Assembly (NCBI GenBank): GCA_020891255.1
Contig: BQFW01000007.1
Location: forward strand, 248,001 to 312,000
Length of the DNA stretch: 64,000 bases
Direction of reading: 5' to 3'
Source: Entomortierella parvispora E1425
Lineage: Eukaryota; Fungi; Mortierellomycota
Each line of letters starts with the position of its first letter. The stretch's first letter is position 1. Shown piece after piece: positions 1-64,000 of this stretch. The notes below the pieces were generated by a model that searched no databases, had not been told where the DNA came from, and saw only the letters and a program-made list of their open reading frames with translations. The position numbers were made by a program, and so were the translations under genes.

Positions 1-11701: not shown

Positions 11702-13819
11702 TTAGTATCCAGAGTTGTCGTCATCATACTCCTCCTCGTCTCCGGTCTCGCTGCTGTACTCTTGCTCCATATCCTCCTCATACTGCAACTCGTTGTCCTC
11801 TTCCTCCTCGGAGCTAATAGGGGCATCGTGCAAGTCCTGGTTGTCGACAACGGCGGGGTTCTCACTGGTAAGAGAGTCGGTTTCAGGGCTAGCATTGGGG
11901 GTTGCGGGGTCGGTGGTATGGGTTTCCTCGTTCTGCTCCTCCTGTTGCTCCAACTCCTCCTCAGTCAAACCAGGGTCTTGTTGGTCCTCAGAATCGACGT
12001 CGTCGGTTTCCTCGTCATCGTACTCGTCATTGCTGGGGGCGGGAGTAGGCTCAGTGGTCTCCTCCTTGGTCTCCTCGTTGGTCTCCTCGGTAGGATCCTC
12101 AGTAGTTTCGTCGTTGGTCTCCTCGGTGGGATCCTCAATGGCCTCCTCGTTGGTTTCCTCGGTGGGATCCTCAGTGGTATCCTCGTTGGTCTCCTCAGTG
12201 GTATCCTCGTTGGTCTCCTCAGTGGTATCCTCGTTGGTCTCCTCAGTAGGATCCTCGGTGGTTTCCTCAGTGGTCTCCTCGTTGGTTTCCTCGGTAGGAT
12301 CCTCAGTGGTCTCCTCGTTTGTTTCCTCGGTGGTCTCCTCGTTGGTCTCCTCAGTAGGATCCTCAGTGGTCTCCTCGTTGGTCTCCTCGGTGGGAACCTC
12401 AGTGGTCTCCTCGTTGGTTTCCTCGGTGGGATCCTCAGTGGTCTCCTCGTTGGTTTCCTCGGTAGGATCCTCAGTGGTCTCCTCGTTTGTTTCCTCGGTG
12501 GGATGCTCAGTGGTCTCCTCGTTGGTTTCCTCAGTAGGATCCTCAGTGGTCTCCTCGTTGGTTTCCTCAGTAGGATCCTCAGTGGTCTCCTCGTTGGTTT
12601 CCTCGGTGGGATCCTCAGTGGTCTCCTCGTTGGTTTCCTCGGTGGGATCCTCAGTGGTCTCCTCGTTGGTTTCCTCGGTGGGATCCTCAGTGGTCTCCTC
12701 AGTAGGATCCTCAGTGGTCTCCTCGTTGGTCTCCTCAGTAAGATCCTCATACTCGTTGGTCTCGTCATCTTCGTTGATCTCGTCGTCCTCGTTGACCTCG
12801 TCGTCCTCGTTGGTCTCGTCATCCTCGTTGGTCTCGTCATCCTCGTTGGTTTCATCATCCTCGTTGGTTTCCTCATCAGGATACTCATCGGTCTCCTCAT
12901 CGGTCTCCACAGGGTCGACATTAGGGTCAGTCACCTCATCCTCCTGAGTCTCCTCGGGCTCGGTAGTGATCTCGGTGGGGGTGTCGGGAGGGAGGTTATG
13001 GTTCTCCTCGCTCTGCTCATTTGTCTCGTCCTGGTCAGGCGAGTCCGTGTTGTTAATGTCGGTCAACGTATCGCTGTTGTTGACCTCCTCCTTCTCGTCC
13101 TCGGTGACCACAGGCTCGGTGACCACAGGCTCGGTGACCACAGGCTCGGTGACCACAGGCTCGGTGGTGATGGGCACGCATTGGGCATGGCACGCGTCAA
13201 AGTTCTGGACACAGGCACTCATGCTGATCGAGTTGATCAAGCAGTCCTCCTCCTCGATCAAGCATTGCTCAATGCATTGTTCCTCAGCAGCGGCTAAAGG
13301 AACGGTTCAACCAGCAAAAAAAAGCAAGATAAAACAAAAAAGATATTGTTAGCCATAGAGTTTCTCCATACCAAAAAAAAAAATGAGAAGGGTTGGGAAA
13401 GGAGAAGTGAGATCGAGAAAAAGAGAAATATAGAGAGCGCAGACAGCGAGGATGACGAGAGGGTTTTGGCATTGCATGCATATATGCAATGCTTCTGAGC
13501 AAATGCCTCGCCCCAATAGCCAAATAGGGACTAATTTTTTTTCAGGAACAAGGCTGCTCCTGAAAGGATTAATTTTAGGTCCGTTTACCCGGTCGAGGCC
13601 TGCTTTTTGCGCTGTGTAGGACGACCGTTGCAACGGTCATCATGCAGATTGGAATGGAGGGAAAGGATGACAATGCATCCGCATGGACTCATGGGGGGAA
13701 GAGGAAGAGAAGGAAAACATACTGTCTTGAGGAACTGGGGCAGGGTAGGGGACGGGTGCGGCCTTGGAGACGGCGACTAGGGCCAAAGAGATGGCAAGGG
13801 TAATGGAGAGAACGCGCAT
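11702..13819 (-). CDS. Secreted, extremely acidic Glu/Thr/Asp repeat protein with an N-terminal six-Cys module
   Basis: Exon 1 13723-13819 (MRVLSITLAISLALVAVSKAAPVPYPAPVPQD), phase-1 intron 13294-13722 (GTATGT...TTTAG), exon 2 11702-13293 (TAAEEQCIEQCLIEEEDCLINSISMSACVQNFDACHAQC followed by repeats). Confidence 0.85.
12055..12875 (-). repeat. Coding minisatellite: 36-nt TEETNEETTEDP array followed by an 18-nt ETNEDD array
   Basis: More than a dozen near-perfect copies of gtgggatcctcagtggtctcctcgttggtttcctcg (+ strand) at about 12055-12745; ctcgttggtctcgtcatc-type units at about 12752-12875. Confidence 0.95.
13101..13165 (-). repeat. Coding 15-nt tandem repeat (TEPVV x4)
   Basis: ggctcggtgaccaca repeated about 4 times. 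Confidence 0.9.
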
Positions 13820-14529
13820 TTGTGGATGAATGGAAGGGGGGAAGGGGGAGAATGTAGTTGGAGGTGAAGGGGTGAAGGGGTGAAGGGGAAAAGGTAGAGT
13901 AGGGAGGGCTGGTGTCCACTGTGCAGTTGTAGTGGGTGTAGGGTGGGGTTGTCTTTGCGAGAAGTGAAGAGAGAGAGAAAAAGAAGAGAGGAAAAAATAC
14001 GCGCGACGGAAGATGAATCGACTCAACAGTCAGGACAGACAGGATAGGTCAGGCAGGACGCGCACTCCACTCGGGCAGGGAATCTCTCCTCTCGTTCTCC
14101 TGCTCTCTCTCTCTCTCTCGCTCTCTCTCACTCTCTCGTCTCCTCTTTTCTCCTCTGCTCTCTACTGGTGCAATTATCGGAGGGCAGCAGCAATGAGAAG
14201 AATGGAACAAAGACAGCGTTTCTCGAGGTTATTTTGAGAGCATTTTTTTTTAGCGCCACCTCTTTCTAACAAGCTCTCTGGCCCATGTAGTTCGGCTGGA
14301 CCTTCTCCATCCTCCCACGAACAAACATCGTTCCCGAGAACTGAACATGATTTGGGGATCTACAGGAGGGATCATGAAGAGGATCGCTTTCCTCACAAAT
14401 CTGTTTAGCTGGGGAGGGGGTTTTTTCTATTTTTCATTATGTGAATGCCAGGGTGAACGGGAGAGGATCCGGCCCTCGACTTCCCTTTTTGTTCATTATT
14501 TTTTTTTAGTTGGTTTCATTCTTCTAGAT

Positions 14530-15592
14530 CTAGAACATGGCCATGGCTCCAGCAATGGTGGCCACCATCGCCACCATAGCACCCATGGAGTACGAGGTGC
14601 CGGGGGCAGCAGCGCTCATGGGCTTGCCACTCTGGGTCAAGTTGGTGGGGTTGAAAGAACCGGGTGTCGTGGTGTTGCCGGTCGCAGTAGGCAATCCCAA
14701 GGCCACACCGCAGTTGCGCTTGTACATGTCCAAGATGTTGGCGTTCAAGGTGGCGCTCGTCAACTTTTGCTCAAAGTTGAGGTCATAGGGCGAGGGCGTC
14801 TTTGTGTAGTAGTTGGAGAAGATGTTGGCCACCTGCTGGTTGCAAGGCGTGCAGAACTGAGTCGCGTTCAATCCGTCCATGTTCACAAAGGGGGTCACGT
14901 ATTGAAGGTAACCATAGAGATCGTCCTCGTTGGGGTTCTTGTCGGGGAGCTGGGCACGTGCAATCATCTCATTGATCGAATCGATCACACAGCTACCAGT
15001 CTTGGCTGCGTCCTGGAAGCAAACAGCGTCGCGCTGTGCGGGGGACATGTACCTAAGGAGGGGGGGTAAGGAGATCAAAAAGAGACGGGAGAGGGGTCAG
15101 CACTGCATGAAACGAAAATAGCCACAGTCTTTCATTTCGATGCGCGTTGATGTGGGACAAAAGAAAAACGGCAGAAAGCCTGAAAAAAAGGACTTACCAC
15201 ATGTACATCACGGTACCGAGGACTTGCTGGTTGGCAGGAACCATGTCTGCAGCACAGTTGGTCTGGAGGTTCTTGTACACAGTCGAGTACTGGTCAGCAG
15301 TGCAGGCGGGGGCAGCACAGTACGTGCTGATGGCCGTCTGGAGCTTGCCAGTGTCATGATCGTGAGCGTGCGTCAATCCGGGGAATCCGAGAGCAGTGTA
15401 GACTCTGCACTTGTAAAGAGGATTTGAGGGTTCAGCAAGCTGGTTGAGGTAAGTCGAGCAAGTGCTCGAGAGGGCGGAGGGGGACGTGGCAGGAGGAGCA
15501 GCGGCCGCGGAAGGCGTGGCGGCCGCGGTAGCGGACGAGGTCAAGGCAATGGCGCCGAGAGCAATGGTAGCGACGGTGGTGGTGAATTTCAT
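14530..15592 (-). CDS. Secreted Cys-rich protein with a probable GPI anchor, 2 exons
   Basis: Signal MKFTTTVATIALGAIALTSSATA, about 10 Cys, intron about 15053-15195 joining ...VMYMW/YMSPAQRDAVC, S/T-rich spacer, hydrophobic C-terminus YSMGAMVAMVATIAGAMAMF*. Confidence 0.82.
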
Positions 15593-16583
15593 TACGGATG
15601 TGTTTTTGATCTGTGAGAGATAGTGAAGGGCAAGTCGAAGCGAAATAGGGAAGGAAAGGAAAAGAACGGGCGGATGACAAGGATGGAAAGGGAAGCAAAA
15701 GAGGATGAGGACGACGAGAATAGAGAACTGGGAAAATGAAAGGGGGCGGTCTTTATAACCCGGGGAGCAGAAAAGGAGAAGAGGAAGCAGAGGCGGCCAA
15801 TTTGGGCGCACTGCTGCAAGTCCAGCGGAGGACTGGAGAAGGAGCTGAGAGCCAACAGTCGAATCGATTGCAATTTGGGAGAACGAACAAACATTGTGAA
15901 AGTCACTCTTCCCTTCTGAGTGCAGTACGGGCACCATGTGCAACCTGTTGGAGATTGCCTCTCTCCGTGCTTCAGAATACTCCCTGGAAAAGAGTCTCAT
16001 AATTTCGTCATTTGTCGGCATCCTTCTTTGTTGCAGGCAAATGTGCTCTCGGTAACGATGTGGCACAGATCGCCTGCAGCGAGACACTGCCATCCACTCC
16101 CGTCGTCTTTTCTCTTTTCTCTTCCATACTACCTCAGAATCGATAGCTGAACAAACCTTGCGGTCCTTTTTCATTTTGTCTGCCTTTCGTTTTCTTTTGT
16201 TTTCTTTAGGCACAACAAGAGAGAATCGCTCGGATAAGGAGCTTCTCACCTCCTGTACAACATTGGCTACCATATGCATTGAGCCATTTTTTCTGGTCAG
16301 GTCTGCTGTTGCATGAAAAAACCATAAAACTAAAATCGGTCTCAGGGCGGAGGTGGGCGTCATCTCTGTTCTTTTGGAGTATCGGGCAACGAAAACTTAG
16401 GGCTGTGTTCATACACCAGTTTGCTGTCCTGGGAGCAGCCAACGGCTGTTACGTACTGTACCCTTGGAAAACAGTGGATTAGAACTTTTTTTTATTACGG
16501 TAGTAGATAGTGGTAGATAGTTGATAGATCTTGAATAGATCATGTCTGTGGTGGAGGTGGAGGATTGACATGGGGCCGATCTT

Positions 16584-18332
16584 CTACACCACCGGGGTTT
16601 GAAGGGCAGTGGGGAAACCCTCTTGACTTGAGACTTCAGTCTTCTCCCCCGTTGGCGTCACAACCTCCTCCTTCTCTGCGCCTGCTCCTATGGTACCGTC
16701 CGCCATCTGATTCTGGTGACGAATGTTCTCAATGTCCTGGTCAAGATGTGACCTTGGCAGAGCTTGGGTCTTCCAAGCAGGGATATCCGAGTTGAACAAC
16801 TCTTCCATTTCCTCCAGAGTGCGACCCTTGGTTTCCGGGAACATAAAGAACACGTGAATGGTCATCGCCACACAAAAGGCTGCAAAGATGTAGTAGGTCT
16901 TGTACTGGATGCTCTGCAACAGAGGTGGGACCGCGTAGGCGAGCGCAAAGTTAAAGGCCCAGTTCGAGGCAGTTGACAATGACACGGCCTTGGAACGGAT
17001 ACGAAGAGGATAGATCTCAGCGGGGTAGGTCCACGAGACAGGGCCCCAAGAGATGGCGAAAGAGCACACAAACAGGTATGAACAAGCAATGACAGCATGG
17101 GAAGCCGAAGGGTTATCCTTGATGGCCCAAGTTGTTGTCGAGTTGCCTTCAAGATCAGCGGGCGAACCAAATTTGCCCATCAAGCCACCGATCAAGAAAA
17201 GCCAGAGGGCCATGAACGTGGAACCGATCAGAAGGACAGGGCGACGACCCCAGCGATCAATAAAGAGAATAGCGGGGATGGTCATGACGACGTTGAGGAC
17301 ATACTGGATCGAAGAGGCCTGCAAGTTGGCGTTGCCAGAGTAACCGGCTCCTTGGAAGATGAAGACAATGTAGTACATGGCGACGTTCATTCCCGTGAGC
17401 TGAGACCAGGACTGAAGGGTCATACCGAGGAACACCTTGCGCAGGTTAGGCTTACGGAACAACTCGACGTAGGAGCGGGCGACCTGGGTTCGATCAAAGC
17501 GAATGACTTCCTCAATCTCCTTGTACTCGGCCTGGACTGTGGGATCGTTCTTGTTACCACCAGCACGCAGATTAGCCAAGACCTCCAAGGCCTCGTCCCA
17601 GCGATCTTGATCTGCCAACCAACGAGGCGAATAGGGGAACAGACTAATACCGGCCAAGAGGATGACACCAGGGACGACCTGGATACCCCAAGGGATACGG
17701 AAAGCAGCATTGGACTTGATGTAAGCACAACCGTACTGGATAAAGTATTGGATAAGGATACCCCAAGTGATGGCCCACTGCTGCAGAGAAACAATGCGAC
17801 CACGAATCTCCTTAGGTGCAATCTCGGACTGGTATACGGGGACAATCATCGAAGCCAACCCGACTGCAATTCCGTTGATGATACGGCCGACAATCAACAT
17901 GCCGACGCCGACAGATGCGCACTGGATGATGGAGCCGACGATCCAAATGCAGGAGGCCAACATGATTGTCCTTCGACGGGAGATCCTGTCTCCAAGAGGA
18001 CCAGCCATGAGCGCACCAAAGAAGGAACCAGCTGGCATGGAGGCGACGATTCCTCCCTGGAGAGATGAAGACGGATGATTAAAATAGTTTTGGTATTGAT
18101 CCGTACCGACAGCTCCAGACATGGATGAGATGTCAAAACCAAAGAGCATGCTATCATTTTTAAGAGTAGATTGTTGTGCATTGTTAGAGAAACGAGACCA
18201 CCGCCAGACTCTAGCTTTTGGCTAGAACCAAAGTCGAGAAGATGAAGAAGATGAAAAAAGAGCTTACCCGCCAATGGTGGCGAACATGCCCAGGAAGTAA
18301 ACGTTGCTCAAGAGCTTGTACTTGCCCGACAT
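16584..18332 (-). CDS. MFS sugar porter (high-affinity glucose transporter, HGT1-like)
   Basis: MSGKY...FATIGG / intron / MLFGFDISSMSG, GDRISRR, PVYQSEIAPKEIRG, PYSPRWL, QLTGMNVAMYY, DRWGRR, PETKGRTLEEM. Confidence 0.95.
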
Positions 18333-20101
18333 GATTGTTGGGGAAGTGGGATGTGAGGTGAAAGGAAGGAAGGGAGGAGAGGGCGGGAGAGATGGAGGAA
18401 GAGGACGACGGTGAACAAAAAGGCGGAAAAAGGAGATACGGTAGTGGAAGGGATGAGAAAGGGGAGGTAAAAGAAAGGGAGGGGGAAGAGGGGATCGGCC
18501 GTTTTTATAAACGGGTGAGTGAGAGGTGGGCATCCGTTTCCAGGCACAGAACCACCAATGGCCCTTCCACTTCCACCACACACCCCAGTCCATTCAGACG
18601 CTGCACTAGTCTGGGCACAATGTGCACACGGTGCGGCAATAGTGCAAACACAAGCACCCACGGCTCAGCTCAAAAAGTTCCTTTTCCTTCCTTTCAGGTG
18701 TTAGCTGCAGGGTGAATGGCTCTTTTTGTATTGGCTTTGCATGCCATTTATGTCATGATGATATGAGGCTTTTCAACGCGTCGAAGCGTTGTTTTGCTGT
18801 GGAGGAAAAATGTCTTGGGAGGAAAAAAAAAACCTTGTTTGGGCCACCCTGTGCGACTCTCAAGGGTCGGCAAGGATGACCTAAAAGGGATAGCGCGCTT
18901 TATCCTGCCGGCGTGGGCGGTCTTTGTGTTTGAACAATGGCAACCTTGTGAGGCACAAGCATCCGCTTTGTCTCTCTTTTTGTTGGCACAGTCGTGGACA
19001 GTGGTGGTAGTGTGTTGGGATGAGCTGTCTGTTTTTGAAGGAGGATTCTCGCTCTATCAAGATAGCACAAAAACTGTAGTTGACAACGTCTCTTGCTTGC
19101 CATCCTACCTCCACAGAGCTATTCCCTCCTTCCAGTAGCTCGTTTTCGCCGTTCTTCCATGTTGATGTGGGGCAAAAAGAGACCCGAGCACATGCACGTG
19201 CCCCTTACCAGTGCAGGCAAACTTACAATGAAACTGGTACAAGCTGACCCTCGGAGTTGTCCTTCTATCCCATCGGAACCACGACCGTTGTGGCTGCATA
19301 TTTTTTCTCCTTGTCACCTGGAGGGAGACAAATGTCCCCACGCCATGCAGCTGTTGGGCTGAGGAAGGCAAAATAAGGGGACGTCGAACACCAAGAGCTC
19401 ATTGTGTTCGTCAGCATTTGGAAGCGTATCTTTCTTTTCTTTCTTTTTCCCACTCTTGTCAGACATGAAAAAAGCACTTAGCAAATGAAATGTTGCAGAA
19501 CCCCCCGGCAAGGCGTAAAGAGATCATTTCTTATTTTAGTGGTCCTCAACACATGTTGTTAATCAAACTCAAGATTGCCAATGGTGGTAAGAAGGCGATC
19601 GAGAACGTGAGGATAGTATCCTCGATCGTATGTGGAGACAAAAAGGGGCCCAAAAGTAGGTTCGTTGTGCGCACAAAGACTTTGTCCGCCTTGGCTGGCC
19701 CTGAGAACGAATAGAGGAACTTTTTCCAGAAGCCACGAGCAAAACGATCGACATTCCTGGTGTCCAATTGCTTTCGTTCTTTTGGACTAGCCTTTCTTGC
19801 TGGCCTTGATAACGAACAAGCTTCGCTTTCACGCGCTGAGAGCGAGCAATTTGTATGGACAAGGATACTCGAGCTCACTCACTAAAAACCGCATGGAATA
19901 TAAGTCGACAAATGGTGTATATTGGTATAATAGAGTGTTGCTGTTGAAGATGAATCTATGGTGTTGTGGGTCCACTTGGACCTCATGTGGGTCCTCTCCA
20001 ATTTCGTATGGATTATGCGGTGTGTTGAACGTTGTGGAAAAATTTGCTGCACAATGCAGAGTCTGTGCGTCCTTCCCTCCTGCCTTTTCGTCCCTAGAAT
20101 C

Positions 20102-20823
20102 CTAGATCACGTAGGGCACAAAGCGCCAGCGCGTGCTTGCATAGTCCTTGAACTCCTTTCCAAAGTGCTGCTCCAACATGGCTTCCTCACCCTGTACTCT
20201 GAAGATCGTCAAACCGACACTGAGTACCAATCCACCGAGCGTCAAGAGGGCGCCGGGGATGGGGAGAGGCATCAGTGGCTTGACGAGATAGGTCCAGTAT
20301 CCGCCAGAACCCATCAAAAAGATATAAGAGATTCCTGTCATCATGAGTCCAGTGTAGGAAGGGTGGAGGAGTAGGCGGTAAGGTCCATCCTGGACAAGAC
20401 GATGTCCTGGTCGGATTGTGAGAGAGTACTAGGAATCGAAAAATGGACATGGTTAGCTTCTGGATCATACAAGTGATCAACATGGACAATAATAATGGGA
20501 CCTACGGTGAAGAATCGATCCAAAGTCTTGAATGACCAAGCCCTAAGAGCGTAGCCCAAGACACCGATGGCAGTAGCCAAGGCCTGCCAAGTTTGGAGCT
20601 CCCCTGGGATCACGCCTCTGGCCATGAGCAAGACATAAAGAGCCGTGGCGACGATGGCGGCTGTCTGACCAAAGCGAGGCATCATCTTGATCATGATGGT
20701 CGAGAACCAGCCCTCATCCTTGACCTTGTCGGACTTTTCCTTTGTTGTGGAGGAGGCAGGAGGCCTGATCGAGAGGACGAGAGCGAGGGTGTGGAGAGAG
20801 ACGCAGGCGGCTTTGAGAAGCAT
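20102..20823 (-). CDS. Isoprenylcysteine carboxyl methyltransferase (ICMT/PEMT-like) family membrane protein
   Basis: LRAWSFKTLDRFFT / intron / YSLTIRPGHRLVQDGPYRLLLHPSYTG...RVQGEEAMLEQHFGKEFKDYASTRWRFVPYVI*. Confidence 0.88.
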
Positions 20824-23065
20824 GTCGATGGAATGAGTTGAGTGGATCCTGCTGGAGGTTTGAATGAGATGAATGAGATGAATGAGAACGAGAGAAAGAG
20901 AATGAGAATGAGAAGACGAGACGAGGCGATGAGGAATGAGGCAATGAGGAAAGAGCTTCTCGCCCTTTATACCTGCATGGGACCCGGCGGCCGCTCTTCC
21001 GTCGTCATGGACGTCGCACGGAAGGACGGACGTCGTATTGCCCCAGCAGATATAATATCACACGCTCGTCTCATTCTTTGATTTGCGAGCCGAGCCTTTT
21101 TTTTTTTTTTTTTTTTTTTTTTTCTGCTTCTTTTCCCTCTCGGACCCTTTGATCACACATGTCATCACTACTTCACCCACAGCTCATATTCGCACAAATA
21201 AAACCTTCATTCTCTCTCTTCACCATTCCCATCCACTCCACAGGGCAGCCGCTCCACACCACGGTTCACACCTGTGCACCCCGTGCGCACGACTGCTGCT
21301 CTCAGTCCGCAAGCGAAATTCAGTCTTGGCTCCCATGTGTCATTGTCCGTGCCGGAGCCGAACTGGCAACCCTGCTCCTGATCTGATTCTGTCACCAGCC
21401 CATACGCACAAAAAAAATCCATCTTGGTCATGAATTATCCTTGGCCCCTCCTCCTTCTTTCTTTTTTCTCTCTCGGCCGCCAAGAATTTTGAAGAAAACG
21501 GGCCGCCGACGCGAGGATCTGCATGTCCTCGAACAAACACAACACAAAAAACGCACAGACAGGTGTCCATGAACAAACACGGCTGAGCCATTCCCCCGAT
21601 CATCTCTACTGCTTGAGTCTTCAAATCTCGGTCCCGTACCCCACTCCTCTCTTTCTCCCTAGCGTTTTTCCACAGTGCAGATTACACCCCAATCTTTGCG
21701 TTTTCGGCTTGAAAACAATGAACATGTCAAAAATCATTGTGAAAGATGATCGAATCGGAAGGTGATGCTGTCCTAACCTTTCGGCTCCCAAACACTGGCG
21801 ACAAGTGCATCGTCAGGTGAAAACTCCATCCGTGTCCTTGTCATTCCTCAGAACAGACTTGCCTTCACCGTGTCAGGGTAGTCCTTCCGCCCCGCAAAGG
21901 CTACAAAATGGGGACTTTCGGCCCCGGGCAATATGTCCAGAATCTCAATCTTTGTTCACGGATATCAAGCGCTACGTGACTTCATTCACAAACAGGGTTG
22001 GGTGATTGGGCTAATCCGGGCAAGATTCATGAACTTTCTCTTTGGCCTCATCATAAAATCCCTCACCGCCATCATCAACGTCTCTATCATCCTCGGATTC
22101 GACAAAGACACCGTGGAACTGCTAGGGACCGTCTCCTCTCCTTGGCCTATGCATGCTGACCAGCATTATAGCGAAGAGAGAGGGGTTGTGCTTTCTTTGG
22201 TCATTGTCAAGTGTGGTCAAAACAGCGACAGAAAAAAAAAAAAAAAAAAAAAGTGCAGATGCGTCCTACCAAGAATAGCCCCTGCGGTCCGCGTTTGCCC
22301 ACAACCCCATTTGCGGACAATCTGGTTCTGTGCGCCACCAAAAATAAAATCACGTGCCTCATATTCGCCCTGGTTGGGCTGTTGTTGCAAAAGCTATGGT
22401 GTTACGGACTCCATCAATGAAACTCAATAGCAACAGAGGCACTCGCCTCTGGGGCGCGGGGAAAGAGGTGGCAGACAGACACGTCAGCTGGCAGAGGAGG
22501 CGAAGGGCGAGAAAAAGAACAAGAAAAAGGAAGGAAGTCCACTGCCTTGAGAGCAAGGCAAGAGCAGATCGTCGGCTGTTTTCAATCGAATCCCCCATTC
22601 GCCCACCCTTTTTCGTGCCCTCTTTGACTAATTGGTCCACGAAGCAACTTGTCGTCGACATACTCGCCCCAATTCCTGGTATTTCCTGGGACCTGGTACA
22701 TTCGAAAGAAGAGGAAGAAGAAGGCGAGGCGTCGGAATGTTGTGCACAACCATCTCTCTTCCTTACAACTATCCCTCCCTCTCGCCCTTTTTTTTCTTTC
22801 CTCTTGGCAGTTTCCTCCACCCTTCCTCTCACCAACAATCAAATACTTTAATCCGGAAAGCACATCGCGCGACCCACCACTGTAACACCACCTCGATCAT
22901 AATCATAACCATAATCACGGACCAACTTATTCCTATTTCCCAGCACGGCAGGCAATAAGCATTCTTTTACTCTTCTGGGGAAAAACAACAACAGCTGCCC
23001 AGCACACGCGATAAAACACTTCCACACCCACGATATACCTCCTAGTTTCTAAAACTTCCTCGGAT

Positions 23066-24621
23066 ATGGCTAAAGGATTCTCCAGGAGGTTGGCGCGGGA
23101 ATGGCCTCGAATTGTCATAGTCTCCATCAGCCTTCATTCATTATGTTCTGCCGTCCACACGATATACTCTGTACAGGTCTCGTTCAAGGATCGAGGGCGA
23201 GCAACACAATGTGAGTAAAAGCGAAGTGTCTCTCATTCTGTTTTCCTCGCCCTCCCTTTCCCCCCAACGTTTGTCCATCTCCTGGTTCCATATGTCGATG
23301 GCCATCCTTCGCCCATTTTTCCTTTTTTTTTTTTTTTTTTTTAAGCGCCCTAATAATCCCTCGCCCTCACGTCCCTGGAAATAACAGCCGAGAATACGCG
23401 ATGAGAACTTACCATCACTTCATCTGACAACCTTGCCAACCTTGTCAACCTTGTATCACCCTACTACAGCTCTTTATTTTTATTTCGATTTTCGTTTTTT
23501 TTTTTTTTCTAATCATGTCGAGCAGGTCATCTTGGACATTGAGAGGAAGAGGCTGTCCATGAGTGAATGAACGACATCAAAAGTTCGCCGATTGGAATTC
23601 ACAGATTGGCGGTAGTGTTGTATCTGAGACCTGAGCTCTCGGCTCTGCATGTAGTTATTTGATCCGCACCCCTCATGGCCCGTTTCTGGGTATTTTCTCT
23701 TCTGACGTGGCGCAAAAACACGTCGAGTCCACCCCCCTCTTCCATTCCTTGGCATTCAACTCGCACACCCTTCGCCCTTCTCCTTCTCATACCATTCCAT
23801 TTTTTTCTTGTCCTCTTTTTGTGCTTATCTGGCTCAAAACCTTCCCAAAAAAAAAGGACTCATACCATATCATACCCTCTCCATTGTGCCACCAACTGAC
23901 AAACATATTACACACCTCCTCCCGCGCCCTCTCTTTTCCTTCCTCCCCTCTCCTCGCCTTGATCCCATCGCCCTTAGCGCAAAAGATGCAAATCGCCCAA
24001 CAAATGGAAGCCGACGCGTTACTGGGCCGATCCATCCTCACACTACTCGACACTTCTCTCTTACTCTTGGCCATGTCTGTCCGGTCCTTTTCATTGACGC
24101 GTCTCGTCTTTCGGATATGGTGTCTCAAGACCGTCTTCCAGATCCTCTCCTATCTCTCCATCACCCTTGTGTCTTCTTCTGCTCTCCTTTCAGAAGCGGA
24201 TTTGGACGACGACGATGATCTCATCTTTGGTCGGTCACGGTCGTTTGGCCGGTCGAATCACGGTCCGCCCTTACATTCTTCCTCTTTATCAACATCCACA
24301 ACAACAGCAGCAGCAGCGGCGGCGGCGGCAGCGGCAGCGACAATAGCACCGTTGGCGGGTCTGTCAGCCAATAGTGATGCCCAATGGACGTCGTGTTTAA
24401 CCGACCTCCCAGGATGGGTCTGGCAAGAAGGATCTTCTCTGATGCCCTGGCTCAGAATCGAGATTCTCCTGAGAGTCCTCCAAGGGATGGCGCTGTTGGT
24501 CCTCCTAAGAGACGTGAAGGGGTATTCTCGCTCGTCTCTCCTTCTCCTTGTCTGTTGTTGTTGTTGGTCATGGTCTTACCCTGAGGATGCATATCAACAA
24601 AAACGGGCAAGATGGAAATGA
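23066..24621 (+). CDS. Hypothetical multi-pass membrane protein, 2 exons
   Basis: Exon 1 23066-23210 (MAKGFSRRLAREWPRIVIVSISLHSLCSAVHTIY...) splices in phase via GTGAGT...CTTAG (23211-23977) to the hydrophobic ORF ending at 24621, which contains a poly-Ala/Thr insertion. Confidence 0.55.
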
Positions 24622-25478
24622 AGAAAAAAAAGAATATACAAAAAATACTAGAGTTCCCGCCTTCTTACCTCCAATTTTTTTTTTTTTTTTTTTTTTTTTT
24701 TGGCTGCTGCTGCTGATGTTGTGTGATGCCATTGCAGTGCCGATTGATGTGTGCAGCTGTGCGCGGTTCAAATCTCAGCTCTTTGTGCGAGAGATATTTT
24801 TTCCTTCTTTTTTTTCGATTCCATTGGTTTATCGGAAGGAGGCTTACTTCCAGATACCATGCATCCCATGGGCGAGGGGAAGAAAAAGAAGGCGTAGAGT
24901 CTGTGGTGTATGTTTATTCGGGAAAATAGAAGAGGGTTTAGAGAAAGAATCGTTTTATAAAGAAAAAAAAAAAGAAGGGGAGGAAAAAGAAAAGAAAAGA
25001 AAAGGAAGGAAAAAAAAAAAGAGCGAAGCACTTACCCTATTTTCTTTTGAGAGGAATTAATTAAAAGTAGACAGCGGAAAGAAGAGGGAGGAGGAAGAGG
25101 AGAAAGAGGGACGGATGGATGGACGCAGACAAAGTATGAATATTGGAGAAAATGGGGGGAAAACAAAGACAGACTTTGACTTGCTGAATGTCTGAACTTG
25201 GACAGACTTAGACCTTTGATAGAAATAGTGCAATAATTGAACAAGATAGATTTTAAAGAAAGAAAAAAAACAATAGAAAAAAGTGATTATGATGAAAGTA
25301 AACATTTTGATGTTTGGACCTCTTCCCCTTTCTTTCCCTTGTCGGTCCATACGCAGACAACGATCTGCCTTTTGGCTCCTCCTCCTCCTTCTGTGGCCTC
25401 GTCGTCCTCCCTACAGCTCTTGTTCTTCCTCTTTTATTCTTTCCTCCGGGTTTCCTTCTCGAGCGAAATGGATTTTTT

Positions 25479-28400
25479 TTAGGTAGAGTATCCATTCCAC
25501 TGCGGGTATGAACCGACAGGGACGGTCCCTGTCACCGAGGCATCTGTGACGACCGTGGTCATACTAGGGCCGCCTCCTCCGCTTGCAATCCCTGTTGGGT
25601 ATGGACCAGTTGGGTAGCCAGTGGAATATCCGGTTGGGTATGGAGTGGTCGGGGATGAAAAGGACGAGCTATCGTACTCGTAATTGGACGATGGCGAGGA
25701 CAAGGATGAGCCCGGGTGATGATGCGCTTGTTGCATGTGAGCTCCATTATGTTGAGGGTGTTGCTGCTGTGGGTACTGTTGCGAATGTGGATGCTGTTGG
25801 TAATGCTGGTGTGGGTGAGGGGGCCCTCCTTGGGCCTGATCCGTCCATGCTTGGTAGGTTGGGTATGGAAAGTACGACTGTGCTCCACCGTTCACGCCTC
25901 CATTCACCATTCCTGGGCTGTATTCGCCTTCACTGTTGGCGGGCTGTCCCATAAGGGTGCCTGCGTTGACGATGCCCTCGCCTGTTCCTCCCTGTCCATC
26001 GGCAGCAGCGTTTGGTGACATGGGTGAGAGGGGCGTCAAGGGTGAAAGGGGTCCACCAGCCATTCGATTCTCCCGTGCAGCGGCTCCAGCAGCCCCAAAG
26101 AGACCAGTCAGAGAGGACGAGCCAACGTCAATACTCATCCCACCAACGCCAGCGCTGATGCTGTGAGTTCGACTGTGTGGCGTGGATGCAGCTGAGGAGT
26201 AAGGATGGTGGTGATGGTGGCTACTGTGGTGGTATGGGTGGCTTCCATGTTGGCTCACATTCGAGAGGCGACGTTCCCCTGGAGACACGCCTGTGGGACT
26301 TCCAACAGTGCTACCACCCTCGAGTCCAGAGACGGAGCTAATGCTGAGGGACCGTTCGGGAAGATCGACATAATGACCAGGGCTCCTGCCTCGTACCACA
26401 AGAGAATCCGACTGAGACGATGCTACACAATAGACAGTACCTTCCTCCGTATGGGCGTACAAGTCCACGAATAGAATGTAAAATTGCTGAGCTGCCTGCC
26501 GTTTGCCGTTGTTGGCGGTCGCCGTCTTGAACTGAACCCGCTCGTAGGTCACAACGGACTGGGGTGCGGACATTGAAGGCGATGTGGGAGAGCCGGAAGA
26601 ATTGGAGGGCGAGGGCGTCGAAGACAAGGCTGTCAGGGCGCCGCCTCCTTTGATGTTGCGAAGACCTGGAACGATCTGAGGCCCCTTGTCACGCTTGGGG
26701 GTATGTTGGATGAGGTCAATCTTTTTCTCACTGCTGGCAATTCGGGAAGCAATGCAGACCGAGAAATGAGTGACAACAGACAGGCCGCCAGTGCTCACTC
26801 CGCGCTTGTAGCCATGAATGTCGGTTTCGGGAGCATCTGTATCCCGAGCAAGGATCTCTGTCGTGTCCAGGAGGCAGGGCACCTCTGATTCCCTTGCGTG
26901 GTCAAAGCCGAGAATGCTGAACGCAGTGCTGACCTGGAAATAGTTGCGACGGTAACATGTCCAGATCTTGTTGGCCGTAAAGAATCCACGATCAATTCTA
27001 GCCATCACGCGGAACTTGAATCTTTAAAAAAATAAAGAGTATGTCGGGTTAAACAGTGCAACCCACCAAATTACGCTATTGCCTGCTGTGCGCGCTCCCC
27101 CCAGAACAAATGGCTCATGGTTACTTACGACTGTTGCTGGTTCATGCTGTAGACATTATGAAACTGTCTGGTATTGGCAAAATAGGGGCCGTCTTCGACT
27201 GTTGCTAGTGAACCTGCTCTACGAGAGCGCGCGACTGGATGTGGAAGAGTTGTTCCTGCAATAGAGTTGCGATGATGTATGATAGGTCCTTCTGTCGCGG
27301 GACTACTAACATAAGACACGTTTGAAAGAACGAAAAAAGAAGGAACCAACTCTTTAATCTCTTTTCAAACCGGGTGACCAAAGCCAGCGATGGACTAGCA
27401 ACAACTCTCAACCATCAAAAAAAAAAAAAAAAAGGTCAAGACTTACGTGCACGATTGCATGAAGGCTCCAGAAGACGAGAACGATGAGGCCCCATAGTCG
27501 CCCCTGCTGTGTCCTTGTGGGTAAGATGGCAGACTGTATCGGTAGTGGCCACCGCCGTTTTGCTCAGGGCTGCTTCGGCAGAATAAGGATAGGAGAAAGG
27601 AGAAGGGAGCTGGTTGGTTAATCGTTTTCACCCCTCTTTGGCTCAATTATGTCAACATGAATGTGGCACAAAGAAAGAAAAAAGAAGAGAGGGGGAAGCC
27701 ATTGTGAATGATCCACTACAGCAATTCTCAAAACAGACGATGGGAGAATAAACGTACGAAGGAAATTCGGAGAGAGGATGTTGATTCTCCTGGATCTGTC
27801 CCAGTTCGGAGCTGTAGTGGGAGGCGACATGGTACCCTGGGCTATAGTGGGGTACCAGAGAGTCGCTCTCCGGTCCTCGGGCCTCGTCCCGCTCCGAGTT
27901 CGTCGGTAGAAAGAGTCTAGAAGCCCGGACGGAGTGCATATGACAGGCATTTCGGTTAGTAGGCGTAAAGAGAGCACGTAAGGTTCACTCTGGAGAGCAA
28001 AAGGGCCTCCCGCAATCCGGTACAGCTCAACCACAGCCGCCCAGTCAGCCAGTCAGTCCTGTCCTCCCACGGTTTATGTGTCAGTGCAGTCCTCAGCCTG
28101 TTTGTCAGTCAGTCAGTCAATGGATCAATGTGCCTGCCCTGGTCCGACCTGGTCTTGCCAGTGCGGCTCTTCAAGTCAGCGAGCACGGGACAGCCGAACG
28201 GCAGACGAGAGGACGTCGCAACACAGAACATCCAAAAATACAAAGCGGGGAAGCACTGGCCATCTGTGATAATTCGATGAAGCGCGTTGTCCGCTTTGCG
28301 ACCGCCAGTCCTGACCAACCGACCAGGGCTTTGGTCCCGAGAAAAAAGAAGCGCAAACAACACACAACACAGCCAGTAAAGTAAAGCACAGCGCATCGAT

Positions 28401-29410
28401 ACACACACACCCACGCATCTTGGCTGCCATTGTCCATCTGCAATCGATAGGGCAGCCGCCGTTTCCTTTCCTTATCCTTTTTTTTTTTTTTTTGTTTTTG
28501 CCCATGGTCAGAAAACAAACAGGGGTTGAAAAAAGGGAAGAATGGGAGTCCACCCTGTCCTGGCTCTTCCCGTCCTTCTCTGCTTGGCTCTTTGCTTAGC
28601 TTGACTTGCTCTTGCAGCATTGAGCAACCACTATGCAGCAGAAACATACAAGCACGCATCCACATACACTCCCGCACCTCTCCCCCTCCTCTCCCGACAT
28701 ACAGACATCCCTGCTCCGACATCTGCAACCCCCAAAAACTCCTCTCTCCCTCTCTCTTTTGCTCTCTTTCTGGTCTTCCCCCTTTGCGGGGTCTGCAGCT
28801 CGCTACTCTCTTTTTTTTTCTTCCTCCGCTCTTGCAGAGTGCCCACATGCCCACCGCCGTCTTTCTGAGCAACTTACGAAGGCGCGAGGACGTTCAGTCC
28901 GGGATAATACGTGGGCTGCGAAGACCGACCGTCCGTCGTCTGCAGAAAATGGTTCGGATGGAGTGGATGCACCTGGTTCAGCGGATGTACCGGACTCATC
29001 AGTGGGTATGGCTGCTGCTGTTGTGGCTGCTGTTGTTGTTGCTGTTGGAATGAATGGTCATGTCCTTGGTCATGACCATAGTAAGCGTAATGACCCTGAT
29101 CCCCGTACTCTTGCTGGTGATGTTGTTGTTGTGGCTGCTGTTGTTGCTGCTCATTCAGCTCGTCCTGAGCATGGTTCTCGGCAGGGTGACCGGGGTAGAG
29201 CGACCCTTTCCGTGTCTGTGCAGTGGTCCCCACGCGTTCGTCCGTGAACTGACCATGGCCGGTCTCGGTCGGGGAAGTCGCGCCGCCTGTGGATTCGCCC
29301 TGGGCTGTTTTTGCAGGTCCTCCGGTCGAGCTGCTGGGGGTGGTGCGTTCCGTGGGCGGCGAGGCGGACGCAGAAGAAGTGCTGCCGGTGGAGGCGGATT
29401 CAATGGCCAT
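25479..29410 (-). CDS. NDT80/PhoG-like DNA-binding-domain transcription factor, 4 exons
   Basis: ARIDRGFF...WTCYRRNYFQV, IDLIQHTPKRDKGP, ERVQFKTATANNGKRQAAQQFY, VVRGRSPGHY. Exons about 28878-29410, 27447-27569, about 27128-27316 and 25479-about 27022; all junctions in phase. Q/H/P-rich flanks. Confidence 0.9.
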
Positions 29411-29967
29411 CTCGCGACGCGTCGTTTTTTTCTTTCGTTTGTCCAATGCGGTGTCCGTTGGAGGAGACTGCAATGGCGAGGGGAGAGAAGAGAGAGAAAA
29501 AGAGAAAAGGGAATAAAACAAACAAACAAGGCAACCACCAGAGGGGGGGATTGCAAAGGGAAGCAGGGAAAGAGAGAAAGAGAAGGCTGACAGGCAGACA
29601 GAGAGAGGGAGAGAGAAGGAAAGAGAAAGGGACGAAAAGTAGGGTAATAAACAATGGGTGGACAATGGGTAATATGTATCGTATGGACAATATGTATGGA
29701 AAATAAAAAAAAGGGGGTGAACGAGTGTCTACGCTTCAGGAAACCACAAACGCGGATGGACTGCTCTGCTTTGCTTCTCTGCTAGCTCTCAAGGGACGGA
29801 TGGGCCTGAGAGACGCGTGCAATGAGGAGAGAGATGCACTGACCAAGGTCAAAGGAAGGAAGGAAGGAAGGAAGAAAGAGAACAAAGCCGAGACGACAGA
29901 GTGGACAATCTCGTTAGGAAGGGGGCGTGAAAGAGGTGCGATTGAAGAAAGGGGATGGATGCGCGCC

Positions 29968-30000
<33 letters not shown>

Positions 30001-32339
30001 AGGAAGAAAGGAAGGAAGGAAGAGGAAGAGATAAAAAAAAAAATAGGGACGGGAGACAGGGGTGGGGAAGAAGAGGAAGAGGAAGAAGAAGAAAAGAAGA
30101 AAAGAGAAGAAAAGAATGGGTCCGTCCTTCCTTCCTCCCTTTGCATCCCTCCATTCTCCATCGTCCATGGGTGAACTAGCAGGTCTGCATCTGTGAAAGA
30201 GGGCAGAGGTTTCGTCTCGCTCTGTGCGCTCGGCCGTGCAGAGGTGCGGTCAGAGCAAGAGAGAACAAGAGCAGGCGACAAGGGGGACCACAGGGGACCA
30301 TGGGCGCACCGATGGGATTTCCATCCTGTCTAACCGGACAAAACGGACGGACGGACGCACACAGCTAGCATCAAATTGTAGAGATCTTCACCCACCCTAT
30401 CTATTTCTTTGTTGGCCATCGGCATCGGCTTGTCTTTTTTTCTTTATTTGATTGCTCGCTCGGCAGCCCACCCTGGAGCGCTCGAGGGTGGCGACTGGCG
30501 GAAAGTGGACCCATGGAGCAAAACAACAATGAGCAATTGAACCCTCACTGTTAGGTAGAAAAGATTGTTTCCCGTCCTCTCCCTTTCCCCTAATTGTTGT
30601 TACATGGGTGTGCTTCCTCTCTCTTCTTGCTCCCCTCTCACTGGAGGAGTGCGAATGCGCGTGTGAATGGACAGGCGCGCAGAGGGCACATAGAGTTGCT
30701 GCTCAACCAGGACAAAAACAACCCTTCCATTAAAGTGCTCTCAAGCATTGCTTCTTTGGTCGTCCTGCTTTCCGCCCGCCTCTCTCTCGTCATGCCAGGC
30801 TTGTCTGTCCGCCCGTTCCTTCCACTCTCGCGCTCTCTTATCCTGTCTCTGCCCGTCCGTCTATCTGTTCGTCTGTCGTCCGTCCGTCCGTCCGTCCGTC
30901 CATCCTGAAGGCTCTTTTTTTTTTTTTTTTTTTTTTTGTTTTCCACTTGTTTGTTCGACCGACTTGTTAGTCTCTGCACGCTCGCATATTTGCCGGTTTG
31001 CCCTCGGTGGGAGATAATTGATTAGAATCGCCTTGTCCAATAACCATCGGGGCCTACCCATCGTATCCATCAAAAGTATCACTCAAGTTTGGGAAGCCCT
31101 CTGTTCAAAAATGCTCTCACTTTTCGGTGCCCTTTCCTCTCCCCATCCTCCCCCTGTTATTTGTTCAAGAAGCAATAAAAGAAACAACTTGAAGGGAAAA
31201 ACCGATAGGCGACAAAACGACCTAGAGAGCAATTGAGTAAAAGTGGGTGGTCAAAGTGGTCAGAGAGTGGTCGAGGTTATCTTATAGCTAAAGTGTAAAA
31301 AAGAATACTGGAGCCAGTCAATGCTAACCCATGACGACACTGGACGCACCACAGTGGCTACGAAAATCGAGTCTGTAACAAAAAAAAAAAAAACTCTCTC
31401 ACACGCACACACACACAAACGTGCATTCACCCAACCAGATTATTCTTATGCACATCTCACACAGAATTCAAAATGCACTGCACTGCAATGCTCTGTGCTG
31501 CCTGACCCACCTGCTGAACGAGTACAGAGTTGGTTGCAGAAACTCAGGTAAGCAAGACGTCAAGAGAAAGGGCGCGCGCCCATTTCAAAACCACCACCAC
31601 CACCCGTGTTTCCCCAAATAAGATCCCTGATTGTTCATCTTGTTTGAAAAGCACAAGCGTGGGACAGGGAAACTTGTTGCCCCAAAGGGCGTGCGAGTAG
31701 GGAACGCCACCAACCCGAGAAAGTTAGTGCAGAGTGGAATTACAAGTCAGCTGTGCCTCTGGTTCTGCCCACCTGTTTTGGAAGAGAATTGGACGTCGTG
31801 CATATATTATTGTGCAATCGGCCTTACTCAGACTCTCAAAGAGTTATTTTTTCTCTACGCCAATGTCGAGGAAACACCCACCCCTGTCGTTGGACCCATA
31901 CCTGTGGACTAGATATTGCTCTAGACAGATATCCTAGATAGGAGTCAAAGTACGCGTGCACTCTGAGCTCTTTGATGGTTCATCGCAAACTACCTTGTCC
32001 TTGACCTGGTAACCGCCGGTCGTCCTTTGAAGTCTTGGACCAACGATTTCGTCCGCAAGGCAGTATCACTAGGGTAGACCTCGGAGCAAAACCAGCGACA
32101 GATCCACAAAAAACCAGGTTCTTTAACCAACCCCCCAGTCATCCACACCGGGGAAAGCGCGAGTGAGAGGAAGAATAAAAGAAAACGAGGAGAGAAAAAA
32201 GAAGAAAAAAAAAGTCCCTTGGACAGCAACGCGGGGTCGGTGCACAGCCACACGTGGTCTCAATTGCTGGCTACAGTATCTGTCTCAGGCACATGCATGC
32301 ATCTCTTCATTCAGCTCTTTCATTCATTCCATTCGGCCC

Positions 32340-33845
32340 ATGTCGTTCACCCCACCAGACCCAACCGTCTTTTACCCGATCCCGCCTGGCCAGCTCCCAC
32401 CAGGTTTCGTGCCTCCAGCACCTGGGATTGCCGTGCGCGGCATTCCCATCGTCGTCCCCGTCGGCCTCGAGATGCTCATCTCGCCCGAGGGCTTTCCCGT
32501 CTTTGTACCTGACCGGTCGCTCGGGAATGCCACGGCCCATTCCTCACCTTCAACTCCCAAGCATGCCAATGTCAACACAACCACGCCCACGCCCACACCA
32601 CCTTCAAGACACAACACAATCTCTTCACAACACTCTAGTCACCACTTGCAAACTCAGCAACAACAGTTTACTCCACCTCCTCCAGTTCCAAGCATGCCCA
32701 TGCCTGTACCGCACCACGTCCCGCCCCATCAACAGCAACAACATGTATCGATGCCTATGCCCATGCCTATGCCACACCAACCCGGTTTCAACGTGCCACC
32801 ACCACCACCGCCCAGCGCAGCCACAGCGGCCCCACCCGGCGTTGGCCTGACCTTTGCCAGCATTGTCGCGTCGTTCAGGACATCGTCCGAAAGTGTCTCT
32901 GCCTGGACTTTTTACTCTCTTGGACTCAATACCTTCCCTGGCCAAAAGGAAATTGCCATCACATTAAGACAGCGCCCCGGTCAATATACCCTCGAGACTA
33001 TGCAACCCATCATGTATCAACTCTACCAACAAATGAATCAACAGATCCTCTCCAACCGAAGACCGCTGTTGGCAGGCGACATTTTCCCTTGTCGGTTACA
33101 GACCCCGGATATGGGCCCCAAGGACATGGCGATCCTGTTGATCCATGGACCCCCCGAGGTGAAATCCTCGTTGCCGGAACAGAACCGGGATGTGCTTTAT
33201 GGCTTGATGGCGACGTTAGACGAAATGGCCGTATTTGCAAAGTATGGCGCGGCGAGATGTTTGACCAACATGGGATCGGAACTCGAGACGTGGCCAGTGC
33301 CCCTTTGGTCCGATTGGTCCCGTCCTTCGTTGGTCAAGCTGGATCATTTTAGAGGCTCGTTGACAGAAAGAGTGTCGGTCCTGCCCACACGGAATATTGT
33401 CGCGACCTTGGACACGGTGTCCCATCGATTGACGTTGGTGATCTCGGGATCGGCTCTGGAATTGATCCAGGCCGACCTTCAACGGTTCCCGCCCAATTCG
33501 CCTCATCATCATTTCATCTCGGATGTGGTGCGGGTGACGTTCTTGTTGGATCTGGACGCAGGTGCTCAGGCGTACTTGACTTGGCGCACTGGACAGGATG
33601 CTCCCGCTATCTTTAACGCACGACCCAACCCGACAAGTTATCATGGATGCTGGGTTTCGTTGACTGGTATTGGACAGGAAGAAGAACAATCGCAGGTGCA
33701 CAAGGAGGGAATCTCTTCAAGAGAAGATGGCATCGAGTTGAAGATGAGAAGCTCTACATGGGAACGACTCTACCAGGCTTTGATGTCCAAAACACCTGCG
33801 ACTGTCCCTGTAGGGTCCGAGACTGTTCAAATAAGTTATGCATAG
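32340..33845 (+). CDS. Intronless Pro-rich protein with a SARA/endofin C-terminal (DUF3480/SARA_C)-like domain, no FYVE finger
   Basis: WTFYSLGLNTFPGQKEI, LYGLMATLDE...FAKYGAARCLTNMG...WPVPLWSDWSRPSL and ISSREDGIELKMRSSTWERLYQAL parallel ZFYVE9/16 motifs as I recall them (WCFTTKGM..GQSEI; LFGILIQKWE..WAKVFPIRLMLRLG..YPCPLFS.RFR..L; SSIVEDGVMVQIT...LRQAL). Confidence 0.7.
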   Translation: MSFTPPDPTVFYPIPPGQLPPGFVPPAPGIAVRGIPIVVPVGLEMLISPEGFPVFVPDRSLGNATAHSSPSTPKHANVNTTTPTPTPPSRHNTISSQHSSHHLQTQQQQFTPPPPVPSMPMPVPHHVPPHQQQQHVSMPMPMPMPHQPGFNVPPPPPPSAATAAPPGVGLTFASIVASFRTSSESVSAWTFYSLGLNTFPGQKEIAITLRQRPGQYTLETMQPIMYQLYQQMNQQILSNRRPLLAGDIFPCRLQTPDMGPKDMAILLIHGPPEVKSSLPEQNRDVLYGLMATLDEMAVFAKYGAARCLTNMGSELETWPVPLWSDWSRPSLVKLDHFRGSLTERVSVLPTRNIVATLDTVSHRLTLVISGSALELIQADLQRFPPNSPHHHFISDVVRVTFLLDLDAGAQAYLTWRTGQDAPAIFNARPNPTSYHGCWVSLTGIGQEEEQSQVHKEGISSREDGIELKMRSSTWERLYQALMSKTPATVPVGSETVQISYA

Positions 33846-34024
33846 CAACTTGCTGCCAAACAATATCAATTAATATTTACAAGATGATAGTGCCTTGGTA
33901 TTTTGGTATGTTTGTTTTGCTTTTATGAAAAAGAAAGAGGTTCAAAAAGGCTCAGGACCGTATGTATATCGTGCAAAATCCCCCCGGGGCGGGGGATGTA
34001 AGGTAAGGATCGGTGGCCTTGTTC

Positions 34025-35341
34025 TCACTTGTTCTTTTCTTCATTGGCCTCGTCCACTTCGGTTGCGTCCTGATCATGAATCGCCTGTAGAACGGTGACC
34101 TTGCTAGACTCTTGCATTTCTCCTGCGATCAACAGTTCGTCCAGAATAAAATACGCCCTTTGAAAGTTGAAAATCAAATCCAGTTCACACACCTAAGAGA
34201 CAATGAACAAGTCAAATTGAAAGGGGGCGACCATAGGTCCGTTAGAAAATAATTCCCAACGGTTGCAGGTGACAAGCGATACAAACACGGGATAATGATA
34301 TTCAAAAAAGTCTTACGTTTCCGAAATACCGATCCAGCACTTCCACGTAACGATGAATGATTTCTAGCGTCAAAAGTTCATTGTCCTGTGTGCCGACGCC
34401 TGTGATAAAGTAAAGACTTGCGTATCTATAACATTGATTTCCGAATTTAAAAAGACGGTGAGTTACTCATATCGAAAACACTATGAATTCTCTTGTTTCT
34501 TTGAATAGGGTGTCCATCCTTTACCTTCTGTAGATGACCTTTGTGTCTAGAGATTGTGAGATTGTTCAGAGAGATAAACACGATGCCGTCAATACAAATG
34601 GCCCGTTATACCTTCTCCAAATGCCGTCTCCTCCCTTCGTCTGCGTTACCTTTATATTCCAAAAAGTTGCACATTTTCGTCCGCCGTGCCAGCACCAATT
34701 GCGTAACATCCTTGATGATCTTTGTTTTTTCCTTGGGACTCATGGTCGTGAACCATTTCGCCAACCGGGTCTTGCCCTGTCGACTGACCAGCAAGACGTA
34801 ATTGATCTAGAAGAAAGAAAAAGAAAAAGAAAAAAGATGGATGTTGGTGATTTTCTCCTCTATTTGTTTTTTCCTTTCCTTCTTCCTTTCCTGCTGGCTC
34901 CTTCCTGTCCATCACATAATCCTGATACGTTGATAATAATTTCAGAAACAGCACGCGCCGTGCTTGCTGCAAGCAGACTGCACTCCATGAACGCATGTGT
35001 CTCTTTTCCATCATGCCTGTCGCTTGGGAAAAGTTCCCGGGAAGTTCTTTTGTTCATGCAGATGTTGACTAGAGGCCCATCTGTGCCTGAAGCTGCTCGC
35101 ATGGGCAAGGAACAGAAAAGGGTCATCCAGGGGTTCATTTCCTCGGCTTTGTCATCCACTGACAAGGGTTTCATGATGTCGAGATGAATCCCTCTCCATG
35201 GTCGTGCAAATTTAGATGAGTCAAGCGTTCATCCGGCAAGTCTTTGATACACTCGGGCAAGCTTGTTCTTCCTTGTGATGGTAGTCGTTGGCCTGTGAAG
35301 AAAAGGAAAAAAAAGGGAACGTGCTCGGTCCTTACAGTCAT
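34025..35341 (-). CDS. APS1: AP-1 adaptor complex sigma subunit, 5 exons
   Basis: MT (35336-35341) / [19 protein letters not shown]...MCNFLEYK / DTKVIYRR / YASLYF...[23 protein letters not shown] / [31 protein letters not shown]...*. Confidence 0.93.
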
Positions 35342-35770
35342 TGTGTATTAGAGAGAGCAGGAGCGATGGCCGTGAGTATGCGCAGAGAGAGGAGGATTTC
35401 GCCGTTGTGTTTCCCGAGGTGGAGGCAATCGAGGGTCGAGATGGAGCGGTGGGTGCCGAGCCAATGAGCGATAAAAAGAGAAGAGAAGAGAGAGAGGAGA
35501 AGAGAGAGAGAGAAGAGAGACGGCAGGAGGAGAGCAAGGAAAGGGCGGGAGTGAACATCCTTCCTGCCTTCACATCCACGCGCATCGCACCGAACAGAGA
35601 ACAGAGAAACAGCCCCGCCCGGTCTGTCCCCGTGACGTGGCTTTCTTGGGAGGAAGGAAAAGTGAACAAACGCGAGGCAAACGCGTTTGTTCACTTTTCC
35701 TTCTTCTCCTTCTTCTTCTTTCTTCTCATTCATTCAACTCGCCCCTTCTCTCTTCTAGACCTCACTCGGC

Positions 35771-36911
35771 ATGCGTCTGCGACACTTTTGCATCGGATCC
35801 ACTAGGACTCAGGACTTGCTCATCTCAAAGACATGTACGCAGTGGAATGAATGGCCCTGGGAAAGGGGAAATGTGGATGAATGAATGAACCCAGAAAATA
35901 GAACTAACTCTCCCATTCTCCAACGTGTTCCTCTTCTTTTTTTTAGTCCTTCCACTCAGTGCACCCGAGGATCAACGGGATATTCAAAAAGTATGGGCGA
36001 CTTTTCTAGACCTCTTCCAAGTAGAGCACAAATGGACACCCCTGCCGTCATCTTCCGCTCTTCAACAACCACAACAACCATCATTACGGACACAAACTAG
36101 GAGCGCCGCCTATTCCAAACCGTCTCCACCCTCACATCGGTCAAGTCAAACCGCTGCAGGAATGATGACAACAGGACAGACCGAGGGAGCCTCTTTAGCT
36201 GCATCTTCATCTAACATCACCGCCACATCAGCAAAGGGGACAACAGCCTCCACGGTCATACATCTGCCCTTGTTTTCTGCCGACACTTGCTTCATCTACA
36301 GGACCGTGAACGATATTGTCCTCGTCGCATGTTGTCCTCTTCCTCCCGATCCATCCAAGGACTCGATGAGTATCACCAGGATCCCTACCTCATTACCGCA
36401 GGCACCGCCCTCCTCATCTACATCCAACCTTCAGCAGGATCCTACCAGACCTGATCTCGCCTTTTCAACGGCTGCTGGTCTCCATACCTCCCTTCACGGC
36501 ATGATTGAGTTTTTGATGCAGCTGATCAAGGCTCTGGAGCGGTTCTTGAAACCTGCCTCCAGTCAGAGCAGTGGCAGTGGTGCCCACGCCGGTGCTTCCA
36601 ATACTAGGCGGGCTTCTGGATTGTCACCGACTTTGACCACCCCTTCTGCAGGTCAACTGTCTAGTGAAGTTTCCATAGGAGCAGTCAGTGTTTTGTCTTC
36701 AGAAAGTATACAACGGAACAGCGGAATAGTCTACGAGGTTCTGGATGAATGCATGGTACGTGGCAACAAAGCGACTCGTTGGAATTTGGAAGAAACATCA
36801 ATATGAAAATGTTGTCTCAATATTATTTTCTTTTTATGATAGGCCATGGGCTTTCCGATGATGCCCAGTCTGGCTCAGCTAGATCTCCTTGTATTTGGCG
36901 TAGCGAAATAA
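35771..36911 (+). CDS. Stand-alone adaptin mu-type longin-domain protein lacking the C-terminal mu-homology domain, 3 exons
   Basis: Exons 35771-35834, 35947-36755 and 36843-36911, all in phase: MRLRHFCIGSTRTQDLLISKTF...FIYRTVNDIVLVACC...MIEFLMQLIKALERFL...SSESIQRNSGIVYEVLDECMAMGFPMMPSLAQLDLLVFGVAK*. Confidence 0.75.
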
Positions 36912-37117
36912 AACGATTCATATCATGGCAACGGAGATGTTTTCTTTGATTCCAAGATTGAAACAGACATCAGAGTCTCCATGAACTGAACGGAAGTGAT
37001 GTTTAGATTGACATTTATTACGGCAAGGACCTCCCTGAGGAGAGGGTATATAGGGACTGTCGCTAGACGAAAAGCGTTGTGCACGGTATTCCCGCCAAAA
37101 CAAAGGCATGGGTGACT

Positions 37118-38934
37118 TTATGCCATTGCGACCTCACGCTTCATTGTCAACTGAGGTCTCTGATCCTGCCGCTCAGCGTGGGCCAATAACGACGCCAACT
37201 CGCTGTCCTCGTTGGCCCTCTTTTTTTGAGACACAAACGGCGCCGAGAAGGACGACGTCTGCATAGCATCCTCGACCGCAAGACCGTCAATCTCGTCAGC
37301 GTCCCGAAGATCGTGGCCTTCTCTCTTTTCAAACTCGATCCGGAGACGGTTCAGTCTGTTCTCGTGAATGGTCGATGTCCTGGAACCGCCGGATGGGGAG
37401 GATGCGGACGCAGAGGGATTTACGCCAAGAGCACGAAGAGTTTTGACTGCCTGATGCTCCAACATGGTACGCGCTGCGCTGTATTCAGGACCGTTGTAGC
37501 GAGCCCGAGAGATGATTCCATAGAGGGCACAACCCACCACCAAAGTTCCTCCACTGGCCATAGCCATCGTACTTCCAACGACGGCACCTCCAACTGCACC
37601 CAAGGATCCAACTGCCGACATGGACCATGCAACAGTTTCAGCCTAAATGTTTGTGAGAAAAAAAGAGTACATCATGTCAGCATTCCTTCTTAGATATGAC
37701 ATCTCACATAGATCAACCGTTAGTTCCTTACCTTTTTCTCCGATCTAGGGTCCAACCGTTGAATAATATTCATCAACTCTTGGATTAATTTAAGATCATG
37801 TCGAATCTGATCCGGGACTTCCAAGAACTGCTCGCTGATCCAGGCCTCTGTCGACTGAACGACACTGTCGCACTGCTCCATCAATTGCTCCAACTGGCTA
37901 TGAAAGGTGACGACCGAATACGTGGACGAGGCCTTGTGCGCCGAGTACATGGTCATGACCAAAGATGCCACGCCTACTGCAGCGACCAGCAACGCCTGGG
38001 CCGTATCGTCCTTCTTCACGACCGCCTTGGAGGAACTATCGTCCTTGTCGCCGTCCTCCTTGGATGATTTCTTTTTTTCCTTTTCCGTTTCCTTTTCCTT
38101 TTCTTCCTGCTTCTTTTTCTCCTTCTCCTTCTCATCCTGGTCCTTCTTTTCCTTTTCCTTCTCCTTCTTCTTCTTCTCCGTCTCCATCTCCTTTTCCAGC
38201 TTTTGCACTTTTTCCCGCTGAGTCTCCAAGTCCTGTTCGAGATTAAACCGGTCCCGTCGTTGCTTCTCGACCTCGGAACGCGCCATGGCCTTGTTCTGGT
38301 CCAGTTCTCGTTCCATCGCCCGCAGTCGATCCTCCATCTCTCTCAACCGTGCTCGTTCCTGGTGTGCGTTGAAATGATCGTAACCACTGCTGCTGGCGCC
38401 AAACCAGTAGGAGGTGCCGGATGTTCGATTATATCTTTCTCTCTCTCGAGTCCTCTCTCGCTCCCATTCGCGTCCTTGTTCATAGGCCCGTGCCGAAGAG
38501 GAAGAGGAAGAGGACGCCGAGTTCCCGTCCATGAACCGTCCTGCCAGGTACAATGCGTTGCCGAGGGTCTGATGGTTTGTCAAGTTGGAAAACGACGAAA
38601 AGAGGCCCTCCCTGGTACCCGCTGATTGCGTTCCTGACGCTGCTCCTGTGGTTGTTGAAGAGGAGGCTGAGAATGCGTCGCCTTCCGTCTTGACGTCTGG
38701 AGGATTGGGCGCAGCAGCCGTGGAGGAGGCAGACGCAGCGGCATCCGCCGAGGTCCCTGAGCCTTGCCATCCATCCGGGAGGGGTTCTTGGTCTTCTGCA
38801 GAGTTCTTGGCGAGCTGGGAGAGGATGTGGGGCGTAAAGGACAAGAGGGTGGAGACGGGTGCGACAAACTCGAGCGTGTCGGGGTCGTAGAGTTCCCGTG
38901 GGAAGGTAATGTCGTCAAAGAGAATGGAAGCCAT
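37118..38934 (-). CDS. Hypothetical protein with a coiled-coil/KE-rich region and 2-3 hydrophobic segments, 2 exons
   Basis: MASILFDDITFPRELYDP... to ...LDPRSEKK, GT-AG intron about 37645-37727, then AETVAWSMSAVGSLGAVGGAVVG...MKREVAMA*. Confidence 0.75.
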
Positions 38935-39285
38935 TTTGACGGAATGAGAATGAACTTGAATGAATTGCTCCCAACTTTGCTTTAAAGGTCTTGAATGTCG
39001 GTGTAGTGATGCAAAGAGAAAAGAGAAAAGAATAAAAGAAGAGTAAAAGGAACGAAAAAAAAGAGAGCGACGAGCCAAAAGCACAAAGGACAAAGAAAGG
39101 GACCCTTTCGACTTTGAACCAAGAAAAGGCTCACCTCTGCTCTGCTCTTCAGAAATGCCCAATGCCAAGACCTTTGAGGCGGAAAGTGACTGTTTGCCAC
39201 GTGGACCAAAGGGGCAACTTGCATGTTTCTATTTCTTTTTTTTTTTTCTTTTTTATTTGCAACTGTGCTGCCGCAAACATCGCGT

Positions 39286-42200
39286 CTAGTCCTTTTCTGC
39301 CAGCACGGTCACAAACGAGAAAGGCTCAAAGGCGTAGCCGGTACCTTCGTAGAACTTGCTGTTGAACTCGACCCAGTGCAGACGCAGCGCGTGCAGGAAC
39401 GCTGACAATCCCTCCATGCCAATCAAGATTCCGACCGTCAGCACGAACCACATGGAAAACATCACAATCGTCATAAACGCTCCAATGGGGCCAGAGAACT
39501 TCCATGCCATAGCGAGTGTCATGGACCACAGCACTTCCGACAATTGCGCGTGCGCCAATGATAGCGCCCACAGACGCAGATACGACGCCGTGTTGGAGAT
39601 GCAGCTCAGACAGTAATCGATCGTGTGGATCACCTGGTGGATCAACACTTCTGAAAACTCAAACTCTTCGCCATGCTCATCACCATGTTCATCTGAGGCA
39701 ACAATGGCTCCCCCAGCATCGTCCGAGTGGCTGCTGTCCGTACTAATACGTACATTGTTCTCTGAAGGCCGATGGTATCCCATGGCGCGAGCCTTGTTGT
39801 GCTCCCACTTGAGATAATACGGCTTCAAGAACAACATCCATGGAACACAGATGATCGCCACCAACACGAGCACTGCTTGAACAAAGGCCTAGAAGAAAAG
39901 GGGGAAAAAATATGATCGAGGTTAGTACGTTGTATTGTTGTATTACAAACAGCATGCGGCAGCACAGTGAAGGATCTTACCTGTCCAGGATACAACTTGT
40001 CGGCTTCACTCACTGAACCGGGACTCAAGAACATGTAAATCATAGTGTTGAGCAAACTGGGGGGCGAATTGCGAACGGCGTGACCTGCTGCGTCCGTCTC
40101 GTACCAGTCCACTGACCATTTATACGTGATCATTGTGATGAGGTATCCAAACAAGCACTGCATGAACAACATCTGTGGGATAAAGCCTCCAATGATTTCA
40201 ATGGGCTTGCGGAAGAACTTTGCGTTATAGTAGACCATGCAGAGACCGAAGGACATATGAATGACTCCCAAGACAACAGACATCTTCATCTTGTACGAGT
40301 TTGTGAACAGCAGATAGTTCTCTGTTCCATGCCAGGCATAGTCGATTCCAAATGGGTAGGTGTGGCCGTTGGGCTGAGCAATTACTGCCTGTCCTTCCAC
40401 GTAATCCTCAGGGAGAGTGAAGACCCATCCGGTCTGGAAAAAGGGGAGTGCCCGCGAAAAGATATCGTTGTACATCATTCCTGTAAAGAGCGAGAACGCT
40501 CCCATGAGCAAGACAATATAGCGTCCTCCATAAACCATTGCAAACATCTATAAATTGAAAAAAAAAAAAAAAAAAAATGTGTTAATGTGTTAGTAAACAA
40601 ACAATATAACCAGTTCAAGAGCTATATGTTACTTTTTCAATAAGAAACATTACCTCGTTATCCACATGAGCAAGCTTGCGCTCGTTCATAACAAGCCAAA
40701 TTCCTGCTAGGAGCACAAGGAATCCATGTCCGACATCGCCAAACATGACAGCAAAAAGAAAGGGAAAGGAGATGACAGTGAAGAGACCAGGGTTCACTTC
40801 GCGGTAACGTGCCATTCCATAAGCATCCACAATAGCCTGGAATCCAGCCGTGAACTTGTTGGTCTTGTGGAACGTTGGCGGTTCCTTGTGCGTTCGGAGC
40901 TCGTTCAAGATGGATGGTACCATAGATCCCGATCTTTCTGTGACGCCTCGGAGCGCCGACTGAATAGTTCCAATTTCGTTTGTTGGACACCAGCCCTCGG
41001 CAATTAAGCATTTGCGGTTGACATCGTAATTGAATTGATTCATAGTGTGATAAGTCGCCTTCTCCTTCTTGACGATAGTCATCCAAGACGCAAGACTTTC
41101 CGAGATGCGAATGAGTTCAAGACGACGGGTCTGAGTAGTGTTTGTGAGTACAGAGTCGAACTCTTCAATATGACGCACAGTGTCCGAGAGGGCATCCCGT
41201 CGACGATCAGGGTTGGAGTCGATAGGGTATAAGGTCGCACCCAAGGACTCTGCAATCTTTCGAATCTTTGCTAGAATCTCACGACCATGCGCAAAGATGA
41301 TAAACACGTTCTTGTCCACAGCCACATCCGTGGATGGATCCACCACTGGTTCGTCGATCTCAGCCGTGTTCATATACAGGTTCCCACGAAGCGAGCGCCA
41401 GAGGATTCTCTCGAAAGTCAGCATTTTGCTCCGGGGAATTACACCCGTGACGTTGCCCAGGGCAAGACCCAGATTCTGTGCCTCCTGCGAGGGTCCTGTT
41501 TCCAGATCGTCCAATAGTGGCGCATTGGGTTCATCAAACGAATGGCGGATCTCCTCCTGGTGCGACGCGGCCTGTGGGTCACAAATTAAAAAAATGGTTT
41601 GTGGTCAGTGTTGAGATTCTCAATCTGCGGCATCAAAAATTCTCGATCCGTGCACCAAATCCATTCCAGTGGACCCTAGCTGGCCTGTTGGCCCGTATTT
41701 GTTACCTCCTGAAAGAAGTCCGAGGTCTCTCTCAGGACATGCTTCATCTCTGTCAGCTCCAGGTACCGTCGCTGCATGGTCAGGTGCGAGTTGTTCATTT
41801 GCAAAAGACGGTTCTCGTGTTCAGAAAGACGCTCCTCCAGATCATCCAGCTCCTGGCGTGACCGCGCCCGAGCCATGTATGCGTTCGAATGTGAGGACCG
41901 GACATGGATCTCTGCCTTTTCGATCTGTGCAGTAAAGAAGCCTGTAGAGGATTGTCAGCCATCGCGCATGACGAAATAGATGGTGCCATTAGAGCGCAAT
42001 GGACAAGTGGAAACTTACGGAGTTGGCGCTCCATCTCGTCGAACCGACGAATCTCGTTCACAAAGGCGCGCTGGAAGGCATTTACGTCTGGGTTGAGCTA
42101 TTGAATGTGGTCGACCACATGGATGAGTATGTAGAAAACAGTAGAACAATGCTCCTTGATGCCACACATGCCATGACCTTGCCATTGTCACCTACATCAC

Positions 42201-42318
42201 GAAACTGCACCAGACCCAGCTCTCCCAGCTCGGCGACCGTTGGCTGTGCCACCTCGGCGGGGATGTAGAGCTGAATCAGCGACATCTCCTCTGAGCGAAA
42301 GAAAGTGGACTCGTTCAT
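39286..42318 (-). CDS. VPH1: V-type proton ATPase V0 subunit a, multi-exon
   Basis: [124 protein letters not shown]. Conventional ATG at 42316-42318. Confidence 0.96.
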
Positions 42319-43128
42319 GTTGTGTTGCCGTCTGCTGCTGTTGTTGAGGGTGCTGTTGCTTCTGTGGAGTTTGCGGAGGTCCTCCTGTTGTTGCAAAGGA
42401 TCAAAGTGGTGTTGGGCCGTAGGCGCGTGGGAGTCAGTGACGCCTTCTTCTAGGAAGGGGTTGTCGTGGGCAAAAGAAGAGTTGGCAGGAAAAGAGTTGC
42501 TGCCGGAAGGGGCCCTTAGTCGGCTCGTCAGTGATCCCGAGGCAGAGGAGGTCGAGGTTGAGGAGGCAAGGGCGTCCACAGGGGCCTGGCTGCTGCTGCT
42601 GGCGCGTTGGAGCGACTCGAGAGGGACGTAATCACCGCCTGCAGGCTTGAAGATCTCGACGATGCGTTTAATGGTGACGAGCGGACTGCCTCTTCAAGAT
42701 GAGGCGCGGGGATGGAGGGAGAAGGGGAGTGAAGGGGGGGGGGGAGTGGATGTGGCGGGAAGGAAGAAAGAGATGCCAAGCGAAGCGGATGAATGAAAGA
42801 GCATAGGGCGCGATACATAAATATATGGTGCGCTTATTGCTGCATCGACGACATTGAAGAGAGTCGACTTTATCATGTGACCCTTGGACGTCACCGGTTG
42901 GTGGCGTTGAAGAGGAGCGCTCTCCCCGGTCGCCTACGCGGTGGTGGGTGGAGAGTGGATGCATGTCAGATCGTGGGATGGGATGACACGATCCACTGTA
43001 GACTGTGCATGTGTGTCTTGTGCCCTGACTGAACAATGACCGCGACACGCTATACACAGTAGGAAAGAGACGGGGCACAGAAAACAAGTCCGCAGGCGAA
43101 CCAGCACGGACGATCTAGGCGCAAGAGG

Positions 43129-43160
<32 letters not shown>

Positions 43161-43498
43161 TGAATATCGCCCGCCCAATCGTGCGGGATGAAGGGGTGGA
43201 GGGAACAGGAAAAAGAAGGACAATAAAGGGCGCCCCTGTATGATTTTTCAAACCCCTCCAGGCGCCCATCCCCATCCGTGTGCAACCGAAAGTCACCGTT
43301 CGGTCTATGACTCCTTCTCTTACTTGTCCGACCTTGCTGTCTCTGTCTCTCACTCGTTTGTTGAGCCTTGCCTCCCCTCCTCTCCCCTCCCCCGCTTCCG
43401 TTACTCCGCGAAGACTGCTCGGCGGTCTTTGATCTACTGCACTCATCTCATCGATCCCCCACCATTTTCTGTCTCGACCCTTATCCTTGTGTCCGGTC

Positions 43499-43505
43499 TA
43501 TAAAA
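43499..43505 (+). promoter_or_regulatory. TATA box of THI4
   Basis: TATAAAA followed by a CT-rich leader, about 120 nt before ATG 43624. Confidence 0.55.
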
Positions 43506-43623
43506 GCCGCCGCTCTCTTTGTTCCCCCCCTTTCCCTTTCCTTCCTTCTTCTTCTCTTTCTTCCTTCTCTTCACCCTTATCACAAGACCCTTCTTTACAC
43601 CACCCTCACTCACTCAATCAACC

Positions 43624-44940
<1,317 letters not shown>

Positions 44941-45060
44941 ATGACCAACATCTAGCGGATGTCCGATTCTTTTGTTTACTGACCATTTTTTTTTATCTTT
45001 TTTTTTTCCTTTCTGTCCCATCATATTTTGTTTCTCTGTCGAGATGAAGAAAGAAGAACA

Positions 45061-45404
45061 ACACCAGGGGTCCTTGATCTTCCCATCTGTTACTCTCCCG
45101 CTCTGGCCATCTTTTTCCCACGATCTCAAAATTTCAACAAGAGGAATGACTCTTTTTGAAAATTTGTTTTCGACTAATGGGGGCTCATAAAAGGATGGTC
45201 GGAGTTGTGATGATGCGTCTGAAGATCTCGGTGAGAAATACCCTTTGAACCTGATGGTCAGATGAAAATAAGGAAGTACAAGAACTGAACGAGCATGTAA
45301 AAGGCCCTCTCTTTCTCTGGAGAGTGGTTTTTTGTCCCTCGAATAGTTTTTTTTCCTTACTTTCTCTGATCCAACACGATAATGCGTGCGGCTAGGAAGC
45401 GTGT
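45061..45404 (+). ncRNA. TPP riboswitch aptamer in the THI4 3' UTR with two large hairpin insertions
   Basis: P1/P2 5' ACACCAGGGGU (45061-71); P3 CCuuGAUCUUC/GAAGAUCucGG; core UGAGAAAUACCCUUUGAACCUGAU (45232-55); P5 CACG-AUAAUG-CGUG-CG (45375-90); P4'/P1' UAGGAAGCGUGU (45393-404). Confidence 0.85.
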
Positions 45405-45578
45405 ACATCTCTTTCTTCACTTCAGTCTCGACCCTCTTTTTTTTCTCTTTCATTTTATTTTCTTTTCCAATCTTCATTTTTTTCTTTCACTTTTCATTAC
45501 AAAATAAATCTCTTTCATCAAAGAGTAAAAAACATACTCCATCGTTCCCACATCTTGTAAAGAAGTATGATTGCTTCG

Positions 45579-46541
45579 TTAAAGCGTAGCCGTCATCTGA
45601 ACCGACCGCTTGGCAGTCTCTTCAAACTTGGTCTTGTCTGATTTCCAAAGTTTCTAGTATTATTGTCCCCAAAGAAGAAAAGAGATGAGCCGGCTGAGAT
45701 TTTGCGTTGGCAACGATCTGGCTACTGTTCTACTGCTGTGCGTTCTTGGTTACCTCTGCCTCTGGGTTGGCAATATACTCCTCGACGGGGTGGACAAACA
45801 TCCCCCGAACCGCCAACAGAACTTTTTCTATGCTCTGGGCTGGACTCCACCGTTCTGCACTAGAATCGTGGTGGGCCGGATCACTACCGGCGACAAACAG
45901 CAAAGGGAGTCCTACCGTTCCATCCTGGGCCACTGTGGGAGACAAGAGAGATCAGAACGCAATGGGTCAGTGTGTCCATCAAAAAAAAACGGGACATCCC
46001 TTGAGCTCCTTTCTTTTTTTTTCCTCAGTTACCGTTGGGATGAAAGATCTGTCCAGACAGCTTGACCTTGGGTGGCAAAAGTGGGTACTCTTTTGGGAAC
46101 GTCAAGGTGCCAGGAAGGATTGAACCTTCATAAGCGGTTCCCTTTGGGGCACTTTTTCATACAAGCGCGATCCGATCAAAAAAAAAAAAAAAAAAAAAAA
46201 AAGTACGCAAGCAAAGGTCAGCCCTAGCTGAGGTTCTCTCAACTTAATACCGCAATGAGTTTCCGGAATGGAGTTCGTTACTTGATGTGAATGTTCCATT
46301 CAAACACATTGTCTTTGCTGATGGGCTCTAGAGTTTGATTGGACACGTGGAGAAGAAAGAGCTGACGGTGTGAGAGATTGAGTGCTGTATTTGGTCTATC
46401 AATGCCGGGTTCGGGGCCATCCTTCTTTTTCTTGTTACCAGCTACTATGCCATTGTGATGATACAAGTTGAGTTCGGCCAGCTCTGCCTTGATGCGCTTG
46501 GAGGCCTTTGACTCTCTGTTTTCGTCAAGATGAGGATCCAT
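45579..46541 (-). CDS. UBC7-derived ubiquitin-conjugating enzyme variant lacking the catalytic Cys, 5 exons
   Basis: MDPHLDENRESKASKRIKAELAEL...GIVA/EPISKDNVFEWNIHI/NAPKGTAYEG...FPKEYPLLPPKVK...FHPN/VAQDGTVGLPLL...ERWSPAQSIEKVLL...ANPEA/KLWKSDKTKF...ATL*. Intron positions match UBC7. Confidence 0.82.
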
Positions 46542-47184
46542 TGATAGCTGTCTTTTTTTTTCGGGAAAAGATTGAAGTTGGGAGCAGAGGACTGAAAGAG
46601 CCCAAGCTGCTCCGTACGGGGTCAACCAAAAGCCGCAGAGGTGAAAAGAGGATCAAGTTCAAACTGGAACGGCCTGCTTTCATTTTCTTTTTCTGTCCGA
46701 TGGTATCACTGCATGGCTGGAACTGAGCGGCGAGGTGATGGAACCGTGGGCGCTCAGACCAGCATCTCTCTCCCTGTGACCCTTATATCTCCTTAACAAG
46801 GAGGTGCGCTAACCCTATTTCAACCCCCAGTCAGATCGTACCTACAGCCCCCGTCTTCAACCCTGCTGGTGATCATCCGTACTCCCAGCAGTAAAACACC
46901 CTCTCGGTCATTGTTTACGTTCGAGAGCGGTCTTTTCTTACTCGTTATTAAAACCATGATTCTCATCCCAACAAAGATCAAAAATGGGCTTTTGCCTCCG
47001 AACCCCTGATTTGACCGATTTGAGGGATTTGACCGTCAGGGTGTGTTGCCTACCCTTTCCGTTCGTCTTATATACCTCCACTTCTCTCTTGTTCTCTTTC
47101 CCTTCTTTCATTCCTCCTTCCTCTATCTCCTACTCACCTTAACACCACGACCAACTTGAGCGTACCCATAAACGCTCTTAAACG

Positions 47185-48978
47185 ATGGTCTTTCCAAAGT
47201 CAATCATCGATCCCATCCGCAAAGGCTACATGTTTTGCCTCCTGCCCATTCTGTCAGGTAAAAAAAGCTCGACTATTCTGTATTTGAGGGGAAATAGCTG
47301 CGACAGATCTCCTACGCCTGTGATGGCTCAGGACCTGCACCTTCTGAACGATCTCTTTCAAACGTTGGAGGGAGGTGTCTTTTACACAGATCTTTCAAAA
47401 TCGGGGCTTGTAGCTCAATGACAGAGTCGAAATGTCTCATTTACGGATGGTCATGATCTGAATATCGGTGCTAAATACATCCTCACAATCGCCTACAATA
47501 GCCACAGTGTTTTTGTCCCTCGCGACAGCTCAGACGCAATCTCTGGAGCTATGCTCGGCCCAAATATGCATCTCAGCCTCTATATTTTCCGAGGACACCA
47601 GCACGATCGAGTTCTCACTCTTCTCAAAGATCCCCGTCGGGTGGGTCGGTCTTGGCATGGGGGGCAACTCTGTGAGCATGAATGGCAATGACCTGGCCGT
47701 AAGTTTCTTCCTATTTTAAGTCATTTTTCTGCGGGGGCATTTGGATGCTATGCAACGTTCTCACCATCCCATCTGCACCCTCGTCATCATCGTCCGCACT
47801 GTTCCCATACTGTTAGATTTGCTGGCCAAATATGACAGGAAGTGGTGCCGTGATATCTCAGCGCTCCGCCAGAAACAACGGCCAACCCTCAGTCTTGACC
47901 GAGACCGTGGCTTTCCAAGTGCAGCAAAACAAATCTGGCCTGACTCCAAGCAGCTTCGACTTTGTCTGTACGTACTCACGGCCCCTGAGCCTCTCTACCT
48001 CGCCAATTGCGCCAACCGCCACCTCTATCAATGTCATCTATGCGATTGGACTACAGGCAGTCTCTGGATCCAGCAACCCACAACAGGCCAGCATCGCGCA
48101 GCACGCTTTCACGGGAAATGGGGTGCTGAATATCCAGAGGCGACAAGGCGCTAGTTCCGATCCTAACAACACTATAACTGAACCTCTGGGAGGCTCCCTG
48201 AACAGTGGATCGGCACAGAGTGAATTGGCAAAGATGCTGAAAGATGAGAATATTTATAACACCCTCGTTCAAGTGCATGGTAAGCGGCCCTTTTTTTTTT
48301 TTTTTTTTTTTTTTTTGTTTCTCGAATTGACGAGTGCTGCGATTCGTGTAGCAACAAAGAGCACAAACAAACTCGTTTGTATAAATATTAACGTCTTCAA
48401 TCGATATTTTTGAATTTGTAGGAATCCTGATGACCCTTGCGTGGCTCTTTATTTTCCCTACTGGCGCGATTCTCGTCCGGTTCTTCTCACATTTGCATCA
48501 TGTCTTCCGTTGGCACCGCCCTCTTCAGGTCGCAGGATTTCTCCTTGTAATCATAGCGATTGTCTGCATCGTCGCAGGCGCCTATATATCCCCTCAGGGT
48601 GCGCCTCCGGTCTCTGCATCGACCCATGGCGAGCTGGGGGTTGTTGTCTGTGTGGCTTTGCTCCTTCAGGTCGTTATCGGTATTTACATCTTCCATACGT
48701 GGGATATTACCCGCGTAGATAGACCGCGTCTTCGGTTAGTAATTACGACATGGATGCATCGTCTTTGGGGCTATGCAGTATTGATCGTCGCGTTGTATCA
48801 GACGTACCTGGGCCTGGTCCTCTATGGTATGTGGCCAACAGGTCAAGAGGCGGTCTGGTACGTGTTTTATGCTTGGGTCTGCATCTTGATTGTAGCCTTT
48901 GTGTTGGGATCAGCCATCAAGTGGTGGAGGGACAAGAGGATAGAAAAAGTGAAGACCGTGGATGAAGACGATGAATAA
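47185..48978 (+). CDS. DOMON-domain/cytochrome b561 trans-membrane electron transfer protein (ferric-reductase-like), 4 exons
   Basis: Exon 1 47185-47257 spliced to 47502 gives a signal-like ...FCLLPILSATVFLSLATA. DOMON VGWVGLGMG...SMNGNDL...AQH (Met/His heme ligands); b561 His in VQVHG, RWHRPLQ, STHGELG and WMHRLWG. Confidence 0.88.
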
Positions 48979-49068
48979 AAAGCAAGAATGCTTGTTTCTG
49001 CAAAACCGATGTAGCCCTGTCACGGGGGTGCGGTGCCTCCTAGGCCATTCTGTTTATTCTGACAATGT

Positions 49069-50089
49069 CTAAAGTCCAAGAGTCTTCCTGACAGTACTCC
49101 TGACAATGTTATCAAAATGTTTCCTGTCCGATCGCCAAACTTTCTATAAGGGGTGGCAGGTAATGTGTTAACACCTGCTGATAAGCCAAAAGAAATAAAA
49201 ATATCCTTCAACAGTACCCAATATCCATAAAGAAAGTGAGTCCTTTCTCTCAAGATGAACGGGTTCCTGGTACTTACGCATGCTTCAATATTGGCACCAC
49301 TCTCGTCATTTGGCTCGGCAAGCATGCTCAACACCGACAAAAGGATCTTTTCCACGCTCTGAACAGGACTCCAGCGCTCCGAACTTGACTCGTACATGTT
49401 GGGGTCATCGCCAGGGGCATGAAGAATAGAGATGCAGACGGTTCCATCCTGATAGACTAATAGAAGAAGATAAAAGAGTCAGTGCAAGAGTTCATGGCTC
49501 ACAGAGTGCAACCCGATCTCCACGATCAAAGAAACGCCACTCAACGGACCTCCATCACTTCTCCTTTGCGATATCCTCAATAAAACTTACTGTTGGGGTG
49601 GAACATCTCGCAGGTGAACTTCATCTGAGGGGGAGAAAGAGGATAATCCTTGGGAAACGTCAAGGTGGCAGGGAAAATGCCTCCTTCGTATGGAGTATCC
49701 TGAGGTCCCCTAGTAGGATCAGAAAACGAAATCAATATTAGTTCAATACCTCAAAATAGATGCACTCAGTGCATGTCCAATGGAAATGAACCTACTCAAT
49801 CAGTGCCTCCCACTCAAAAAAGTTCTCCTCGGTAATGGGACCTATGATGCAATAGAATGACATTGGTCAGATGCCAGTAGCCAAAAGAAACTTTGCCATC
49901 AACGGCTGACAGGGACCGTTGTCCAAATCGGCTCATTGTTCCTGTGAATGACAGACATGTCCTGACAGCCAGAGATTCCGATTAATCCAACAAGTCGCCT
50001 CGACAATTACCTGCAGTAATACCCTCAGGGGCATGCAGCGTCAGCTCGCGGTACTCTGTCATCAGCCTCTTGAGGGCAGTGGCTCCCAT
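49069..50089 (-). CDS. UBC7: Ubiquitin-conjugating enzyme E2 (Ubc7/UBE2G), 5 exons
   Basis: [16 protein letters not shown]...[19 protein letters not shown]/...[10 protein letters not shown]...[46 protein letters not shown].../[10 protein letters not shown]...LGL*. Catalytic Cys TGC at 49434-49436. Confidence 0.95.
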
Positions 50090-51058
50090 GGTCTTGTACA
50101 TGATGTGATGCTTTGCTAGGTCGGGCAAGTGTTGTTGGGTGTTGCGAAATAGGGTGATGGATGGCCTCGCTTTGGTATTTTTGTCTTTGAGCGGTATCCG
50201 TGTTTCGATGTCCTGGGTCCTGTCAAGGGTCGGGTTGAGTGCTGTTTCGTCCTGTCGTGGTCCTGTCCAAAGAGAGTGATGGCATCCATCGTGTTCATGG
50301 AACAATTGCTCCTTTCGCCAGTTCGCTGCAGTCACGGGACCTCCATTGGCTATGGCGCGTTTCCCCCTCCCCTTATTTTCTTCTTTTCCCTAGGCTTTTC
50401 TGTGGACATGGAGCAGCTCTTGAGGCGGGACCTGGCGCCACAGAGTCAACGAGACCTCAAGGAACATTCAGTCTGTAACCTGGCTCGAACTATATCATGC
50501 ACCCGACTTCTAACCGTTCCATTACTGCCCCTGGCTACTGCTGATCGGACACTTTTTCCTCGCAACAGCAGGAGTCCCTCCTCGAGCTGGGGCGAGAATC
50601 CCTTAATTGATGCTTGCTCACCCTTGCATTCGATCTCATGTCTGCCTGGCCAAGGTACGGTACTGTGTTTTGTTCTGCGTATATAATAATGTGAAAAGGT
50701 CGCCGTGGTCGAGATTGTAATTCCCAACTGACCGCAACTCTTTTCTTTTTTTTCCTTTTTTTCTTTTGCTCCTCTCCCGCTCTATCCGAATCTCTCTTTG
50801 TCGGTCATCGTCGACCCTTGATGACGCTGCACCAGCGCAGACAGGATCATCTTACAGTAACATTAGAACAAACACATCCGCAGTAGCCATCCGTGCCTCG
50901 CCAACAAAATCACTCTTGGGAAAGGACTGCGAGTCTACTTAACTTGCTCTTTTCACCTTTCTCTTTCCTTTATTCCTGTACACACCTTGTAGAAACCTCC
51001 TTTGTCTCTTCCTTTTCCTATCCTTTCCTTCGCACGACATAGCCTCGTCTCCTCAGCA

Positions 51059-52258
51059 ATGCTGATCTTGTCTACTCGGCAAGCAAGGGTCTCGCTGGGG
51101 TCAATGCTTCTTCTGGCCCTCTGCACCCTCTCTTCCACCTTCACCAACGGTAGTCCTCGCCCTCGCTTTGGCACCCTTCAACTCTCCCCAACCGAGAGTT
51201 ATATTTCCAACAACCATCCTCGTCTCTTTGTGAGGTCAAAGCCCAATCGGATGGCTAGGAGGAACGACGATGAAGAAGATGAGGACGTTGTGATCTACAA
51301 GACCAAGCAACCCTCCACCCCGCCCAACTCTCTTCCCTCGGACCCCTTTGCTCACTACACATACGAAAACACACTAACGTCAGGCGACTTTCAGGTATCT
51401 CAGGCTCGCCGAACCATCGTCGTCGGGGACATTCATGGGAGTCTGGTCGGATTCGACGGGTTCTTGAAACAAATTGGCTATGACGGCACCAAGGACAACT
51501 TGATCTTGGCAGGCGATCTTGTGGCCAAGGGACCCCAGTCTGTGGAGGTCATTGACAGGGCACGATCCTTGAATGCGAAATGCGTCCGAGGCAACCACGA
51601 CGACAAGGTCATTCGCTGGAAGGGGTACCTCGACAGTCTGAGCCCCTCTCAAAAATCCATGCTAGAAATGGACTCGAAATCGCGACCCGACGTCCTGGAC
51701 GACGAGAATGCACCGGAATACGATGCCGATGTGCCCTCTGTGCGACCCTTGGCTCAGATGAGAGACATTCCTGCAGATCTGGTGGAAAACTCGGAACATC
51801 ATCGGATCGCCTCCAAGATGAACGATGATCAGTACCAGTACCTGTTGAGTTGTCCTCTGGTCTTGACTCTGCCCAAGGAAATGTCTGTGCACAAAACACC
51901 GGTGCATGTCCTTCATGCTGGAATTGACCCTTCCAAGGATATTGAGCATCAACTCCCTTGGGTCCTGGTCAACGTCAGGAATATCTTGAAGGATGGAACG
52001 CCGTCTCGAAAGAAAAAGAAGGGTCAAGGCTGGGCAAGCGAGTTTAACAACGAGCACTCGCGTTTCGTTGGGAAGGGTCAAGACTACTTGGTGGTGTATG
52101 GCCATGATGCCAGTCGATCGTTGAATGTGAAGCAGTGGTCCATTGGACTGGACAGCGGTTGCGTCTATGGCCGAGCCTTATCTGGATATGTAGTCGAGAC
52201 TGGCCAGATCTACACTGTGCCGTGCCCAGACTTGGATGTGGACCCAGGAGAGGAATAG
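51059..52258 (+). CDS. Calcineurin-like metallophosphoesterase (Ppn2/ApaH-like; putative endopolyphosphatase), intronless
   Basis: N-terminal hydrophobic signal; GDIHG, GDLVAKGP, VRGNHD, VLHAG, VYGH, GLDSGCVYG. Confidence 0.9.
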   Translation: MLILSTRQARVSLGSMLLLALCTLSSTFTNGSPRPRFGTLQLSPTESYISNNHPRLFVRSKPNRMARRNDDEEDEDVVIYKTKQPSTPPNSLPSDPFAHYTYENTLTSGDFQVSQARRTIVVGDIHGSLVGFDGFLKQIGYDGTKDNLILAGDLVAKGPQSVEVIDRARSLNAKCVRGNHDDKVIRWKGYLDSLSPSQKSMLEMDSKSRPDVLDDENAPEYDADVPSVRPLAQMRDIPADLVENSEHHRIASKMNDDQYQYLLSCPLVLTLPKEMSVHKTPVHVLHAGIDPSKDIEHQLPWVLVNVRNILKDGTPSRKKKKGQGWASEFNNEHSRFVGKGQDYLVVYGHDASRSLNVKQWSIGLDSGCVYGRALSGYVVETGQIYTVPCPDLDVDPGEE

Positions 52259-54387
52259 ACAACACAATTGACAACTTGTTCTTTGCATGTACTGCAACAG
52301 CAGACCCTCATCTTCCCCCGTATATTTTCATTCTCTAGAACAACAGCTTTTAATGAATAAAATTGTAACGACAATGTTATGATCATTTTCTTTCTCTCCA
52401 AGGTGACAGATCGCTGTAATTGGGTGCTTTCACGAAGCCTGCTAATCAAAAGATCGACTTTATGGCCTTGGAGAAACGAAAAGGAAGGAATGAGCATCGA
52501 GAGAGGAGCCTTTGATCTTTGGCGTGGGTTGCACAATGACGATGCGAATCTAGCGCGTTTCGCGCATTACTACTGCTCGCCTAGTTGCTCGTGCGGGGTC
52601 CTACTTGTGTGGGTCTACTTTGATCCGATCTCACAACTGCAGGCACGGCAGACGTATTGTTGTTTGTTTTCCTCTCGATCCATGCCCCGACCCCAGCGGG
52701 GACTTTTATGCAGGTGCACGCTTTTTGCAGATTCAGTGACAGATGTAGCCCTCCGCTGGCCCGTTGTTGCCGGTTTTACATAGAGGCACGTCTGGTTCTT
52801 GATGATGGTACAGTAGGTTCTGCATAGAGCCATCATACCCATCCAATAAGCTGGGTCTCGTAGAAAAACATGCATGAAAAAAACATACATACCTCTCAGA
52901 AAGGAATATCTCATTGGACAAATGTCTCTGTTTTTGGACAGGGGATCTGGATGTTGGGTCTATATTGTTGGCTACGTACTTTTTTCTTTGTTTTGGTTTC
53001 TTGGATAAACCCAAGATGCAGAGGCCACCTCTACCAATGTGTGTTCTTCCTGCAGAAAATCCGATCAGGAACTGGACACTCTTGCCTAGGCATGTTATGT
53101 CCTCTCTCTTTGCGAGACATGTCCTCTCTCTTGCCTAGACGATGCCAGAGGCAGACGCAGGTGCTGAATCCATCAAAGAGATCAGGGTAAAAAAAAAGGC
53201 ACCGTGGGAAGTGCAGTGTGGTGAGACAAGGGTGGGGAAAATCCCCAAACTCGGGAAGCAACTTGCCGAAGAATATAAAAAAAAAAATAGTAAGCTATCA
53301 GCTTGCGCCGTTTCACGCCGTCTTGCTGCAGCGCTGGACGCAATGACCTTCTGCAGAACCCTGCCAGGAAGAGGGCCGATAGCCGATGCTCTTTGGATCA
53401 AAGCAGTGTTTCTTGCTCTCTTCTCTACCCACGGACAGTCCTCCCCACAGTCGTCATCGGGCATGCGACCCAACAGTTGACAGGGCAGTCCAACAGGCGA
53501 AATCAGTAAAAAAAAAGAAAAAAAAGTGAGAGCTAAAGTCTCGTCTGCCGTTTCGCCTGCACCTTACCCCTGGTTTTATTGGGACAAGAGAGGAAAGAGA
53601 AGGAGGATTGATGTTCTCCTTTAGGATGGCGTAACTTTCGCGTGAAGGCTATTTTCCTTTATTTTTTTTTATCTTCATACATTGACTCTCAAACTTTAGA
53701 AAGGCCTCTCTATTTGAACCACGAAACAAAAGAGCTGAGAGAGCACAATTCGGTTTACCAAGCTTCTTTCGTGTTCACGAAAACGGAAAAGAAGAATGGA
53801 AAGGCACGGAGGAAACGGGAGATAGGGGAGGAATAACTTCGGACAATTTTTTTGCTCAGCCAGATAACCATTTTTACTTCACCGCCTCCTTCACGATCGG
53901 GTCGACACTCTATCTCTTTCTTTGACGCGCGCCACACAAGAAAAGTGGGGAGGAGGCAAGATGTGGGGGATAGGGGAGTTTCGACCAAAAGAGTAGGCCG
54001 ATCTCTCTGCACCACCCTAAAAGATCGAGGGTGCCTGTTGGGTGTTAAATTCGATCCAAACATGTACCCACGGCCCAGATCTGCAGGAAAAGGGCTGTCG
54101 TGGGTGTTTGTGAACACAATGGCCGTTTCGGACAATTGATGATTCGCTTTGTTTATCTCCCCAATCTTCTTCACCAAACACAAGAGTTAATGTGCCTGTG
54201 TGAGAGAGGTATATTGCAAAGCAAAAAAAAAAAAAAAAAAACGACAACAACAACAAACAAAAGAGCTCAAGATCGCTTCATTTTGGTAACTCTGGGTGCA
54301 GGGACGGTAACCAGTAGTGGCCGACAAATGGGACTAGGTGAGATGAGACCTTAGCCGTACGGCCCTGCGACTCGTGGAGAGAGTGAC

Positions 54388-54434
54388 AAACAGGAATTGG
54401 CCAAACAGGAATGGCCAAACAGGAGTGGCCAAAC
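54388..54434. repeat. Intergenic tandem repeat, 3 x about 14 nt
   Basis: aaacaggaattggcc aaacaggaatggcc aaacaggagtggcc aaac. Confidence 0.8.
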
Positions 54435-56242
54435 AAAAGGTACAGAAAGTGTGAATGACCACGGACACATCGGTTGGTTTCTTTGTCTCTATGTTTTTTG
54501 GACCCTCGAAACTGCCAGATCGAGTGGATCGAGAAGTGGGGGAACCAGATCTGGTCCCCTCCTTCATTCCAGAGGTCATGCTGACGAAGAAAAAGATTAA
54601 AAGGGGAAACGGGACCTTCGCTGGTGGCGACCAACGGGAAGTCGAGGAGACGTTTCGTCCGAGGTCATGTGCGAGGAGAGGCAAAACGGAAAAGAAAGGG
54701 GAGGAACAGCGGTGATTGGCCAGAGCGTTCGGACGTCGCAGATTCGTTCTCTTTGGGATGGAGCGTTGGCTCACCATTCCCATTTTTAATTCAATCAAGA
54801 CGAAAAAGAAAAAAAAAATGCTCAGCTGGTACGTTTTTTTTTTTTTTGGTTTTGGTTTTTGGTTCTTCTTGGGTCTCGTTCTCCAGTAGAAAAGATTGCG
54901 TCCATCCAGCAGCCGTCGTCGTCGAGACAGAGAACGAAAGAGAGACGCACAGAAGGAGGAAAAAAAAGGCCTTCTCTCATTCGGTTGGTTTGTTGGGTTG
55001 GCCACCTTTGGTTTCTCGATCATGTCAACAATGGCGTAGTGTGTGAACAATTCATCGTATTTCTGTTCTAGGAAAGGCCAAAACAACAACATAATAAAAC
55101 TAAAATGAACAAAGAAGATCCAGCCTCTCGCCTCTCGCCCTCGACTGTTTTACACGCAAACATGTGCTGCTGTTGTGATTTGCACCGGGGATGGGCTGCG
55201 TTTCTTTTGTTGATCCTTGTCCTACTCTCTTTATTACCTTCAAATAAGCAGATCGGCGGGACAGAACTGTGATCTGCAGCCTGCACAGGTGCAAGGGTCG
55301 AGAGAGGCGAAAAGGATCAGCGGGCGAGGGGAATAGGAATGTGATATGAGAAGGGGGCAAACGCAGAGGTAGATTTTCTGTGCGCCTGTCGGACCTCGGA
55401 GTGAACGATGGATGGACGTGCAGAGAAGCTGATATCTCCAGGGTCCAAGCTGCGGCAAAGACTCCCTCAAGGAGCAAAGCTAGAAGCAGCGGAGAATCGA
55501 ACTCGAGAGGACTAGACTCTGCTCCTTCTCTGCATATTCATTAACCAGTTCTTTACGCCCTGCCCCTATATGATAAAGAGGAAGGGGATGCAGAACGTCT
55601 TTCGCCATTCCTCGCCATTGGCGGGAGCATGGTTTTTCTGTCACATTGGTATTGTACTCTTTTCTTCTGAACCTATCCCCATCTAAAAACGCTCCAAGAG
55701 AGGTATGTAGAGCCAGCGAGAGTGCGATCGAAAAAGTCAAGAGAGCAGCAAGAGGTAGTTTCGTTATCAAAAAGTCCTCACCCCTTTGGCGATTGGCCAG
55801 GGATGCCGTGGCAGGGCACACGGAAAGAGGCGAAGGGGCCAAAGTGTATTCTCCGTCGAGCGGGTAATGGGTCGTCAGCGTCCAGGGGAGAGCGCACTGC
55901 ACGAGTGGCCCAGCCAACCAACTTTATCCGTCCCAACCAAATTCAATGCAGCGTACATACATACAGGACATTTTTAGGCAAATTTAGTCTCATTGCTTTG
56001 TTGAACCTGATTCAATCGAGTCGCAGCCTATTGAGCAGTTGGCTCGCTGTCCAACCAAACGCGTCGAACCACTCGATGGGCACCAGACACGTCCACTCCA
56101 ATTGGGGGTGCTCCTGCCCTCTTTGGTGTGGTGGAGGTACATTGCCTCGTTGGTCTCCTGGTCTGGGCTTTGTCTTGGTCGTTGGGCCAAACGGGAAGTC
56201 TCCCTCCCCCCTCTCGCGTGCCTGTGCTTCTCTTCTCCGACC

Positions 56243-56249
56243 TATAAAA
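56243..56249 (+). promoter_or_regulatory. TATA box of the amino-acid permease gene
   Basis: TATAAAA followed by a CT-rich leader, about 195 nt before ATG 56440. Confidence 0.5.
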
Positions 56250-56439
56250 GGGACACCTCCGCGCCCCTGTTTTTTTTTCCTTCGACTTTGTCCCTGCCGC
56301 AAATCCATACCCTACCCTCAACAACACCACTCCTTCTCTCTCTCTTTCTCTCTCCTTCTCTCCTTCTCAACCTCTCCTTCCTTCGTTTCACGAACTCTCT
56401 TCGATCTCGTATACCCAACCCACCAACAACGCAACAACA

Positions 56440-56672
56440 ATGTCAAAGTCAGAAGCTTCGTACGAAGAAAAGTACGACATCGATCAGATGCACGATGTCG
56501 CCCCCGGCGAGACTCTTGCTGCTGAGCAGCAGGGCCTCAAGCGTGATCTTCGCTTGCGCCACATGATCATGATCGCCATCGGTGGAACCATCGGTACTGG
56601 TCTTTTCTTGACCTCCGGTTCCACCATTGCCACCGCCGGTCCCGGTGGTGCCTGTAAGTACACCGTCTTATC

Positions 56673-56703
<31 letters not shown>

Positions 56704-58221
56704 GCCGCAACAGCAGCAGCAACGTTGGCTCTTGATCGCTGACTCGGATCTCCTTAATTTTTTTCCTTCTCTCTTTTCGCAGTGCTCGCCTATGTTCTTG
56801 TTGGTCTCTGGCTCGTCTTTGTGTGCCAGGCCATCGGTGAGATCGCCACCCTCCTCCCCCTCCCCGGTGCATTCAACGCCTGGGGTGGCCGTATCTTTGA
56901 CGAGGCCTTCTCTTTCCAGATGACCTGGATGTACTTCATCAACTGGGCCTTGACCATCCCCGCCGAGTTGTCTGCCTCTGCCATCATTGTCCAGTTCTGG
57001 TTGCCCGCCGACTCCAAGTTCCCCGTGTGGGTCGTCCCATTGATCATTATTTTGCTCATGGTCGCCATTAACTTGGCCGGTGTCAAGGCCTATGGTGAGC
57101 TCGAGTACTGGTTCTCGATCCTCAAGGTCTTGACCATTATTATGTTCATCATCTGCGGTATCCTCGTCGATGCCGGTGCTATCGGCAACCAGAAGTACGG
57201 TATGGCTGCTTGGCACATTGACGGCGCCCCTTTCAAGGGTGGCTTCATGGGCTTCATCACCACTTTGGTCTCGGTCGGTTACGCCTACGGTGGTACCGAG
57301 ATGACCGGTGTCACCGCTGCCGAGTCCCGCAACCCCCACAAGCACGTCCCCAAGGCCGTCAACACTGTCTTGGTCCGTATCGCCTTCTTCTACATCGTTT
57401 CCATCTTCTTGCTCGGTTCCATCGTCGCCAACAACGACCCCGGTCTTGTCAACTCCGACGGCTCTGCTGCTCATGCTCCCTTCACCCTCGTCTTCGCGAA
57501 GGCCGGTATCAGCGTCGCCGCCAACTACATGAACGCTGTCGTCTTGACCTCTGTCTTCTCTGCCATCAACTCTGATTTCTACGTCTCCACCCGCATGTTG
57601 TTGTCCCTGGCCCGTAACGGTTGGGCCCACAAGTCGATCGGTTACACCAATTCGCGCGGTGTCCCATTGGTCGCCTTGGCCATCGTCACCCTTTGCTCTT
57701 GCTTGTCCTTGATCACCATCTTTGTCGGTTCCGGTGTGGTCTTTGAGTGGTTCGTGTCCATCATTGGCTCCATCATCTTCCAGTCCTGGATCTTGATTCT
57801 CCTCCTGCACTTCCGTTTCCGTTACTGCTGGAAGAAGCAGGGTCGCCCCGTCAGCGATCTCCCCTATGTCTCCTGGGGCTACCCCTATGGCAACATTTTG
57901 GGTACCGTCATCGGTATCTGCTGCATTGTCGCCACCTGCTACTTGTCCGTCATCAACCCCCCTTACCGCGCCGACTTTGCGACCGAGGCCTTGTACACCG
58001 CTGCTCGTGACGCCTATGCTCAGAACTTGTTGGGTGCTTGGTTCCCTTGGGTCTGCTCCCTTTGCTTGTTTGTCGGTTACAAGACCGTCAAGAAGACAAA
58101 GATGGTCCGCGCTGAGGATGCTGATCTCGATACCGGTCGCTTCATCCCCACCGCCGCTGATCTCGAGGACTTGAAGGTCCATGGTCCTCTCTGGAAGCGT
58201 ATCCTCCAGTCCCTCGTTTAA
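56440..58221 (+). CDS. Amino-acid permease (APC superfamily, YAT family), 2 exons
   Basis: LKRDLRLRHMIMIAIGGTIGTGLFL...GPGG / intron / LLAYVLVG...GEIATLLP, YGELEYWFS, GGTEMTGVTAAESRNP, 12 TM segments; TAA 58219-58221. Confidence 0.96.
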
Positions 58222-58608
58222 AATCATTTTAAATAGATAGATCGCAAACAGCGACGACATTTCTCACCTTAAAATACACTGTAACATATTCTTTCTGTAT
58301 ATTTTGGTTTCAACGGAATGCTATGCTTGGTGAACGAACCCCTCCATGTTCCCTGGACAAAGGACCAATTGTTTCATTGGCTTGAACACAGTTTTTTTTT
58401 ATCTTGCAGCTTTTTTTTTTTTATTATTTGGTGAAAGAAGAGTCGAGGTACAGTTGTAGAGTCCCACGGCTGTATCTTGCAAACACAAAAGAGGTATAAG
58501 AGAGCGTGCGAAAAAATGTGGTTCAATGCTTGAAGGGAGGGAGAAAAAAAGAGAGAAATGGAGAAAGAAACTAAAAAATGCAAAGTTGTCTGTTGGTGTT
58601 TTTCTTCT

Positions 58609-60889
58609 TTAAAGATCAGCAAGGAACTTGCTGTAGGTCTTGAGACCGTTCTGGAGGATCTGCTTCTCGCCCTGGACGCAGACACCACCATAGTACAAAG
58701 GTCCAGACAGGTTGGCCTTCTTGAGCTGCTCCAAGTCCTCCTCAGCAGTGGTCTTGTCAGACACGCCAAAGGCATCGGCGCGGAGACGGATGATCTGGAG
58801 AATGGCCTCGAGGACAGTCTTGCGGACCTGGCGACCGGCGGGGGTCAAAGGCTCGACGTGGGGCTTCTCCTCGTCGTCCTCCTCCTCGGCCTCCTCCTCA
58901 GCAAGGTTCTCCTCCTCCAGAGCACGGCGAAGGAAGATATCGTTGAAGTACTCAGTGGCAACCTCCATGCTGGCCTGGACACGATCAAACTGCTCCTTCT
59001 CCATGAAGATAACGTTGAGAAGCATGAGGAGACGGTCGTCAATGGAGCCATCGTTCATCATGTACATGATGTCTCTGGGGAAGTCCTCCTCCTCCTCCTC
59101 CTCCTCTTCCTCATCCTCATCATCATCGTCTTGCTCCTCGGCGGCATCGGCCTTCTTGTGCTCGTGGGTGTGCTCGTGATCGTGGTCGTGGTCGTGGTCA
59201 CCACCGCAGCAGCCATCCTCCTCGACATCATCCTCATCATCCTCACCGATAAAGACATCCTCGGTATCCAAGAACCACTGAACGCGCTCCTCGACAACAG
59301 CAGAGTCACCGAGAATGGCCTCGGCAGTCTTCTTGACCGTCTCGAGCTGAATGGTGACAGTGTCGTGGGGGTTGCCGATCTCAGCAAAGCCATACTTGCT
59401 CAAGAAGATCTTGTTGGGGAAGGGGCCATAGTGACGGGTGATCTCCTCGCCCTTCTTGACATCCTCATCGAGGATAATGTCGCAAGTATCGTTGATCTCC
59501 TCATCCTCCCAGTCCTCATCATCCTCATCATCGTCCTCGCCGTTGGCCTCGGAAGACTTGGCAGCGCGCTTGGCCTTCTTCTCCTCGAGCTCAGGGGCAT
59601 CCTCATCATCCTCCTCCTCATCGTCCTCCTCATCCAAATGCTCGCAAGAGATAGCACCGCAGACCTCGCAAACATCCTCGTGGGAAAGGTAGTCAGAGTT
59701 GGGCTCGGCGCTGTGGTTGACACTATTTTGTTGCAGGAAAGTGAAAAAAGAAAGTGGAAAGAAAAAGGAACAGCGGGTTACAAACAGGAATTGAGCGTTC
59801 TAGGCTTCTTCTTTTCGTCTACTCAAGGACACCCTTCTACAAAAGAGCATTCCTGAGAGCCTCTTTTTTTTCCTTTTAAACTTACAAGTCAGCAAAGGGG
59901 ATAAGGGCCGAGACGTGGTAGTCGTCGACGTCCATGGCACGGGAAGAGACATGGGAGGTCATGAGCTTGAAGTCCTCGAAAGAGAAGAACTTGGCCTTGA
60001 CATCCTCGGTGAAGATGTCGGCGTGCTTCTCCAAGAAGGGAACAACAATATTGTCATAGTCCTCGCGCATATCCTTCTATAGAATCCGCGACAATCAGGG
60101 TCGTCATCAGGAACAAGAGAGAGAAGAGAAACAAAAGAAGGGAGTTAGCAAGCGCGTCATAGATCTGAGATCTTTTTTGTTTTTCGTTCCAGTCACACAG
60201 AACAGGTAAGGCTGTCAATCTAGCAGGCACACCATGCCACAGCTAGGGAGCATCAAATGACGTTGACCAGCCAGAGAAGCCCGAGAGCAGCAGTAGCCAG
60301 CCCAGCGGAGACACACGAGAGGTAAACAACAACAAAAGAAAAAAAAAGAGCACTGAAAAATCGAAAAAAAAAAAAAAAAAAAAAAACTTACAAGATCGGT
60401 CTCAATATCAGCGTGCACCTCTGACTTCTTCATGAGCTCGCGAGACTCCTCCGAGAGGTCGCTGGCCATCTGGGGGCGGCGGTTGTTCAAGAGAGCGAGG
60501 TAGGCCGACCAGAGAGACTCGGAGCCACGGGAGAGCTCGTACATGCAAGCAAGGGTCAATCCAACATAGCCCTCAATATCCTCCTCCTCAAGAATGTTGG
60601 CAATGCCAGTCGAGGCGACGGAGAGAACAATAGACTTGGGGACCTGGATGGCTATTAGGAAGTGAAGGGCATGGGAGGGGTCAGAATCACGATCCTACAA
60701 CCAAAACAGCTTGGGAGCTAGGCGCGGGCATAGGCACGCGTTGCTACCTTCGAATCCAGCCTCGAGGTTCTTCTTGGCAAAGATGCCGAGTCCATGCTTG
60801 CCCTCGCGAATCTCGATGGCATCCTTGTCCCAGATGATCTCGTTCTCCAAGGCCCATGCGAGGAAGGCGGTCAAGTCTTGGGTGGTCAT
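58609..60889 (-). CDS. SET-domain protein lysine methyltransferase (RKM3/SETD6-like) with Rubisco-LSMT-type C-domain, 4 exons
   Basis: FLAWALENEI...HGLGIFAKKNL, IQVPKSIVLS, ESLWSAYLALL, VSSRAMDVDDYH..ALIPFADL/VNH, EEITRHYGPFPNKIFLSKYGF. Confidence 0.88.
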
Positions 60890-61346
60890 TTCGAATAACG
60901 TAAGGGTGTGGATGTGAAAAGGGATTGAGTGGTGAGGAATGGGAAAAGAAAAGAGAGGGAGAAGCCGCTGCAGGAAGGGCTTAAATACCGAGCCTGCCCT
61001 TTGCCTTCAAAAAAAAAAAAAAAAAAAAAAAAATGCCTTCCTCGTGCTGGCCTTGAAAAAGAAGCAAAAAAAAAAAAAGGCCGAGAGCACTGCCCTGATT
61101 TGCCGCCTTTTATGCCCTGTTGTGCCCTCTTGTTTTGTCACCCACCCCGCGCCACGCAGCCTTTTTATCTCCATCTGGGTTGGTCCTCCGACGCGTCCCT
61201 TCTCGACGGGACAAACATAAAAGATAATACTGTACTTTTTTATTATTTTCTTCATCTTGTTCATCCCCAGACACAATGACAGGGTGCCAGGGAAACAAAC
61301 ATGAAAACATTAGGGCTCAAAGTGCGCTGTCGACTCTGAACATGGA

Positions 61347-64000: not shown

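What the first reader, a model, noticed from the sequence alone, without database searches (positions are those of the whole stretch)
45061..45404. Plant-like 3'-UTR TPP riboswitch on fungal THI4, expanded to about 345 nt by two long hairpins, one inside the pyrophosphate-sensing arm
Seen: every conserved TPP-aptamer element is present in order, starting 121 nt after the THI4 stop. P1 ACAC(45061-64)/GUGU(45401-04); P2 AGGGGU/ACCCUU; J3/2 UGAGAA; P4 CCU/AGG; J4/5 GAU; P5 CACG/CGUG closing the L5 loop AUAAUG; J5/4 CG. P3 is a roughly 160-nt nearly continuous hairpin (GAUCUUC/GAAGAUC; 12-bp GGCCAUCUUUUU 45105-16 with AAAAGGAUGGUC 45189-200; CAAAAUUUCAA/UUGAAAAUUUG; AAGAG/CUCUU capped by GAAUGA). 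Between J4/5 and P5 lies a second insert of about 117 nt that folds back on itself (GGUCAGAUGAAAAUAAGGAAG 45256-76 with UUUCCUUACUUUCUCUGAUCC 45352-72, about 19 bp, with a further internal stem). J5/4 carries 2 extra nt (CG-GCU). Established: characterised filamentous-fungal TPP riboswitches mostly sit in 5' introns of THI4/NMT1 and tolerate long P3; plant THIC riboswitches sit in the 3' UTR and start with a very similar CACCAGGGGU. Inference: this is a structurally novel aptamer variant that standard covariance searches may miss. The J4/5 insert could itself be a switch element, because its 5' arm can alternatively pair with the CUGA of J4/5 and its 3' arm duplicates CUGAU.
Basis: partly seen in the sequence, partly recalled or inferred. 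Interest (0 to 1): 0.92.

Follow-up and report, generated by a model that had tools for sequence, protein, structure and literature searches.

The report
Expanded TPP riboswitch in fungal THI4 3'UTR
The thiamine-thiazole gene THI4 of this soil fungus (Entomortierella parvispora) and of all its sampled relatives carries in its 3' untranslated region a strongly conserved vitamin-B1 (TPP) sensor RNA with an unusual extra hairpin inside the phosphate-sensing arm and a long closing clamp, which the standard Rfam model misses.

Summary
The same element lies 3' of THI4 in 14 Mortierellaceae sequences from at least 10 genera.

The three ligand-binding core blocks are 92-95% identical to the window on average. 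Between close relatives they are 95-100% identical, while the flanking UTR is only 50-76% identical. P3 (110-234 nt) and the second insert ("Pins", 32-321 nt) diverge freely but always fold as hairpins, and their arms fit their own partners better than other species' (0/5000 permutations).

In 91 bacterial, one moss and one chytrid aptamer, CCUGA and AGG are exactly 18 nt apart. Here they are 50-339 nt apart.

Rfam RF00059 finds none of the nine Mortierellaceae sequences tested. Spliced soil-metatranscriptome contigs from a relative keep the whole element, so it is a 3'UTR element and is not spliced out.

I found no conserved alternative pairing and no splice platform. TPP binding and the output mechanism remain untested.

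Verdict: a new structural variant of a known riboswitch. Unchecked notes from this scan report two more 3'-located TPP riboswitches in this genome.

The parts
43624..44940 (+). THI4 (thiamine thiazole synthase) CDS in four exons: 43624-43848, 43959-44519, 44615-44662, 44848-44940. Stop TAG at 44938-40.
   Evidence: Spliced translation gives 308 aa. Pfam Thi4 E=1.5e-105. 100% identical to the Entomortierella parvispora protein P0001.
44941..45037 (+). U-rich 3'UTR spacer between the stop codon and the element. It is poorly conserved.
   Evidence: Sequence. Upstream UTR is 52-66% identical between genera. Its pairing with the P0 5' strand is weaker in the same species than across species.
45038..45060 (+). 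P0 5' strand (GUCGAGAUGAAGAAAGAAGAACA), purine-rich. It pairs with 45405-45443.
   Evidence: MFE with flanks. 21-37 flank-to-flank pairs in all 14 sequences. Cognate duplex energy -21.3 against -14.3 kcal/mol non-cognate, 0/5000 permutations.
45061..45064 (+). P1 5' strand ACAC.
   Evidence: A compensatory A-U to G-C change occurs at the third pair.
45066..45071 (+). P2 5' strand AGGGGU. A45066-U45244, G67-C43, G68-C42, G69-C41 and U45071-A45238 pair; G45070 is bulged.
   Evidence: The pairs are invariant in 14/14 sequences, with one G-C to G-U change. The layout follows the RF00059 consensus structure line.
45072..45231 (+). P3, a 160-nt hairpin. Its conserved base is CC/GG plus GAUCUUC/GAAGAUC. 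Its distal part is variable.
   Evidence: z -4.19. The base pairs are conserved with several compensatory changes. The distal part is 42-61% identical between genera.
45184..45192 (+). Conserved unpaired CUCAUAAAA bulge on the 3' strand of P3. It matches a GGG..CAUAAAAG motif in most genera.
   Evidence: Alignment A1 columns 201-215, with A168 nearly invariant. Unpaired in the MFE.
45232..45255 (+). J3/2 UGAGA, P2 3' strand ACCCU, J2/4 UUGAA, P4 5' strand CCU and J4/5 GAU.
   Evidence: Invariant across the family. The 25-mer GGTGAGAAATACCCTTYGAACCTGA recurs in 117 ordinary bacterial-type TPP aptamers on metagenome contigs.
45256..45372 (+). Pins, a 117-nt hairpin inserted between J4/5 and P5. 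It turns the pyrophosphate arm into a three-way junction.
   Evidence: z -6.23. Present in 14/14 sequences at 32-321 nt. Arms pair at -20.2 kcal/mol cognate against -9.8 non-cognate, 0/5000 permutations. Retained in RNA contigs.
45373..45400 (+). AA linker, P5 CACG/CGUG with L5 AUAAUG, J5/4 CGGCU (2 nt longer than canonical), P4 3' strand AGG, then AAGC.
   Evidence: ACACG.UAAUGCGUGCG and AGG are invariant in 14/14.
45401..45404 (+). P1 3' strand GUGU.
45405..45443 (+). P0 3' strand (ACAUCUCUUUCUUCACUUCAGUCUCGAC).
45503..45508 (+). AAUAAA, the likely poly(A) signal, starting 99 nt after the end of P1.
   Evidence: AAUAAA or AUUAAA lies 28-122 nt downstream of P1 in 13/13 sequences, and neither occurs in the 160 nt upstream.

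Best explanation
This is a genuine, selectively maintained TPP-riboswitch aptamer in the 3' UTR of THI4 mRNA. It is a structural variant shared by the whole family Mortierellaceae.

The canonical binding core is kept almost letter for letter: P2, J3/2 UGAGA, J2/4, P4, J4/5 GA, P5-L5 and J5/4 CG. Three things are added. P3 is long and variable. A hairpin (Pins) is inserted between J4/5 and P5, with 2 extra nt in J5/4 and a short A-ended linker, so the pyrophosphate-sensing arm becomes a three-way junction. A 21-37 bp helix (P0) extends P1 and clamps the whole 210-540 nt domain.

The clamped domain sits 28-122 nt upstream of the poly(A) signal and remains in the mature mRNA.

Shown here: the anatomy, family-wide conservation, cognate-specific pairing of P0 and Pins, the 3'UTR position, and retention in RNA.

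Inferred: the element binds TPP and gives negative feedback on THI4. Because no alternative pairing with flanks or splice sites is conserved, the output most likely comes from the ligand-induced docking of the two long arms inside a constitutively closed domain. That docking would act on the fate of the mRNA 3' end (processing at the nearby poly(A) site, or decay, for example cleavage of or protection by the P0/arm helices). It would not act by the splice-site occlusion used by plants and Neurospora.
For: Coordinates and folds are verified.

Orthologous elements lie 3' of THI4 in M. alpina, Linnemannia, Actinomortierella, Lobosporangium, Modicella, Gryganskiella, Benniella, Lunasporangiospora, M. 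antarctica and three metagenome contigs.

The core blocks are 95-100% identical in close pairs whose flanking UTR is 50-76% identical, and 82-100% between genera. They average 92-95% identity to the window.

The 25-nt centre is identical to ordinary bacterial TPP aptamers. The moss and chytrid THI1/THI4 3'UTRs carry canonical aptamers.

With both inserts deleted in silico, a profile of 91 bacterial aptamers aligns colinearly from P2 to J5/4.

P0 and Pins strands pair best with their own partners (0/5000 permutations). There are 21-37 flank-to-flank pairs in all 14 MFE folds.

L097 is a spliced mRNA contig that contains the whole element. Contigs from four metatranscriptome runs cover it at 99% identity or more, with no joints, at a depth similar to the CDS.

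The poly(A) signal position is conserved.
Against: No binding or regulation data exist.

RF00059 scores only 15.1 bits in the window, misaligned, and finds nothing at E<=1 in eight relatives.

The insertion lies beside residues that contact the pyrophosphate in canonical aptamers (from my knowledge of the thiM and THIC crystal structures). It could therefore weaken or change binding.

P2, P4 and P5 are invariant, so they give no covariation support.

No expression platform could be identified.

Predicted 3'UTR TPP aptamers in diatoms were reported not to regulate (title and abstract of 10.1101/2022.01.04.474978, seen).

The RNA evidence comes from a relative in soil metatranscriptomes, not from this species, and contigs hide rare isoforms.
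Confidence: 0.66

Rival explanations
1. Riboswitch relic. The aptamer no longer senses TPP because the pyrophosphate arm is disrupted by Pins and the longer J5/4. It is kept only as a stable structured 3'UTR module, for example for mRNA stability or 3'-end formation.
For: No switch or expression platform was found. The constitutive P0 clamp makes P1 insensitive to ligand. The element is part of the apparently dominant transcript. There is a diatom precedent of non-regulating 3'UTR aptamers (abstract).
Against: A purely structural module would not need the ligand-contact nucleotides. Yet UGAGA, GAACCUGA, GAUAAUGC and CG..AGG are invariant in 14 sequences, while the neighbouring helices drift to 33-60% identity.
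Confidence: 0.14
2. Altered specificity. The remodelled three-way-junction arm recognises a different thiamine-related ligand (thiamine, TMP, HMP-PP or a thiazole intermediate) instead of TPP.
For: All family-specific changes cluster in the phosphate-sensing arm: Pins, 2 extra nt in J5/4 and the A-ended linker. The pyrimidine-sensing half is unchanged.
Against: The J4/5 GA and J5/4 CG, which contact the pyrophosphate in canonical aptamers (my own knowledge), are invariant. P5 and L5 are unchanged.
Confidence: 0.08
3. Plant-type platform. TPP controls splicing of a 3'UTR intron or use of a cryptic 3' splice site just upstream of the aptamer. This would alter 3'UTR length, as in plant THIC.
For: The 3'UTR placement is shared with moss THI1.
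Against: No joints or loose ends were seen in RNA contigs from four runs. The conserved UCGAGA is explained by pairing with UCUCGA in P0. No conserved GU donor exists between the stop and the aptamer across genera. The aptamer's 3' half has no conserved complementarity to the flanks.
Confidence: 0.07
4. Chance resemblance or a lineage-specific repeat insertion without function.
For: None beyond the failure of Rfam.
Against: The element is conserved at an orthologous position in 14 sequences. There is no other copy of the inserts in the window. The folding z-scores are strong.
Confidence: 0.01

Closest known systems
Canonical TPP riboswitch aptamer (Rfam RF00059; for example E. coli thiM, and the 117 metagenome aptamers fetched here)
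   Same: The order of elements is the same: P1-P2-P3-J3/2-P2'-J2/4-P4-J4/5-P5-L5-J5/4-P4'-P1'. The 25-nt centre is identical, the L5 GAUAAUGC is the same, and so are the J5/4 CG and the AGG.
   Different: CCUGA to AGG is 50-339 nt instead of an invariant 18 nt. The difference is a hairpin inserted before P5, 2 extra nt in J5/4 and a linker. P1 is extended by a 20-30 bp clamp. The Rfam model scores 15 bits or nothing.
Plant 3'UTR TPP riboswitches (THIC; THI1 of non-seed plants, here Sphagnum L133:4086-4187)
   Same: The location is the 3' UTR of a thiamine-biosynthesis mRNA, and for the moss it is the orthologous gene. The 5' half is very similar (CACCAGGGGU.CUUG) and so is the 3' end (AGGGAGUGUG) (PMC11521341).
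   Different: The plant aptamers are compact (about 100 nt, 74 bits) and work through 3'UTR splicing and alternative 3' processing (Wachter 2007 and Bocobza 2007, from my knowledge). No splice signature, joint or P4/P5 complementarity was found here.
Filamentous-ascomycete THI4/NMT1 riboswitches (Neurospora crassa)
   Same: A fungal TPP aptamer on the same gene family, with a long variable P3.
   Different: The ascomycete elements sit in 5'UTR introns and act by occluding alternative 5' splice sites (PMC5997356, PMC5882874). The element here is 3' of the stop, is retained in mRNA, and has Pins and P0.
Chytrid Polychytrium aggregatum THI4 3'UTR aptamer (L132, about 4050-4254)
   Same: A fungal THI4 with the aptamer about 120-230 nt after the stop and a long P3.
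   Different: Its P5 arm has the canonical 18-nt spacing and no Pins. It is still partly recognised by RF00059 (40.9 bits).

Membership tests
TPP riboswitch (RF00059) | Scores at or above the Rfam gathering threshold (54.3 bits) | tested here: not met
   There is no gathering hit in the window. The best hit is 15.1 bits, E=3.4 and misaligned. No hit at E<=1 in 8 orthologous loci. The controls work: Sphagnum scores 74.2 bits and Polychytrium 40.9 bits.
TPP riboswitch (RF00059) | Pyrimidine-sensor half: P2 GGGG/CCC, J3/2 UGAGA, and P3 closing on it | tested here: met
   Invariant in 14/14 sequences. Identical to bacterial aptamers.
TPP riboswitch (RF00059) | Pyrophosphate-sensor half: J2/4-P4 GAACCU, J4/5 GA, P5 with L5 (G/A)UAAUG, J5/4 CG, and P4 AGG | tested here: met
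   All of these nucleotides are present and invariant.
TPP riboswitch (RF00059) | Continuous P4-P5 arm: P5 directly follows J4/5, with 18 nt from CCUGA to AGG | tested here: not met
   The spacing is 139 nt in the window and 50-339 nt in the family, against 18 nt in 91/91 bacterial aptamers, the moss and the chytrid.
TPP riboswitch (RF00059) | Association with a thiamine biosynthesis or transport gene | tested here: met
   It lies on the same strand 120 nt after the THI4 stop. The same position holds in all orthologues.
TPP riboswitch (RF00059) | Binds TPP and changes gene expression | not testable with these tools
   This needs in-line probing or ITC, and expression assays with and without thiamine.
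TPP riboswitch (RF00059) | Recognised by the covariance model once the variable inserts are removed | not testable with these tools
   cmscan accepts only stored sequences, and Infernal is absent from the sandbox. As a substitute, an nhmmer profile of 91 bacterial aptamers aligns the double-deletion construct colinearly over profile positions 18-103 (36.3 bits against 32.0 for the native sequence).
Plant-type 3'UTR riboswitch (THIC/THI1) | The aptamer lies in the 3' UTR of the mRNA | tested here: met
   The spliced contig L097 and contigs of four RNA runs join the CDS, the stop and the aptamer. This was shown for a close relative, not for the window species.
Plant-type 3'UTR riboswitch (THIC/THI1) | A 3'UTR intron whose 5' splice site pairs with the P4/P5 strand in the absence of ligand | tested here: not met
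   No joints were seen. There is no conserved donor site. Duplex z-scores are near 0 and the best sites fall at non-conserved positions. Rare isoforms cannot be excluded.

The most novel reading that the evidence does not exclude
Mortierellaceae use a previously undescribed riboswitch architecture and output. The aptamer's pyrophosphate arm is a three-way junction, and the whole domain is permanently clamped by a long helix next to the poly(A) site. TPP would then be read out by ligand-driven docking of two long RNA arms that alters 3'-end processing or decay, and not by secondary-structure switching or splicing. That would be a new mechanism for a eukaryotic riboswitch. It may be used genome-wide, because unchecked scan notes report THI5/NMT1 and a DUR31-like gene with 3'-located TPP aptamers in the same genome. 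The 3'UTR placement, shared with a chytrid and with mosses, would then be the ancestral eukaryotic arrangement for THI4/THI1.
Probability: 0.3. Interest if true: 0.85.

Novelty: new variant of a known kind. Interest (0 to 1): 0.68.

Why it matters
TPP riboswitches are the only riboswitch class established in eukaryotes, and their known eukaryotic mechanisms all involve splicing.

Here a whole fungal family carries a conserved THI4 aptamer that current models do not detect. It tolerates, or requires, a helix inserted in the arm that reads the pyrophosphate. It sits unspliced in the 3' UTR beside the poly(A) signal.

This matters in four ways:
- It shows that fungal riboswitch surveys based on RF00059 under-count early-diverging lineages.
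- It offers a natural test of how much the TPP-binding fold can be remodelled.
- It gives a tractable system for finding a non-splicing eukaryotic riboswitch output, because M. alpina is transformable.
- Together with the chytrid and moss 3'UTR aptamers, it bears on whether 3'UTR control of THI4/THI1 is ancestral in eukaryotes.

Tried and rejected
1. Rfam at gathering and at E-value thresholds, on the window and on 8 orthologous loci. No usable TPP hit.

2. A box C/D snoRNA-like match inside P3 (RF00529, 27.2 bits against a gathering score of 37). There is no C box at the aligned 5' end, and the distal P3 is not conserved. I rejected it as chance.

3. The insert as an intron. RNA contigs retain it, with no joints. 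Rejected for the dominant isoform.

4. The insert or P3 as a repeat or mobile element. There is no other copy in the window.

5. It is not conserved in Lobosporangium or Actinomortierella. RNAalifold proposes a related small hairpin, UUGAACC/GGUCAG. That hairpin is also missing in those two genera and is far weaker than Pins, so it stays unproven.

6. Strand exchange between P0 and Pins (P0-5' with Pins-3', and Pins-5' with P0-3'). No cognate preference (p 0.73 and 0.47).

7. An anti-P0 helix between the upstream U-rich tract and the P0 5' strand. Truncated-transcript folds suggested it. However, cognate pairs are significantly weaker than non-cognate ones (4997/5000). Rejected.

8. Pairing of the aptamer's 3' half, or of J2/4-P4, with the flanks, in the plant or Neurospora style. 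z-scores are near 0 and the positions are not conserved.

9. A proximal poly(A) site upstream of the aptamer. There is no AAUAAA within 160 nt upstream, and depth over the aptamer is at least that over the CDS. Unsupported, but not excluded.

10. The first read-laying run was lost to a filter at 43536-43571. No RNA run of the window species itself was found.

11. L131 (P0029) turned out to be a genomic contig that ends in an adapter. It gives no 3'UTR information.

12. The Moldovan et al. 2018 survey of fungal TPP riboswitches is not held. I could not check whether it mentions such inserts.

Full report
**What is in the window**

The window comes from Entomortierella parvispora: the spliced THI4 protein is 100% identical to P0001. 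THI4 has four exons (43624-43848, 43959-44519, 44615-44662, 44848-44940) and encodes 308 aa with a full Pfam Thi4 domain (E=1.5e-105).

The 356-nt stretch 45055-45410 folds to -119.8 kcal/mol (z -5.67). The fold contains P1, P2, a continuous long P3, a second long hairpin and the P5 hairpin. On their own, P3 gives z -4.19 and the second hairpin z -6.23.

**Comparative evidence**

I fetched THI4 loci from M. alpina, Linnemannia elongata (two strains), Actinomortierella ambigua, Lobosporangium, Modicella, Gryganskiella, Benniella, Lunasporangiospora and M. antarctica. A scan of metagenome contigs with the 25-mer GGTGAGAAATACCCTTYGAACCTGA added three more Mortierella-type contigs: L087, L097 and L125.

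All 14 sequences carry the element on the THI4 strand after the stop codon. Three core blocks average 92-95% identity to the window: P1-P2-P3 base; P3 base-J3/2-P2'-J2/4-P4-J4/5; and P5-L5-J5/4-P4'-P1'. In four close pairs the core is 95.5-100% identical while the UTR beside it is 50-76% identical (the two Linnemannia strains are nearly identical throughout). Distal P3 and the second hairpin drift like neutral sequence, at 33-61% identity between genera. That pattern indicates purifying selection on the ligand-binding nucleotides specifically.

**The unusual arm**

The other 117 hits of the same 25-mer are ordinary aptamers on bacterial-type metagenome contigs. They read CCUGA-U-CUGGAUAAUGCCAG-CG.AGG. 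In 91 unique ones the distance from CCUGA to AGG is exactly 18 nt. The Sphagnum THI1 aptamer also has 18 nt. So does the Polychytrium THI4 aptamer, which I counted by eye because the script's pattern did not match it.

In Mortierellaceae the distance is 50-339 nt, and 139 nt in the window. The arithmetic is 139 = 18 + 117 (hairpin "Pins", 45256-45372) + 2 (AA linker) + 2 (extra nucleotides in J5/4).

Pins is present in 14/14 sequences at 32-321 nt. It folds well in 13 of them, with z from -2.0 to -8.1; Actinomortierella is the weak case. Its two arms pair far better within a species than across species: -20.2 against -9.8 kcal/mol, 0/5000 permutations. One example is AAUUGGAA/UUUCAAUU in Lobosporangium against GGUCAGA/UCUGAUCC here. 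The pyrophosphate arm is therefore a three-way junction in this family. I found no report of this in the searchable literature. The key fungal survey (Moldovan 2018) is not held.

P1 is only the inner end of a long closing helix, which I call P0. In the window, 45038-45064 (GUCGAGAUGAAGAAAGAAGAACAACAC) pairs with 45401-45443 (GUGU ACAUCUCUUUCUUCACUUCAGUCUCGAC).

In all 14 sequences the MFE contains 21-37 pairs between the two flanks. The sequences differ: Linnemannia has GAGGAGGGGGAAAAAAAA/UUUUUUUUUCCCUCCUC, and Lunasporangiospora has CAGACAAAGA/UCUUUGUCUG plus GAUGAC/GUCAUC. Own-species strands fit best: -24.8 against -16.8 kcal/mol including P1, and -21.3 against -14.3 without P1, both 0/5000 permutations.

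A second small conserved feature is an unpaired (C/U)NCAUAAAAG bulge on the 3' strand of P3 (45184-45192).

**Is it in the mRNA?**

L097 is a 1439-nt metatranscriptome contig from a relative of M. alpina. THI4 introns 2 and 3 are removed in it: a single tblastn HSP covers aa 76-308, and blastn blocks skip the M. alpina introns. The contig continues through the stop codon, the whole element with both inserts, and more than 300 nt beyond.

Logan contigs from four independent soil metatranscriptome runs match L097 at 99% or better. One contig spans from the spliced CDS to the 3' strand of P0. There are no joints or loose ends, and depth over the aptamer is equal to or higher than over the CDS.

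An AAUAAA or AUUAAA lies 28-122 nt after P1 in 13/13 sequences, at 45503-45508 here. Neither occurs in the 160 nt upstream. The element therefore sits at the distal end of the 3' UTR of the main transcript. Two caveats apply. The evidence is for a relative, not for E. parvispora, for which no RNA run was found. Contigs also hide rare isoforms.

**Detection**

RF00059 gives no gathering hit. It gives a misaligned 15.1-bit match at permissive settings. It finds nothing at E<=1 in eight orthologous loci. In the same kind of search it scores the moss aptamer at 74.2 bits and the chytrid aptamer at 40.9 bits.

As a weaker substitute I built an nhmmer profile from 91 bacterial aptamers. It aligns the double-deletion construct colinearly from P2 to J5/4 (36.3 bits). 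Most of that score comes from the shared 25-mer, because the native sequence already scores 32.0 bits.

**Mechanism**

I looked for an expression platform and found none of the known kinds.
- No conserved donor site lies between the stop and the aptamer, and no splice joints were seen.
- The aptamer's 3' half and the J2/4-P4 strand have no above-chance or positionally conserved complement in the flanks.
- Strand-swap structures between P0 and Pins show no cognate preference.
- An apparent upstream "anti-P0" pairing seen in truncated folds is in fact disfavoured in cognate combinations. That suggests selection against misfolding.

The picture is an insulated, constitutively closed domain.

My best inference is that TPP binding changes the domain only at the tertiary level, by docking the P2/P3 arm against the P4/Pins/P5 arm, both of which carry long helical extensions. 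I infer that this change is read out on the mRNA 3' end, either as efficiency of processing at the adjacent poly(A) site or as decay, giving feedback on THI4. This last step is inference only. I put about 0.8 on a selectively maintained TPP-type aptamer, about 0.65 on it binding TPP and regulating THI4, and no more than 0.3-0.35 on any specific output model.

**Evolutionary context**

Non-seed land plants are known to have a THI1 3'UTR riboswitch (PMC11521341), and I recovered one in Sphagnum. The chytrid Polychytrium has a THI4 3'UTR aptamer with a long P3 but a canonical P5 arm. Published fungal surveys place THI4 and NMT1 riboswitches mainly in 5'UTR introns (PMC5882874, PMC5997356). A survey with fungal-specific models (PMC11683625) does not mention Mortierella (one search counts).

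The 3' placement is thus shared by a chytrid, Mortierellaceae and mosses. Pins, the longer J5/4 and P0 have so far been seen only in Mortierellaceae. Unchecked notes from this scan report 3'-located TPP aptamers at THI5/NMT1 and at a DUR31-like gene in the same genome. I could not test them.

**Verdict**

The element is a new structural variant of a known riboswitch class, with an unresolved and possibly new mode of output.

Noticed in passing
P0002-P0019 and others: Many NCBI Mortierellaceae THI4 proteins, which have a full Pfam Thi4 domain, are named 'triosephosphate isomerase'. This looks like a propagated misannotation.
   Followed up: no
THI4 protein, window 43624-44940: After the Mortierellaceae, the best 120 hits are almost all plant or green-algal THI1 (70-81% identity), plus one chytrid (73%). 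No Dikarya or Mucorales THI4 appears among them. Either this THI4 is slow-evolving or its history is unusual. The lineages sampled from these hits (a moss and the chytrid) also have 3'UTR aptamers.
   Followed up: partly
L132:4050-4254 (Polychytrium aggregatum): There is a TPP aptamer in the 3'UTR of a chytrid THI4. RF00059 scores it below gathering (40.9 bits) because it misaligns the 5' half. The true P1-P2 (UUGCACUAGGGGUGCUC) lies about 125 nt upstream, across a long P3.
   Followed up: partly
window 45443-45580: A convergent UBC (UQ_con) gene on the minus strand appears to stop near 45580, only about 137 nt from the end of P0. A TTTATT (AAUAAA on the minus strand) lies near 45453-45458. 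The two 3'UTRs probably overlap. The convergent UBC neighbour is conserved in most but not all genera.
   Followed up: no
window 45122-45229: A weak box C/D snoRNA model match (RF00529, 27.2 bits, below the gathering score of 37) lies inside P3. A UGAUGA and a CUGA are only 5 nt apart at 45208-45222. I judged it chance.
   Followed up: partly
L087:4267-4318: A perfect palindromic hairpin matches the mir-8186 model on both strands (46.9 bits, below the gathering score of 80). It lies on a Benniella-like metagenome contig, far from THI4.
   Followed up: no
L131:1760-1792: This ENA metagenome contig ends in Illumina adapter sequence (AGATCGGAAGAGC...) right after the THI4 stop. Its 480-aa called ORF is an artefact that reads through the 5' region and introns.
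   Followed up: no
window 45184-45192 and alignment A1 columns 201-215: A conserved unpaired CAUAAAAG motif follows a GGG run in the otherwise variable distal P3. It could be a tertiary-contact or protein-binding site.
   Followed up: partly
same genome, other windows (notes s1-183356, s1-185080): Unchecked first-reader notes report TPP riboswitches in the 3'UTR of THI5/NMT1 (585 letters) and after the stop of a DUR31-like symporter (133 letters). 3' placement may be the rule in this genome.
   Followed up: no
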